A stretch of DNA of 64,000 nucleotides from Pseudomonadota bacterium. GTDB lineage: Archaea; Thermoplasmatota; SW-10-69-26; JACQPN01; JAJPHT01. Shown here piece after piece: positions 1-64,000 of the stretch; the stretch's first letter is position 1, and each line of letters opens with the position of its first letter. The notes under the pieces are model-generated. The model saw nothing but the letters and a program-made list of their open reading frames with translations, ran no database searches and was not told the origin of the DNA. Made by a program: the position numbers and the translations under genes. Where the stretch lies: positions 64,001-128,000 of the forward strand of contig JAJPHT010000046.1 in assembly GCA_021325135.1 (NCBI GenBank), in the 5' to 3' direction.

Positions 1-1944
<1,944 letters not shown>

Positions 1945-2043
1945 CTAAAAGGCCGCAGGAGGGGCGCTCGGTCGGGGGGTGCCCGGCGGCGGACCCCCAG
2001 GCGACGAACGCCGCTCCAAAGGAAACCGACCTCCACGCGCTCC

Positions 2044-2051
2044 TTTATAAG
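2044..2051 (+). promoter_or_regulatory. TATA box of nob1 (probably leaderless mRNA)
   Basis: TTTATAAG about 23 nt upstream of the GTG at 2074. Confidence 0.6.
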
Positions 2052-2073
2052 CTCCGCGGTTTTGATCCGGCGC

Positions 2074-2565
2074 GTGGCGCGCCCCCTCGTGCTGGACACC
2101 TCCGCCCTCCTTGCCGGCCGCCCCCTGGGCCCGGGGGAGGACACGCTGGTGCCGGAGGCCGTGAGCGCCGAGCTTCGTCCGGGCGGCCGCGACCGGCGCC
2201 ACCTGGACCTCCTGCTGGCGGCGGGCGCGCGCCTGGTGGAGGCCGATCCCGCGCTGCGCGCGAAGGTGCGCGCCGAGGCGCAGGTGGGCGGCGAGGCGGG
2301 GCGCCTCTCGGCGGCGGACGTGGACGTGCTCGCCGTCGCGCTGGGCGTTGGCGGCGAGGTCGCGACCGACGACTACACGGTGCAGAACCTCGCGCGCCGC
2401 CTGGGCGTGCCCGTGCGCGCCGTGGCGCAGCAGGGCATCGCGTCGGAGTACCGCTTCGTGCCGCGCTGCACCGGGTGTCGCCGCATCCTGGAGGCGCCCG
2501 CGGAGGAGTGCCCCGTCTGCGGCTCGCCGGTGCGGATGGTGAAGGATCGCGCGTTCCGGTCCTAG
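2074..2565 (+). CDS. nob1: NOB1 family endonuclease (PIN domain + Zn ribbon)
   Basis: VLDTSAL, LSAADVDVLA, ATDDYTVQNLA, C-terminal CTGC...CPVCGS. Confidence 0.9.
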   Translation: MARPLVLDTSALLAGRPLGPGEDTLVPEAVSAELRPGGRDRRHLDLLLAAGARLVEADPALRAKVRAEAQVGGEAGRLSAADVDVLAVALGVGGEVATDDYTVQNLARRLGVPVRAVAQQGIASEYRFVPRCTGCRRILEAPAEECPVCGSPVRMVKDRAFRS

Positions 2566-2576
2566 ACCCTCGGAAC

Positions 2577-2701
2577 CGTCGTCGCGCGCGCCGCAGCGCG
2601 CGCAAAATGGGGGGTTTCAGGGGGGCTCGCCCCCCTGACGTGAAGTCGTCTGATCAAAGGGATGAAAACGTCAGGGGGCTGCGCCCCCCGAACCCCCCGC
2701 T
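2577..2701. repeat. REP/REPIN-like composite palindrome, copy A
   Basis: Two inverted GGGGG-N-GGGGGC(G/T)C(A/G)GCCCCC units plus a GCGCGCGC-CGCA-GCGCGCGC hairpin; closely matches the reverse complement of about 14703-14828. Confidence 0.85.
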
Positions 2702-2955
2702 CAGGGGAGAACGATCCAGGGCTCGCAGCGCACGTAGGTGACCGGGTAGAGGGCCGTGTCGCAGCGGTAGACGGTGAGGCCCACGGTGCAGATGGAGGGG
2801 CCGGGCGGGCCCAGGGGGTTCGCCACCTGGTACGCCGCGAGGGTGATGGGTCCCGCGCCTACGGTCCCGCTGAGGCATCCGGCGGCGCCGGCCGGCGTGG
2901 GCACGAGGAGCGCGAGGGGGAGGATGGCGAGGGCGAGCAGGGTGAAGCGCATCAT
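2701..2955 (-). CDS. Small secreted 4-Cys protein
   Basis: Signal peptide ending PAGA, four Cys in the mature part; similar to 56992..57249. Confidence 0.7.
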   Translation of the reverse strand: MMRFTLLALAILPLALLVPTPAGAAGCLSGTVGAGPITLAAYQVANPLGPPGPSICTVGLTVYRCDTALYPVTYVRCEPWIVLP

Positions 2956-3061
2956 CGGGGCCCCAAGGGGAGGGCCCGAGAAGAGCGCACCGCCCCCGCG
3001 CCCCGGCGGCTGCGCGCTTCCGCACCCTTCATGGGAGCGGGCCGCGTCCCGGAATCCTCCT

Positions 3062-3143
3062 GCGGGGGTCCTCTAGCCCGGAATGAGGTGGGACTTAGGA
3101 TCCCATGCTTAGCGCAGCGCCGGTTCGAATCCGGCCCCCCGCA
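3062..3143 (+). tRNA. tRNA-Leu(TAG)
   Basis: Acceptor GCGGGGG/CCCCCGC-A, anticodon arm TGGGA-CTTAGGA-TCCCA, long variable arm, T-arm GCCGG-TTCGAAT-CCGGC. Confidence 0.92.
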
Positions 3144-3216
3144 TCCCTCAAGGCTCCGTGCTTCGCTGCTCTCAAGCGGGCGCAGGCTCATCGTCAGAAG
3201 GCCCCAAGCGAAGGGC

Positions 3217-3369
3217 ATGGCGAAAGGATATCCCACGCGTCCACCGGAGCCCGATCCGCTGGCGCGCTTCGAGCTTCCCGCGCCCGACGTGTGCATCATC
3301 TGCAAGCGGCGGCCTGCCGCGCAGGGGGGCATCTGCGATTCGTGCGACGCGGCCCTGAGCGGCCGATAG
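3217..3369 (+). CDS. 50-aa zinc-finger microprotein
   Basis: MAKGYP...CIIC-x10-CDSC. Confidence 0.6.
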   Translation: MAKGYPTRPPEPDPLARFELPAPDVCIICKRRPAAQGGICDSCDAALSGR

Positions 3370-3400
3370 CCCCAAGCGAAGCGGGCGGTCTGCCGGGCGC

Positions 3401-4033
3401 GTGACGCCCAAAGAGCGCGTTCTCCTGCGCTTCGCCATCGGCCTCGTCGTCGCCATCCCGCTGGTGTGGTGGGACCCGGGCGGCCTCGTCCCCGATGGAT
3501 TGCGCGACAACCTCGTGGCCGAGCTCGTGGGCGCGCTCATCACGGTCGCGTTCGTGGAGCGAGCGCTGGACGCCGTGGAGCGCCGCTCGGCCCGCCAGCA
3601 GCGCGAGGAGCTTCGCCGCAAGGCCGAGGCCACGCTGGAGGCGGACCTCCACGCGCTCTGGAGCCTCATGTCGGAGCCCAAGGCGCGCGACGACCCGCTG
3701 CGGCGCGCCTCGACCGCGGCGCGGCTGGAGCGGTTCCTCCGGGACCTGGAGGAGCCCGAGACGTGGGCGTCCGCGCCGGCGGGCCACGCCGCGGCGGTGC
3801 GGGGGCGCGTGCGCGACCTGGGCGAGGACGCGGACCGCCTCCTGGTGCTCGCCGAGGGGACGGAGGACGTGGGCGCGCGGGCCCGGTTCGACGCGCTGCG
3901 CCGCGCGTGCCGCGACCTCGACGAGGCGTGGGGCGCGACGCCGCGCGGGCAGCTGGCCCCCTTCTTCCGGTCGAGGATTGCCCCGGAGGTCCACGGCATC
4001 CTGGCCGCCCTGCGCCGCGACGACCCGCGCTGA
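3401..4033 (+). CDS. Hypothetical membrane-anchored protein (2 TM + helical domain)
   Basis: Two N-terminal hydrophobic segments, genome-typical codon use. Confidence 0.6.
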   Translation: MTPKERVLLRFAIGLVVAIPLVWWDPGGLVPDGLRDNLVAELVGALITVAFVERALDAVERRSARQQREELRRKAEATLEADLHALWSLMSEPKARDDPLRRASTAARLERFLRDLEEPETWASAPAGHAAAVRGRVRDLGEDADRLLVLAEGTEDVGARARFDALRRACRDLDEAWGATPRGQLAPFFRSRIAPEVHGILAALRRDDPR

Positions 4034-4184
4034 GACTTCTCCTCTAGAGTTCCCATCTCTAGAGTTCGTGTTCGGGTTCCCGGATTCGCCAAGGTGAGGG
4101 AATCGTTATCACCCCTCAGCGAAGTGCGGCTCTTGGCTGGGAATCGGGAGGCTACCGAAGCCCTGGCTTGGAGTCATCGAGAGC

Positions 4185-6062
4185 ATGAATCGCACCCTCA
4201 CCTTCACGGCCGTCGCCCTCGCGGCGGCGATGCTCGTGCCCACCGGCCTCGCGTCGTGGGGATCATACGGCGGCCAGGAGCCCGACAACAAGTACGACCT
4301 GCCCGCGGCGGGCAACTTCGTCTGGCAGGGCCCGCCCACCGGCACGGACCAGGTCTACTTCAACGTCGTGAACGGCTACGCGCCCAACGGCCCCGCGGGC
4401 GCCAGCCCCAACTCGGCCACGCTGGGCGACCGCGTGCAGGTGGCCGGCACCGGCTCCTACGCCGCGATCCTCGGCGTCTGGGTCGACTGCAACAAGGACG
4501 GCTACGTCGGCCTCGCCGACGGCGCGCTGCGCGAGTACCGCGCGGACGTCTCCGCCGCCGCGGGCTTCCCCGTGGACACGGACCGCTGCCCGGTCGTCCC
4601 CGAGGACGCCGCGCACGCGGGCGCCATCCACAACGCGAACAACTGGATCACGGAGCTCATCCCCATCACGAACGTGACCATCGCGAACACCAACGACGAC
4701 CCCCACGGCGTCACGGACCCCACCGGCACGTCTGGCGGCGTCCACAACCCCATGGTGGACTACCGCGTCATCGTCGACGAGTCGGCGAAGATGTGGGCGG
4801 ACCGCCTCCAGCCCGTGACGCCCACGGCGGCGCCCGCGCGCGACGGCTGCACGCAGGCCACCGTCATGTTCGGCAAGGGCCAGACGCGCCACACGGGCGG
4901 CATCCTCGACCACATCGACTGCGTCGAGTCGCTCTTCGCGCCGCGCCCCAACACCGTCTTCCGCCTCGTGAGCGAGAAGGACCCCACGGGCGCCGTGGGC
5001 CCCGCCGTGAGCGGCAACCCCGTCGCGCCCTTCAGCAAGCCCTCCGACCTGTGGGACGGCGGCGTGCTGGACGTCGACCTCTTCGGCACGGACCAGAGCT
5101 GCGCGGGCGGCGAGCCCCAGCCCTGCTCCAGCGGCAGCAACAGCATCGTCTCGGGCGAGCAGGACTGCTCCTCCGCGCCCGTCGTGGACACCACCGACGA
5201 GACCGGCACGCCCGGCCAGTCGGGCCAGAGCGGCGTGCGCGCGCCCGGCCAGCCCAACGTGAACCAGCACGGCACGGTCGCGGCCACGGTGAACGAGACC
5301 CACGAGGAGAGCGCGCTGGACGACTGCAACAGCGCGGACGACGGCGGCCTCGACTTCTACGGCAACGGTGTCACCGAGGTCCCCGTGGAGGACGCGGTCA
5401 CCGTCACCGGCAAGAACAGCGCCGAGATGAACTTCTTCTGGGACGGCGGCGCGGGCCGCGTCGACTGCGAGCAGGACGACGCCGTCGCGCTCTGCCAGCT
5501 CAACGGCATGCCCCTGGACGCGGGCGCCCCCGCCACCGAGATGGCCAACACCAACGGGCTGGGCGCCACCGCGGGCGCTCCCCAGGCCGACACGGGCAGC
5601 CCCGGCAACGAGTGGCTCGCGGACGCGTACTACGCGGACGAGCTGCCCCTCGTGAACGGCAACCGCGTCAACACCGACGACCCCACGCGCAGCACCGTCG
5701 GGTTCTTCCCCGGCGACTTCTACACGTTCTACGCCAGCGTGGGCCTCTCGGGCCTCGTCACGCCCGGCGGCGTGGGCCAGTACGGCGCCCCGTGGTGCCT
5801 GGACGGCATCGGCCGCAACGCGGGCATCCAGAACGGCTGGGACTGCGACCCCGCCAACTGGAACCTCGACCCCACCACCGGCGCGAAGCTGGACGACCAG
5901 GCGCACCGCGGCACCGTGGGCGACCCGTACAACCTGCGCGACGTGGACTGCTACGACACCACGCTCGTGGGCGCGGGCTCCAGCCTGAACCCCACGGGCG
6001 AGGACGTGGGCCCCCGCTCGCTGCCCAGCCCGGTCATCGACCCGGCGCAGGGCTGCTACTAG
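4185..6062 (+). CDS. Large secreted Asp/Gly/Cys-rich protein
   Basis: Signal peptide, 14 Cys, DCNKDG Ca-binding-type loop, strong GC3 bias. Confidence 0.85.
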   Translation: MNRTLTFTAVALAAAMLVPTGLASWGSYGGQEPDNKYDLPAAGNFVWQGPPTGTDQVYFNVVNGYAPNGPAGASPNSATLGDRVQVAGTGSYAAILGVWVDCNKDGYVGLADGALREYRADVSAAAGFPVDTDRCPVVPEDAAHAGAIHNANNWITELIPITNVTIANTNDDPHGVTDPTGTSGGVHNPMVDYRVIVDESAKMWADRLQPVTPTAAPARDGCTQATVMFGKGQTRHTGGILDHIDCVESLFAPRPNTVFRLVSEKDPTGAVGPAVSGNPVAPFSKPSDLWDGGVLDVDLFGTDQSCAGGEPQPCSSGSNSIVSGEQDCSSAPVVDTTDETGTPGQSGQSGVRAPGQPNVNQHGTVAATVNETHEESALDDCNSADDGGLDFYGNGVTEVPVEDAVTVTGKNSAEMNFFWDGGAGRVDCEQDDAVALCQLNGMPLDAGAPATEMANTNGLGATAGAPQADTGSPGNEWLADAYYADELPLVNGNRVNTDDPTRSTVGFFPGDFYTFYASVGLSGLVTPGGVGQYGAPWCLDGIGRNAGIQNGWDCDPANWNLDPTTGAKLDDQAHRGTVGDPYNLRDVDCYDTTLVGAGSSLNPTGEDVGPRSLPSPVIDPAQGCY

Positions 6063-6130
6063 GCAACCCCCCGCGGCGGGCGACCGCCGCGGCCCCCTCC
6101 TTTTTCTAGTTGCTTCTTCCAACGCCCAGC

Positions 6131-7342
6131 GTGCGCGCCGCCGCGCCGGGCCTCGCCCTCCTCCTCGTGGTCGCCGGCCTCGCCAGCGCGCACCCGGCCC
6201 TCCTCTCGTCGGAGCCTCCGGCCGGGGCGCGCCTCGCGCCGGGGCCTCATGATATCACGCTGCGCTTCAGCGAGGGGCTGGAGGGGGCCTTCACCGAGGC
6301 GGTCCTCCTGAACGCGGAGGGCCGCGCGCTGCCAAGGACGCTGGAGCGCCCGCCGCTGGACCCGGCCGTGCTCGTGGTCCACGCGCAGGACCTCCCTCCG
6401 GGAGGCTACGTCCTCCGGTGGCGCGCGCTGGGCCTCGACGGCCACTCCGCCACCGGGGAGATCCCCTACGCGGTGGGCGACGCGGCGGTGCCGGTCGTGG
6501 TCGGGGCCCCCGCGCCGGCGCCCGTGCTGGAAAGCGCGGGCCGCGGCGCGCTCCTGCTGGGATTGCTCGTGGCCGCGGGGGCGCCGGGCATGCTGGCGGC
6601 GATGCGCGCGGAGGCGCCGCCGCGGCGCGCGCGCCTCCTCCTGGTGGCGGCGACGGGGCTCGCGGCGGCGGGCGCGCTGGCGCTCCTCGTGGCCCTCGCG
6701 TCGAGCCTGGGCGCGGGCCTCCTCGTGGCCGTGGCGACGGCGCCCGGCGAGGTGCTCGCCGCGCAGGCCGCGCTCGCGCTGCTGTCGTTCGGGCTCTCGT
6801 GGCGCGCCGCGCGGCAGCCCGCGGCGTGGGCGGCGGTGGGCGCCCTCTTCGTCCACCTGGGGACCTCCCACGGCGTCGCAGGGGGCGCCGTCGGCGGCGC
6901 GCACGGGGCGCACCTGCACCTCCTCGCCCTGGCCGCGCACCTGGGCGCCGCGGCGGTCTGGGCGGGCGGGCTCGCCGCGCTCCTTTTGATATCAGGCGGG
7001 GCCGCGGCGCGGGCGGGCGCCATCCGGCGCTTCTCCCCCTGGGCCCTGGGGGGCGTCGCGCTCCTGGCCGCCACCGGCGCGTACCAGGCGTGGGCGGACC
7101 TCCCGGGGCTGGGGGCCCTCGCGGGCAGCGCGTATGGGCGGCTGCTCCTGGCGAAGACGGGCCTCTTCGCGCTCCTCGTGGGGCTGGGCGCCTTGCAGCA
7201 GCGCGTCATCGGGCCGCGCCTTGCCCGCCTGGCCACGCGGCCCGCCGGAGCGCGCGTCGCCCTCGCCGTGGAGGCCTTCGCCATGGCCGGGCTCCTCGCC
7301 CTGGCGGGTGTCCTCGGCGCGACCGCGACGCCGACGCCGTGA
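6131..7342 (+). CDS. copCD: CopC-CopD copper-binding/uptake fusion
   Basis: Signal peptide then ASA/HPALLSSEP (His1), YVLRWRALGLDGH (CopC Cu site); CopD motifs HLGAAAVWAGGL, IRRFS, YGRLLLAK. Confidence 0.85.
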   Translation: MRAAAPGLALLLVVAGLASAHPALLSSEPPAGARLAPGPHDITLRFSEGLEGAFTEAVLLNAEGRALPRTLERPPLDPAVLVVHAQDLPPGGYVLRWRALGLDGHSATGEIPYAVGDAAVPVVVGAPAPAPVLESAGRGALLLGLLVAAGAPGMLAAMRAEAPPRRARLLLVAATGLAAAGALALLVALASSLGAGLLVAVATAPGEVLAAQAALALLSFGLSWRAARQPAAWAAVGALFVHLGTSHGVAGGAVGGAHGAHLHLLALAAHLGAAAVWAGGLAALLLISGGAAARAGAIRRFSPWALGGVALLAATGAYQAWADLPGLGALAGSAYGRLLLAKTGLFALLVGLGALQQRVIGPRLARLATRPAGARVALAVEAFAMAGLLALAGVLGATATPTP

Positions 7343-7448
7343 CGGCGGGAAAACCCCTCGGGTCCAAGAGGGGTGGGAAAAGCTCGCCGGTCTAAATAGC
7401 CGCCACGAGAAACCCAACTGGCTCCACGCGGGAGCCCCCGTGATCGCC

Positions 7449-7988
7449 ATGGATGGCTGGACCCTGGGCCTCGTCGCCAACGCCGTGATCGCCACCGCCT
7501 ACCTCGCCGTTGCCGTGCTGCTGGGGGTGAACATCTCCCGCACGCGCCAGTGGATGACCAACCCCCTGGCCGCGGGGACGTTCTTCCTCTACCTGACGTG
7601 CGGGGGCGCCCACGGCATCGTCGGGCTCCAGCTGGCCAGCCTCAGCGTCAGCGGCGCTGCCGTGGAGGGGAGCCGGCTCCTCTACGGCTCGTGGACGATG
7701 TGGGGCTGGGACATCGTCACCGCGGGCGTGGGCGTGTGGTACTGGACGATGCGCAACCGCTTCCCCGACCTCGTCTCGGGCACCGCCGTCTTCGAGGACC
7801 TCCGCCAGCGGCAGAAGCGCGCCGTGGAGATCAACGACAACGTCGTCCAGGGCCTCGCGCGCGCGAAGCTGAGCCTCGACCTGCACCGCGACGCGGAGGG
7901 CCGCGAGGCCTTGCAGGAGACCATCGAGGCCAGCCAGCGCATCGTGAAGGAGCTGGAGGCGACGCACCCCAAGGAGGCGGGCGGATGA
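7449..7988 (+). CDS. ETR1-like 3-TM sensor with degenerate HisKA_3-like tail (paralog 1)
   Basis: N11-x6-Y18...C51-x3-H55, TAGV, FPDLVS; tail RAVEINDNVVQGL with Asn at the His position, no ATPase domain. Confidence 0.75.
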   Translation: MDGWTLGLVANAVIATAYLAVAVLLGVNISRTRQWMTNPLAAGTFFLYLTCGGAHGIVGLQLASLSVSGAAVEGSRLLYGSWTMWGWDIVTAGVGVWYWTMRNRFPDLVSGTAVFEDLRQRQKRAVEINDNVVQGLARAKLSLDLHRDAEGREALQETIEASQRIVKELEATHPKEAGG

Positions 7989-8572
7989 GCTTCGAGTGGT
8001 GGTGGATCACCGCGGCCTCCAACGCGATCATGGTGGTCATCTACGCCGTCATCGCCACGATCATGATCCGCGGCATCCAGACGGGGCACCAGTGGCGCAC
8101 GAACCCCATCGCGGTCGCCACGGCCGCCGTGTTCGTGACGTGCACGGTCGCCCACGGGCAGCACCTCCTCCACCTGCTGCCGCCCCTCGCGCAGGCGGAG
8201 CCCGCCCAGTTCGCCGCCGCGCAGGCCATGTTCAACGACCCCGCGCTCGTGGTCTGGGACGGCTTCACCGCCTCGGTCGCCGTCTGGTACTTCCTCATGC
8301 GCAGCCGCCTCGTCATCGTCTACGAGGGCGCCGCCCTCTGCGAGGACATCGCGGAGCGCCAGCGCCAGGCGGCCCTCCTCCACGAGAAGGTCGTCGAGGG
8401 GCTCGCCCGGGCCGAGCGCGCGCTGGAGAACGGAGAGCGCGAGGCGGGCCTGCGCAGCATCGAGGCCACGCTGGAGGAGAGCAAGACCATCATCACGACG
8501 CTCGTGGGACGCGCCGGCACCCGCGCGGGCCTGGGCCCGGGCGACCTGCGCCGCGACCAGCCGAGCCACTAG
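7985..8572 (+). CDS. ETR1-like 3-TM sensor with HisKA_3-like tail (paralog 2)
   Basis: N13-x6-Y20...C53-x3-H57, TASV; tail QAALLHEKVVEGL; ATGA overlap with paralog 1. Confidence 0.75.
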   Translation: MSFEWWWITAASNAIMVVIYAVIATIMIRGIQTGHQWRTNPIAVATAAVFVTCTVAHGQHLLHLLPPLAQAEPAQFAAAQAMFNDPALVVWDGFTASVAVWYFLMRSRLVIVYEGAALCEDIAERQRQAALLHEKVVEGLARAERALENGEREAGLRSIEATLEESKTIITTLVGRAGTRAGLGPGDLRRDQPSH

Positions 8573-8579
8573 GAGCATC

Positions 8580-9296
8580 ATGCAGGCGAGCGACCCCCTC
8601 ACCACCGAGCCGCCCCAGGACCCGCGCCTGCGCGAGCTGGAGCGCCAGAACGCCGAGCTGCAGCGCTTCGCCTCCCACGCCGCGCACGACCTCCAGGAGC
8701 CCCTGCGCCTCGTAAGCGGCTACCTCGACGTCCTCCTCGCCGAGCACGAGGCCGCCCTCCCCGCCGACGCGCGCATGCTCGCCCGCGAGGCCCGCGACGC
8801 GGCGCTCCGCATGCAGGGCCTCGTGCAGGGGCTCCTGGAGCAGGCGCGCGCCACCGACGCCGCGCTCCACCTGGAGACGTACCCCCTCTCCGAGAGCTAC
8901 GAGGAGGCTATGACAAACCTCGCCGGCGCCGCGGGCGTCGCGTGCGGCCCGCTGCCCATCGTGCGCGCCGACCGCAGGCAGATCACGCGCGTGCTCCAGA
9001 ACCTCCTCTCCAACGCCCTCAAGTTCCACGCGCCCGACGACCCCGCCCGCGTCGAGGTCTCCGCGCGGCGCGCGGGCCGCGAGTGGGAGATCCTCGTCGC
9101 CGACCACGGCCTCGGCCTCCCCGAGAAGGCGCCCCTCTTCGAGCCCTTCCGCCGCCACCACCCCCAGATCCCCGGCACGGGCCTCGGCCTCGCCGCGTGC
9201 AAGGCCATCGTCGAGCGCCACGGCGGCCGCATCTGGGCGACGCCCACCGAGGGCGGCGGCGCCACGTTCCACTTCACCCTGGAGCCACCTCCATGA
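8580..9296 (+). CDS. Soluble histidine kinase core (HisKA + HATPase, no sensor domain)
   Basis: H-box AHDLQEPL, N-box NLLSNALKF, G1 DHGLG, G2 GTGLGL. Confidence 0.92.
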   Translation: MQASDPLTTEPPQDPRLRELERQNAELQRFASHAAHDLQEPLRLVSGYLDVLLAEHEAALPADARMLAREARDAALRMQGLVQGLLEQARATDAALHLETYPLSESYEEAMTNLAGAAGVACGPLPIVRADRRQITRVLQNLLSNALKFHAPDDPARVEVSARRAGREWEILVADHGLGLPEKAPLFEPFRRHHPQIPGTGLGLAACKAIVERHGGRIWATPTEGGGATFHFTLEPPP

Positions 9297-9736
9297 CCGA
9301 CGCGAGAATCCTTCTTGTGGACGACAACGACAAGCTGCGCGCGCTCTACCGCATCAGCCTCCAGATGGCCCAAGGCCTGGAGGTCGTGGGCGAGGCCGCC
9401 AACGGCGCCGAGGCCATCGAGGAGACGCGCGGCAAGCGCCCCGACCTCGTGCTGCTGGACCTCAGCATGCCCACCATGGACGGCCTGGAGGCGTTGGGCC
9501 GGCTGCGCCAGGCAAGCCCGCAGAGCCACGTCGTCGTCCTCACCGGCTTCCGCAACGAGCGCCTGGGAAGCGTCGCCATCGAGCTTGGCGCCACCGCGTT
9601 CCTGGAGAAGGGCATCTCACCCACCGAGCTTGCGGCGCGCGTCAAGGACGTGCTCGCGCGGCCCGTGCCCGCCTACCACGAGCCGGGCGAGGAGAAGCGC
9701 GCGGAGCTGGAGCGCAGGGTGCGGGACCTGGTCTGA
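9293..9736 (+). CDS. Stand-alone response regulator receiver
   Basis: ILLVDD, DLVLLDLSMPTMDG, VVLT, FLEK; ATGA overlap with the kinase; no output domain. Confidence 0.92.
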   Translation: MTDARILLVDDNDKLRALYRISLQMAQGLEVVGEAANGAEAIEETRGKRPDLVLLDLSMPTMDGLEALGRLRQASPQSHVVVLTGFRNERLGSVAIELGATAFLEKGISPTELAARVKDVLARPVPAYHEPGEEKRAELERRVRDLV

Positions 9737-9758
9737 TATCAGGAAATTTGATATCAGA
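9732..9758. repeat. Perfect AT-rich inverted repeat (10-7-10)
   Basis: TCTGATATCA-GGAAATT-TGATATCAGA between the convergent receiver gene and tRNA-Asn. Confidence 0.8.
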
Positions 9759-9763
9759 TTCAG

Positions 9764-9836
9764 CGGCCCCGGCTGGACTCGAACCAGCACCCTCGGATTA
9801 ACAGTCCGAGATCGCTACCCATTAGACTACAGAGCC
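9764..9836 (-). tRNA. tRNA-Asn(GTT)
   Basis: Acceptor GGCTCTG/CGGGGCC-G, anticodon arm TCGGA-CTGTTAA-TCCGA, T-arm GCTGG-TTCGAGT-CCAGC. Confidence 0.9.
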
Positions 9837-9980
9837 GGTGAGGCCCACCTCTCCGGCCGGAGCCTTAAAGATTGCGCCCCATCCGGCGGACCTGCCCTGG
9901 AAGCGTCACGGTGACGACAAAGTGGGGAGCGAGCCGGAACGAGAACGCCTAAGCGCGGGGCCCGCCTTCCCGCGGGCTGC

Positions 9981-10274
9981 ATGGGTGGCCTGGGCCCGGA
10001 GGAGGTGGCGCGCGTCGCGCGGCTGGCGCGCCTGGCCCTGGGGCCCGAGGAGGCGGCGCGGCTCGCGGCCGACCTGGAGGCCATCACGGCGACGTTCGCC
10101 GGGCTCGCCGACCACGCCGCGACGCTGCCGCCCGCGCCGGAGGAGCCCCCCGGCGAGCTGCGCGCGGACGAGGCGGCCGCGCCGGACGCCGAGGAGGCCG
10201 CCGCGATCCTGGCGGCGGCGCCGCGCGTCGATCCCTCGGGCGCGGTGCGCGTGCCCCGGAGGCGCGGCGCGTGA
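9981..10274 (+). CDS. gatC: Asp-tRNA(Asn) amidotransferase subunit C
   Basis: EEVARVARLARL...LRADE...VRVPR; first gene of gatCAB. Confidence 0.88.
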   Translation: MGGLGPEEVARVARLARLALGPEEAARLAADLEAITATFAGLADHAATLPPAPEEPPGELRADEAAAPDAEEAAAILAAAPRVDPSGAVRVPRRRGA

Positions 10275-11578
10275 CCCATCCGGTGGAGGCCGTGGAGCGC
10301 GCGCTGGAGGCGCTTGGCGCGGACCCGTGGAACGCCTTCCTGCACGTGGACGCGGAGGGCGCGCGCGAGCGGGCGCGGCGCGTCGATCCTGCGGCGCCCC
10401 TGGCGGGCGTCGTCGCGTCGGTGAAGGACAACCTGGCCTGGCGCGGGCACCCCATGACGTGCGGCTCGCGGCACCTCGCGGGGTACGTCGCGCCCTACAC
10501 CGCGACGGTGGTCGCGCGCCTGGAGGCCGCGGGCGCGGTGATCCTCGGGAAGACCAACATGGACGAGTTCGCCGCGGGGAGCAGCGGCGAGACGAGCGCC
10601 TTCGGCCCCACGAGGAACCCCCGCGCGCCGGACCGCGTGCCGGGCGGCTCCTCCTCCGGCGCAGGCGCCTCCGTCGCGGCGGGCGTCGTGGGCCTCGCGC
10701 TGGGCAGCGACACGGGCGGCTCCATCCGCTGCCCCGCGTCCTTCTGCGGCGCGGCGGCGCTGAAGCCCACCTGGGGATTGCTATCGCGCCACGGGCTCGC
10801 GGACCTGGCCATGAGCCTGGAGGGCCCCGCGCCGCTGGCGCCCGACGTGGCGGGCGTCGCGCGGGCGATGGACGCGCTCTCGGGGCCCGGCTTCTCCGAA
10901 GCGCTGGAGGGCGCCGCTCCCGAGGGCCTGCGCGTCGGCGTGCCCCGCGAGTTCCTGGAGGGGCTGGCGCCCGACGTGGAGCGGCCGGTGCGCGACGCGC
11001 TCCGGAAGCTGGAGTCGCGCGGGGCCCGCCTCGTCGAGGTGGGGCTCCCGTCGGCCCGCCACGCGCTGGCGGCTTACTACGTCCTCAACTACGCCGAGCT
11101 GGCCAGCGCCATGATGCGCTACGACGGCCTGCGCTACGGCGAGCCCGGACCCGAGAACGAGAGCTACGAGGCCTCGTCCGCGCAGGCGCGCGCGGCGTTC
11201 GGCCCCGAGGTGAAGCGGCGCATCCTCCTGGGCACGTTCGTGACGAGCCGCGAGGAGCGGGGCCGCTGGCACGACGCGGCCGTGAGGGCGCGCGCGGCGC
11301 TGGCCCGCGACGTGGAGCGCGCGCTCGCGGGTGTGGACGTGCTCGCGGGGCCCACCATGCCCGTGCGCGCGTTCCGCCTGGGCGAGCGCGTCGACGACCC
11401 CCGCGCGATGTACGCCGCGGACGTGCTCACGGTGCTGGCGAACCTCGCGCGCGTCCCCGCCGGGAGCGTCCCCCTGCGCGTCGAGGGGCTGCCGGTGGGC
11501 TTCCAGGTCATGGGCCGCGCGGGCGAGGACGCGGGTGTCCTGCGCGCGATGCGCGTCGTGGAGGAGGTCGCGGGGTGA
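10271..11578 (+). CDS. gatA: Amidotransferase subunit A
   Basis: VKDN, GKTNMDEF, GGSSSG, GSDTGGSIRCPA, FGPEVKRRILLG. Confidence 0.93.
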   Translation: MTHPVEAVERALEALGADPWNAFLHVDAEGARERARRVDPAAPLAGVVASVKDNLAWRGHPMTCGSRHLAGYVAPYTATVVARLEAAGAVILGKTNMDEFAAGSSGETSAFGPTRNPRAPDRVPGGSSSGAGASVAAGVVGLALGSDTGGSIRCPASFCGAAALKPTWGLLSRHGLADLAMSLEGPAPLAPDVAGVARAMDALSGPGFSEALEGAAPEGLRVGVPREFLEGLAPDVERPVRDALRKLESRGARLVEVGLPSARHALAAYYVLNYAELASAMMRYDGLRYGEPGPENESYEASSAQARAAFGPEVKRRILLGTFVTSREERGRWHDAAVRARAALARDVERALAGVDVLAGPTMPVRAFRLGERVDDPRAMYAADVLTVLANLARVPAGSVPLRVEGLPVGFQVMGRAGEDAGVLRAMRVVEEVAG

Positions 11579-12924
11579 AGATCGGCCTGGAGGTCCACGT
11601 CTACCTCGCGACGCGCTGCAAGCTCTTCTGCCGGTGCCGCGCGGACTTCCTCGCGTCGCCGCGGCCCAACGCGAGGATCTGCCCGATCTGCTCGGGCCAG
11701 CCGGGCGCCAAGCCGCTGGCGCCCAACGCGGCGGCGTTCGAGTCAGGCGTCCGTCTCGCCCGCGCGCTGGGCATGGACCTGCGTCCGCGGGCGCGCGTGA
11801 TGCGCAAGCACTACTTCTACCCGGACAGCCCGGCCAACTACCAGCGCACCGGCGAGCCCGTCGCCACCGGAGGCTCCCTTGCTGGCGTGCCGCTCACGGA
11901 GCTTCACGTCGAGGAGGACCCGGGCGCCTACGACGCCGAGGCGGGGCTCGTGGACTACGACCGCGCGGGCGCGCCTCTGGTGGAGCTTGTCACCGAGCCC
12001 GCGATCCGCGACCCGGCCCACGCGCGGCGCTTCCTCCAGGAGCTTCGCCTGGTCCTGGGCTACCTGGGCGTCCACCGCGACGCGGCGGGGCTCAAGGCGG
12101 ACTGCAACGCGAGCCTCGCGGGCGGCGCGCGCGTGGAGGTGAAGAACGTGCACGGGGCCCGAAACGTGGAGCGCGCGCTGGAGGCCGAGATCGCGCGCCA
12201 GCGGGGCGTGATCGCGTCGGGCGGCGCGGTCCTGCGCGAGACGCGCGGCTTCGACGACGCGACCGGCAGGACCGTCGCGCTGCGCGAGAAGGAGACGGAG
12301 GCCGACTACCGCCACCTGCCCGACCCCGACGTGGCGCCCGTGGACCTCGCCGCGCTGGCGCGCCGCCTCGCGCCCGAGGAGGCGCCCCTCGCGCGCCGGG
12401 CGCGCCTCGCCGCGCTGGCGGGCGTGGACGAGGCCGCGGCGTCGGTCCTCGTGGAGGAGCGCGCCCTGGCCGACGCGTTCGAGCGCGCCGCTGCCCTCGC
12501 GCCGCCCGCCCTCGCCTTCGGCTTCGTCGCCCGCGACGTGCGCGCCGAGATCGAGTACCGCAAGACGCCCCTCACGGAGGCCCTCGTCTCGCCCGAGGAC
12601 GTCGCCCTCCTCGTCGAGGCGCTGGGCGCGGCAAGGATCACGCCCCAGGTGGCGACGCGCCTGCTGCGGCAGGGGTTCGACCGCGGCGGGCTCGCGGGCG
12701 CGCTGGCGGAGGAGGCGGGGCGCTCGGGGCCGGCGGAGGGCGCGCTGGCCGCGGCCGCCCGCGAGGCCATGGCCGCGAACCCCAAGGCCGTGGCGGACTG
12801 GCGCGCCGGCAAGGCCACCGCGGTGAACTTCCTCGTGGGCCAGGCCATGCGGCGCCTCGCGGGGCGCGCCGACGCCAACGCCTTGCGGGCGGCGGTCGAG
12901 GCGGCCCTGAGGGAGTCAGATTGA
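11575..12924 (+). CDS. gatB: Amidotransferase subunit B
   Basis: GTG start, KIGLEVH, RKHYFYPD, HVEED, EVKN, C-terminal YqeY-like domain. Confidence 0.93.
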   Translation: MKIGLEVHVYLATRCKLFCRCRADFLASPRPNARICPICSGQPGAKPLAPNAAAFESGVRLARALGMDLRPRARVMRKHYFYPDSPANYQRTGEPVATGGSLAGVPLTELHVEEDPGAYDAEAGLVDYDRAGAPLVELVTEPAIRDPAHARRFLQELRLVLGYLGVHRDAAGLKADCNASLAGGARVEVKNVHGARNVERALEAEIARQRGVIASGGAVLRETRGFDDATGRTVALREKETEADYRHLPDPDVAPVDLAALARRLAPEEAPLARRARLAALAGVDEAAASVLVEERALADAFERAAALAPPALAFGFVARDVRAEIEYRKTPLTEALVSPEDVALLVEALGAARITPQVATRLLRQGFDRGGLAGALAEEAGRSGPAEGALAAAAREAMAANPKAVADWRAGKATAVNFLVGQAMRRLAGRADANALRAAVEAALRESD

Positions 12925-13321
12925 AGTACCCGGCCCCGCCATGGGCGCCTGACGCGAGGATGAGGAGACTGACCTACTCGAGTCCTCACAATGCCTTACG
13001 GGGACCATGATGAAATGCACCACCCCCGACTCGCGTCTTCCAGTCCATTCTAGGTGAAAGGGAAGGGGCCGCCCGAATCAGAGGAGGCTAGGCAGGCGGC
13101 CCCGGGCACACCGCGCGCTTGCGATCGCGCGGCGCACCGCCATGAGCGTCCCACGCTTGACTCTTTGCGTTTCCCTCAGACACATTCACGATTGGACCCT
13201 AACAGTTCCTTGCTTCCGGGGACGGGGGCGTCCGCCTGCCCTCTTGGAAGGCCCGGGAGCCCACCGTAGCGGCCAACTATATGTTGACCCTGCGCGACCT
13301 TCGCCCTTCAGGAGACATCAG

Positions 13322-13537
13322 ATGTTGACCATCGAGCCCCACATGGTGCTGGGGAAGGCGGCGAGGGGGCCCCAGGGCGAGGACCTGGGCGAGGTCGTGG
13401 ACGTCGGCCTCCACAGCTACTCGCGCGTGAAGTTCCTTCTCGTCGAGGACAAGACGCGCACCGTGCCCATCCGCACCGTGAGCGTGGACGAGGTCGAGGG
13501 CGTCGCGGCCGACCGCGTCACCCTCCGCATCCGCTGA
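13322..13537 (+). CDS. Small PRC-barrel-like protein
   Basis: VLGK...GEDLGEVVDV...VKFLLV pattern; AGGAG upstream. Confidence 0.6.
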   Translation: MLTIEPHMVLGKAARGPQGEDLGEVVDVGLHSYSRVKFLLVEDKTRTVPIRTVSVDEVEGVAADRVTLRIR

Positions 13538-13541
13538 GCCC

Positions 13542-14594
13542 TCAAAGCGCGTGGAGGGCGGGCCGCGACGCGAGGAAGCGCGCGACGTCCGCCAGCGTGG
13601 GCGCCAGCGCCTCGGGCCCGCTGACGTAGAGCCCCGCCACGGCGTTGGCCAGCATGAGGCGCTCTTCCGGCTCCAGCTCCGCCAGGTGGCCCAGCGCGTT
13701 GCCCGCGTTCCACGCGTCGCCCGCGCCCGTGACGCGCAGCGGCGTCACGCGGAAGGTGGGCACGACGGCGCTCCCCATGGGGCCCCAGGTGGCGGCGAAG
13801 CGCGCCGTGTGCAGGTCCAGCGTGCCGCCGCCGCGCTGCGCGGAGAGCGCCCCGGCCGCCGCGCGCTCCTCCTCGCCCTCCGCCAGCGCCTTTCCCGCGA
13901 TCTGGCGAAGCTCGTTCTCGTTCATGGCCAGCACGTCGAGTTCCTTGAGGGGAAGGAGCCGGTCGCGCACCTGGGCGATCTCCTCGCGGCGGTGGCTGGG
14001 GTCGCCAGTGTCCAGCATGACCAGCGTCCCCGCCCGGCGGCACGCCTCCGCGACGGCCTCCAGGAGCGCGGTGCCGCGGCGGTTCTGGCTCCAGTTGGCG
14101 ACCAGCACGAGGTCCGCGGCCTCCAGGAGCGTCCAGTCGTTGGCGTCCAATTGCTCGGGGCCGTACTCGGCGAGGCTGCCCGCATCGCTGAGCATGACGT
14201 TGGCGGGGCGCTCCTCCTGGAACTCCAGCGCGGTCGTGACCGAGAGCTGCCCGTCGGCGCGCACGTGCTTGAGATCCACCCCCGCGCGCCCCAGGCTCCC
14301 TTCCAGCACGCTGCGGCCGAACTCGCTGGTGCGCGTGACGAGGTGCGTGCCCACGCCGAGGCGGGCCAGGGCGAGGGCCGTGTTCGCCGCGTTGCCCCCC
14401 GCCTGGAAGTGCTGGTGCGGCGTGGGCACGTTGCCGCCCCCCTGCGCGTGCACGCCCTTCCAGAGCGGCACCGCGCGGTCCCACGCGGGCACGCGCACGA
14501 AGTGGTCCAGGAAGAAGTCGGGCAGCGTCACGACGTGGAACGCCTCGGGGCGGATCTCCCGGAGCCGCGCCGCGAGCGCCGCCGGATCGGGCAT
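13542..14594 (-). CDS. PfkB/ribokinase family carbohydrate kinase
   Basis: GGNAANTALALARLG, MNENE, VTGAGDAWNAG. Confidence 0.9.
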   Translation of the reverse strand: MPDPAALAARLREIRPEAFHVVTLPDFFLDHFVRVPAWDRAVPLWKGVHAQGGGNVPTPHQHFQAGGNAANTALALARLGVGTHLVTRTSEFGRSVLEGSLGRAGVDLKHVRADGQLSVTTALEFQEERPANVMLSDAGSLAEYGPEQLDANDWTLLEAADLVLVANWSQNRRGTALLEAVAEACRRAGTLVMLDTGDPSHRREEIAQVRDRLLPLKELDVLAMNENELRQIAGKALAEGEEERAAAGALSAQRGGGTLDLHTARFAATWGPMGSAVVPTFRVTPLRVTGAGDAWNAGNALGHLAELEPEERLMLANAVAGLYVSGPEALAPTLADVARFLASRPALHAL

Positions 14595-14636
14595 GGGGCG
14601 GCCAATCACCGTGCCCCTGAAAAGGGCTGCGGCAAG

Positions 14637-14871
14637 AGCGGGGGGTCCGGGGGGCGCAGCCCCCCGAAGCAATCGTCGTCGGCCGCGCCGCAGCGCGGCC
14701 AAAAGCGGGGGTTTCAGGGGGCGCAGCCCCCTGACGTGAAGGAGCGTCGAGCAGACGACTGAAACGTCAGGGGGGCGAGCCCCCCTGAAACCCCCCATTT
14801 TTGCCGCGCTGCGGCGCGGCCGACGACGACTTCTCTTTCTTCAGGGGGCTGCGCCCCCCGGACCCCCCGCT
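14637..14871. repeat. REP/REPIN-like 235-bp palindrome, copy B
   Basis: Four REP-like units (two forward, two reverse) and two GGCCGCGC-CGCA-GCGCGGC hairpins arranged symmetrically around a ~26-bp spacer. Confidence 0.9.
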
Positions 14872-14921
14872 TTGGAGAAGGTGTTAAGCCCGTGCCCCCG
14901 GCTCGTCGTGCCGACTCGCGG

Positions 14922-16796
14922 ATGATCACCTTCCTCGTGGGCAACTCCCGCGTCCTCCTCACCATCGACGAGAAGGGCAACTGGTCGAACCTCTACTACC
15001 CGTGGGCGGGTCAGTACCAGCACCTTCGCGCGGTGAAGCTGGGCCTCTACGACGTGGAGGAGGACGCCTTCGCCTGGCTGGGCGACGACGCCGCGTGGAC
15101 CGTGGAGCAGGACCACCACCGCGGGTCCAACGCGGGGCGCACGCTCTACGTGGGCCCCCTGGCGGACGTGGAGGTGGTGGACAGCGTCCACTCCAACCAC
15201 GACCTCATCGTACGCCGCATCGTGGTCCACAACAAGACGCCCGACGCGAAGCGCTTCCGCCTCTTCCACTACCAGAGCCTCATGGTGGCCGAGTCCATGT
15301 ACCAGGACACGGCGTACTGGGACGACGAGCGCCGGACCATCAACCACTACAAGCGCAACTACTACTTCCAGTACATGGGCGCGCCCGCCTTCGACGCGTT
15401 CACGTGCGGCGAGCACACGCTGAAGGGGCTCCAGGGCTCCTACGTGGACGCCGAGGACGGCAAGCTGGAAGGCTCGCGCATCAGCCACGGGGCGGCCGAC
15501 TCCGTCGCGCAGTGGAACGTCGACGTGCCCGCCGGCGGCGAGGCCACGGTGCGCCTCATGTGCATGATCGCCCAGTCGCGCAAGGCGGTCAACACCCTCC
15601 ACGCCACGTTCAAGGCGCGCGCCGCGGAGGAGCTGGAGAAGGAGGCGCTGGACTTCTGGCGCCACTGGATCGAGCACAAGGACATGCGCCTGCCCCCCGC
15701 CCTCTCGCCCCGCGCCCGGGACGTGTACCGGCAGAGCATCTACGTCCTGCGCACGTGCAGCAGCCAGAACGGCGCCATCATCGCGAGCCCCGACCCGCGC
15801 ACGCTGAAGTCGGGCGGCGACACGTACAACTACACCTGGTGGCGCGACGGCGCGTACATCAGCAAGGCCATGGACGAGGTGGGCCTCTACGAGAACGCGC
15901 ACCGCTTCCTCAAGTTCGCCGAGCAGTGCCAGGAGGACGAGGGGTACTTCCTCCACCGCCACTTCCCCGACGGCACGGTGGGCAGCACGTGGCACCTGCC
16001 CCCCTTCATCCAGATCGACCAGACCGCCAGCGTGGTCAGCGCCGTATGGCACCACTTCAAGCGCGACGGCGACCTCGACGTGCTTCTGGAGCTGTGGCCC
16101 GTGGTCAAGCGCGGCGCCAACTTCCTGGAGTCGTTCGTGGACGCGCGCGGCCTGCCCCTGCCCAGCTACGACCTCTGGGAGGAGAAGAAGGCCGTCAACG
16201 CGTACTCCGTCGCCGCCGTGATCCACGGCCTGGAGCGCGCGGAGCGCATCAGCGAGCAGCTGGGCAAGTCCCGCGGCCGCTGGAGAAAGGCCTCCGAGCG
16301 CATGCGGACCGCGATGCTCCAGCACCTCTGGAACGACGCCAAGGGGTGCTTCAACAAGAGCATCGACCCCCTGGACGAGACCGTCGACGCCTCCACGCTC
16401 CTCACGCTGAAGCTGGGCGTGCTGGACCCCGCGGACGCCCGCGCCGAGCGCCTGGTGCAGGCCGTCGAGAAGCGCCTCTGGGTGAAGTCCACCGGCGGGG
16501 TCGCCCGCTACGAGGGGGACACCTACTACGGTCCCGAGAACCCGTGGATCATCTGCACGCTCTGGCTCGCCGAGGCACACCTCATGCTGGGCCGCCCCGA
16601 ACGGACGCGGGAGCTCCTGGAGTGGGCCGCCAAGACCGCGGGCCCCACGCTGCTGCTGCCCGAGCAGCTCGACGCGCGCACCGGCGAGCACACCTCCGTC
16701 ACGCCGCTGGTCTGGTCGCATTCCACCTTCGTAGACGTCATGAACAAATACCGGCGCCACGTAGAGGGCGGCGCCGCTGCCGACCGCAGCGAGTAG
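14922..16796 (+). CDS. Glucoamylase/glucodextranase, GH15
   Basis: GAIIAS, YNYTWWRDG, QIDQTA, SYDLWEE, LLPEQ, PLVWSH. Confidence 0.92.
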   Translation: MITFLVGNSRVLLTIDEKGNWSNLYYPWAGQYQHLRAVKLGLYDVEEDAFAWLGDDAAWTVEQDHHRGSNAGRTLYVGPLADVEVVDSVHSNHDLIVRRIVVHNKTPDAKRFRLFHYQSLMVAESMYQDTAYWDDERRTINHYKRNYYFQYMGAPAFDAFTCGEHTLKGLQGSYVDAEDGKLEGSRISHGAADSVAQWNVDVPAGGEATVRLMCMIAQSRKAVNTLHATFKARAAEELEKEALDFWRHWIEHKDMRLPPALSPRARDVYRQSIYVLRTCSSQNGAIIASPDPRTLKSGGDTYNYTWWRDGAYISKAMDEVGLYENAHRFLKFAEQCQEDEGYFLHRHFPDGTVGSTWHLPPFIQIDQTASVVSAVWHHFKRDGDLDVLLELWPVVKRGANFLESFVDARGLPLPSYDLWEEKKAVNAYSVAAVIHGLERAERISEQLGKSRGRWRKASERMRTAMLQHLWNDAKGCFNKSIDPLDETVDASTLLTLKLGVLDPADARAERLVQAVEKRLWVKSTGGVARYEGDTYYGPENPWIICTLWLAEAHLMLGRPERTRELLEWAAKTAGPTLLLPEQLDARTGEHTSVTPLVWSHSTFVDVMNKYRRHVEGGAAADRSE

Positions 16797-16812
16797 CAGG
16801 GAGCAGGAACCC

Positions 16813-17997
16813 GTGAAAGTCGCGATGATCGGATGGGAGTTCCCGCCATTCATGGCCGGGGGCCTGGGCATCCACTGCCTGGAGCTGACGACGCAGCTGG
16901 CCAAGATGGGCGTCGCCATCGACTTCTACATGCCCCACATGGCCCTGGAGGGCGACCTCCGGGTCGCGGACCACCACCGCCACCTGGCCATCTACGAGGT
17001 GGAGGCCGAGCCCTCCCTCTCCCCCTACGGCGGGACGCGGCAGCGCGGCTACGACGACGCGTTCAACGACGCGGTCTGGCAGTACAACATGCGCGTCGTG
17101 GACGCCTTCCGCAGCCACGACGCGGACGTCCTCCACGCCCACGACTGGATCACCTTCCAGGCCGCCGCGGAGCTGAAGCGCCGCACGGGCAAGCCCCTGG
17201 TGTGGAGCTGCCACAGCACCGAGTACGACCGCAGCGCGGGCTTCTTCCCGCAGGACTGGATCATCGACCTGGAGAAGGCCGCCGTGCGCGCCGCGGACGT
17301 GGTGATCGCCGTCTCCGAGTACACGCGCCAACAGCTCATCGACCGCTACGGAGCCGACCCCCGGAAGGTCGTGCCCATCCACAACGGCGTCGACTTCAGC
17401 AAGTGGGTCACGCGCTCGGGCCGCGACTACGGGCAGGCCAGCAAGGTCGTGCTCTACCTCTCCCGCGTCTCGCGCCAGAAGGGGCCCATGAGCTTCATCC
17501 GCGCCGCCAAGCGCGTCCTGGACCAGGACCGCAGCGTGCGCTTCGTCGTCGCGGGCAAGGGCGAGATGATCCCCGAGATGATCCGCTTCTGCATCGCCAA
17601 CGGCATCATGGAGAGCGTCACCTTCACCGGCTTCGTCCCCGACTCCGAGGCGCAGCGCCTCTACGAGGCCGCCGACGTGTACGTGCTCCCCAGCGTCAGC
17701 GAGCCCTTCGGCATCAGCGTGCTGGAGGCCATGACCAGCGGATGTCCCACCATCGTGAGCAAGACGACGGGCGTCGGCGAGGCGCTAACGCACGTCCTGC
17801 GCGCCGAGCACTGGGACAGCGACGAGATGGCGGACCAGATCCTCGCCGTGCTGCGCGACAAGCCCCTGCGCGAGGCGCTGGGAAAGAACGGCGCGCTGGA
17901 GGTGCGCAAGTTCACCTGGGAGCGCACCGGGCGCAAGACGCTCTCCGCCTACGACCGGGCGCTGGAGCGCGCGCAGCCCCTGACGGTGAGCGCATGA
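16813..17997 (+). CDS. GT4 glycosyltransferase (glycogen-synthase-like)
   Basis: GWEFPPFMAGGLG, HAHDW, HSTEYDRS, PSVSEPFGISVLEA. Confidence 0.92.
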   Translation: MKVAMIGWEFPPFMAGGLGIHCLELTTQLAKMGVAIDFYMPHMALEGDLRVADHHRHLAIYEVEAEPSLSPYGGTRQRGYDDAFNDAVWQYNMRVVDAFRSHDADVLHAHDWITFQAAAELKRRTGKPLVWSCHSTEYDRSAGFFPQDWIIDLEKAAVRAADVVIAVSEYTRQQLIDRYGADPRKVVPIHNGVDFSKWVTRSGRDYGQASKVVLYLSRVSRQKGPMSFIRAAKRVLDQDRSVRFVVAGKGEMIPEMIRFCIANGIMESVTFTGFVPDSEAQRLYEAADVYVLPSVSEPFGISVLEAMTSGCPTIVSKTTGVGEALTHVLRAEHWDSDEMADQILAVLRDKPLREALGKNGALEVRKFTWERTGRKTLSAYDRALERAQPLTVSA

Positions 17998-18082
17998 CCG
18001 ACGTGTGCTTCGACGCCTTGCCGCAGCAAGGTGGCGAGAAGACGTCCGGAAGGAGCGTGAGCGACTGACGGACGTCTGCTTT
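17986..18082 (+). repeat. Imperfect 26-bp direct repeat (71-bp period) duplicating the GT4 stop/GH57 start junction
   Basis: GTGAGCGCATGACCGACGTGTGCTTC (17986) vs GTGAGCGACTGACGGACGTCTGCTTT (18057). Confidence 0.85.
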
Positions 18083-19258
18083 TACTTCGAGGTCCACCAG
18101 CCCGTGCGCCTCCGACGGCTCCACCTGTTCAACTCGCCCCCGGGCGTCGACTACTGGGACCACGCCAAGAACCGCGCCATCTTCGAGCGCGTCAGCGACA
18201 AGTGCTACATCCCCACGAACCGGCTCATCCTGGACCTCATCCGGCAGCACGGCGAGTCGTTCAAGGCGAGCTACTCCCTCTCGGGCACCTTCGTCGAGCA
18301 GGCCCGGCAGTTCCGCCCCGACGTCCTGGAGAGCTTCCGCGCGCTGGCCGACACGGGCTGCGTTGAGTTCCTGGACGAGACGTACTACCACTCGCTGGCG
18401 GGCCTCTGGGAGGACCAGACGGAGCTCACGGAGCAGATCCGCGAGCACCGCGACCTCATGCGCAAGGAGCTTGGCGTCGAGCCCACGTTCTACCGCAACA
18501 CGGAGCTGATCTACGACAACCGCATCGCGAAGACCATCGAGGCGCAAGGCTATCTCGGGATCGCCACCGAAGGCACGGAGCGCATCCTGGGCTGGAGGAG
18601 CCCCAACTACGTCTACCGCCCCAGCCGCGGCGACTCCAAGCTCAAGGTCCTGCTGAAGAACTACCGCCTGAGCGACGACGTCGCGTTCCGCTTCAGCACC
18701 GGCCCCTCGTGGCCCGAATGGCCCCTCACCGCGCCCAAGTTCGCCGACTGGCTCGCCGGCAACGAAGGCCAGACCATCAACCTCTTCATGGACTACGAGA
18801 CGTTCGGCGAGCACAACTGGGCCGAAAGCGGCATCTTCGACTTCCTGCGCCACATGCCCGGCGAGGCCCTCAAGCGCGGCGTCGGCTTCAGCACGCCCAG
18901 CGAGGTCGTCAAGAAGTTCGAGCCCGTGGGCGAGATCGAGGTCCCCTTCGCCATCTCGTGGGCCGACAGCGAGCGCGACGTCTCCGCGTGGCTCCACAAC
19001 GAGATGCAGCAGCAGTGCTTCAACGCCCTGCGCGACCTGCGGCCCTACGTGCTGGAGCTCCGCGACCCCGAGGTCACGCACGCGTGGCGCCTGCTCCAGA
19101 CCAGCGACCACGTCTACTACTGCACGACGAAGCACATGGGCGACCAGGACATCCACATGTACTTCTCGCCCTACGACTCGCCCTACCAGGCGTTCATCAA
19201 TTACATGAACTGCATCGTGGACCTGAAGAACAAGGTGATGCAGCGGCTGCGGAAGTGA
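18065..19258 (+). CDS. GH57 alpha-amylase (apparent CTG start)
   Basis: TDVCFYFEVHQP, ETYYHSL, RNTEL, LSDDVAFRF, MDYETFGEH, LQTSDH. Confidence 0.9.
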   Translation: MTDVCFYFEVHQPVRLRRLHLFNSPPGVDYWDHAKNRAIFERVSDKCYIPTNRLILDLIRQHGESFKASYSLSGTFVEQARQFRPDVLESFRALADTGCVEFLDETYYHSLAGLWEDQTELTEQIREHRDLMRKELGVEPTFYRNTELIYDNRIAKTIEAQGYLGIATEGTERILGWRSPNYVYRPSRGDSKLKVLLKNYRLSDDVAFRFSTGPSWPEWPLTAPKFADWLAGNEGQTINLFMDYETFGEHNWAESGIFDFLRHMPGEALKRGVGFSTPSEVVKKFEPVGEIEVPFAISWADSERDVSAWLHNEMQQQCFNALRDLRPYVLELRDPEVTHAWRLLQTSDHVYYCTTKHMGDQDIHMYFSPYDSPYQAFINYMNCIVDLKNKVMQRLRK

Positions 19259-19347
19259 CTTTAATCGTTGCTCGATTTCTGCAGGTGGCTTCCCGCAGGA
19301 CCCCCTGCGTCACCGCATTCGAGATGCGACAAACCGCCCCCGTTACT

Positions 19348-20403
19348 TCAACGAGCCTCATCTTGCCGATCTTTGGCAGAGAATGTCTGGAAGGTCTCGC
19401 GGGATGAAGCCGCCGTTGCAATGATGATCCCTGAAAGGGCACCGGCGAAAGTCCCGAGAAATCCGTTTGGCTCTTGGATGACAAGAATAAACATGGTCAT
19501 CCATAGCACAATGGAGCACAACGAGATTACCCATACGCGGGCGTCTCCTCGCTGGAAAATCACCCCTAAAATCATGATGCCGAGCGAGATGAATGCCGTC
19601 GCGAGCACAATCCAGGCGAATGCATTTGACGGGATCGGGTGCATGAGCGTGGGATCCCATAGTTTGTAGAACCCCGCAGTGGAGAATGCAAGCCCGAGTC
19701 CTCCGAGCAGGGCGAGTGACAGCCCAGTTTGGGCAAGTGTTTCCTTGACGCGAGACCACGAGGAGCGCTTCCCCGTCTTTTGTGCTTGAGTCTTGATGCG
19801 GGGAACTGATGGAACAGGATTGAGCCCCATTGCTGTCGTGACAAGCGGCATCCAGTTCACGTCACGCTCCGCCCGCTTGCCACCAATTGGCATCGCGTAG
19901 ATTCGGACGGCCTCCCAACGCTCCCAGCCGCCGTTCGCCGGAAGTTCAATCAAGAATGTCTTCGCGTGGTAAGGTGGAATGAGATATTCCTGTCCCTTCG
20001 CATGCTGACTGTCAGGCCCAAAGTAGTCCAGCGCAAACGAAGGACCTTCTTGACCCCATTCGATCAGTTCTCTCGGAATTCCCCAATGGTGGTGCTCCTC
20101 CCACTTGCCATTGGGCAACATGACGAGGACGCCCATTGATGCAATTTGGGCTGCGCTCCGACCCGCATTGGACACGGACATGAGGAAACGGAGCATCTGA
20201 CGCTTGGGGTCGGACGGATGGTTCTGGATTCCGTTAAAATGAACCACGAACAAAGGTCCCCCCTGCTCGAAATGGTCTCGCTGAAGCCGGTTCAGTTGCG
20301 ATGACACGCGCCAGAGAAGAATAGCAAACAGAGCTTGAACAGCCCCCGCTATTGCAAGGACAACGTTCGTAACGTCCAACGTGGCCACTGCGACAAAGAA
20401 CAT
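19348..20403 (-). CDS. Orphan membrane protein in a lower-GC segment
   Basis: N-terminal TM, soluble middle domain, four C-terminal TM; atypical codon use. Confidence 0.6.
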   Translation of the reverse strand: MFFVAVATLDVTNVVLAIAGAVQALFAILLWRVSSQLNRLQRDHFEQGGPLFVVHFNGIQNHPSDPKRQMLRFLMSVSNAGRSAAQIASMGVLVMLPNGKWEEHHHWGIPRELIEWGQEGPSFALDYFGPDSQHAKGQEYLIPPYHAKTFLIELPANGGWERWEAVRIYAMPIGGKRAERDVNWMPLVTTAMGLNPVPSVPRIKTQAQKTGKRSSWSRVKETLAQTGLSLALLGGLGLAFSTAGFYKLWDPTLMHPIPSNAFAWIVLATAFISLGIMILGVIFQRGDARVWVISLCSIVLWMTMFILVIQEPNGFLGTFAGALSGIIIATAASSRETFQTFSAKDRQDEAR

Positions 20404-20512
20404 CGAGCGACGTTTGAGCCTGCTGAACTTTGGCGAGAACCGGATGCGGTTTTCCCTGCCCCCTCGTTAGGGTAGCAGGTTGGCCCATGCCCCGGGCCTC
20501 GCTCCTGCATTT

Positions 20513-20920
20513 TCACCGCACGATGGAGAGGTCCACGTCGTAGTCGAAGACGCACCGCTCGACGCCTCCGGAAGGGCACCGCAGCCCCAGGAAGTAGTCG
20601 CCGGGCCGGAGGATGGTCTCCTGGGTGGTGCTGCCGCTGCCGCAGGCCCACGCGCCCGACTCGCTGCCGCCGGCGCTCCAGGCCTGCGCGTAGGTGGAGT
20701 TGAGGAGGCAGACGCGCGCGGCGCCCGAGGAGGCGCGCACGGAGAAGGAGGCGTGCGCGGTCTGGAGCACCCGCAGCGGCTCGACGGCGGTGTCGCCGGG
20801 GCCCATGTCGCGGTGGACGCCGTGGCGGTGCACCTCGTCGCGGGCCGCGCCCAGGGAGGTGGCGGCGCAGCCCGAGAGGAGGGCGAGGAGGGCGACCAGG
20901 AGGGGGGCCAGGCGAGGCAT
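20513..20920 (-). CDS. Putative lipoprotein with 4 further Cys
   Basis: Lipobox-like LLSGC. Confidence 0.65.
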   Translation of the reverse strand: MPRLAPLLVALLALLSGCAATSLGAARDEVHRHGVHRDMGPGDTAVEPLRVLQTAHASFSVRASSGAARVCLLNSTYAQAWSAGGSESGAWACGSGSTTQETILRPGDYFLGLRCPSGGVERCVFDYDVDLSIVR

Positions 20921-21097
20921 GGAGGGGCCAACGCCTCGGCGCGGAAAGCCGTGGCGGCTGCCCCTCCCGGGCGCCCGAAGGGGCCAAGGCTACGGATTCC
21001 GCAGCGTTAGCAGGGGAAAGACCCTTTGGCCTGCCCCCTCGGAAGCTTGATGACCGGGCAGGCGTCCTGGCGCCCAAACCGGGAGGAACCGACCCCA

Positions 21098-21496
21098 ATG
21101 TCCCTGCTCCAGACCAAGCTGAAGATCCTCGTCGGCCAGGAGATCGTCGTCGTCATGGAGGACAACCGCGCCTTCCGCGGCACCCTCATCGAGTTCGACG
21201 CCGAGACCCTGGTCCTGCGCAACGTCGTCGAGGCGCTGCCCAACAACGCCTCCGGCTGGGAGGAGCCCACCTCGTCCACGGGCATCGTCCAGAAGGTCGT
21301 CACGTGGCAGGGCGTCTTCAGCCACGAGAACACCAACGCGGACATCGTGAAGCTCAAGGACGTCATGATCCAGACGGCCCACGTGCTGCGCATCTGGGAG
21401 TGGAGCCTCAAGAACGTCGAGAAGCCCAGCCACGTCGAGATGGCGGGCAACTCCCCCGTCACCATGGCGGGCACGCGCGTCACGCGCAAGCCGTGA
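21098..21496 (+). CDS. Sm/Lsm-fold protein with long internal insertion
   Basis: Sm1-like LVGQEIVVVMEDNRAFRGTLIEFD..LVL.NVVE; Sm2-like DVMIQTAHVLRI; GGAGG upstream. Confidence 0.75.
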   Translation: MSLLQTKLKILVGQEIVVVMEDNRAFRGTLIEFDAETLVLRNVVEALPNNASGWEEPTSSTGIVQKVVTWQGVFSHENTNADIVKLKDVMIQTAHVLRIWEWSLKNVEKPSHVEMAGNSPVTMAGTRVTRKP

Positions 21497-21510
21497 GGCC
21501 GGGTCGGGAT

Positions 21511-21559
21511 TCGTTTCTTTTTTCGCTTGCTTTCTTGGGGGGCTCCGCCCCCTCGCACC
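21511..21559 (+). terminator. T-rich terminator followed by a single REP-like unit
   Basis: TTTCTTTTTTCG...TTTCTT then GGGGGGCTCCGCCCCCTCGCACC. Confidence 0.55.
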
Positions 21560-21664
21560 TTTCCAGGGCTCGATGATGGCGCTCGCGAGTTGAAGGGTAC
21601 CCTCGACGGCGGAGCGGTGAGATTATGGCGGCGCGCGCTGCTCCACGCCCGGAGTGCGAGGCCC

Positions 21665-23026
21665 ATGAGCAAGACAGGCAGGATCGAACGCAAGGTTGGA
21701 AGCGCACCGAAGACCGTCGCTCTCGTCGTCGCGCTCCTCGCGATCTCTCTCGCGCACCCCGCCGGGGCGTTGCCGCCATCGAGCGACGCCTCAGACCTGG
21801 ACGTCAAGGCGGTCGGCCTCGTTTCCATCTCGTCCGAGGGCAACGTTGGCGTCGGGTCGTGCACGAACGTTCCCATGGCGCTGACCCTCCGCGGAGGGGA
21901 GGCCAGCTTCACCTACGAGCAGACCCTTGGAGTCGGTGAGCCTGGCGGAACCGACGCCGCAGACCTCCCTTGCCTGACCGATTGGGCGGGCATGGGCCAA
22001 TGGCTGGTCTCGTCCTCTCTCCCGGACGATGCCTGCGCGAACCGGGCCGTGGCGTCGTCGGGCACGCTGACCCGCTCGGAAAACGACGTCCGGGTCGTGG
22101 CCACCCCGCCAGCCTGTCTCGGGAACTTCCAGAGCCTCAGCGTCCACCTCACGATCGCGAGCGACGCGGTCGACCTGCTGGAGACCGCCCACGAAGTGCT
22201 CTCGGACGGAACGCTCGCGAGCACGTGGACCGTGCAAGGGAGCCTTGTCCTCGTCCCCGAACCCACCGTTCCCACTGTTCCCACTGTTCCCACTGTTCCC
22301 CCCACCCCAGACGTCCTCCAGGCCATCCGCGACCTGCCCACCGTCGGGACCTCGGGCCCCCTCACGACGGCCACGATCTATCGCGCCGACGACGTCGCCT
22401 TCGCTCCCGCCGTGCCGCTCCCCCCTGCGGACGTGCCGGGGCAACAGACGCCCGACGACCCGGGCACGAGCTCCGTCCCCACGCCGCTTGGCCTGGGCGC
22501 CTCGCTCCAGGTCTGCGATTCGGGCTCCGCGACCGGGTGCGGCGCAGCAGGACCGCAGGGCTTCCTTTGCGTGGACCTCCATCTTGTTACGCCCAACGGC
22601 CCCACGAGGGTCCCTCTTGCCTGCGTGGAGAAGCGCCAGCTCCAGGGAGCGGACTCCCTCATCCCCCGCCAGGACGACCTTCCGCTCGTGGGGTCCACGC
22701 TCGTTCCCGGAACGCCGCCAGAGAACGTCCCCGATGCCCCCTCCGCGCCCGCGGGCTCGCTGGGTGGCACACCCCGTCTGAACGCCTCGGTCGACGCGAG
22801 CTACACGTATGCGGGCCAGCACCTGGGCCCCGGCTTCGGCGTTCTGGGCCACCCGGTCTGCCAGCCTTTCCTCGCCACGCCTGACGAGGCGCCATGGTTC
22901 CTCACGCACGGGTACGACCTCACGCTCGACGTGAAAGTGACGGCCTACGCGGACGGGACTGCGCTGGGGACGTGGAGCGGAAGCGTTCCCTGGTTGGGAC
23001 AGCTCGTCGCCGCGGCGAACTGCTGA
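21665..23026 (+). CDS. Secreted two-domain protein with (PTV)4 linker
   Basis: Signal peptide ending PAGA, 10 Cys, Pro/Thr linker. Confidence 0.7.
   Translation: MSKTGRIERKVGSAPKTVALVVALLAISLAHPAGALPPSSDASDLDVKAVGLVSISSEGNVGVGSCTNVPMALTLRGGEASFTYEQTLGVGEPGGTDAADLPCLTDWAGMGQWLVSSSLPDDACANRAVASSGTLTRSENDVRVVATPPACLGNFQSLSVHLTIASDAVDLLETAHEVLSDGTLASTWTVQGSLVLVPEPTVPTVPTVPTVPPTPDVLQAIRDLPTVGTSGPLTTATIYRADDVAFAPAVPLPPADVPGQQTPDDPGTSSVPTPLGLGASLQVCDSGSATGCGAAGPQGFLCVDLHLVTPNGPTRVPLACVEKRQLQGADSLIPRQDDLPLVGSTLVPGTPPENVPDAPSAPAGSLGGTPRLNASVDASYTYAGQHLGPGFGVLGHPVCQPFLATPDEAPWFLTHGYDLTLDVKVTAYADGTALGTWSGSVPWLGQLVAAANC
22262..22297 (+). repeat. 9-bp in-frame tandem repeat x4
   Basis: CCCAC(C/T)GTT x4 encoding PTV. 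Confidence 0.9.
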
Positions 23027-23034
23027 AAGCGCCC

Positions 23035-24189
23035 TTACCCGCCGCTCACCGGGACGAGCGTGAAGCAGAGGACGCCCATGACGAAGGTGGCCCATCCGAT
23101 GATGAGGCGCTTGCGGTCGATGCCGCTGACGCCGTCCAGCGTGGGGGGGTGGCGCACGCCGAGGAATCCAATGAGGAGCGCGAAGAAGAGCCAGCCGTCG
23201 TAGCCGGGGAGCCCGAGTAGGGGCGAGAGGCCGAGGCCCAGGAGGCCCACCACCGCGGCGTAGCTGGCGAAGCGGGCGCGGTCGCCGAACATGGCGCTGG
23301 CGATGTGGCCGCCGTCGAGCTGGCCCGCGGGGAGGAGGTTGATGGCGGTGACGAAGAGGCCCACCCAGCCCGCGAAGGCCGTGGGGTGCGTCAGCGCGTT
23401 GGCGGGGAGGTGGAACGGCGTCGCGAGGAGGTCGTAGAGGAGGGGCGTGCCGATGGTGACGCTGCCGGGCTCGTTGGCCGCGACGAGGACGGGGTGCGCC
23501 GCCATGAGGGCGAGGCCGATGAGCAGCACGGGCACCGCGACGAAGAAGCCGGCGATGGGCCCCGCGGCCCCGATGTCAAACAGGGCCTTGCGGTTGGGCA
23601 TGGGCTCGCGCATGCCGATGAAGGCTCCGAACGTGCCGATGTTGAGCCCCAGGCCCGGGGGCACGGGGATGAAGAAGGGGAGCGAGGCGTCCATGCCGTG
23701 GCGCCGGGTCATGACGTAGTGGCCCATCTCGTGGATGGTGAGGATCGCCATGAGGGGCAGCGCGAAGGTGAGGAAGCCCAGGCCGACGCTCTGGGCGCTG
23801 AAGACGGCCTTCACGTACTCCAGCTGCGTGACGTTGGACGTGTCGAAGTCGTGATGATAGTAGGAGAACGCGCTGAAGGCGCCGGCCAGCGTGGTGGTGA
23901 CGACGGTCAGCGCGAAGAGGATGGCGTTGAGCTTCCAGCCGCGGCGCGTGCGCGTGGGGTTGCGCACGACGTAGATGGCGTGCTCGCCCCCCTGGTACTT
24001 CAGCAGGGGGAGGAGGCCCTCGGGCTTCAGGTCGCGCTTCAAGGCCTCGAAGTCGGTCTCCAGCGAGCCGTCGGTCGCGTGCACGAAGAACGCGATCACG
24101 TTCTCGTCGCCCTGCACGTCGTAGACGCGGAAGCGCTGCTCGACGCGGGCGCGGATGGCCGGCACGTCGAGGAAGACCCCATCGGGCAC
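23035..24189 (-). CDS. Site-2 protease, M50 family
   Basis: HEMGH, AGPIAG, NLLPAGQLDGGH. Confidence 0.92.
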   Translation of the reverse strand: MPDGVFLDVPAIRARVEQRFRVYDVQGDENVIAFFVHATDGSLETDFEALKRDLKPEGLLPLLKYQGGEHAIYVVRNPTRTRRGWKLNAILFALTVVTTTLAGAFSAFSYYHHDFDTSNVTQLEYVKAVFSAQSVGLGFLTFALPLMAILTIHEMGHYVMTRRHGMDASLPFFIPVPPGLGLNIGTFGAFIGMREPMPNRKALFDIGAAGPIAGFFVAVPVLLIGLALMAAHPVLVAANEPGSVTIGTPLLYDLLATPFHLPANALTHPTAFAGWVGLFVTAINLLPAGQLDGGHIASAMFGDRARFASYAAVVGLLGLGLSPLLGLPGYDGWLFFALLIGFLGVRHPPTLDGVSGIDRKRLIIGWATFVMGVLCFTLVPVSGG

Positions 24190-24229
24190 GGGGGGTCCCT
24201 AAGCCCGCCGCCACTTAAGGGTTGGGGCC

Positions 24230-25414
24230 TTAGGCCAGGTGCCGCTGGAGAATGGGTCCCGCCTTGGCGGGCGCGGCGTCGCGCTTGGCGGCGGGCACCA
24301 TGACGCGCAGGCGCCAGTGGTCGCGCTGCGCGACGCCCAGCCCCCGCACGAGGCTGCTCACCGCGTCCACGTCGACCACGCGGCCGCTCTCCAGCACGAC
24401 GCGCGCGCTGTGCTCGGGGAGGATGGGGGGCTCGGGCACGTCCACGATCACGTCCACCGGCGAGCAGCCCAGCGCGGCGGCGATCTCCGCCTCCAGGGCC
24501 TGCTGGCGCTTGGTGCTGGCGGCCAACTCGGTGATGGCGTCCTCGCGGTAGTCGCCCATGGGCTCCTCCAGCGCGACCTTCAGCAGCTTGCGGTGGTCGA
24601 CGGCCAGCATGATGCGCCATGCGTCGGACTTGGTGCAGTGGCGCAGCAGAAACGTCGCCGCGAGGTCGTCCATGCGGGGGAGGTCCTCGGGCTTGATCTC
24701 GCCCCCGTCCAGGGCGAGGCGGAAGGCGCGCTCGATCATGCGCTCGCCCACGCGGCACGTGCGATGCAGGTAGACCGCGGCGTACATCTGCAGCCGCGTG
24801 ACGAGGAGCATCTCCGCCGCGGTGATGCTGCTCTCGCGGATGGCGATGCCCTGCGGCGTGAGCACGAGGTCCTGCACCAGCCGCTCCAGGTCCACGCCGA
24901 TGTGGACGCCGGTGTAGTGCGAGTCGCGCACGAGGTAGTCCATGCGGTCCACGTCCACGTCGCCCGAGACGAGGCTGCCCAGCGGGCCCTCGCCGCGCAC
25001 GAGGTCCGCCACCAGGCGCGGGTCGACGCCGTGGCGCTGGAGCACCTCGGGGATGGCTCCCTTCTGGAGCGCCTCGATGGCGAGGTCCTCGTGGCTCTTG
25101 CCCAGGTAGTCCCGATAAAGAGGGTCCGCCGTGTGGCTGAAGGGTCCGTGCCCCACGTCGTGGAGGAGCGCCGCGGCCTGGACGGCCCGCGCGTCGTCGC
25201 GCTTCAATTCCAGCGCGGCGGCGGCGCGGCCCGCCAGGTGCCACGCGCCCAGGGAGTGCTCGAAGCGCGTGTGGTTCGCGCCGGGATACACGAGGTTCCC
25301 CGTGCCAAGCTGGTGGATGCGCCGCAGCCTCTGGAGGCGCGGGAGGTCCACCAGGTCCGAGCCCAGCTCGTCGAGGAGGATGTAGTTGTGGATGGGGTCG
25401 CGGACCCGGAGCAC
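24230..25414 (-). CDS. HD-domain phosphohydrolase (dNTPase/SAMHD1-like)
   Basis: RDPIH, QRLRRIHQLG, HTRFEHSLG, LLHDVGHGPFSH, DVDRMDYLVRD. Confidence 0.92.
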   Translation of the reverse strand: MLRVRDPIHNYILLDELGSDLVDLPRLQRLRRIHQLGTGNLVYPGANHTRFEHSLGAWHLAGRAAAALELKRDDARAVQAAALLHDVGHGPFSHTADPLYRDYLGKSHEDLAIEALQKGAIPEVLQRHGVDPRLVADLVRGEGPLGSLVSGDVDVDRMDYLVRDSHYTGVHIGVDLERLVQDLVLTPQGIAIRESSITAAEMLLVTRLQMYAAVYLHRTCRVGERMIERAFRLALDGGEIKPEDLPRMDDLAATFLLRHCTKSDAWRIMLAVDHRKLLKVALEEPMGDYREDAITELAASTKRQQALEAEIAAALGCSPVDVIVDVPEPPILPEHSARVVLESGRVVDVDAVSSLVRGLGVAQRDHWRLRVMVPAAKRDAAPAKAGPILQRHLA

Positions 25415-25473
25415 GAGGCGGAAGAGGCCGGGCCTGCGCTTGAGGTTAGCCCCTTCCGCCCCGACGCGCCGGC

Positions 25474-26547
25474 TCAGGAATCGGCCGCCAGCGTCCCCGC
25501 GCTGAACGGGGCCTGGAGGAACAGCCAGTAGCCGTCGTCTCCGCCGTGGGTGTAGCAGGCGCCCGGGCCCCAGATGGTGGCCCACGCGCTGAGGCAGTCG
25601 TTCGAGTCCGTGCTGGGCGTGATGGCTCCGTCCACCTGGCAGGAGATGGTCGCGCCCGTCGTGGGGTCCGCGATGACCACGGGGCCCGCGGTGTCGTCAA
25701 CGCCGAAGGCGCCGGCCACCGCGAAGCCGGTGATGTCCGAGGCGATTCCGCTGGTGGAGTGCACATTCAGGCCGTAGCCGCAACCGTCGGCCGCGTCCCA
25801 CTGGTCGCTGCTGCCGAAGAAGCCCCCGGCGTCGCCCACGTCGTAGTCGCCGTCGAAGTCGCCGGGAGTGCCGTCGCCGTTGCAGTCCTGCACGTTGGAG
25901 TCGGCCACGCTCACCGGCGTCGTGCCGGGAGCCTCCGAGACCTTCGCGAGGAACGGGGGGCGGCCGGCGGGCCCGCCGTACGTGTGGATGGACTGGATCG
26001 CGTTGCAGCCGCCGTTGGGCGGAGGGGGGCTGCCGTGGACGTTGACGTCGCAGAAGACCCAGTAGTCCGCGCTGCCGGCCCCCACGAGCCCGCTCTCGTT
26101 GGCCACGCACGTCCACGGCGTGACCCCGTTGCCCGTGACGAAGGCGCTGTAGCCCGGGTCGGAGAAGGGGAGGGCGAGGGGTTGCGTGGCGGAGAGGGGG
26201 CCGCAGGCCGAGGTCACCGTGAGGACGCCGGCGCCGGCCGCGGCGTGATAGCCCCCGGCGTCGACCTCCGCGCAGTCCTCGGGGAGGGGGGAGCCGGAGG
26301 GCACGCAGGAGATGCCCGGGTCCGGGCTGGAGAGCGTCGCGCCCGAGGAGACGGCCGCATGGGTGTGGACGTCCACGCAGTCGTACCCCGCCGGGGCCGC
26401 CAGGAGGAAGACACCCTGGTTGGCGAAGCGGTGGATCGTCGCGTGGGCGGTGGGCGCGTCGCTGGCGGACGCGAAGGGTGTGAGGGCGCAGAAGGCCCCC
26501 AGCAGGATCAGCGGAACCAGCAAGGAAGGAAGGGCAAGGCGCGGCAT
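25474..26547 (-). CDS. Secreted 12-Cys protein (tandem paralog A)
   Basis: Signal peptide, DCNGDGTPGDFDGDYD motif, collinear with 26636..27700. Confidence 0.85.
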   Translation of the reverse strand: MPRLALPSLLVPLILLGAFCALTPFASASDAPTAHATIHRFANQGVFLLAAPAGYDCVDVHTHAAVSSGATLSSPDPGISCVPSGSPLPEDCAEVDAGGYHAAAGAGVLTVTSACGPLSATQPLALPFSDPGYSAFVTGNGVTPWTCVANESGLVGAGSADYWVFCDVNVHGSPPPPNGGCNAIQSIHTYGGPAGRPPFLAKVSEAPGTTPVSVADSNVQDCNGDGTPGDFDGDYDVGDAGGFFGSSDQWDAADGCGYGLNVHSTSGIASDITGFAVAGAFGVDDTAGPVVIADPTTGATISCQVDGAITPSTDSNDCLSAWATIWGPGACYTHGGDDGYWLFLQAPFSAGTLAADS

Positions 26548-26635
26548 GCGGCTCCCACAGAAGTTACCCCCGGCCAATGCTTTTCTGGAGGAAACTTGTG
26601 GGAAACCACTAGCATATGGAGCCTTTTCCACGCGC

Positions 26636-27700
26636 TCACGTCGTCGCCGTCAGCGTCCCCGTGGTGAACGGGGGCTGCAGGAAGAGCCAGTAGCCGTCGT
26701 CGCCGCCGGAGGCGGGGCACGGGCCGGGGCTCCAGGTGCCGACCCACGCGTGGAGGCAGTCGCTGGCCGTGGTCATGGGCGTGATGCTGCCGTCGGTCTG
26801 GCACGAGACGGTCGCGCCGGTGTTGGGGTCCGTGACGACGCTGGGGCCGTTGGCGTCGTCGACGCCGTAGAAGCCGGCGACGACCGCTCCGCTGGAGTCC
26901 GAGGCCGTGCCCGTGGTGGCGTGGACGTTGAGGCCGTAGCCGCAGTTGTCCGTCACGTCCCACGCGTCGGACGAGCCGAAGAAGCCGCCCGCGTCGCCGG
27001 TGTCGTAGTCGCCGTCGAAGTCGCCGGGGATGGCATCGCCGTTGCAGTCGTCGAGGTTGGAGTCGCTCACGTGCACCGTCTGCGCGCCGGGCGCCGCGGC
27101 GGACTCCGAGAGAATCGGCGAGCGCGGGAAGAACGCGCCGTAGGTGTGCGTGGCCTGGGGGGCGAGGCACCCGCCCTGGGCGGGCTGCGGGATGGGGAGG
27201 TTCAGGTCGCAGAAGACCCAGTAGTCCGTCGCGTTGGGGGCGCTCAGGAGCGCGCTCTCGTCCGCGACGCACGTCCAGGGCGTCTCGCCGTTGCCCAGGA
27301 CGAACGTGCTGTGCCCGGGGTCGCTGAAGGGGAGGACGAGGGCCTGGGAGGCGCTCAGCGCGCCGCACGCGGAGGTCACGGTGAGGACGCCCGCGCCCGC
27401 GACGGCGTGATAGCCCCCCGCGTCGACCTCGCTGCACGTCTCGGGGCCCGCGGCGCCGGAGGGCGAGCACGAGACGCCGGGGCTGGGGCTCGCGAGGACG
27501 CTGCCGCGCGCCACGGGAGCGCCCGTGTGGACGTCCACGCAGTCGTAGCCCACGGGGGAGACCAGCAGGAGCGCGCCCGCGCTGGGGAAGTGGTGCATCG
27601 TGACGTGCGCCGCGGGCGCGGCCGTGGCGCCCGCCGGGGACGCGACCAGGGCGACGCTCGCGAGAAGGAGAAGGGCCGCCAGCGCGGAAGATCGGGTCAT
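26636..27700 (-). CDS. Secreted 12-Cys protein (tandem paralog B)
   Basis: Signal peptide, DCNGDAIPGDFDGDYD motif, all 12 mature Cys conserved with paralog A. Confidence 0.85.
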   Translation of the reverse strand: MTRSSALAALLLLASVALVASPAGATAAPAAHVTMHHFPSAGALLLVSPVGYDCVDVHTGAPVARGSVLASPSPGVSCSPSGAAGPETCSEVDAGGYHAVAGAGVLTVTSACGALSASQALVLPFSDPGHSTFVLGNGETPWTCVADESALLSAPNATDYWVFCDLNLPIPQPAQGGCLAPQATHTYGAFFPRSPILSESAAAPGAQTVHVSDSNLDDCNGDAIPGDFDGDYDTGDAGGFFGSSDAWDVTDNCGYGLNVHATTGTASDSSGAVVAGFYGVDDANGPSVVTDPNTGATVSCQTDGSITPMTTASDCLHAWVGTWSPGPCPASGGDDGYWLFLQPPFTTGTLTATT

Positions 27701-27798
27701 GCGGGCGCCGCCAGCGCCAAGGGAAGGAAATGCCCTTGCGGAGGAATCGCGTGAAACGCGCCGAAAACGCCTTGCGTGCCGGGCCGGCATGGCCCTCC

Positions 27799-28491
27799 GT
27801 GAGCGCGTTCCGCTGGCTGGACCCGCCCCGCGTCGTCGGCCACCGGGGCAACCCCGCCGAGGCGACGGAGAACACCCTGGAGTCGTTCCGCCTCGCGCTG
27901 GAGGCCGGCGTGCGCGCGGTGGAGCTTGACGTGCGCATGACGCGCGACGGCGAGCTCGTGGTCCACCACGACGCGGAATTGGGCCGCGTCGTCCCGGGCG
28001 CGGGGCTCGTGGAGGAGCTTCGCCGCTCCGATATCCCCGAGGTCGTGCCCGGCCTCGCCGAGGTGCTCACGCGCCTGCCCTCCGACGTGCTCGTGGACGC
28101 GGAGATCAAGGCCGACGCCGCCAACGCGGAGGAGGTCCCCGCGCGCCTCGCTGCGCTGGTGGATGCGTGCGACGCGCGGGAGCGCGTGCTGGCGACGAGC
28201 TTCGCGCCGGAATTGGCCGACGCCTACGCCGCCCTCGCGCAGCGCCCCGGCGGCATGATCCTCCCCTTCCCGCCCGACGAGGAGATGCTCGCGGAGTGGC
28301 CGCGCCTGCCCTTCGTCATGATGGCCTCCGACGCCGCGATCCCCGAGGCGTTGGCGCTTGTGAGGAAGCGCGGCGGCGTGCCGTGCGTGTGGACGGTGAA
28401 CGACGCGCGCGAGGCGGAGGCGCTCCTCGCCGCCGGCGCGGCGTCCATCATCACGGACCGGCCGCGGTCGCTGGCGGCGCGTCTGCGCTGA
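27799..28491 (+). CDS. Glycerophosphodiester phosphodiesterase
   Basis: VGHRG, ENTLESF, ELDV..TRDG..VVHHD, WTVN, IITDRP. Confidence 0.92.
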   Translation: MSAFRWLDPPRVVGHRGNPAEATENTLESFRLALEAGVRAVELDVRMTRDGELVVHHDAELGRVVPGAGLVEELRRSDIPEVVPGLAEVLTRLPSDVLVDAEIKADAANAEEVPARLAALVDACDARERVLATSFAPELADAYAALAQRPGGMILPFPPDEEMLAEWPRLPFVMMASDAAIPEALALVRKRGGVPCVWTVNDAREAEALLAAGAASIITDRPRSLAARLR

Positions 28492-29293
28492 GGCGCGTCT
28501 GCCGCGCGCCCGCCAGCGTCTGCGCGCTGAGGCGGTCCACCGCGAGGCGCGCCAGGGGCTCCAGGTTCGCGAAGTCCGCCACGTTGTACGCGACCAGGGT
28601 GCCCAGCGCGTCGGCGTCGCCGCGGTCGGCCCAGCGGCGCCACAGCTTCACCGCGTCCCACCCCGAGAGGCCCGCCAGGTGCCCGGTGCGGCCGAAGCCC
28701 AGCGTCTCCTCGATCTTCTTGAGGCCGCCGGTGAGGCCCACGCGGGCGCAGACGACGCGCAGGTCCACGTGGGGCGCCGCCGGGAGGGGCACGCCCTCGT
28801 TGGCCAGGACGGGGAGGTCGAAGGAGGCGCCGTTGAACGTGACGACGCAGGAGGCCCCCGCCAGCGCGCGGCCCACGGCCTCCGGCGTGTAGGGCTCGCC
28901 GCCCGCCGCCGCGACCTCCTCCGCGTCGCCGGAGCGCACGCGCCGCACAAACGCGCGGTCCTTGCCGCCGCGGCGCACGCCCACGACGGTGACGAGGTTG
29001 TCGCGGTCGCCCGTGGTCTCGATGTCCACGTAGGCCACGTCGTGGCCGAAGGCCTCGAAGCAGCGCCAGTGCTCGGGCTGCGGCAGGAGGCGCGCGAAGA
29101 ACTGCGGCTCGCGGCCCAGGCACGACTCGGCGACGGCGAGGATCTCGTCGTGCTGCGCCTTCACGCGGGGGCGGATGCCCTGCACGCGGGGAAGCTCGCG
29201 GTAGCTCGTCCACGAATCGACGCCCTTCTTCCAGAGGCGCGCCTCCCGGACGGGGCCGATGCCGGGCAGGAAGAGGAACGAGCGTGCGAGCAC
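28451..29293 (-). CDS. YprB-like RNase H/DnaQ-fold exonuclease with N-terminal HhH
   Basis: PGIGP, YVDIETTG, TFNGASFDLP, GGLKKIE, YNVAD. Confidence 0.85.
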   Translation of the reverse strand: MLARSFLFLPGIGPVREARLWKKGVDSWTSYRELPRVQGIRPRVKAQHDEILAVAESCLGREPQFFARLLPQPEHWRCFEAFGHDVAYVDIETTGDRDNLVTVVGVRRGGKDRAFVRRVRSGDAEEVAAAGGEPYTPEAVGRALAGASCVVTFNGASFDLPVLANEGVPLPAAPHVDLRVVCARVGLTGGLKKIEETLGFGRTGHLAGLSGWDAVKLWRRWADRGDADALGTLVAYNVADFANLEPLARLAVDRLSAQTLAGARQTRLSADAPPATAAGP

Positions 29294-29336
29294 GATGCCG
29301 CAACGAGGGCGGGGGCTCCACCTGAAGCTTTCCCCA

Positions 29337-30311
29337 GTGGAGGGGCCCCGGGACTGGCGGCCTTACGTCCTCGCGCCCCTTTTCCGGCGCGTGGACGGCC
29401 TCTCCCACGTCGCGAAGCGCCTCGCGGACACGCTGGGGCGCCTCCCCCGCGAGACGCCCGCGCTGCGGGCGTTCGCCCCCGGCGAGGCGCCGCGCCGCGT
29501 CGTGGCGGTGGACGGCTCCAGCGTCGTCGTGGCCGAGGCGGGCGACCTCCTGGTGGGCGCGCACCGCGCGGCGCGCGTCGCGCTGGAGCGCGGCCAGCCG
29601 CGCCCCGCCGAGCCCCGCGCGCCCGAGGTCGTGCTGCTGACCCCCGACGACGCGCACCGCGTGGTGGGCGAGCGCCTGGGCTCGCCCGTGCCGCCCCTGG
29701 CGCCCGCCGAGGCGCTCCACGCCCTGCGCACGCTGGGCGAGCTGGCCGCCGCGCGCGACGCCCTCGCCACGCTGGACGCGGGCGACCTGCTCCTCCTGGA
29801 TGGCGCGCTGACGGGCACGCTGACGCTCCCCGTCGTGGACGCCCTGCTGGCGGAGGCCGCGAAGCGCCAGGTCGACGTGGTGGGCGTCTGCAAGTCCACG
29901 CGCCTGCGCTTGGGCGCCGCGCCCGCGCTTGCCGCCTGCCACCGCGCGGGGCGCTCCTTCGCGAGCCCCACGTGGATGGCGCCCCTGCCCCCCGCCCCCG
30001 CCGCCCGCGGCCGCGCCTGGGCCGCCCGCCTCTCGCCCGGCGAGGAGCGCGTCTTCCGCTTCGACGTGCAGGCGCGCGACGGCGACGACGCGCGCGTCCT
30101 CGCGGGCCTCGCCGCGCTGGCGGGGCACCCGGCGTACCCCGGCTACCCCAGCCCCCTGGCCATGGCGCACAACGCGGCGCTGATCCCCGAGGAGGAGAAG
30201 CGGCGCCTCCGCTCCCGCCTCGTGGATGCCATGCTCGACGCCGGCCTGGAGGCGCCCCTCGCAGAGGCGGCCTTCTTGGACTACCACGACGTGCTGGAGC
30301 TCGGAGCCTGA
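29337..30311 (+). CDS. nurA: NurA-domain nuclease
   Basis: AVDGS, LLLDGAL, VGVCKS, GYPSPLAMAH; start uncertain (ATG 29295 possible). Confidence 0.82.
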   Translation: MEGPRDWRPYVLAPLFRRVDGLSHVAKRLADTLGRLPRETPALRAFAPGEAPRRVVAVDGSSVVVAEAGDLLVGAHRAARVALERGQPRPAEPRAPEVVLLTPDDAHRVVGERLGSPVPPLAPAEALHALRTLGELAAARDALATLDAGDLLLLDGALTGTLTLPVVDALLAEAAKRQVDVVGVCKSTRLRLGAAPALAACHRAGRSFASPTWMAPLPPAPAARGRAWAARLSPGEERVFRFDVQARDGDDARVLAGLAALAGHPAYPGYPSPLAMAHNAALIPEEEKRRLRSRLVDAMLDAGLEAPLAEAAFLDYHDVLELGA

Positions 30312-30312
30312 C

Positions 30313-30873
30313 ATGCCTAGCGCGGCCGTCCACGGCGCGATCCCCCTCCTCTTCCTCCTCGCGCTGCGCCGCCTCGACGCGCGGAAGATCTGGATCCTCT
30401 GGCCCCTCACGTTCCTGCCGGACCTGGACTACTTCCTGGGCTTCCACCGCGCGACGTTCACCAACGTCTTCGTGCTGATCCCCTTCCTCGCGCTTCTCGC
30501 CTGGTGGCTGTGCCCCGGCCACCGCGACTGGGCCAAGGCCGAGTGGGTCCTCATCGCGCTCGTGTATCTGGTGAGCCACATCGTCATGGACGCGCTCACC
30601 GGCGGCGTCGTGCTGTTCTACCCCGTGAGCGACTTCACCTACTGCTACACGGCGGAGATCGACATCGTGACCAAGACGAACACGCCCTACTTCGACGTGG
30701 GCCCCTGCAGCCACGAGGGGATCCCCCAGGTGACGCCGCTCTACCCCTGGCTCACCAACAACGACGCGGCGATGCTGGCCTTCCTCGTCCCCGCGGGCCT
30801 CCTGGCCGCCTCGTGGAACGCCTGGCGGCTCCTCCAGGCCCGCCGGGCATCGTCAGCCCCCGAGAACGAGTAG
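30313..30873 (+). CDS. Membrane metal-dependent hydrolase (YdjM-like)
   Basis: H...LPDLD...HRA...SHIVMDALT.GV.LFYP. Confidence 0.8.
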   Translation: MPSAAVHGAIPLLFLLALRRLDARKIWILWPLTFLPDLDYFLGFHRATFTNVFVLIPFLALLAWWLCPGHRDWAKAEWVLIALVYLVSHIVMDALTGGVVLFYPVSDFTYCYTAEIDIVTKTNTPYFDVGPCSHEGIPQVTPLYPWLTNNDAAMLAFLVPAGLLAASWNAWRLLQARRASSAPENE

Positions 30874-31199
30874 GCTCCCGACCCGACGCTTGTCGTCAAG
30901 CGACGGTGGCGTCCACGACTCCCCTGAAACGTAGAAATAGACGGAAAAGCCACCCCTTCCCCGGAGCAGGGTCCCGCGAGTGCTGTGAACTCGCCGCTCT
31001 GACCGTATCCAAACCCTCCATGATGCGAAACGGGACCGGTTCGTCCCATAATCCGGTTCCTGGGGCCTTGCTCCGTCCCTCTCGCCCCAGCGCAGGCTGC
31101 GCGTGGTGGAGGTTTGTTGTGAGCCGAAGCGGCAATCGTTTTGCGCCCGCGGATCGTGCGAGACGAGGGCCCTTCGGGGCGCGTGCGAGGAGGACGAGC

Positions 31200-31409
31200 A
31201 TGGACGAGACGGGCGCGGGCCTGGAGCGGCTCGCGGAGGAGAAGCGCCGCCACTACGAGGACGCGCGCCGGGTGCTTGACGAGATGGCGGCCCTGGTGCA
31301 GGAGCACCTCCCGGTGCCCGCCGAGCTGGAGGCGAGGCTCCAGGCCAGCCTCCAGGCGCTTCGGGACGCCAACCGCCGCCTGGAGGGCGAGCGCCGGAGG
31401 AAGGCCTAG
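31200..31409 (+). CDS. Small coiled-coil hypothetical protein
   Basis: GAGGAGG upstream, 69 aa helical. Confidence 0.6.
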   Translation: MDETGAGLERLAEEKRRHYEDARRVLDEMAALVQEHLPVPAELEARLQASLQALRDANRRLEGERRRKA

Positions 31410-31601
31410 GCTGCTCCCGGCCCATGCGTCGCACGGGAAGCGCGCCCCGCGGGTGCTTTCGGGGATCCCCTGGGGATCAGGCCTAAGCCATGGAGCGCTT
31501 TGGACGGGACGACCAGGCCCCTTGGCGAGCACCGCGGGCCTTCGACGCGCAAACGCCGACGAGCCGCCTGCTTTTCCAGGCTGCCTGGCCAGGAAATCGC
31601 C

Positions 31602-32975
31602 ATGCAGCAGACCGAGAACCTCGCGCCCCACGTCCAGGACATCGCCCGGGCGCTTCAAAACCGCATGGAGCCCGACGCCATCGAGGACGAGCTTCGCCGC
31701 TACCTCGACTACGGAGTGCCCCTCGCCCAGGCCAAGAAGGACATCGTGCGCATGCACGGGGGCACCTTCGTCGCGGGCGAGAAGAAGCTCGCCGACGTGC
31801 TCCCCGACGAGCGCGGCATCGAGATCACCGCCCGCGTCCTCACGGTGAACCCCAAGGAGATCACCGTCAAGGGCCAGGCCAAGACCATCTTCTACGGCCT
31901 CCTCGCCGACGAGACCGCCAAGGTCCCCTACACGGCGTGGAAGCCCTTCGACAACCTCCAGAAGGGCGCCACGGTCCACGTGAAGAACGCCTCCGCCAAG
32001 AAGGCGTTCCGCGAGGCCGACCGCATCGAGATCAACCTGGGCGACTACACCACCGTGACGCCCAGCGACGCGCGCCTGGAGATCAAGGACGAGTTCCCCG
32101 CCCCCGAGGCGGGCGGAGCCCGCGTCAGCGCGGAGCACAAGCTTCGCGACCTGCGCGAAGGCCAGAGCAGCGTCACCGTCGTGGGCCGCGTGCTGGACCT
32201 GCGCGAGAAGACCATCAGCACGGCCAACGGCCAGAAGACCCTCGTGGAGGGCGAATTGGCCGACGAGACGGGCCGCGCGCCCTTCAGCGCGTGGGAGCCC
32301 GAGAAGCTCCCCGCCGAGATGAAGCAGAACAGCGTCGTGCGCGTCAAGGGCGCCTACGTGCGCTCCTTCCGCGGCATCCCCAACCTCAACTTCGGCCAGT
32401 ACGCCACCGTCGAGGTGCTGCCCGACCGCACGCTCCCCAACGCCGAGGAGCTTGACAAGCCCAAGCCGTTCCACCTGGGCGAGCTGGAGGCCGCCGGCGG
32501 CGGCCAGGGCGTCATGGTGGAGGGCGTCGTGCTGGAGGTCAAGAAGGGCAGCGGCCTCATCTTCCGCTGCGGCGCCGAAGGGTGCAACCGCGTGCTCCAG
32601 AAGATGGAGTGCCGCGTCCACGGCAAGCAGAAGGGCCAACCGGATCTTCGCATCAAGGCCGTCCTGGACGACGGCCACGGCGCGGCCACGTTCTTCGCCA
32701 ACCGCGAGGCGACGGAGAAGCTCCTGGGCAAGACGCTCGCGCAGTGCCAGGAGATGGCCCGCGACGCCATGACCATCGACGTCGTCTACGACGAGATCGT
32801 GCCCAAGCTCACCGCGCGCCGCGTCGTCCTCACGGGCAACGCCAGCCACGACGAGTACGGGCTCCAGATCCTCGCCGGCGACCTCGCCTTCGCGCCCGAG
32901 CGCGACGCCGAGGCGGAGGCCGAGAAGCTCTACGGCTCCATCGTCGAGATCCTCCAGGAGGTCGGTCCCCAGTGA
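31602..32975 (+). CDS. rpa: Replication protein A large subunit (3 OB folds + Zn finger)
   Basis: Repeated G.LADETG...F.AW OB motifs; C-x4-CNRVL-x4-CRVHG, DLRIKAVLDDG. Confidence 0.92.
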   Translation: MQQTENLAPHVQDIARALQNRMEPDAIEDELRRYLDYGVPLAQAKKDIVRMHGGTFVAGEKKLADVLPDERGIEITARVLTVNPKEITVKGQAKTIFYGLLADETAKVPYTAWKPFDNLQKGATVHVKNASAKKAFREADRIEINLGDYTTVTPSDARLEIKDEFPAPEAGGARVSAEHKLRDLREGQSSVTVVGRVLDLREKTISTANGQKTLVEGELADETGRAPFSAWEPEKLPAEMKQNSVVRVKGAYVRSFRGIPNLNFGQYATVEVLPDRTLPNAEELDKPKPFHLGELEAAGGGQGVMVEGVVLEVKKGSGLIFRCGAEGCNRVLQKMECRVHGKQKGQPDLRIKAVLDDGHGAATFFANREATEKLLGKTLAQCQEMARDAMTIDVVYDEIVPKLTARRVVLTGNASHDEYGLQILAGDLAFAPERDAEAEAEKLYGSIVEILQEVGPQ

Positions 32976-33943
32976 ACCCCGTCGCCAACGCCAACGAGGA
33001 GATGCAGGGCGAGGCCGGAGACGGCCGCGCCAAGCGCGAGGTCGCGCAGCGCGTCTTCGCCGCCGAGTTCAACGCCGCCGCGCACTCCTTCAAGGAGAGC
33101 GGCGACCGCAGCCCCACGTTCGTCGTCTCGCCCTTCGGCGCGAAGGTGAACCGCCTCTTCGCCGTGGGCGTGCTGACCAGCACCGAGAGCGTGGGCGCCA
33201 GCGGCGACCGCTACCGCGCGCAGGTCGTCGACCCCACCGGCGTGTTCAACGTCTACGCCGGCCAGTACGAGCCCGAGGCCACGGCGCAGCTCACCGAGAT
33301 CCGGCCCCCCGCCGTCGTCGCCATCGTGGGCAAGAGCCGCACCTACCAGCCCGAGAGCGGCGTGACCTACGTCAGCGTGCGCCCCGAGAGCATCCACGCC
33401 GTCGCCAAGGCCGACCGCGACGCGTGGATCCTGGACACGGCGCGCCACTCCATGCAGCGCCTCGACGCGCTGCGCGAGGCGCAGAAGATGGAGACGCCCA
33501 CCCCCAAGGCGCTGGAGGACCTGGGCTTCCCCAAGGACGTCGCCGAAGGCGTCTGCAAGGCCATCGAGCACTACGGCAAGGCCGACCTCGCCCGCTACGC
33601 GACGCTCATCCGCGACGCGCTGGAGAGCCTCCTCCCCGGCGGCGCCGAGAAGATGGGCGCCGTGCCCGAGTTCGCCCCCGCCGCGGCGTCCATGCCCGCG
33701 CCCAAGGCGGCCGCCCCCAAGGCCCCCGCGGCGCCGCCCAAGGCCGCGGCCAGCGCGAACGAGGACGTCGTCATGGCGCTCTGCGAGAAGCTGGACGACG
33801 GCAAGGGCGCGCCCTGGGAGGACGTCGTCGCCGAGGCCGCCAGGAAGGGCATCGGCGAGGCCGAGGTCGAGGAGTGCCTCAACGCCCTCATGGACAAGGG
33901 GCAGGTCTACGAGCCGGTCCTGGGCCGGCTCAAGAGGACGTGA
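32972..33943 (+). CDS. RPA-associated/RPA2-like protein (OB fold + C-terminal winged helix)
   Basis: REVAQRVFAAEF, GAKVNRLFAVGVLT, DPTG.F.VYAGQY, SVRPE, C-terminal GQVYEP; GTGA overlap with rpa. Confidence 0.9.
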   Translation: MNPVANANEEMQGEAGDGRAKREVAQRVFAAEFNAAAHSFKESGDRSPTFVVSPFGAKVNRLFAVGVLTSTESVGASGDRYRAQVVDPTGVFNVYAGQYEPEATAQLTEIRPPAVVAIVGKSRTYQPESGVTYVSVRPESIHAVAKADRDAWILDTARHSMQRLDALREAQKMETPTPKALEDLGFPKDVAEGVCKAIEHYGKADLARYATLIRDALESLLPGGAEKMGAVPEFAPAAASMPAPKAAAPKAPAAPPKAAASANEDVVMALCEKLDDGKGAPWEDVVAEAARKGIGEAEVEECLNALMDKGQVYEPVLGRLKRT

Positions 33944-34003
33944 TATCACGGCGAAGCGTCCTCGCATGCCCCACGAGAGGCCCGGCGGGACCAGGCCGCG
34001 GCG

Positions 34004-34222
34004 CTAGGACGTGAGCCCGCCCCCGTAGGGGGGCTCCTCCTCGTCCTTGCGCAGCTGGAAGTCCTCGCGGGCCTTCACCGTGTAGAGGAAGCTCGCCAGC
34101 TGCACGGTGGCCTCCTGCTCCACCTTGCCGAACCGGCCCTCCAGCAGCGCGTAGGCCTCCTCGATGGCGTTCTCCACGGTGTAGCTCGGGGTCCGGCTGG
34201 ATTTGAATTTGGCAGGGGGCAT
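34004..34222 (-). CDS. Hypothetical protein, 72 aa
   Basis: Genome-typical codon use, plausible composition. Confidence 0.6.
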   Translation of the reverse strand: MPPAKFKSSRTPSYTVENAIEEAYALLEGRFGKVEQEATVQLASFLYTVKAREDFQLRKDEEEPPYGGGLTS

Positions 34223-34280
34223 GGGCCTGCCCTTGCCGCGCCCTGGGAAGCGCCTTGTGGCCGGCTCGCCTGAGGCGCGC

Positions 34281-34994
34281 TCACGCGCGGGGGTGCAGCC
34301 GGGCGCGGTATTCGGCGACCAGGCAGCGCGCCTGGTGCGTCAGCTGGCCGAAGACGTCGCGCGCCTCGGCAAGGCTGCCTGGCCGCTGGGGTGTGGTCTC
34401 CCAAAGGTGGATGCGCTTGCCGCGGAACCCCTCGGTGAGGCGCGGCGCCTCGCCCACGCTCACGAAGGCGACCGCCTGCGCGGCCGCGTCCTCCAGCGGG
34501 CGCGCGTCGTCGGAGGCGAGGACAAGGCCGCGCTCGCGCATCGCCTCCCCCACGTGGGGCTCGGGCGGGAGCGGGCGGCCCGCCGCGGCGCGGAACACGT
34601 CGATGGCGGGCGGCGCGTGCGCGCGCAGGATGGCCTGCGCCATGCGCGGGACCGCGCCGTCGTGGCGTGCGACGACGCAGAGCCCCACGCGGGGGTGAGC
34701 CGCGGCGGGCGCGGCCTGCGCAGGGGGCGCCAGGGCGGAGGCGCGCGCGAGGAGCGTCTCGGGCGTGGCGTCGCGCTGCGCGACCCACCACGCGGCGCTG
34801 CGCTGCGCGGCCAGGGCCAGCACGCGCGGGTCGTCCGGCGCGGCGAGGTCCGCAAGGCGCGCCAGGGCGGCGCGGCGGATGGCGAGGGCGAAGCGCACCT
34901 CGCCGTTGGACCCTTCAAGCGGCGCGAGCAGGGCGATCCTCCGAAGCGGGAGTCCCGCGAGGGGGGCTTGAAGCCTGCGGTGGCGGCCTGGCAC
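34281..34994 (-). CDS. Hypothetical protein
   Basis: Best-looking frame in the interval; start uncertain. Confidence 0.45.
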   Translation of the reverse strand: MPGRHRRLQAPLAGLPLRRIALLAPLEGSNGEVRFALAIRRAALARLADLAAPDDPRVLALAAQRSAAWWVAQRDATPETLLARASALAPPAQAAPAAAHPRVGLCVVARHDGAVPRMAQAILRAHAPPAIDVFRAAAGRPLPPEPHVGEAMRERGLVLASDDARPLEDAAAQAVAFVSVGEAPRLTEGFRGKRIHLWETTPQRPGSLAEARDVFGQLTHQARCLVAEYRARLHPRA

Positions 34995-35029
34995 GGTGGG
35001 TCGGGCGGGTTACCCCGAGGTGGCCGCCC

Positions 35030-36070
35030 CTATGCGAGGAGGAGGCCGGCCGTGGCCTGGGGCGCCGCCGCCCGGGCCGGCAGGGGTCCGGGGGCCGGGC
35101 GCGGGGCGGGCGCCTCGCTCGACGCGAGGGGCGAGACGACCGCGCAGTCGCCCAGGTTCACGACGCAGAGGCCGCCGGCCTCGCACGAGCCCTGGTTGAC
35201 GACGCAGACGCCGCCGTCGCACTCGCCCGCGTTGACGCCGCAGTCGCCCCCGTTGCAGTGTCGGAGGTTCGCGCCGCAGACGCCGCCCTGGCACGTCAGC
35301 GTGTTGGCCCCGCAGATGCCGCCCTGGCAGGCGTTGGTGTTGGCGCCGCAGAGGCCGCTCTCGCAGACGTCCGTGTTGACGCCGCAGTCGCCGCCCTTGC
35401 ACGTCACGGTGTTGACGCCGCACGCGCCGCCCGTCTCGCACGAGGCGGCGTTCACGCCGCACACGCTCCGGCCTTCGCACGTCGCGATGTTCACGCCGCA
35501 AATCGCCCCCGACTCGCACGTCTGCGTGTTGGCGCCGCAGATGCCCAGCGACTCGCACGTGCCGGCGTTCGCGCCGCAGGCGCCCTCGGTCTCGCAGAGG
35601 CCGACGTTGACGCCGCAGATCGCTTCCGACTCGCACGTGGCCGCGTTCGCGCCGCAGATGCTCCCGCCTTCGCAGGTGGCCGCGTTGATGCCGCACGTGG
35701 CGTGGTCGCACGTCTCGCCCCCGAGGTCCGCGTTGACGAGGCAGGCGCCCGCGCACCACCCGTCGTTGTACGCGCAGAGCCCGGGCTGCGGGCACGCGGC
35801 GAGGTTGACGGCGACGCACGACGAGCCGCAGAAGCCGGTGTTCACGAGGCAGAGCCCCTGCGGATCGCAGTCGCCCGTGTTGACCTCGCAGTCTCCCTGG
35901 CACGTGCCGGCGTTGACGTTGCAGAAGAGGGGCGGGAGCGCGACGCTCGCGCAGAGGGTCGCGGCGCCCACGCCGATCTCCGCGCACGTCGCGGGCGCGG
36001 CGGAGGCGAGGCCCACGGCCGCGCCGGCGAGGGCCAGGAGGAGAAGCAGCGTCGAGGAGGTCGTGGCCAT
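35030..36070 (-). CDS. Secreted Cys/Asn repeat protein (21 x CxxNxxxC)
   Basis: Signal peptide, 44 Cys, mostly 12-13-aa period. Confidence 0.9.
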   Translation of the reverse strand: MATTSSTLLLLLALAGAAVGLASAAPATCAEIGVGAATLCASVALPPLFCNVNAGTCQGDCEVNTGDCDPQGLCLVNTGFCGSSCVAVNLAACPQPGLCAYNDGWCAGACLVNADLGGETCDHATCGINAATCEGGSICGANAATCESEAICGVNVGLCETEGACGANAGTCESLGICGANTQTCESGAICGVNIATCEGRSVCGVNAASCETGGACGVNTVTCKGGDCGVNTDVCESGLCGANTNACQGGICGANTLTCQGGVCGANLRHCNGGDCGVNAGECDGGVCVVNQGSCEAGGLCVVNLGDCAVVSPLASSEAPAPRPAPGPLPARAAAPQATAGLLLA

Positions 36071-36166
36071 GGGCGCCGCGCCAGCGCGCGGCGTGGTCAT
36101 CAAGACGGTGGAGAAAAACGGTGAAAGGAAGAAGGGGCCCGGCTCGCGCGCCGGGCTGGGGCGGGA

Positions 36167-41420
<5,254 letters not shown>

Positions 41421-41424
<4 letters not shown>

Positions 41425-43283
41425 ACGAGGTCCTCCAGCTGGAGGCGGGGGGCAACAGTCAACGACTTCAGCTCGTCCAGGAGCAGCTTGAACGCGTAGC
41501 TCATCTCCACGGGGAAGATGTCGGCGTCGTCGCCGCACGTGGGGCAGCGCATGAAGCCGCGGCGGTCCTGCATGGCGACGTGGCCGCACTGGCGGCAGAC
41601 CAGCTCGGTCACGCGGTCCGACTCGTCGAGGAGGCGGTCCTTGATGACCATGGCCGATCCGTGGCCGATGAGGCAGTCGCGCTCCATCTCGCCGAACCTG
41701 AGGCCGCCGTCGCGGGCGCGGCCTTCGGTGGGCTGGCGGGTGAGGATCTGCACGGGGCCGCGGCTGCGGGCGTGCATCTTGCCGGACACCATGTGGTGCA
41801 GCTTCTGGTAGAAGATGACGCCCACGAAGATCTCGGCCTCGATCCGCTCGCCGGTCATGCCGTCGTAGAGGACCTCCTTGCCGCTGTAGTCGAAGCCGTG
41901 GCGCAGGAGGGTGTCGCGGATGCTCGTCTCGTCGTCCTTGCCGGTGAAGGGCGTGCCGTCGAGGGTGCGGCCTTCGCGGGCGCCGACCTTGCCGCCCAGC
42001 AGCTCCAGCACGTGCGCGACGGTCATGCGCGACGGGATGCCGTGGGGGTTGACGATGAGGTCGGGCACCATGCCGTCGCTGTTGAAGGGCATGTCCTCGG
42101 GGTTGACCACGAGGCCGATGACGCCCTTCTGGCCGTGGCGCGACGCGAACTTGTCGCCAAGCTCGGGGATGCGCAGGTCGCGCACCTTGACCTTGACCAG
42201 GCGGCTGCCGTTGCTGCTCTCGGTGAACATCACCGAGTCGACGACGCCGTTCTCGCCGTGGCGCACGGTGACCGACGTCTCGCGGCGCTTCTGGGGCGTG
42301 AGGAAGTCCGAGGGCTCCTCCAGGAAGCGGGGGGGCGAGGTCTTGCCGATGAGCACGTCGCCGGACTTCACGTCCGCCTCGGGGGCGATGAGGCCGTCCT
42401 CGCCGAGGTTGGTGTAGGCGTCCTCGCTGCGGGCGCCCTTGACCTCGGGGGAGGGGATCTCGAAGTGGTCCTCCTGGCCGCCGGGGTAGCGCCTCTCCTC
42501 GGAGGCGTAGGTGCGGAAGAAGCTGCTGCGGCCCAGGCCGCGGTCGATGGCGGCGCGGTTCATGATGATGGCGTCTTCCATGTTGTACCCGTGATAGCTG
42601 ATCACGGCGACCACCATGTTCTGCCCCGAGGGGCGGCGGTCGAAGTTGATGTACTTCATGGAGTGCGTCTGCGTCATGGGCTGCTGCGGGTAGTGCATCA
42701 GGTGGCCGCGCGTCTCGGGGCGGATGCGGTAGTTGCTCTGCCCGAAGCCGAGGCTCTGCTTGCCCATGCCTGCGCCCATGGTGACGCGAGGCGCGGAGTT
42801 GTGCTCGGGGTAGACGACGATCCCCGACGCGATGCCCAGGATGACCATGGGGTCGATCTCCATGTGGCTGGGCGAGAGGGGGAGCTTGTGGGAGAGGAAC
42901 GCGGAGTGCTTCTCGCCGAGGTCCTTCTCGTCCAGGGCGATGAAGAGGTTCTCCTCCTCCTCGGCGTCGATGTACTCGACGACGCCCTCGCGCAGCAGGT
43001 CGCTCCACGTCATGCGGCCCTCCTTCAGGTCGCGCAGGTGCTCCTCGCTGACGAGGGGGCGCCCATCGCGAACGACGATGAGGGGGCGGCGGGGGCGGCC
43101 CGCGTCGCAGTTGATGATGACGTCGTTGGTGGCCTCGTCGTAGCGGACGTTGACCTCCGAGGTCAGGAGGCCCTGCCGGCGGCGGGCGCGGATCTTGTCG
43201 ACCAGCTCGCGGGGGTTGTCGTGCAGGCCCGCGAGGTCGCCGTTCACGAACACGCGGGCGCCTTCGATGTTCTGTTCCACCAT
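41421..43283 (-). CDS. rpoB1: RNA polymerase subunit B' (C-terminal half of B)
   Basis: [30 protein letters not shown]. Confidence 0.97.
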
Positions 43284-43288
43284 GTGCT

Positions 43289-44860
43289 TCAGGCCCCCAG
43301 CTCGATGTCCTTGCTGTGGATCTCCTGGACTCCGAGGTCCCTGACGGTCTGCAGGACCTCCTTGTCCTCGTAGCCCTCGCTGATCTCCGTCATGAGGGCC
43401 ATGTTCTTCACGAGGCCGCAGTTGGGCCCTTCCGGCGTCTCGGCCGGACAGAGGCGGCCCCACTGGGTCGCGTGCAGGTCGCGCGCCTCGAAGTGAGGCT
43501 GCGAGCGCGTGAGCGGGCTGATGATGCGGCGCAGGTGCGAGAGCGTCGCGAGGTTGCTCGTGCGGTCCAGCAGCTGGCTGACGCCGGCGCGGCCGCCGAC
43601 CCAGTTGCCGGTGGCCAGCGCGTGCAGGAGGCGCTGCGAGAGCACGTCGCTGCGCACCGCGGTGCTGACCTTCAGCTCGCGGTTGCGCGAGTGCGCGCGC
43701 TCAAGCTGGTACTTCAGGTCCTTGACGAGGCCCGTGAAGGCGACGCGGAAGAGGTCCTCCATGAGGTCGCCGGCGAGCTTGAGGCGCTTGTTGGCGTAGT
43801 GATCCTTGTCGTCGGGCTCGGCGTGGCCGATGGCGAGCTCCAGCACGCTGCGCGCCATGCGGCCCAGGAAGATCGCCTTCTTCATGCGGTCGTCGGGGTC
43901 GTTGCCCAGGTGCGGCAGCAAGCTGCGGTCCATGAGGGACTCGACGCGCTTGATGCGGTACTCCTTGGCCTGGCCGCCGGCGAGCTTCTTGCCCAGGAAG
44001 GCCACGGCCTCCTCGCGGTTGGAGACGCCGTACTCGTTCACGGAGTCCTCGATGTTGCTCAGGACGAACGGCATCATCTCGGGGTCCGTGACGATGGCGT
44101 TCATGATGTCCTCGTCGGACTCCATGCCCAGCGCGCGCAGGAGCACGGTGAGGGGGAGCTGGCCCGAGGCCGCGGGGACGCTGACCATGAGGGTCGCGTC
44201 CTTCTTCATCTCCACGATGACCAGGGCGCGGTAGCCCTCGCGCTGCGAGAAGACCTTCGCGACGGGGACGTCGCGGCCGTAGCGCTTGTTGAACTCGACC
44301 ATCACGCGGTTGGGCGCGAGGTCTTCCAGCGAGATCAGCACGCGCTCCGTGCCGTTGATGATGAAGTAGCCGCCGATGTCCAGCGGGTCCTCCTGAAGCT
44401 CGATGAGGCGGCGGTAGTACTCCTCGGGCGTGAAGATGGTCCCCTCGTGGCGCTCGAGGTTCTCCTTGGTGATGTTGCACTTCGCCGACTTCACCATGAT
44501 GGGCATGTCGCCGATGCGCACCTCCTCGGGCTCGTGCTCGACGCCTTCGATGATGGGGATGAACTCGAGGTACATGGGCGCCTCGTAGGTGAGGTTCCTC
44601 AGCCTCGCCTCCATGGGCGTCAGCAGGCGCGTGGAGCCGTCGGCCTCCTTGACCAGGGGGTTGCCCACGCGGATCTTGCCCAGCTTGACCTCGTAGCCCT
44701 CGATGTCGGTGGTGATGGTGCCGCGCTCGGCCTCGTCGTCGCCCACCTTGATCTTGTCAATGATGTCCTGCAGCCAGTAGTTGATGAAGTCGTTGTAGGA
44801 CATGATGTGGTGGTTCGCGAGGGAACGCTCCCGATAGAACGAGTCAACAAGCTCACGCAT
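43289..44860 (-). CDS. rpoB2: RNA polymerase subunit B'' (N-terminal half of B)
   Basis: [39 protein letters not shown]. Confidence 0.97.
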
Positions 44861-44866
44861 GTGCTA

Positions 44867-45115
44867 TCACTCCACCACGTAACGGTACGCGATCGCCTCG
44901 CCCGCGGTCGGGCTCTTGCGACGGATGCGGACGATGTTGCCGGGCTTCGCGCGGATCGCGCGCGCCACGGCGTCGCTCGCATAGATCTTGGGGAACTGGT
45001 CGGGGGTGGCGCCGTACTTGTCGAGGATGGCGCGCGCTTCATCGTCCGAGAGGACCTCGTGGCGCGGGACGAGATCGTGCTTCATCACGTCGAATGCCTT
45101 GGGCACGGTTACCAC
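44867..45115 (-). CDS. rpoH: RNA polymerase subunit H (Rpo5)
   Basis: HDLVPRHEVL, PKI..SD, RKSPTAG..IAYRYV. Confidence 0.95.
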   Translation of the reverse strand: MVTVPKAFDVMKHDLVPRHEVLSDDEARAILDKYGATPDQFPKIYASDAVARAIRAKPGNIVRIRRKSPTAGEAIAYRYVVE

Positions 45116-45304
45116 TCCTTGAACATGGAGGAGACGCGCGCGCCCTTCGCGGGGCGGCGGCTGATATCAACGGCGGGCTCGCGCGGCGGGCGGCGGGCTT
45201 CCTTGGCGACGAGGTTCCCCTTCTGCATCCTGTCTCCTCTCCTTTCCCTCGGGGCGCGACGGCGCGGCATAGCGGGCGATGGTCCGGCGGCCGGCGGTCC
45301 CCAG

Positions 45305-45378
45305 CGGGCTTGGAGGGATTCGAACCCCCGACCATCCGGTTAAAAGCCGGACGCTCTACCTAGCTAAGCTACAAGCCC
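45305..45378 (-). tRNA. tRNA-Lys(TTT)
   Basis: Acceptor GGGCTTG/CAAGCCC-G, anticodon arm TCCGG-CTTTTAA-CCGGA, GGTTCGAATC T-loop. Confidence 0.95.
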
Positions 45379-45540
45379 TCCACGTTCGGCGAAGCGTGGG
45401 CTGGGGAAGACGGTCATCACGGCAACCCGGAACGACAACGGCGCCCGCATCCACGATCCTCGGCCGCATCGGTGCTTTCGCGCGATGGCAACCCCTGAGG
45501 GGGGTTTGGCGACCGTGATACGGGGTCTGGTATTTGAAGC

Positions 45541-46617
45541 TTAGCCTCCACCGGCGGCCTTGGAGCCCGGGGAGCCCACGTGGTCCATGGCGAGGATCGT
45601 GTAATACGCGGAGGCGCTGGCGCTCTCGAACCCGGCCGCGAGGGCGTCCTTGCCTCCGGCCTCCGCGATCATCGTGTCCATGGTGTCGTTGAGCTGGTGG
45701 TAGGCCCAGTAGTCGGTGGCGCTCTTCATGCCGGCCCAGCGCATGGTGGGGAAGCCCGCGGTGGCGAAGCTCCCCTCGTCGCTGTTGCGCGTGTCGTGGT
45801 TGTCGAACACCTGCACCGTCGCGTTGCCGCGCGGGTAGCCGAGATGGCGGAACGCGACGGCCTCCTGCACGGGGTTGAGGTCCGCGCTGTGGAGCTTCCC
45901 CGCGTAGATGCAGAGGCAGCCCGCCTTGCTGGGCCAGTTGATGCCCACCATGTCGAAGCCCACGTAGGTGACGACGTGCGCGCCGCCGGCCTTGAGGTCG
46001 TCCGCGTAGGCGCCGCTGGCCAGGAGCCCCTCCTCCTCGCCGTTGAACAGCGCGAAGACGAGGGTGCGCTCCGTCGTGACGTTGCGCAGCAGGCGCGCCA
46101 GCTCCATCACCATGGCGGTGCCGCTGCCGTTGTCGTAGGTCGCGTAGATTGTGAGGCCCGGGCCCACGGGCACGCCGGGGAGGACCGAGGGGCCCAGCGC
46201 GACGCTGGTGTCGTAGTGGCCGCCCACCACGATGACCTCGTCCGGGTGCGTCGTGCCCTTCTTCACGCCCAGCACGGCGCGCAGCGGCCCGTCCACGCTG
46301 GGAAGGCCCTGCGCATTGTAACGCTTGGAGGACGCCTCGTAGCCCATCGCCTTCAGCTGCGCCTCCAGGTCGTCGCCCGCGGCCTTCTCCAGGGGCGAGC
46401 CGGTGACGCGCGGGTGGTGCGCCGTGACGAACGCCTGGAGCCAGTCCGCGACGCCCTGCCCCTTGAGGTCGGGCTTGGGCGCGGCGCCCAGCGCGGCCAG
46501 AACGTCCTGCGTCGAGGCGTCCGCGGCGCTGGCCGTCGTCGTCGGAGCGGGGGTCTGCACGCAGCCCGCGAGCAGGGAGGCGCCCAGAAGGAGCGTGGCG
46601 AGTGCGACGGCGCGCAT
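45541..46617 (-). CDS. M28 family peptidase, lipoprotein
   Basis: LLAGC lipobox, GGHYD, DNGSG, GEEEGL, DMVG, YH...D. Confidence 0.9.
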   Translation of the reverse strand: MRAVALATLLLGASLLAGCVQTPAPTTTASAADASTQDVLAALGAAPKPDLKGQGVADWLQAFVTAHHPRVTGSPLEKAAGDDLEAQLKAMGYEASSKRYNAQGLPSVDGPLRAVLGVKKGTTHPDEVIVVGGHYDTSVALGPSVLPGVPVGPGLTIYATYDNGSGTAMVMELARLLRNVTTERTLVFALFNGEEEGLLASGAYADDLKAGGAHVVTYVGFDMVGINWPSKAGCLCIYAGKLHSADLNPVQEAVAFRHLGYPRGNATVQVFDNHDTRNSDEGSFATAGFPTMRWAGMKSATDYWAYHQLNDTMDTMIAEAGGKDALAAGFESASASAYYTILAMDHVGSPGSKAAGGG

Positions 46618-46644
46618 GGAGGCCGGCGCATCGCGCCCCCGCGC

Positions 46645-47370
46645 TTAAGGCGATTCTTGCGCGCGGCTTCCCCAGAGCGCCACGCGCCCGTAGGCCCAGA
46701 GGATCGCGAGGGCCGCCAGCGACGCGCCCACCGTCTCCGTCATGCCCGGGTCGATCCACCCCAGAAGCCCCACCGCGGGCCCCGCGGCGCCCACGCCGAT
46801 GCCGAACGCCAGGAGGCTCCCGCGCAGGCGCGTCGGCCCCGCGGGCGTGCGGCGCGTCAGCGCGAAGAGCGCCAGCACGGCCGCCACCGGCACCGCCAGG
46901 AGAAGGACGCCCAATGCCTGCCCCGAGACGCCCAGGTCGCCCCTCAGGATGAGGTCCAGGAGACGCCCCCGCGAAAGCGCGCCGTCGGGCGCGTACGACA
47001 AGGCCCCCAGCGAGACCACCGTGTACGCCGCCGCCCCCAACACGACCAGCGTCAGGTGCCGCCGCTGCCCCGTCGCCACGAAGCCCACGTGGTACGCGAG
47101 GCCCGCCAGCGCCACCGCCACCAGCGCCATGCGCGCCTCCGCGAAGGACCGCGCGAACGCCACGTCCACCGGCCCCGACGCCAGCAGCGCGGCCTCCAGC
47201 GACTGCGCCGCGCAGAGCGCCCCGCCCGCCGTCCACCACACCACGAACGCGCGCCGCGCGCCGCCCCCCGACTCCGGCACGGGGCGCCTCAGGACCGCGA
47301 CCGTCGCCACCACGCACGCGACCGCCGCGACCCCGTAGGCCAGGGCGAGCAGCGGAAGCGCAGATGGCAT
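46645..47370 (-). CDS. Hypothetical multi-TM (about 7) membrane protein
   Basis: Alternating hydrophobic segments. Confidence 0.65.
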   Translation of the reverse strand: MPSALPLLALAYGVAAVACVVATVAVLRRPVPESGGGARRAFVVWWTAGGALCAAQSLEAALLASGPVDVAFARSFAEARMALVAVALAGLAYHVGFVATGQRRHLTLVVLGAAAYTVVSLGALSYAPDGALSRGRLLDLILRGDLGVSGQALGVLLLAVPVAAVLALFALTRRTPAGPTRLRGSLLAFGIGVGAAGPAVGLLGWIDPGMTETVGASLAALAILWAYGRVALWGSRAQESP

Positions 47371-47504
47371 GCGTCGTCTCTCGCCCTCCACGGCTCATCA
47401 ACGCATCGCGACGCCGATTCCCGCCATGCCGCGCCCACGCCCCTCTGAGCCCCCAGAGCCCTTAAATGGGGGGACCGGCATCGCGCGGCCCGGAGCCCGC
47501 TCCC

Positions 47505-47681
47505 ATGCTCTCCCAGAAGATCACCGACATCTGCTCGTCGTGCGGCACCCGCCTGCTGGGCAAGTCCACGACCTCCTTCAAGTGCCCCGCCTGCGGCGAA
47601 GGCCACATCGGCCGCTGCGCGCAGTGCCGCGACCAGAGCGTCCACTACAAGTGCGACGCCTGCGGCTTCATGGGCCCCTGA
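47505..47681 (+). CDS. Conserved archaeal double zinc-finger protein (DUF1610/HVO_2753-like)
   Basis: CSSC, FKCPACG, IGRCAQCR, YKCDACGFMGP; immediately upstream of aEF-1beta. Confidence 0.9.
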   Translation: MLSQKITDICSSCGTRLLGKSTTSFKCPACGEGHIGRCAQCRDQSVHYKCDACGFMGP

Positions 47682-47690
47682 GGTGCCAAC

Positions 47691-47984
47691 ATGAGCCACT
47701 CCGCCCCCAAGCTCGACCTCATCGTCGAGTTCAAGCTCATGCCCGAAGGCGCCGAGGTCGACGTCAAGCACCTCGGCCAGACCGCCCTCGACACCGTCAA
47801 GAAGGTCGCCCCCGACGCCAAGGTCCAGAACGTCGAGTTCAAGCCCGTCGCCTTCGGCCTCAAGTCGGTCAACGTCACCATCCTCATGTCCGACGCCGCC
47901 GGCGGCCCCGACGCCCTCGAAGAGGCCTTCAACGGCCTCGACGGCGTCGGCAGCGCCTCCGTCGTCGAGATGGGCCGCATCTGA
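47691..47984 (+). CDS. ef1b: Translation elongation factor aEF-1beta
   Basis: FKLMPE, PVAFGLK, GGPDALEE, GVGSASV. Confidence 0.92.
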   Translation: MSHSAPKLDLIVEFKLMPEGAEVDVKHLGQTALDTVKKVAPDAKVQNVEFKPVAFGLKSVNVTILMSDAAGGPDALEEAFNGLDGVGSASVVEMGRI

Positions 47985-48042
47985 GCCTGCGGCCCCGGGC
48001 TCCTTTTCCATTCTCACATCCTTTCTCCGAGCGTGAGCCACG

Positions 48043-48210
48043 ATGGACCCCGGGCTCTGCGGGACCTGCCGGCACGCGAAGCGCATCGAGACCGCCAGGA
48101 GCACCTTCTGGATGTGCCAGCGGGCCGCCGACGAGCCGCGGGTGTTCGCCAAATACCCGAGGTTGCCGGTGGTGGGGTGCGGGGGGTACGAGGGGAGGGA
48201 GATTGGTTGA
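48043..48210 (+). CDS. 55-aa 4-Cys microprotein (not in ORF track)
   Basis: MDPGLCGTCRHAKRIETARSTFWMCQRAADEPRVFAKYPRLPVVGCGGYEGREIG. Confidence 0.75.
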   Translation: MDPGLCGTCRHAKRIETARSTFWMCQRAADEPRVFAKYPRLPVVGCGGYEGREIG

Positions 48211-48390
48211 CGGGTTCGACTTTGAGCGGAGGTGGGCGCAGGTGCGCACGGGTGAACCCAGGCGGGCGCGGTTGGTCCCAGGTGGATGGACATCAGGGCA
48301 GTTGGCCCTAACAGGCCCGACCTGGATCGACCTTCGCCCCTCCGGGCGGACCTGCGCGGAGACGGGCCCAGTTCCGTCCAGCCGCGCGCA
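48205..48390 (+). repeat. 10-bp-periodic intergenic element, copy 1
   Basis: 43-bp head (48205-48247) matches the reverse complement of 56803-56845 at 42/43; A at 15 of 19 consecutive 10-bp-phased positions. Confidence 0.85.
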
Positions 48391-49113
48391 TCACGCCGGC
48401 CGATCGCCCAGGTACAACCGCCCGACGTTAGGGTCGGCCAGCAGCTCGGCCCCCGTGCCCGTGTAGGCGTTCTTGCCCTGGTCCAGCACGTAGCCGCGGT
48501 CGCTCTTGAGGAGGGCCTTCTTGGCGTTCTGCTCGACGAGGAGGACGGGCGTCCCGGCGTCGGCGATGCGGCGGGCCTGGTCGAAGACGAGGTCCTGGAG
48601 GTTGGGGGCGAGGCCGGCGCTGGGCTCGTCGAGGAGGAGGACGGCGGGCTCCATCATGAGGGCGCGGCCGATGGCGACCATCTGGCGTTGGCCCCCGCTC
48701 ATGCGGCCGACGCGCTCCTTGGCGCGCTCGCGCAGGACGGGGAAGAGGTCGTGGACGCGGGCGCGCGCTTCGGCGATCTCCTTGGGGGGGAGGAGGAAGG
48801 CGCCCATGTCGAGGTTCTCGTCGACGGTCATGGTGGCGAAGACGTTGTTGACCTGCGGGACGTAGGCGAGGCCTTCGCCGACGAGCTTGTCGGGCGCGTG
48901 GCCGGTGATGTCCTTTCCCAGGAGGCTCACCGATCCGCCGCGGGGCTTGAGGAGCCCGGCGATGGCCTTGAGGAGCGTGCTCTTGCCGGCGCCGTTGGGG
49001 CCGAGGATGCAGACCAGCTCGGCGGGCATGACCTCGACGCTAGCGCCCTGGAGGATGTTCACCTCGCCGTAGCCCGCGACGACGCCTTCGGCGGCCAGCA
49101 CAGGGTCGGGCAT
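48391..49113 (-). CDS. livF: Branched-chain amino acid ABC ATPase
   Basis: GPNGAGKST, MSGGQRQM, LLDEPSAGL, LLVEQN. Confidence 0.92.
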   Translation of the reverse strand: MPDPVLAAEGVVAGYGEVNILQGASVEVMPAELVCILGPNGAGKSTLLKAIAGLLKPRGGSVSLLGKDITGHAPDKLVGEGLAYVPQVNNVFATMTVDENLDMGAFLLPPKEIAEARARVHDLFPVLRERAKERVGRMSGGQRQMVAIGRALMMEPAVLLLDEPSAGLAPNLQDLVFDQARRIADAGTPVLLVEQNAKKALLKSDRGYVLDQGKNAYTGTGAELLADPNVGRLYLGDRPA

Positions 49114-49893
49114 TCAGGCGGCGCCTCCGAGGTAGGCCTCGATGACGTCGGGGTGGGCGCGGACGGTGGCGGCGTCGCCTTCGATGAGCTTCCTGCCGGT
49201 GGCCATGACGACGATGGGGTGGCAGCGCTCGAAGACGGCTTCCAGGTTGTGCTCGACGAGGACGAAGGTGATGCCGCGCTCGCGGCGGAGGGCCTCCACT
49301 TTGTCGAGGAGCTTGCGGGCGAGGGTGGGGTTGACGCCGGCCATGGGCTCGTCCATGAGGACGAGGCGCGGCTCGCGCATGAGGGCGCGCGCCAATTCCA
49401 GGAGCTTCTTCTGGCCTCCGGAGAGGGAGCCCGCGTAGCTGTCGGCGAGGCGCGTCAGCTCGAAGAGCGATAGCATCTCGTCGGCCTTCCGGCGCAGCGC
49501 CTCCTCCTCGTGGCGGACCTGCGGCGCGGCGAAGAGGGGCCCCCAGACGCGCTCGCCCACCTGCCCGTCGGGGGCGAGCATGAGGTTCTCGCGCACGGTC
49601 ATGCGGGAGAGCGCGCGGGTGAGCTGGAAGGTGCGCGCGATGCCGCGGCGCGCGCGGCGCCACGCGGCGAGGCGCGTCACGTCCTGGCCCTCGAAGAGGA
49701 CCTTGCCGGAGGTGGGCCTGTAGGCGCCGGCGAGGAGGTTGAAGTACGTGGTCTTGCCCGCGCCGTTGGGGCCGATGATGCCCGTGAGCGTGCCGCGGCG
49801 GACCTTGAGCGTCACGCCGTCGACGGCCTTGAGGCCCCCGAACTGCTTGCGCAGGTCGACGGTCTCCAGGATGATATCACCCTCATTTGCCAA
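49114..49893 (-). CDS. livG: Branched-chain amino acid ABC ATPase
   Basis: FGGLKAVD, GPNGAGKTT, GIARTFQ, VIEAYLG. Confidence 0.92.
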   Translation of the reverse strand: MANEGDIILETVDLRKQFGGLKAVDGVTLKVRRGTLTGIIGPNGAGKTTYFNLLAGAYRPTSGKVLFEGQDVTRLAAWRRARRGIARTFQLTRALSRMTVRENLMLAPDGQVGERVWGPLFAAPQVRHEEEALRRKADEMLSLFELTRLADSYAGSLSGGQKKLLELARALMREPRLVLMDEPMAGVNPTLARKLLDKVEALRRERGITFVLVEHNLEAVFERCHPIVVMATGRKLIEGDAATVRAHPDVIEAYLGGAA

Positions 49894-51160
49894 GGGACAT
49901 CTCCTCCTTGGAGCCCACGAGGCCTTGGGGCCGCAGCATGACGACGAGGATGAGGACGAGGCCCACGAGGATGGCCTGGGGCGGGCCGGCGAAGGCGATG
50001 TGGTGCTGGGTGAAGAAGGGGAGCGAGGTGAGGTTGCCGGCCAGCTCGAAGATGCCCCAGATGAGGATGGCGCCCACGATGGCGCCCTTGTGGTTGCCCA
50101 CGCCGCCCAGGACGAGGATGGCGAAGCTGTAGAAGGTGACGATGGCGAGGAAGTCCTCGGGGACGACGCTGGCGACGTTCCAGATGAACAGGATGCCGGC
50201 GACGGCCGCGAGGGCGCTGCCGATCATGAGGGCTTGGAGCTTGTAGAGGAGCGCGTTCTTGCCCAGGGAGGCGGCGACGTCCTCGTCCTCGCGGATGGCC
50301 TTCAGCACGCGGCCCCAGGGCGCGCGGGCCAGCGTCTCCAGGAGGACGAACGCGATGGCGACGCAGAGGATCCCCATGGCGGCGTTGGCGAGGCCCGTGG
50401 GCAACACGTTCCAGTGCTTCGCGAGGTCCTTCATCCACTGCGTGTGCGTGGCCCAGTCGAAGATGGGGCGCGGCACGCTCTGGATGCCCTGCGAGCCGTT
50501 GGTGATATCCGCTTCGTTGAGGGTGAGGAGGAAGACCACCTGGGAGAAGCCCAGGGTCGCGATGGCGAGGTAGTCCTCGCGCAGGCGCAGGCCCGCGAGG
50601 CCCACGACGAGGCCCGCCAGCGTGCTCGCGGCGATGCCGATGAGGACGCCCAGGAAGACGGTGGCGTTGAGCGCGCCGCGCGGGCCCAGGGGGTACATGG
50701 TGGCGCCCGCGTAGATCGCGGCGGCGAGCCCCAGCGCGGCGGCGATCCCGATGGCGACGCGGCGGCGCTTCGCGAAGCGTTGCGCGACCTGGAGCGCGAG
50801 CGCGTAGACGAGGAATCCCAGGCAGAGGGCGATGAGCGCGATGACGGCGAACGCCCACGGCTGCGCGCCCTGGAGCGCGGGCACCACGGCGTCGCGCTGC
50901 TTGAGGACGAAGACGGCGGCGCCGTACGCGCCCAGGCCCATGAACGCGACGTGGCCGAAGTTGAGCAGGCCCGCGTAGCCCATCTCCACCGAGAGGCCCA
51001 GCGCGAGGAGCGCGTAGATGGCGACGGTCATCGCGACGCCCAGGAGGTACGTCCCGCGCAGCGCGTGGTCGGGGCTCATGAGGCCGAAGAGGGAGAGCCC
51101 GCCGAAGACGACGACGAGCGTGCCCGCGAGCACGAGCCATTCGCGGACGCCGCGTCGCAT
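49883..51160 (-). CDS. livM: Branched-chain amino acid ABC permease
   Basis: GYAGLLNFGHVAFMGLGAY, RLREDYLAIATLGF, AIREDE. Confidence 0.92.
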   Translation of the reverse strand: MRRGVREWLVLAGTLVVVFGGLSLFGLMSPDHALRGTYLLGVAMTVAIYALLALGLSVEMGYAGLLNFGHVAFMGLGAYGAAVFVLKQRDAVVPALQGAQPWAFAVIALIALCLGFLVYALALQVAQRFAKRRRVAIGIAAALGLAAAIYAGATMYPLGPRGALNATVFLGVLIGIAASTLAGLVVGLAGLRLREDYLAIATLGFSQVVFLLTLNEADITNGSQGIQSVPRPIFDWATHTQWMKDLAKHWNVLPTGLANAAMGILCVAIAFVLLETLARAPWGRVLKAIREDEDVAASLGKNALLYKLQALMIGSALAAVAGILFIWNVASVVPEDFLAIVTFYSFAILVLGGVGNHKGAIVGAILIWGIFELAGNLTSLPFFTQHHIAFAGPPQAILVGLVLILVVMLRPQGLVGSKEEMSLGK

Positions 51161-52221
51161 CACGCCTTCCTCCCGAGGATGCCCTGCGGCCGGAGGATCA
51201 GCACGGCAACGAGGACGAGGAACGCCCACGCGATGTCGTACTTGGCGGGCCCGATGCGCATGGCGAGGCCCACGACGAGGCCGCCCACCATGGCGCCGTA
51301 GGGGCTCCCGATGCCGCCCAGCAGCACGGCGGCGAAGATGGGGATGATGACGTTGAACCCCATGTCGGTGCGCAGGCTGTTGTTCTGGTTGAGGCAGAGC
51401 AGGACGCCCGCGAGGGCCACCAGCGCGGCGGCCAGGACCCAGACGTGGACGACGACGCGGTTCACGTCGATGCCGCACACCCTCGCGAGGTCGCGGTTGT
51501 CCGCCAGGGCACGCATCGCCTTGCCCGTGCGCGTGCGCGACATGAAGAGGTGGACGCCCAGGATCACCAGCGCCGCGAGGGCGAGGGTGAGCCACTGCGC
51601 GTTGGAGACGTAGACACCCAGGTACGAGCGCGAGGCGTCCACCGTGCGCTGGAGGCTCACCTGGTCGCCGCCGAAGGCCATCTGGATCGCGTTGCGCAGG
51701 ATCAGCGAGAGGCCCAGGCTGGCGATGACGAGGCTCAGCACGGTGGCGCCGCGGCGGCGCAGGGGCCGCCAGAGGGCGAGCTCCAGGAGGACGGAGAGGA
51801 GCACCGTGGCGGCGATGCCCAGGAGCGTCGCGAGGACGAGCACGCGGTCCGTGGTGCCCAGCCACGCGCCGGGCTGGCGCCACTGCACGTAGGCCGCGTC
51901 CAGCGCCAGCGCCAGGGCGAAGCCCGCGAGGACCCACCGCTCCAGGCGCGCGAGCTTGCGCGTCCAGAGGCGATCTGCCAGCACCGCCAGGCCGATCACG
52001 ATCGCGACGCCCAGCGCGAGAGGCACGATCCTCGCTCCCAGGTAGAGGCTCGTGCCGAAGAGGAACGCCATGTACGCGCCGAAGGTCAGCGTGTCGCCGT
52101 GCGCGAAGGTGGAGAGGTTGAGGATGCCGTAGATCAGCGTGAGCCCGATGGCGCACAGCGCGAGGATCGCGCCGAACACGAGGCCGTTGGCGACGGGCTG
52201 CAGCCACGCGCTGAGGTCCAC
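51160..52221 (-). CDS. livH: Branched-chain amino acid ABC permease
   Basis: GLTLIYG...FAHGD, GKAMRA, LGGIGSPYGA. Confidence 0.92.
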   Translation of the reverse strand: MDLSAWLQPVANGLVFGAILALCAIGLTLIYGILNLSTFAHGDTLTFGAYMAFLFGTSLYLGARIVPLALGVAIVIGLAVLADRLWTRKLARLERWVLAGFALALALDAAYVQWRQPGAWLGTTDRVLVLATLLGIAATVLLSVLLELALWRPLRRRGATVLSLVIASLGLSLILRNAIQMAFGGDQVSLQRTVDASRSYLGVYVSNAQWLTLALAALVILGVHLFMSRTRTGKAMRALADNRDLARVCGIDVNRVVVHVWVLAAALVALAGVLLCLNQNNSLRTDMGFNVIIPIFAAVLLGGIGSPYGAMVGGLVVGLAMRIGPAKYDIAWAFLVLVAVLILRPQGILGRKA

Positions 52222-52302
52222 GGGAGATGGCTCCGTCTTCTTTCTATGGGCTCCTGCGGGAAAACCATATCGCTACGGCGCGGGCGCGGTGATGACCTCC
52301 TG

Positions 52303-52394
52303 GTCAAGGGTCCAAAGAACGCGACGAGCGCCACGAGCGCAAAGGACGCAAAGGAAGAAATCATCGCGACCTTGGCGCTCTTTGGACCCTGGAC
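52303..52394. repeat. Hairpin built from 9-bp units
   Basis: 20-bp arms (18/20 match) enclosing five RCGCAAAGR-like nonamers and three inverted ones. Confidence 0.75.
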
Positions 52395-52401
52395 GAGTGG
52401 A

Positions 52402-53388
52402 TCAAAGCGCGTACTTGCCGCGCTTCTGGACCTGCACGCCGTCGAGCCACACGTCGGTGTCGAGGATCACCACGTCGACGTGGGTCCGCGCGTTCCAGGG
52501 CGCGCCGGTCTGGTCGCCGTAGGGGTTGCCGAACGCGACGTGGACGCCGGGGATCTTCTCGTCCTGGAGGAGGTTGCCCACGAGCTTCGTGAGGCCCAGG
52601 TTTGTGCCCATGGCGAACTCGCCGGCGCGCGTGCCCATGGGGTCCGAGAGGAGATATTCCTTGAACTCGCGCACGACGTCGGGGTTGCCCCCGGTGATGG
52701 TGTCGACCTGCACCTTGCTGTCGCGCACCTCGAAGCGGAGCGGAGGGACGAGTTCCTCGTACTTCTCCGAGAAGAAGTCGCCCAGGAGGTTGGTCACGAT
52801 GGTGCCGTGGAGCCAGACGGGCGCGGTGTAGACCTCGCCCGCGGGGAGGTTGCCCCAGTCGCCCTTCGCGTGGAACTTGCCCGTGTCGGGGAGCCACTTC
52901 CAATCGGGGTGGAAAACGACCTCGAAGTCGGTGCCGTTGGGGTTCGTGACGCGGGCCTTGCGGACGCCCTGCACGCGGTGGAAGAGCCTCATGGTGAGGT
53001 CGGCGACCGCGTCGTAATCCGCGTTCATGCCCATCTCCATGAGCTGCGTCGTGACGCCGGGCATGTGGCCGTGGCGCGCGCTCTTGAGGTGCTTGCGGTA
53101 CGCCATGCGCACGGGAAGCTCGCCCTTGACGCTGGCGGCGGCCCAGAGGGAGACGTCCGCGCGCTCCGCGGCGTCGGCCAGCGCCTTGGGGACTTCCACG
53201 AGGGGGCGCGGGCCGAACTCCTCCAGCACGAAGCGGTGGACCTTGTCGGTGACCTTGCGCGCGGCCTTCTCCAGCGCGTCGCCCACCTCGGGGACCTTCC
53301 GGTCGGTGACGAGGACGACCGACTCGCCCGGCTTGACGCCCATGCACGTCTCGATGGCGTTGCGCGCGCCCTGCTCCAGCTTGGACAC
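52402..53388 (-). CDS. Aminopeptidase, M29-like
   Basis: GNLPAGEVY, GEFAMGTN, LLQDEK..GVHVAFG, THVD. Confidence 0.9.
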   Translation of the reverse strand: MSKLEQGARNAIETCMGVKPGESVVLVTDRKVPEVGDALEKAARKVTDKVHRFVLEEFGPRPLVEVPKALADAAERADVSLWAAASVKGELPVRMAYRKHLKSARHGHMPGVTTQLMEMGMNADYDAVADLTMRLFHRVQGVRKARVTNPNGTDFEVVFHPDWKWLPDTGKFHAKGDWGNLPAGEVYTAPVWLHGTIVTNLLGDFFSEKYEELVPPLRFEVRDSKVQVDTITGGNPDVVREFKEYLLSDPMGTRAGEFAMGTNLGLTKLVGNLLQDEKIPGVHVAFGNPYGDQTGAPWNARTHVDVVILDTDVWLDGVQVQKRGKYAL

Positions 53389-53435
53389 GCAGGCGCCACC
53401 GGCGCGCAGGGGAAAAAAGGTGGCGCCCTCGCGGC

Positions 53436-54305
53436 TCAGGCCAGGGGGCGGAGGTCCCAGCCGAACGTGGGCTGGCCGCCCAGGCCGCCCTCCCCCAGGA
53501 AGGCGTCCATGGCGCGCCGCGCGGCCGTCTCCGTCTCGGGCTGCGCGACGTGCAGCCACCCCCCTGTTGCCCCGTGCGAGCCCGCGAAGAGAAAGAGCGA
53601 GGCCGGCCCCTCCTCCACGCTGAACGCCAGCGTCGAGAAGGAGAACGTGAGGACCCACGGGCCTATCGTGTACGTCGCCTGCGCGCTCCCGCCGTTGAGG
53701 GGCTCGGGCTCGGGGAGGTCGCCCGGGGCGAGGTCGCGCAGGAGCGCGTCGAGGCGGAAGGGCCCCGAGAGGTTCGCGGCCGCGCTCTCCCGGGTGGCGG
53801 GCGCCTTGGGCTGCGTGCGGAGCTGGCTGAAGTCCCAGTCGGACTCGCGCGCGCGGGAGAGCGCGTCGTCCATCCACGCCCCGCGCGCGGACCCGTTGAG
53901 GCTGGTGAGGTCCGCGAGCACGCCGTCGAGGCGCTGGCGGACCTCATCCTGCCCCAGGCGCACGTCCCAGTCCGCGGTGAGGGTCGCGTTGCCCGGGTCC
54001 GCCGCCAGAAGCGCGGCCTGGAAGGAGGCTCGCCCCGCGCGCGGGTCGGACGAGGCCCACGTCGCCTGCTGGAGCGCGTGCGCGCCCCAGCGCGCCTCCA
54101 GCCGCGGGTCCGCCAGGGGTACGCCTTGCGCGGGACGGAGGCGGACGTGGGGGTTCCCTGCGTCGAGGAGCGCCTGGAGCGCGTCGCGCAGGCGGGGCCC
54201 GTCGGCGTGCACCGTCCAGTCGGTGTGGCAGTCGCATCGCGGGGCGCTGGCCGCGCACCCCGCCGACGCCAGCACGGCCACGAGAAGCAGGACCCGCGCG
54301 CGCAT
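53436..54305 (-). CDS. Putative lipoprotein with CxCH motif (paralog)
   Basis: SAGC lipobox-like, CDCH, GVPL...LEARWG. Confidence 0.65.
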   Translation of the reverse strand: MRARVLLLVAVLASAGCAASAPRCDCHTDWTVHADGPRLRDALQALLDAGNPHVRLRPAQGVPLADPRLEARWGAHALQQATWASSDPRAGRASFQAALLAADPGNATLTADWDVRLGQDEVRQRLDGVLADLTSLNGSARGAWMDDALSRARESDWDFSQLRTQPKAPATRESAAANLSGPFRLDALLRDLAPGDLPEPEPLNGGSAQATYTIGPWVLTFSFSTLAFSVEEGPASLFLFAGSHGATGGWLHVAQPETETAARRAMDAFLGEGGLGGQPTFGWDLRPLA

Positions 54306-54352
54306 CCGCGGCTTCCACGAAGGCGCGCCGCATGGGCCTTTCGGAACCGGCC

Positions 54353-55105
54353 TCAGCCGGTGGGCACCAGGGGCCACGACACCGCGCCGGGCGCGATGCC
54401 CGCGTCTCCCAGCAGATCGGCCAGCGCGGCGCGCGCCCCCGCCTCGTCCCGGGGCCCTGAAAGGGTGAGGAGCAGGCTGTAGCGCCCGCGCGGGTTCGCG
54501 TCCAGCAGCAGGCGATCGCCGCCGCGCGTCGCGTCCACGTGCGCGAGGGGGAAGGAGAACTGGAAGCGCCACGCGCCCGCGACGACGGGCTCGCCCGCGA
54601 AGATCGCGTGGTCCTCGTCGCCCAGGATCCGCGGCGCGAGGCGCGCCCAGAGCAGGTCCGCCCGCGGCGCGCCGTCCACGAGGGCGGGGCGCCCCGCGGC
54701 CAACGCAGCGACGAGGCGATCCTCCCGCGCGGCGTCCGCGAGGCTCAGGTTGGCCAGGAGGCCACGCACCAGGGGACGCAGCGCCGCGGCGTCGCGCGTC
54801 CCGTCAACCTGGAGGTGCGCGTCGCCCAGGAAGATCGTGAGCGCGGGCCCGGTCGCGTTGGGCGCGTAGGAGGCGCTCATCATCAGGTAACGGGGTCCCC
54901 AGCGCGCCGCGAGCGAGGCGTTGGGAAGCGGAAGCCCCGCGGGGTCCTGGCGTTGCGCACGGGGGCTGGCGTTCACCGCGTCGAACGCGCGCGGGTCCAC
55001 GCCCTGCGCCTGCCACGCAGCGTGGCACTCGTCGCACGACGCGTGCGTCGCACACCCGGGGGCCAGGAGGAGCGCGAGCAGGAGAAGGGCCGCGACGGCG
55101 CGCAC
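54353..55105 (-). CDS. Putative lipoprotein with CxxCH motif (paralog)
   Basis: APGC lipobox-like, CDECH, GLPL...LAARWG. Confidence 0.65.
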   Translation of the reverse strand: MRAVAALLLLALLLAPGCATHASCDECHAAWQAQGVDPRAFDAVNASPRAQRQDPAGLPLPNASLAARWGPRYLMMSASYAPNATGPALTIFLGDAHLQVDGTRDAAALRPLVRGLLANLSLADAAREDRLVAALAAGRPALVDGAPRADLLWARLAPRILGDEDHAIFAGEPVVAGAWRFQFSFPLAHVDATRGGDRLLLDANPRGRYSLLLTLSGPRDEAGARAALADLLGDAGIAPGAVSWPLVPTG

Positions 55106-55200
55106 GGGCCCGCACCCGGCCCACGGCTCATCAGGCCTTGCCCCTGGAAACCCGCCAGCCTCAAGAGACACCTCCGCGGCCATGAGGATGGGGTCGCGCC

Positions 55201-56697
55201 TTGACGAGCGCCTACGTCCGGTCCCTGCGCGCCGACCCGACGCGCTTCGTGGACCCCTACCTCGCCGCCATCGCCGCCGGGGGCGCCCTGGTCCTGGCCG
55301 TGGCCCTGTGGACCCTGGGCGCGAGCGCGCCCGGCGTCGACCTGCCGCGCTGGGTCCTCCTGGCGGGCCTCGCCGCGTCCTCGTGGCTCATCCTCAACCG
55401 GCTCATCCTCTTCGACTGGCGCGGACAACGCATCGCGCTGGGCCCCGACGAGGTGCTCGTCTTCCTCGCCCTCCTTGCGCTGCCTCTGCCTCTCGTGGTC
55501 CTCTTCGCCGTGCCCTCCATGGCGGCCTACCAGGTGAAGACGCGGCGGCCGCTGCTGAAGGGCGCGGCCAACGTCGCCGTGCTCCTCCTGGCGGGCGGCG
55601 CGTGCGTCTCCACCTTCGCCCTCCTGCGGCTCGCCCTCCCGCCCCTTGTCGCCATCTGCCTCGCGATCCCCGCCTACACCTTCACGACGCACCTCCTCGT
55701 CTCCAGCGTCTTCTCGCTGCGCGAGCGCGTGAAGGTCCACGTCGTCTTCGGCGAGCGCTTCTGGGTCCCGACGCTCCTCCACGTCGCGCTGGGCGTCTGC
55801 GGCGGGCTCGCGGTGTGGGCGCTCTGGAACGTGCATCCCCTCGCCGTCGCCGCGCTGGCGCCCTTCGCCTACCTCGCCCGCGAGCACGTGGGCCTCGTCG
55901 CGCGCACCGAGCGCGAGGCCCTCGTGCAGAAGCGCCTGAGCGAGATGACGCGCGCGCTCGTGGGCGAGCAGGACCTCGACCGCGCCGCCGAGCGCATCCT
56001 GGAGACGTGTGGCGACGTCTTCCACGCGGGACGCACGACGCTCGTCATCGAGTCCGAAGGGCGCGAGCGGCGCTGGAGCCGCGAGTTCGAAGGCGGCGCC
56101 AGCGCCGAGCCCCCCATGGCCGCCACGCTGGAAGGACCGGGCGGAGAGAAGATGGGCGCGCTGGTCATCCACGCGAACCGGCAGAGCCACGCGCGCTTCG
56201 CCGACGTGGACCGCGACCTCCTCGCCATCGTCGCGGCCGAAACGGCGGCCACCATCGCCAACGCGCGCGCCCTGCACGAGCTCGCCGCCGCCCGCGAGCG
56301 CCTCGTCTCCTCCCGCGTCGCGCGCCCCCTGGTGCGACGCATCGTGCGCTCCATCATGGAGGAGACCCACGCCGACGCCACCTCGCTGCTCCGGCTGGGC
56401 GAATCCCTCGCGCGCACCGCCGACGCGCAGGACATGGACGCCTTCGCCCGCGCCTACGCCGAGATGGGACTGGGCACCATCGAGACGGTGGCGGCCGAGG
56501 GCGGCCAGTACGAGTTCGTGGGCGTCGACCTCTTCGAGAAGTCGCCCGGCTCGCGCGCGACGACGTGCTATCTCGCGCTGGGCTACGCCGCGGGCGCCGT
56601 CTCGCGCCTCCACCACGACGCGCCCACCAAGGGGGCCGAGGTGACGTGCGAGTCGCGCGGGGACGCACGGTGCCGGTTCGTGGTGCACGTCAAGTAG
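55201..56697 (+). CDS. Multi-TM sensor + GAF-like + V4R domain protein
   Basis: About 6-7 TM; F...DRDLLAIVAAETAATIANAR GAF tail; C.L..GY..G...EVTCESRGDARCRF V4R motif. Confidence 0.82.
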   Translation: MTSAYVRSLRADPTRFVDPYLAAIAAGGALVLAVALWTLGASAPGVDLPRWVLLAGLAASSWLILNRLILFDWRGQRIALGPDEVLVFLALLALPLPLVVLFAVPSMAAYQVKTRRPLLKGAANVAVLLLAGGACVSTFALLRLALPPLVAICLAIPAYTFTTHLLVSSVFSLRERVKVHVVFGERFWVPTLLHVALGVCGGLAVWALWNVHPLAVAALAPFAYLAREHVGLVARTEREALVQKRLSEMTRALVGEQDLDRAAERILETCGDVFHAGRTTLVIESEGRERRWSREFEGGASAEPPMAATLEGPGGEKMGALVIHANRQSHARFADVDRDLLAIVAAETAATIANARALHELAAARERLVSSRVARPLVRRIVRSIMEETHADATSLLRLGESLARTADAQDMDAFARAYAEMGLGTIETVAAEGGQYEFVGVDLFEKSPGSRATTCYLALGYAAGAVSRLHHDAPTKGAEVTCESRGDARCRFVVHVK

Positions 56698-56700
56698 CGA

Positions 56701-56850
56701 CCGGCCGGGTCTGGGCGGGTCGGCGCGGCCGGCTGGAGATCACCCAAGGTCCGGGCTCTTGGAGCCGCATGGCCTCGGGTGCGCCCACCCGGACGCAGGT
56801 GCGCGCACCTGCGCCTACCTCCGCTCAAAGTCGAACCCGTCAACCCAAGT
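56701..56850 (-). repeat. 10-bp-periodic intergenic element, copy 2 (inverted relative to copy 1)
   Basis: Shares the 43-bp head; T at 12 of 15 consecutive 10-bp-phased positions. Confidence 0.85.
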
Positions 56851-56991
56851 CGTGTCGCTCGCGCCCCGACCACGGCCACTTTTCCGGGCCCAATTCCTTC
56901 AGATGCCCCAAAAAGCGGACCGCTGCCCCGGTGCAGAACCACCCAATCAAAAAAACGCGCCAAGGGTTCCCAAGGCGCAGGTCCCAGCGTC

Positions 56992-57249
56992 TCAGACCTG
57001 GAGCACCGGCGTCGTGGTGCATGTGAACGTCACCGAGAGGTCGGTGGACTCGGAGGCGGTGCAGTCGTAGACGATGACGCTCAGGACGCAGGCGGGGCCT
57101 CCGGGGCGCACGTCGTTGTAGCCGACGAGGGCGACGGTCTGGCCCTCGACGACGATGGGCTGGCTTGCGCAGCGCGCGGAGGCGGTGGGCGCTGCGAGGA
57201 GGCTCGCCAAGGGCAGGGCCAGGAGCAGGCAGGCGACGAGGAGCTTCAT
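56992..57249 (-). CDS. Small secreted 4-Cys protein
   Basis: Signal ending AAPTASA; GP.C...V.VY.C...C as in 2701..2955. Confidence 0.75.
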   Translation of the reverse strand: MKLLVACLLLALPLASLLAAPTASARCASQPIVVEGQTVALVGYNDVRPGGPACVLSVIVYDCTASESTDLSVTFTCTTTPVLQV

Positions 57250-57259
57250 GGTCAGCGCC

Positions 57260-57445
57260 TCACTCCAGGCAGGGCTGCTTGAGCGCGCGGCAGGGGATGC
57301 CGCACGGGTCGGTCCACTGGTGCGTGAGGGGGTCGTACACGACGAAGGCGCACTCCGAGGCGGACGCGGTGGGCGCGGCCAGGTCCACGAGGGCCACGCC
57401 GCCCAGGATGACGAGGGCGGCCATGAGGACGATGCGGGGGTTCAT
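57260..57445 (-). CDS. Small secreted 4-Cys peptide (61 aa)
   Basis: GGAGG upstream; signal ending AAPTASA; mature SECAFVVYDPLTHQWTDPCGIPCRALKQPCLE. Confidence 0.72.
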   Translation of the reverse strand: MNPRIVLMAALVILGGVALVDLAAPTASASECAFVVYDPLTHQWTDPCGIPCRALKQPCLE

Positions 57446-57535
57446 GTCAACAGCCTCCGGCTTGCTGCCGGCGGGTCCGCATGCCGCGGGGGCACGAAAA
57501 GATTGGCGGGCGCGCACCCGGAGCCCGGCGGAGCT

Positions 57536-58042
57536 TCAGGGCGTCTCGTCCAGGGGCCTCAGGGCGACGTACACGTCCCGCTCCTCTTCGCCGGTCAACG
57601 CGTTACTCACGTAGAAGCGCTCCAGCAGGGGGCCTTCCAGGGGGACGCTGCGCTCCATGCCCCATTCCAGGAGGAGCTGGAGCGCCTCGGGGAAGCTCGT
57701 GAGGTCGCCGCGGTAGCGCAGGCCCGCGACGGGCGTGGCAGGGAGGTCGCGCACGCGCAGCGCCGGCAAGGATGGGACCGCGGCCCCGTCCGCGACAGGG
57801 TAGCCCAGGTCTGCGATCCAGCGGTCGGCCTCGCGCTCGCTGAAGGGCATGTCGTGGTAGACGCCGAAGGCGGGGCCCATGCGCTCGATGCCCGCGCGCT
57901 CCAGCGCCTCGGCCACGGCGTCCAGCGCTGCGACGCGCGCCCAGGGCACGTAGGGGCCCCGCACGCGGTGGTGCGCGAATCGGAACGGGGGCAGGGTGGA
58001 GACGGCGGGCTGTGCGAGGAGCTCGAAGCCCAGGTCGGCCAC
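57536..58042 (-). CDS. GyrI-like small-molecule-binding protein
   Basis: RGPY...GPAFGVYHD; YRG...LLEW...GPLLERF. Confidence 0.8.
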   Translation of the reverse strand: MADLGFELLAQPAVSTLPPFRFAHHRVRGPYVPWARVAALDAVAEALERAGIERMGPAFGVYHDMPFSEREADRWIADLGYPVADGAAVPSLPALRVRDLPATPVAGLRYRGDLTSFPEALQLLLEWGMERSVPLEGPLLERFYVSNALTGEEERDVYVALRPLDETP

Positions 58043-58082
58043 GCGCGGCGATGGGCGCGGGGCTCGCATAACGCTTGTCGCC

Positions 58083-58511
58083 TCAAGCCTCGGGCTCGGC
58101 GCCCTCCCGGGCCGCGTCCGCGAGGGTGAGCAGCCGCTCCTTCGTCTCGTCCACCTCGCCCAGGGCCTCGCGGACGCGCCTCGTGGCGGCGCCTGCGGCC
58201 TGGGCCGTCTCGGGCTCGTCGGCGATGGCGTCTTGCCTCGCGCGGACGTGGGACGTCACCGAGTCCACCGTGCGGTGGATGGCCTCGGTGGCCTCCTCCC
58301 CCTCGCTGATGGCCGCGTCGATGTGGTGGTCGGCCGCCTGCGCCACCTCGCCCAGCGCCGCGCGCAGCCGCGAGAGGCGGTTGTGAAGCTCCGTCGCGAT
58401 GAGGCTGCAGTCGAAGCGGCGATGGCTTCCGTCGGAGGTCGCGAGGAGCTGGATGAGGTCGTCGTCGGAGAGGTGGGGCAGGAAGTCGGCGGGCCGCTCG
58501 CCTGCGGCCAT
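58083..58511 (-). CDS. Hypothetical helical protein
   Basis: Acidic heptad-rich 142-aa frame. Confidence 0.55.
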   Translation of the reverse strand: MAAGERPADFLPHLSDDDLIQLLATSDGSHRRFDCSLIATELHNRLSRLRAALGEVAQAADHHIDAAISEGEEATEAIHRTVDSVTSHVRARQDAIADEPETAQAAGAATRRVREALGEVDETKERLLTLADAAREGAEPEA

Positions 58512-58655
58512 GGCGGCGTCCCAACGCCGCCAGCGGATCTCGCTCCGGAGCATGAGACCCCCATGGCGCGGACTCGGCTTGGCCTTGCGGACGGCCCGGC
58601 GCCTCCTTGCCAGTCCGCTCGCAACGTTGATGCCCGCGCCGAGGGTGGAGCGGCC

Positions 58656-60665
58656 GTGAAGCTCCGGTACCGCAGGGTCGGGGACCGGCTCTACGTCCGG
58701 ATCGCGGACGACGTGCCCGACGAGTCGCGCGTCTGGAAAAGCCTCCAGATGATGGGCGCGCCCGTGGAGGTCGACCGCGACCCGCGCGCCCTCTCGTGGT
58801 CGCGCTACGTGAAGGAAGGCGCCTTCGCGAAGCTCCAGAAGGCGGCAGGGCTTCTGCGCGCGACGCTGGAGCCGGAGCCGGGCGAGGCGCCCCTCGTCGC
58901 GGGCCGCAGCGGCGAGGCCTACGCGCGCGAGCGCCCTGTGGACGTGCCCGCCCTCATGCGCCTCCTGGACGCGGGCGAGCCCGCCGAGGCGCTCGCGGCC
59001 CTGCGCGCGGGGCGCACCGACCTCGCGGTGTGGGCGCGCTCGCGGCCCGAGTTCGCGGCCGAGTCGAAGCGCGACCTGCGCGCCCTGGACGAGGCCATCG
59101 ACCGCCTCAAGGCGCGCGAGCGGGAGGCCGAGAAGGCGGCCGCGGCGGACGAGGCGCGGGAGATCAGCCAGGCCCTCCGCGGCGTCAGCGCGGACGACCT
59201 CTGGAAGGCGAAGAACGAGCTGGTGGCGCTCAAGAAGCGCGCCGACGCCTTCGAGAAGCGCGCCGTCGTCGAGGCCAAGCTTCCTGATATCATCCCCGGC
59301 TTCCGCGGCCGGCTGCGCCCCTACCAGGCGGAGGGCGTGCGCTTCCTCGCGGGGCGCGACCTCTCCGCCATCCTCGCCGACGAGATGGGCCTGGGCAAGA
59401 CCGTCATGACCATCGCCGCGACGCTCGCGCGCGACGCCCGCGCGCTGGTGGTCGGCCCCGCCAACGTCCTCTACAACTGGGCCGACGAGGTGGAGCGCTT
59501 CACCGACGAGGTGCCCCTGGTGTACCACCAGCAGCGCTGGATCGGCAACGAGCGCGGCCGCTTCCTCCTCACCACCTACGACGCGCTGCGCAACCTCGAC
59601 CCCGCGCACCCGCAGGTGGCGGGCCGCGACGTGCTGATCCTCGACGAGGCGCACTACATCCGCAACCCCGAGACGCAGCGCGCCCGCCTCGTGAAGGCGC
59701 TCCCGCAGCGCCGCAGGCTCCTCCTCACCGGCACGCCCCTGGTCAACGGCATCGACGACTACTACGAGCTTCTGGAGCAGGTGGACCACGGCCGCTTCCA
59801 GAGCCGCGCCGAGTTCAGCCGCACCTGGAAGGTCGACGCCTCCCTCTTCAACCGCTACGGCGCCGTGCGCAACCTCGCCGCCGACTTCCTCCAGAAGGCC
59901 ACACGCGACGTGCTGCTGCGCCGCCGCAAGGACGAGGTGCTGGCCGAGCTTCCCCCGCGCACCATCGTCGTCACCAAGCACGAGATGGAGCCGGGCGACG
60001 AGCGCGTCTACCGCGGCCTGGAGGCCAAGGCCGTGGAGACGATGCAGAAGGCGCAGAGCGACGTCGCCATCTTCGCCGCCATCCACTCCCTGCGCCACCA
60101 CCTTGCCATGACGCGCGTCGCGGCCGTGAAGGAGCGCGTGCAGGAGCTTCTGGAGGCCGACGAGAGCGTCGTCGTCTACAGCCACTACCTCGACCCCCTG
60201 CGCAAGCTCCAGGAGGCCTTTCCCCGGGTGGCCGCCACGCTGGACGGCTCCACGCCGCCCAAGCGCCGCCAGGAGCTGGCCAAGACGTTCGGCGCCGAAG
60301 GCGGCCCGCGCGTGCTCCTCGCGCAGATGGAAGCGGGCGGCATCGGCCTCAACTTCACCGGGGGCCGCTTCGTGCTCTTCCTCCACCTGGGCTGGACGCC
60401 CGCCGTCCACGCGCAGGCCATGGACCGCGTCCACCGCATCGGCCAGGACCGCCCCGTGCAAGTGGAGTTCTTCGTGACGCCCGACACCATCGACGAGCGC
60501 ATGGTGAAGATCCTCCTGCGCAAGGAGGCTGACCAGAACCTGGTGCTGGCGGAGGAGAGCAACACCTTCAACCGCAGCGAGATCGCCAAGCTCCTCGCGG
60601 AGGACGCGCGCGAGCGCGCCGAGCGCGAGAAGCTTGTCGCGTTCGGGGCGGAGCGCTCCTCTTAG
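58656..60665 (+). CDS. SNF2-family helicase/ATPase
   Basis: LRPYQ, LADEMGLGKT, DEAH, LTGTP, GLN, QAMDRVHRIGQ. Confidence 0.93.
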   Translation: MKLRYRRVGDRLYVRIADDVPDESRVWKSLQMMGAPVEVDRDPRALSWSRYVKEGAFAKLQKAAGLLRATLEPEPGEAPLVAGRSGEAYARERPVDVPALMRLLDAGEPAEALAALRAGRTDLAVWARSRPEFAAESKRDLRALDEAIDRLKAREREAEKAAAADEAREISQALRGVSADDLWKAKNELVALKKRADAFEKRAVVEAKLPDIIPGFRGRLRPYQAEGVRFLAGRDLSAILADEMGLGKTVMTIAATLARDARALVVGPANVLYNWADEVERFTDEVPLVYHQQRWIGNERGRFLLTTYDALRNLDPAHPQVAGRDVLILDEAHYIRNPETQRARLVKALPQRRRLLLTGTPLVNGIDDYYELLEQVDHGRFQSRAEFSRTWKVDASLFNRYGAVRNLAADFLQKATRDVLLRRRKDEVLAELPPRTIVVTKHEMEPGDERVYRGLEAKAVETMQKAQSDVAIFAAIHSLRHHLAMTRVAAVKERVQELLEADESVVVYSHYLDPLRKLQEAFPRVAATLDGSTPPKRRQELAKTFGAEGGPRVLLAQMEAGGIGLNFTGGRFVLFLHLGWTPAVHAQAMDRVHRIGQDRPVQVEFFVTPDTIDERMVKILLRKEADQNLVLAEESNTFNRSEIAKLLAEDARERAEREKLVAFGAERSS

Positions 60666-60700
60666 GGCAAGGGGGCGGGAACGAGGGGACGGCCCCCGAC

Positions 60701-60790
60701 GAGGCACGTGCCGCCACATGGCGCCAGGTGTTGCCGGCTGGCGCCAGGCGTGCACGCCTGGCGCCACCCGGCCGTACCCGTTCCACACTT
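60701..60790. repeat. 10-bp-periodic palindromic array
   Basis: GCGCCAGGTG-like decamers; central hairpin TGGCGCCAGGCGTGCACGCCTGGCGCCA. Confidence 0.7.
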
Positions 60791-60899
60791 CTGTTCATCC
60801 TCCCGCCCTCCACGAGGTCGTCCAACGCGCCCTCCGCGGCCCAGCGCGCCGGTCGGCAACGTCTTGCCCCCGAACGAGGGTGCCCTTCCCGGTGACCCC

Positions 60900-61079
60900 A
60901 TGAAGATCGCCATCCTCGCCCTCGCCCTCTGCCTCGCCGCCGTCGTCGCCGCCCCCGCCGCCGTCGCGGAGGCGGGCGCCCAGGCCCCGGACTTCGTCTG
61001 CGCGGACAACCTCGCGGGCCACCTCGTCTGCTTCGTCGTCTCCGTGGCCTGCCCCGGCTGCTTCGACGTCGCGCTCTGA
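60900..61079 (+). CDS. Small secreted 4-Cys peptide (59 aa)
   Basis: MKIAILALAL signal; mature ...FVCADNLAGHLVCFVVSVACPGCFDVAL. Confidence 0.7.
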   Translation: MKIAILALALCLAAVVAAPAAVAEAGAQAPDFVCADNLAGHLVCFVVSVACPGCFDVAL

Positions 61080-61082
61080 GGC

Positions 61083-62108
61083 TCAGCCCGGGAACTCCTG
61101 GCGCACCGCGGGCGCGACCTCGGTGCCCAGGATCTCCACGGCCCGCGCGACCTTGGCATAGGGCATGCCGCCCCAGTCCATCTGGAGCATGAGGCGGTCG
61201 ATGCCCAGCACCTCGCGCTCCCAGCGGATCTTCTCGATGGCCTCCTTGGCGTCGCCCGCGAACACGGCGCCGCGGGGGCCCATCTCGGCCTCGAACGCCT
61301 CGCGGGGCACGTCGCGCGGCGGGAAGCGGTTCTTCAGCCCCTTGCGCATGAGGTCCAGCCAGCGCGCGGCGTAGTCCTCCTTGGCCTGCCGCGCGTCGTC
61401 GGCCAGGAGGCCGTGGCTGGAGACGGCGAGCCGCGTCGTCCGGTGCCCCGCCTGCGCGGCGGCGCGGCGGTAGAGGCTGGCGAGGCCGGCGAAGCGCGCG
61501 GGCCCGCCCAGGATGGCGATGTTCATGGGAAGGCCCAGGCGGCCCGCCCGGATCGCGCTCTCGGGCGTGCCGCCCACGCCGATCCAGATGGGGAGCGGCC
61601 GCTCGGGGCGCGGCGAGACCTCCGCGTCGTGGAGCGCGGGCCGGTGGCGGCCCTCCCACGTGACGCGCTCGCTGCGGTTGATCTCCAGGAGGAGGTCCAA
61701 TTTCTCGGCGAAGAGGGAGTCGTAGTCGTGGAGGTCGTAGCCGAAGAGGGCGAAGCTCTCCACGAACGAGCCGCGGCCCACGAGCAGCTCCGCGCGGCCG
61801 TTTGATAGCAGGTCCAGCGTGGCGAAGTCCTCGAAGACGCGCACGGGGTCCAGCGTGTTGAGCAGGGTGGTGGCGGGAGAGAGCTTGATGCGGGTGGTGG
61901 CCTCGGCGCAGGCGGCCAGCACGACGGGGGGCGATGAGATGGCCATGTCAAGGCGGTGGTGCTCGCCCACGGCGAACACGTCGAGGCCCACCTCGTCGGC
62001 GAGCTTGGCGAAGCGCACGGTGTCGCGCAGCTTCTCCCGCGCGGTGGTGGTCTTCCCGGTGACGGGGTCGGGGAAGGTGTCGCCGAAGGTGTAGAGGCCG
62101 ATCTCCAT
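61083..62108 (-). CDS. LLM-class flavin-dependent oxidoreductase
   Basis: VGEHH, DPVRVFEDFATLDLLSNGRAE, GRGSF.ESF. Confidence 0.92.
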   Translation of the reverse strand: MEIGLYTFGDTFPDPVTGKTTTAREKLRDTVRFAKLADEVGLDVFAVGEHHRLDMAISSPPVVLAACAEATTRIKLSPATTLLNTLDPVRVFEDFATLDLLSNGRAELLVGRGSFVESFALFGYDLHDYDSLFAEKLDLLLEINRSERVTWEGRHRPALHDAEVSPRPERPLPIWIGVGGTPESAIRAGRLGLPMNIAILGGPARFAGLASLYRRAAAQAGHRTTRLAVSSHGLLADDARQAKEDYAARWLDLMRKGLKNRFPPRDVPREAFEAEMGPRGAVFAGDAKEAIEKIRWEREVLGIDRLMLQMDWGGMPYAKVARAVEILGTEVAPAVRQEFPG

Positions 62109-62112
62109 GGGA

Positions 62113-62706
62113 TCAGAATCCCAGGGGCTCGCCCACGAGGATGACGTGCGTGCGGCCGGGGCGCGGCTCGCCTTCCAGGAGGACCCACTTGTTGGGGCGC
62201 GAGGCGTACTGCATGGGGCCGCGGTTGACGCGCTCCTGCTCCTGGGGCGCGGCCACGTCGCGGATGCGCCGCATGGCGTCGTGCAGGTCGGGGACCACCT
62301 TGTTCACGCTCGCGACGAGGATGACGCGCTCGGGGCCCGCGACGTAGCCGGCGACGCGGCTGCCGCCGAAGTCGGAGGCCACCAGCACGCCCTCCTCGGT
62401 GATGGCGCCCACGCTGCCCAGGAAGAAGGGGGCCAGCATGGCGCGCATGCGAAGCTCCTGGCGCTTCGCGGGGTCCTGCTCGGCCCACACCTTGGCGCGC
62501 AGGTAGTCCCACTCGCCGGATTTCAGCGCGTCGGTCACGCCGATCTGGTCCAGCGTGGTGCTGGAGCCCGCCATGACGGCGGCGCCGCGGGGGATGCGCT
62601 TCAGGACGGCCTCCTTGGCGGCGGCGCGGTCGGGGGCGTACTCGGCGCTGAAGTGGCGCGCTTCCAGCTGCGGGATGAGCTTCTCGGCGACCTGGGCGGG
62701 GTCCAT
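62113..62706 (-). CDS. LUD-domain (lactate utilisation protein-like)
   Basis: GSSTTLDQIG, AITEEG.LV..D..GSRV, NKVVPDL..A..R, GEPLGF. Confidence 0.85.
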   Translation of the reverse strand: MDPAQVAEKLIPQLEARHFSAEYAPDRAAAKEAVLKRIPRGAAVMAGSSTTLDQIGVTDALKSGEWDYLRAKVWAEQDPAKRQELRMRAMLAPFFLGSVGAITEEGVLVASDFGGSRVAGYVAGPERVILVASVNKVVPDLHDAMRRIRDVAAPQEQERVNRGPMQYASRPNKWVLLEGEPRPGRTHVILVGEPLGF

Positions 62707-62765
62707 CGCGCGACGGTAGGGCCTGCGGCGGGAAAACGTTCCGCTTCCAAGGAGGGAAGCATCGG

Positions 62766-63242
62766 CTACGGGTCCATCTCGGCGAGGAGGTACTCCGGGA
62801 GCTTGATCCCGGCCTTCTCGGTGCGCGAGCGGCTCGCGGGGCGCCACGTGGTGCGCAGCGTGCCCTGGGGCTTGCCTTCGGGGCTCGCGGTGCGCGCTTC
62901 GATGGTGAACGGGTCGGTGGCGACGATGCGCGCGGTGGCGCGCGTCGCGTGGCCCACCCGGGGGAGGCGCTCCTGCTCGAACGCGACGGGCCCGTAGGAG
63001 GTCATGACCTTCCCGCCAAGCTCCAGCGCGGCCCAGTAGGACACCTCGTAGAGGAGCGTGAAGTGGAGGCCCGTGTGGAAGAGGCCCGGCCAGCCCACCT
63101 CGTCCTCGCGCGGCGCGTGCTCCGCCACGACGGAGTCGCCCTCGCGGGCGAAGCGCAGGCGCAGGCCGCGCGCGTGCTGCGGGCCGCAGCCGAAGCAGGG
63201 GTTCTCGCTGGGGTTCTCCAGGGGCGTCATCGGGCGGCGCAT
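62766..63242 (-). CDS. PaaI-like hotdog-fold thioesterase
   Basis: CFGCG....GLRL, GWPG..H.G. Confidence 0.8.
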   Translation of the reverse strand: MRRPMTPLENPSENPCFGCGPQHARGLRLRFAREGDSVVAEHAPREDEVGWPGLFHTGLHFTLLYEVSYWAALELGGKVMTSYGPVAFEQERLPRVGHATRATARIVATDPFTIEARTASPEGKPQGTLRTTWRPASRSRTEKAGIKLPEYLLAEMDP

Positions 63243-63254
63243 CGCGTCGGGGGC

Positions 63255-63728
63255 CTAAGGGCTTGCCCCCATGGGTCGCGCGCCCGCCTCGTCCACGGCG
63301 AAGAAGTCGACGCGCCGCGCGGGAAGCTCCAGCAGGGCGACGCTCTTCACCTGCGCGCGGTGCAGCGCGCCGGGGTTCACCACGAGCGTCCCATCGATGG
63401 TCTCGCAGCGGCGCTTGTGCGTGTGCCCGTGGAGCGCCACGCCGACGCGGCCGATGGCGGCGCGCAGCGGGGCGGGGACGTGGCCGTGGGCGGCGAACAC
63501 CTCGACGCCCGCCAGCGTGGACTGCCACGAGTCGGGGAGCGCGTGCCCAAGGTCGTTGTTGCCGCGCACCGCCTGCACGGGGAGCCCTTCCAGGAGCGCC
63601 AGCGTCTCGGGCTCGCACACGTCGCCCAGGTGCAGCACGAGGTCCACCTGCCGCTCGCGGAAGAACGCGGCCGCGACGCGCACCAGGGGCTCGTTGTCGT
63701 GGGTGTCGCTCACGAGGCCGATCCTCAC
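63255..63728 (-). CDS. YfcE-like metallophosphoesterase
   Basis: SDTH, HLGD, GNND, HGH, HGHTH, VNPG. Confidence 0.9.
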   Translation of the reverse strand: MRIGLVSDTHDNEPLVRVAAAFFRERQVDLVLHLGDVCEPETLALLEGLPVQAVRGNNDLGHALPDSWQSTLAGVEVFAAHGHVPAPLRAAIGRVGVALHGHTHKRRCETIDGTLVVNPGALHRAQVKSVALLELPARRVDFFAVDEAGARPMGASP

Positions 63729-64000
63729 GCGTCGCCCTCCAGCATCGCGCGGGTGAGCGCAAGGGCCTGCTGCTGCGCCTCCACGCGGGCGCGCAGGCGC
63801 GAGAGGACGCGGAGGGGCGCGGGCGTCCACGAGAGGCCCTCGTATTCGACGTCCACCAGCAGGAGCCCCTCGGGGGGCGCGGTGCCCAGGTCGGCGGGCT
63901 TCGCGGCGCGCAGCGCGTCGGCGATGGCGCCGGCCTTGATCTCGCCCTCCGCCTCGCGGCGCGCGGCCTCCACCATGCGGCGCACCTGGTTCCAGAGGAA
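63725..64000 (-). CDS. truA: tRNA pseudouridine synthase TruA, C-terminal part (5' end outside window)
   Basis: FLWNQVRRMV...APPEGLLLVDVEY. Confidence 0.85.
   Translation of the reverse strand, partial: FLWNQVRRMVEAARREAEGEIKAGAIADALRAAKPADLGTAPPEGLLLVDVEYEGLSWTPAPLRVLSRLRARVEAQQQALALTRAMLEGDA

What the first reader, a model, noticed from the sequence alone, without database searches (positions are those of the whole stretch)
6131..9736. Candidate archaeal ethylene-receptor-like, copper-cofactor signalling system next to copCD
Seen: two paralogous ~180-195-aa membrane proteins (7449, 7985) each have three hydrophobic helices with N-x6-Y in helix 1, C-x3-H in helix 2 and TAxV in helix 3; paralog 1 also has PDLVS after helix 3. 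The Y-to-C spacing is 33 residues in both. They are followed by a kinase and a receiver, and preceded on the same strand by a CopC-CopD fusion with an intact CopC Cu site. Established: the Arabidopsis ETR1 ethylene-binding domain has D25-x6-Y32, C65-x3-H69 (also 33 residues from Y to C), then K91-VLTAVVS and PDLLS; Cys65/His69 ligate the Cu(I) cofactor, which must be delivered by a copper transporter. Both proteins here have Asn at the D25 position and Asp at the K91 position, a paired change. Inference: a heterodimeric Cu-dependent sensor of ethylene, another small gas/alkene, or copper itself, metallated via CopCD. I know of no characterised archaeal example. Caveat: a TATA-like CTAAATAG at about 7392 suggests the sensor operon has its own promoter, so the copCD link may be only positional.
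Basis: partly seen in the sequence, partly recalled or inferred. Interest (0 to 1): 0.88.

Follow-up and report, generated by a model that had tools for sequence, protein, structure and literature searches.

The report
Kinase-less ethylene-receptor-like sensor pair, archaeal
A soil archaeon carries two adjacent small membrane proteins that are real but divergent relatives of the copper-containing ethylene-sensing domain of plants; they have no kinase of their own and probably work as a pair on the neighbouring response regulator, while the copper-transport gene next door is a chance neighbour.

Summary
All motifs, spacings and gene positions are as described. The two proteins (7449-7988, 7985-8572) belong to a family of several hundred clusters that is homologous to Pfam ETR1_N. 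76 of 130 members hit it at E<=0.01, and two archaeal and two actinobacterial relatives pass Pfam's cut-off. hhalign against 24 canonical domains gives E=3e-4 in the ETR1 register.

The family is a distinct branch. It keeps the Cu-ligand Cys/His pair but has Asn for D25, Asp for K91, Ala for P36 and Phe/Tyr for I62. Ethylene binding is therefore not implied.

After helix 3 comes a HisKA_3-like helical hairpin with no ATPase domain. In paralog 1 the phospho-acceptor His is Asn, but the DxxxQ phosphatase motif is intact.

First and second paralogs form two old, mirrored clades. A natural A-TM-B fusion exists, and a heterodimer model scores 0.71 against 0.01 for controls.

A receiver gene follows the sensor(s) almost everywhere. 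copCD was found beside none of about 90 other loci.

Best reading: a heterodimeric, probably metal-dependent membrane sensor that controls the receiver, probably as a phosphatase, with the ligand unknown. The scan had already noted the actinobacterial branch and kinase-less pairs on other DNA.

The parts
7449..7988 (+). Paralog 1 (A-type sensor, P0001, 179 aa; alternative GTG start at 7440). It has three TM helices with N11, Y18, C51-x3-H55 and D88-x2-T91-A92, followed by a HisKA_3-like helical hairpin (113-172). In that hairpin Asn129 sits at the phospho-His position and D130-x3-Q134 is intact. There is no ATPase domain.
7985..8572 (+). Paralog 2 (B-type sensor, P0002, 195 aa). It has three TM helices with N13, Y20 and D92-x2-T95-A96. 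TM2 carries C53-x3-H57-x2-H60-x2-H63, and all four residues are invariant in the B clade. The hairpin keeps His133, but the DxxxQ motif is degenerate (H-E-K-V-V-E). The C-terminus has a GPGDLRR tail.
8580..9296 (+). Soluble histidine kinase (P0003, 238 aa) without a sensor domain. It has HisKA (H36) and HATPase_c, no TM segment and no input domain.
9293..9736 (+). Receiver-only response regulator (P0004, 147 aa) with D10/D11, D56, T84 and K106 intact. Its best NCBIfam match is the NarL-type receiver.
7343..7448 (+). Intergenic region between copCD and the sensors. It holds a hairpin CCCCTC-n8-GAGGGG just after the copCD stop, the TATA-like TCTAAATAG at about 7391-7399, and GGGAG 5 nt before GTG 7440.
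   Evidence: read directly; promoter function is inferred
6110..7342 (+). CopC-CopD fusion (P0005, 410 aa). It is a real copper-handling gene, but it is a positional neighbour only and not part of the conserved system.

Best explanation
The four genes 7449-9736 form one signalling operon.

The two paralogs are kinase-less membrane sensors. Their three-helix domain is a divergent branch of the ETR1_N (ethylene-binding-domain) superfamily.
- Shown: homology to ETR1_N, and retention of the membrane-embedded Cys-x3-His that ligates Cu(I) in ETR1.
- Shown: the D25/K91 polar pair is replaced by Asn (helix 1) and Asp (helix 3).
- Inferred: the site binds Cu(I) or another soft metal and senses a small membrane-permeant ligand. 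The ligand need not be ethylene.

A and B assemble as a heterodimer through TM2-TM3' contacts and a four-helix bundle of their HisKA_3-like hairpins. This is supported by two mirrored clades, a natural fusion and a complex model.

Neither paralog can autophosphorylate, because neither has an ATPase domain.
- Inferred output, about 40-45% likely: the sensor-less kinase P0003 phosphorylates the receiver P0004, and the sensor pair removes the phosphoryl group through the DxxxQ motif. That motif is invariant in A-type subunits. Ligand binding would change the helix register and so the phosphatase activity.

The adjacent copCD is an independent copper gene.
For: Homology:
- ETR1_N is the only recurrent Pfam hit on the membrane part (22/22 members at E<=1; 76/130 at E<=0.01, best 7.5e-8).
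- Long relatives P0114 and P0154 score 29.0 and 27.6 bits, above the cut-off of 27.
- Archaeal relatives in G154 and G052 score 30.5 and 27.5 bits, while 0 of 14 control genomes gave a hit at that threshold.
- hhalign of the family against 24 canonical domains gives E=3e-4. It puts N on D, Y on Y, C on C and H on H. The comparison with AzoEtr1 alone gives the same register.

Conservation:
- H55 in 173 and C51 in 157 of about 178 sequences.
- D88 in 166, N11 in 135, T91 in 148, A92 in 187.

Hairpin:
- HisKA_3 hits in 38/130 members.
- hhalign to E. coli NarX aligns N129/D130/Q134 with H399/D400/Q404.
- D130 and Q134 are invariant in 27 A-type sequences, while position 129 varies between H and N.
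- DxxxQ is the NarX phosphatase motif, and the paper's reference list cites Zhu et al. [quoted passage not shown]

Pairing:
- First and second genes each form one clade (100/99) with mirrored topology.
- P0067 is an A-[extra TM]-B fusion.
- The complex model scores ipSAE 0.71 against a best control of 0.01. That mark was reached by 58 of 80 solved complexes and 2 of 110 mismatched pairs. Runs agree in at least 86% of contacts, and the partner's pLDDT is at least 74.

Coupling to the receiver:
- A REC gene or REC-containing protein lies immediately downstream of the sensor(s) in nearly all loci examined, archaeal and bacterial.
- Seven of the nine single-sensor loci have no kinase gene nearby.
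Against: - No biochemical data exist for any member of this branch.
- The two window proteins are below Pfam's threshold, and hhalign probability is only 40% over helices 1-2.
- Metal binding is inferred from two residues. About 10% of family members lack the Cys.
- The phosphatase idea rests on a motif. In the window's B subunit that motif is degenerate.
- The hairpin fold match to DesK (Z 7.7) is no better than matches to unrelated helical hairpins.
- The complex model cannot distinguish a heterodimer from homodimers. It may have passed because two-component DHp dimers are well represented among solved structures.
- In all 11 pairs where both H-box positions could be read, at least one subunit keeps the His, which would also fit a phosphotransfer role.
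Confidence: 0.55

Rival explanations
1. This is a genuine archaeal ethylene receptor. The Cys/His site holds Cu(I) and binds ethylene, perhaps with lower affinity as in ETR1-D25N.
For: - The domain is homologous in the ETR1 register.
- Asn at D25 is a natural variant that still signals in planta (PMC10266040).
- Relatives occur in soil and plant-associated Actinoplanes, Frankia and Parafrankia and in farmland metagenomes, where ethylene is present.
Against: - P36 is Ala and I62 is Tyr/Phe. Both residues are listed among those essential for ethylene binding (PMC6586836).
- From my own knowledge, not checked here: I62F is the etr1-4 allele, which abolishes binding.
- K91 is Asp.
- In the B clade, helix 2 carries three invariant His that are absent from canonical domains.
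Confidence: 0.15
2. The sensors are accessory input subunits of the soluble kinase. Their hairpins dock onto or intercalate with the DHp/CA of P0003 and switch its autokinase activity. The receiver is simply the kinase's substrate.
For: - The sensor-less kinase is adjacent in 9 of 12 two-sensor loci.
- In Acidimicrobiia the sensor is followed by a REC-kinase hybrid.
- In actinobacteria the same membrane domain is fused directly to PAS-HisKA-HATPase kinases.
- Earlier scan notes describe other kinase-less EBD proteins encoded beside kinases.
Against: - Seven of the nine single-sensor loci have a receiver but no kinase gene within the flanks examined.
- This reading does not explain the invariance of DxxxQ in A-type subunits.
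- The kinase is HisKA-type whereas the hairpins are HisKA_3-type.
Confidence: 0.25
3. This is a copper (or silver) ion sensor that regulates the adjacent copCD.
For: - copCD lies directly upstream on the same strand.
- A membrane Cys/His site could bind Cu(I).
Against: - No copCD-like gene was found beside about 90 other loci of the family.
- The receiver has no DNA-binding domain.
- A hairpin and a TATA-like box separate the two units.
Confidence: 0.05
4. The conserved Cys/His/Asn/Asp cluster is not a metal site. It is a thiol-redox switch, a proton or polar-network switch, or a membrane-state sensor.
For: - Cys is replaced by Gly/Ala/Val in about 10% of members, while His is nearly invariant.
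- No metal-handling gene recurs in the neighbourhoods.
Against: - The pair is homologous to the experimentally established Cu(I) ligands of ETR1.
- The B clade adds a ladder of three further His on the same helix.
Confidence: 0.15

Closest known systems
Canonical ethylene-binding domains: Arabidopsis ETR1, Synechocystis SynEtr1, Azospirillum AzoEtr1 (Pfam PF25487)
   Same: - Three TM helices.
- N-out/C-in topology, inferred here from the basic residues flanking the helices.
- Cys-x3-His in the middle of helix 2.
- Tyr 33 residues before the Cys.
- A polar residue seven positions before that Tyr.
- A polar residue followed by x2-T-A in helix 3.
- Acts as a dimer (modelled here).
   Different: - Asn for D25, Asp for K91 (the carboxylate has moved from helix 1 to helix 3), Ala for P36, Phe/Tyr for I62.
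- The bacterial PHGxCLLWRP N-terminal motif is missing.
- The helix 2-3 loop is longer and contains a short helix.
- There is no fused kinase.
- It is encoded as two co-evolving paralogs.
Actinomycetota hybrid histidine kinases with the same N-terminal domain (Actinoplanes, Virgisporangium, Frankia, Parafrankia; e.g. P0114, P0154)
   Same: - The same branch signature: N...Y, NRL/NPL, FF(S/T)CxxGH, WDxxTA, YYWTLR, LFEDL.
- phmmer E values of 1e-13 to 1e-20 to P0001.
   Different: In these proteins the domain is fused to PAS-HisKA-HATPase_c-REC(-HPt). In the window it ends in a bare HisKA_3-like hairpin.
Archaeal 'HisKA, no HATPase' non-enzymatic kinase-like proteins (Galperin et al. 2018, PMC5847659 section 7)
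   Same: - A sensor domain plus a dimerisation/phosphotransfer hairpin without an ATPase domain.
- RR-phosphatase activity was proposed for these too.
   Different: - Those proteins carry cytoplasmic PAS/GAF sensors and HisKA-type hairpins with a conserved His.
- Here the sensor is an ETR1_N-like membrane domain, the hairpin is HisKA_3-like, and the His is often Asn.
HisKA_3 sensor kinases NarX and DesK
   Same: - H-box register, with the DxxxQ phosphatase motif.
- The neighbouring receiver is closest to NarL-type receivers.
   Different: - No catalytic ATP-binding domain.
- The phospho-acceptor His is dispensable in the family.

Membership tests
Pfam PF25487 ETR1_N (sequence family) | Score at or above the curated cut-off of 27 bits | tested here: not met
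   P0001 scores 16.6 bits and P0002 11.4 bits. Close relatives do pass: P0114 29.0 and P0154 27.6; archaeal G154 30.5 and G052 27.5. The family straddles the threshold.
Pfam PF25487 ETR1_N (sequence family) | Profile-level homology to canonical members in a consistent register | tested here: met
   hhalign of A2 against A3 gives E=3e-4 over 65 columns. 76 of 130 members hit at E<=0.01. The comparison with AzoEtr1 gives the same register.
Functional ethylene-binding domain (ETR1 residues required for binding) | Cys65 and His69, the Cu(I) ligands | tested here: met
   C51/H55 in paralog 1 and C53/H57 in paralog 2. They are nearly invariant in the family.
Functional ethylene-binding domain (ETR1 residues required for binding) | Asp25, with its partner Lys91 | tested here: not met
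   Asn11/Asn13 and Asp88/Asp92. Asn is a natural variant of canonical domains (3.67%, PMC10266040); the ETR1-D25N mutant has about 100-fold lower ethylene affinity (abstract of PMC11971883).
Functional ethylene-binding domain (ETR1 residues required for binding) | Tyr32 and Ile35 | tested here: met
   Y18 and V21 in paralog 1; Y20 and I23 in paralog 2. The family has Y/F and I/V at these positions.
Functional ethylene-binding domain (ETR1 residues required for binding) | Pro36 and Ile62 | tested here: not met
   Ala22/Ala24 and Tyr48/Phe50. At the I62 position the family has Phe in 134 and Tyr in 35 sequences.
Functional ethylene-binding domain (ETR1 residues required for binding) | Saturable ethylene binding and a Cu(I) cofactor | not testable with these tools
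   This needs radioligand and metal-binding assays.
HisKA_3 DHp domain | Phospho-acceptor His followed by DxxxQ | tested here: inconclusive
   Paralog 1 has N129-D130-x3-Q134: no His, motif intact. Paralog 2 has H133-E-x3-E: His present, motif degenerate. The register comes from hhalign to NarX (E=0.012). Pfam HisKA_3 hits 38 of 130 relatives but neither window protein.
Sensor histidine kinase | HATPase_c catalytic domain | tested here: not met
   Neither paralog has an HATPase_c match, and the proteins end after the hairpin.
copCD-linked copper-delivery system | Conserved adjacency of copCD and the sensor genes | tested here: not met
   A CopCD-like ORF is found only in the window among the 21 loci, and in 0 of the 80 loci.

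The most novel reading that the evidence does not exclude
A two-subunit, copper-dependent gas or alkene sensor in archaea and actinobacteria. The ETR1 carboxylate has moved from helix 1 to helix 3. One subunit (B) provides a Cys-His-His-His ladder for metal entry or binding. The other subunit (A) delivers the output as a ligand-gated response-regulator phosphatase. This would be an ethylene-receptor-fold sensor that signals by dephosphorylation rather than kinase activity, and at about 180 residues it would be a tractable protein for the first structure of this fold.
Probability: 0.2. Interest if true: 0.8.

Novelty: new variant of a known kind. Interest (0 to 1): 0.6.

Why it matters
- I found no solved structure of the ethylene-binding domain: sequence and fold searches of the PDB gave no match to this domain. 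Its copper and ethylene chemistry is still argued from mutants and models.
- This branch offers small (about 180 aa), confidently modelled natural proteins. They keep the Cys/His pair but swap the D25/K91 polar pair, which is a natural test of the Asp25-Lys91 coupling model.
- It extends the fold to Archaea. Two-component reviews list no ethylene-receptor-type sensors there (PMC6944256, PMC5847659).
- It shows the fold working without a fused kinase and as an obligate paralog pair.
- If the DxxxQ hairpins are signal-gated phosphatases, this would be a clear case of the 'non-enzymatic HK-like' class having a defined role.
- It does not show that archaea sense ethylene.

Tried and rejected
- A sequence search of the PDB with the family profile and with a hairpin fragment found no relative.
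- Foldseek against the PDB gave nothing at E<=0.001.
- The ESM Atlas shape search gave only TM<0.5 rows. Some of them were HisKA_3 kinases.
- VIA-align matched only the hairpin (DesK Z 7.7, rmsd 2.9, 64 residues), and it was tied with many unrelated hairpins. The fold searches therefore neither support nor refute the reading.
- tblastn of the actinobacterial domain against plasmids found nothing useful.
- A word-based search from P0114 reached only Actinomycetota kinases and no canonical receptors. Canonical sequences had to be fetched through the AzoEtr1 plasmid record.
- Wang 2006 and Hall 1999 are not held. The statement about I62F is from memory.
- All-against-all BLAST of flanking ORFs found no recurrent neighbour other than kinase and receiver.
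- 'At least one His per pair' held in all 11 pairs where both positions could be read. This is not significant given the His frequency and the relatedness of the loci, so I drew no conclusion from it.


Full report
**What is there**

The + strand carries, in order:
- a 625-aa secreted protein with no Pfam match (4185-6062);
- a CopC-CopD fusion (6110-7342);
- two small membrane proteins (7449-7988, 179 aa; 7985-8572, 195 aa, overlapping by ATGA);
- a 238-aa soluble HisKA+HATPase_c kinase with no input domain (8580-9296);
- a 147-aa receiver-only regulator (9293-9736, ATGA overlap).

The region is about 73% G+C. Named relatives of the two proteins come from Thermoplasmatota archaeon MAGs, so the host is archaeal.

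**Is the ETR1 resemblance real?**

On their own the two window proteins are weak. ETR1_N (PF25487) is the top Pfam hit of paralog 1 (16.6 bits) and the second of two weak hits for paralog 2 (11.4 bits), against a cut-off of 27. In a six-frame genome search at that level, 11 of 14 control genomes also give hits.

The family settles the question.
- An exhaustive phmmer search found 341 representative clusters.
- ETR1_N was hit by 22 of 22 members of a first alignment.
- It was hit by 76 of 130 members of a second alignment at E<=0.01, best 7.5e-8. No other membrane family recurred.
- Long relatives P0114 and P0154 pass the cut-off with matches that span all three helices.
- A genome search of 401 genomes of the phylum at E<=0.001 gave no hit in any control genome. 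All 11 genomes with a hit were among the 16 that carry this sensor family, and the hits whose coordinates I compared lay within those sensor genes. Two of them were above the cut-off.

I fetched the experimentally proven bacterial receptor AzoEtr1 from its plasmid record (136 bits) and built an alignment of 24 canonical domains. hhalign of family against canonical profile gave E=3e-4 (probability 40%) over helices 1-2.
- Asn on D25,
- Tyr on Y32,
- Cys on C65,
- His on H69.

In helix 3, D88-x2-T91-A92 parallels the canonical invariant K-x2-T-A. I put homology at about 0.85-0.9.

**A distinct branch, not a canonical ethylene-binding domain**

Conservation across about 200 sequences:
- His is nearly invariant (173) and Cys is present in 157.
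- The helix-1 polar residue is Asn (135) or Ser (26), and Asp in only 5.
- The helix-3 residue is Asp (166) or Glu (9), never the canonical Lys.

The D25-K91 pair that Azhar et al. found to co-evolve (PMC10266040) is thus replaced by an Asn/Asp pair. The carboxylate has moved from helix 1 to helix 3.

Of the seven residues needed for ethylene binding in ETR1 (C65, H69, I35, P36 and I62 are named in PMC6586836; D25 in PMC10266040; Y32 in PMC8879215):
- Cys, His and Tyr are kept, and Ile35 is conservatively kept;
- Asp25 is Asn, a natural variant; the abstract of PMC11971883 reports about 100-fold lower ethylene affinity for ETR1-D25N;
- Pro36 is Ala;
- Ile62 is Phe or Tyr.

From memory only, I62F is the binding-deficient etr1-4 allele. 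Ethylene is therefore possible but not implied. The PDLVS/PDLLS match is not conserved in either family and is best regarded as coincidence.

**The C-terminal halves**

The AF2 model (pLDDT 92.8) shows a helical hairpin (113-144, 148-172) after helix 3. Pfam HisKA_3 is the only other recurrent hit (13 of 22 members, 38 of 130). hhalign to E. coli NarX aligns N129-D130-x3-Q134 with H399-D400-x3-Q404. There is no ATPase domain.

Across the family the phospho-acceptor position is Asn (89) more often than His (64), while Asp130 (163) and Gln134 (150) are conserved. In 27 A-type sequences D130 and Q134 are invariant and position 129 varies.

DxxxQ is the motif required for NarX phosphatase activity. 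The same paper's reference list cites Zhu et al. 2000, whose title reports phosphatase activity of EnvZ without its kinase catalytic domain (PMC3510030). Galperin et al. already noted archaeal 'HisKA, no HATPase' proteins and proposed such a role for them (PMC5847659).

**Pairing**

In 12 two-gene loci the first genes form one clade and the second genes form another. Both clades have 100/99 support and mirrored internal topology. Single-gene forms branch beside the first-gene clade.

B-type subunits have an invariant C-x3-H-x2-H-x2-H ladder in helix 2 and often a degenerate DxxxQ. In the window the B subunit reads H-E-K-V-V-E.

P0067 is a natural fusion of an A-type unit, one extra TM helix that restores topology, and a B-type unit.

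A complex model of A+B scored ipSAE 0.71 against 0.01 for the best of three controls. That mark was reached by 58 of 80 solved complexes and 2 of 110 mismatched pairs. Runs agree in at least 86% of contacts, and the partner's pLDDT is at least 74. The interface is TM2 against TM3' plus the hairpin bundle, and Cys51/Cys53 and Asp88 lie in it. This supports binding but does not show it, and it cannot exclude homodimers.

**Neighbourhoods**

The counts come from 20 other loci and 80 loci from named genomes. A few loci are in both sets.
- A receiver gene or a REC-containing protein follows the sensor(s) almost everywhere.
- The sensor-less kinase accompanies 9 of 12 two-sensor loci.
- Seven of the nine single-sensor loci have no kinase nearby.
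- In Acidimicrobiia the next gene is a REC-kinase hybrid.
- A CopCD-like ORF was found in none of these loci.
- No other neighbour recurs.

In the window, copCD is followed by a hairpin and then a TATA-like TCTAAATAG about 40 nt before the sensor start. The copper-delivery link is therefore positional only.

**Distribution**

The system was found in 16 of 401 sampled genomes of the phylum and in none of 4 other genomes of the same genus. The short form also occurs in Acidimicrobiia, Egibacteraceae and Chloroflexia. The membrane domain heads hybrid kinases of Actinoplanes, Virgisporangium, Frankia and Parafrankia. This patchiness suggests transfer between soil Actinomycetota and Thermoplasmatota. 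The direction was not tested.

**Mechanism**

Shown:
- homology to ETR1_N;
- retention of the Cys/His pair;
- the Asn/Asp swap;
- absence of a catalytic domain;
- a conserved DxxxQ motif;
- two co-inherited paralog clades;
- conserved receiver adjacency.

Inferred:
- a Cu(I)-type metal site sensing a small hydrophobic ligand (about 0.55);
- an A/B heterodimer (about 0.7);
- output as a signal-gated phosphatase of the receiver, opposing the constitutive soluble kinase (about 0.4-0.45).

The main rival is that the sensors are accessory input subunits of the kinase (about 0.25). Ethylene specifically gets about 0.15. Copper sensing for copCD gets about 0.05.

**Novelty and earlier notes**

I found no report of an archaeal ETR1_N-type sensor in the papers searched. 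The ethylene-receptor sections of PMC6944256 concern eukaryotes and cyanobacteria only, and PMC5847659 does not contain the word ethylene.

Earlier notes of this scan had already flagged related things on other DNA: the divergent actinobacterial branch (e1-2473424) and kinase-less ETR-like pairs or stand-alone domains in bacteria (e1-1296467, e1-5256067). The same stretch was also read as a split two-component system (e1-5622283). My tests agree with those notes.

The finding is a new variant of a known kind. It is interesting mainly as a natural charge-swapped, minimal, two-subunit version of a fold for which I found no solved structure.

Noticed in passing
P0067 (metagenomic protein, 426 aa): A natural fusion of an A-type sensor, one extra TM helix (about residues 191-216) and a B-type sensor, in the same order as the tandem genes. 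This is Rosetta-stone evidence for an A/B complex, and the protein is a candidate for structural work.
   Followed up: partly
window 8141-8173 (paralog 2 residues 53-63): C53-x3-H57-x2-H60-x2-H63 is invariant in all 20 B-type sequences and absent from canonical ethylene-binding domains. It may be a metal ladder along helix 2.
   Followed up: partly
window 8530-8560 (C-terminus of paralog 2) and most B-type and single-type relatives: A conserved C-terminal tail (L)GPGDLRR follows the hairpin. It is lost in the window's A-type clade. Its function is unknown; it may be a docking motif.
   Followed up: no
window 9733-9757: Two copies of the palindrome-containing word TGATATCAG, 16 nt apart start to start. 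They lie between the receiver stop codon and a minus-strand tRNA gene.
   Followed up: no
window 4185-6062: A 625-aa protein with a signal peptide and no Pfam match lies 48 nt upstream of copCD on the same strand. It may belong to a copper-related operon.
   Followed up: no
L069, L070, L073, L074 (Acidimicrobiia): In these bacteria the kinase-less sensor is followed directly by a single protein that matches both the receiver and the kinase (a REC-kinase hybrid). This suggests the sensor hairpin acts on the REC domain that gates that kinase.
   Followed up: partly
L007/L008 (metagenome contigs): A single sensor with His in the H-box is followed by a receiver and then a REC-PAS-GGDEF-EAL protein. 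Its neighbours are bacterial (NrdR), so in some bacteria the output is probably c-di-GMP turnover.
   Followed up: no
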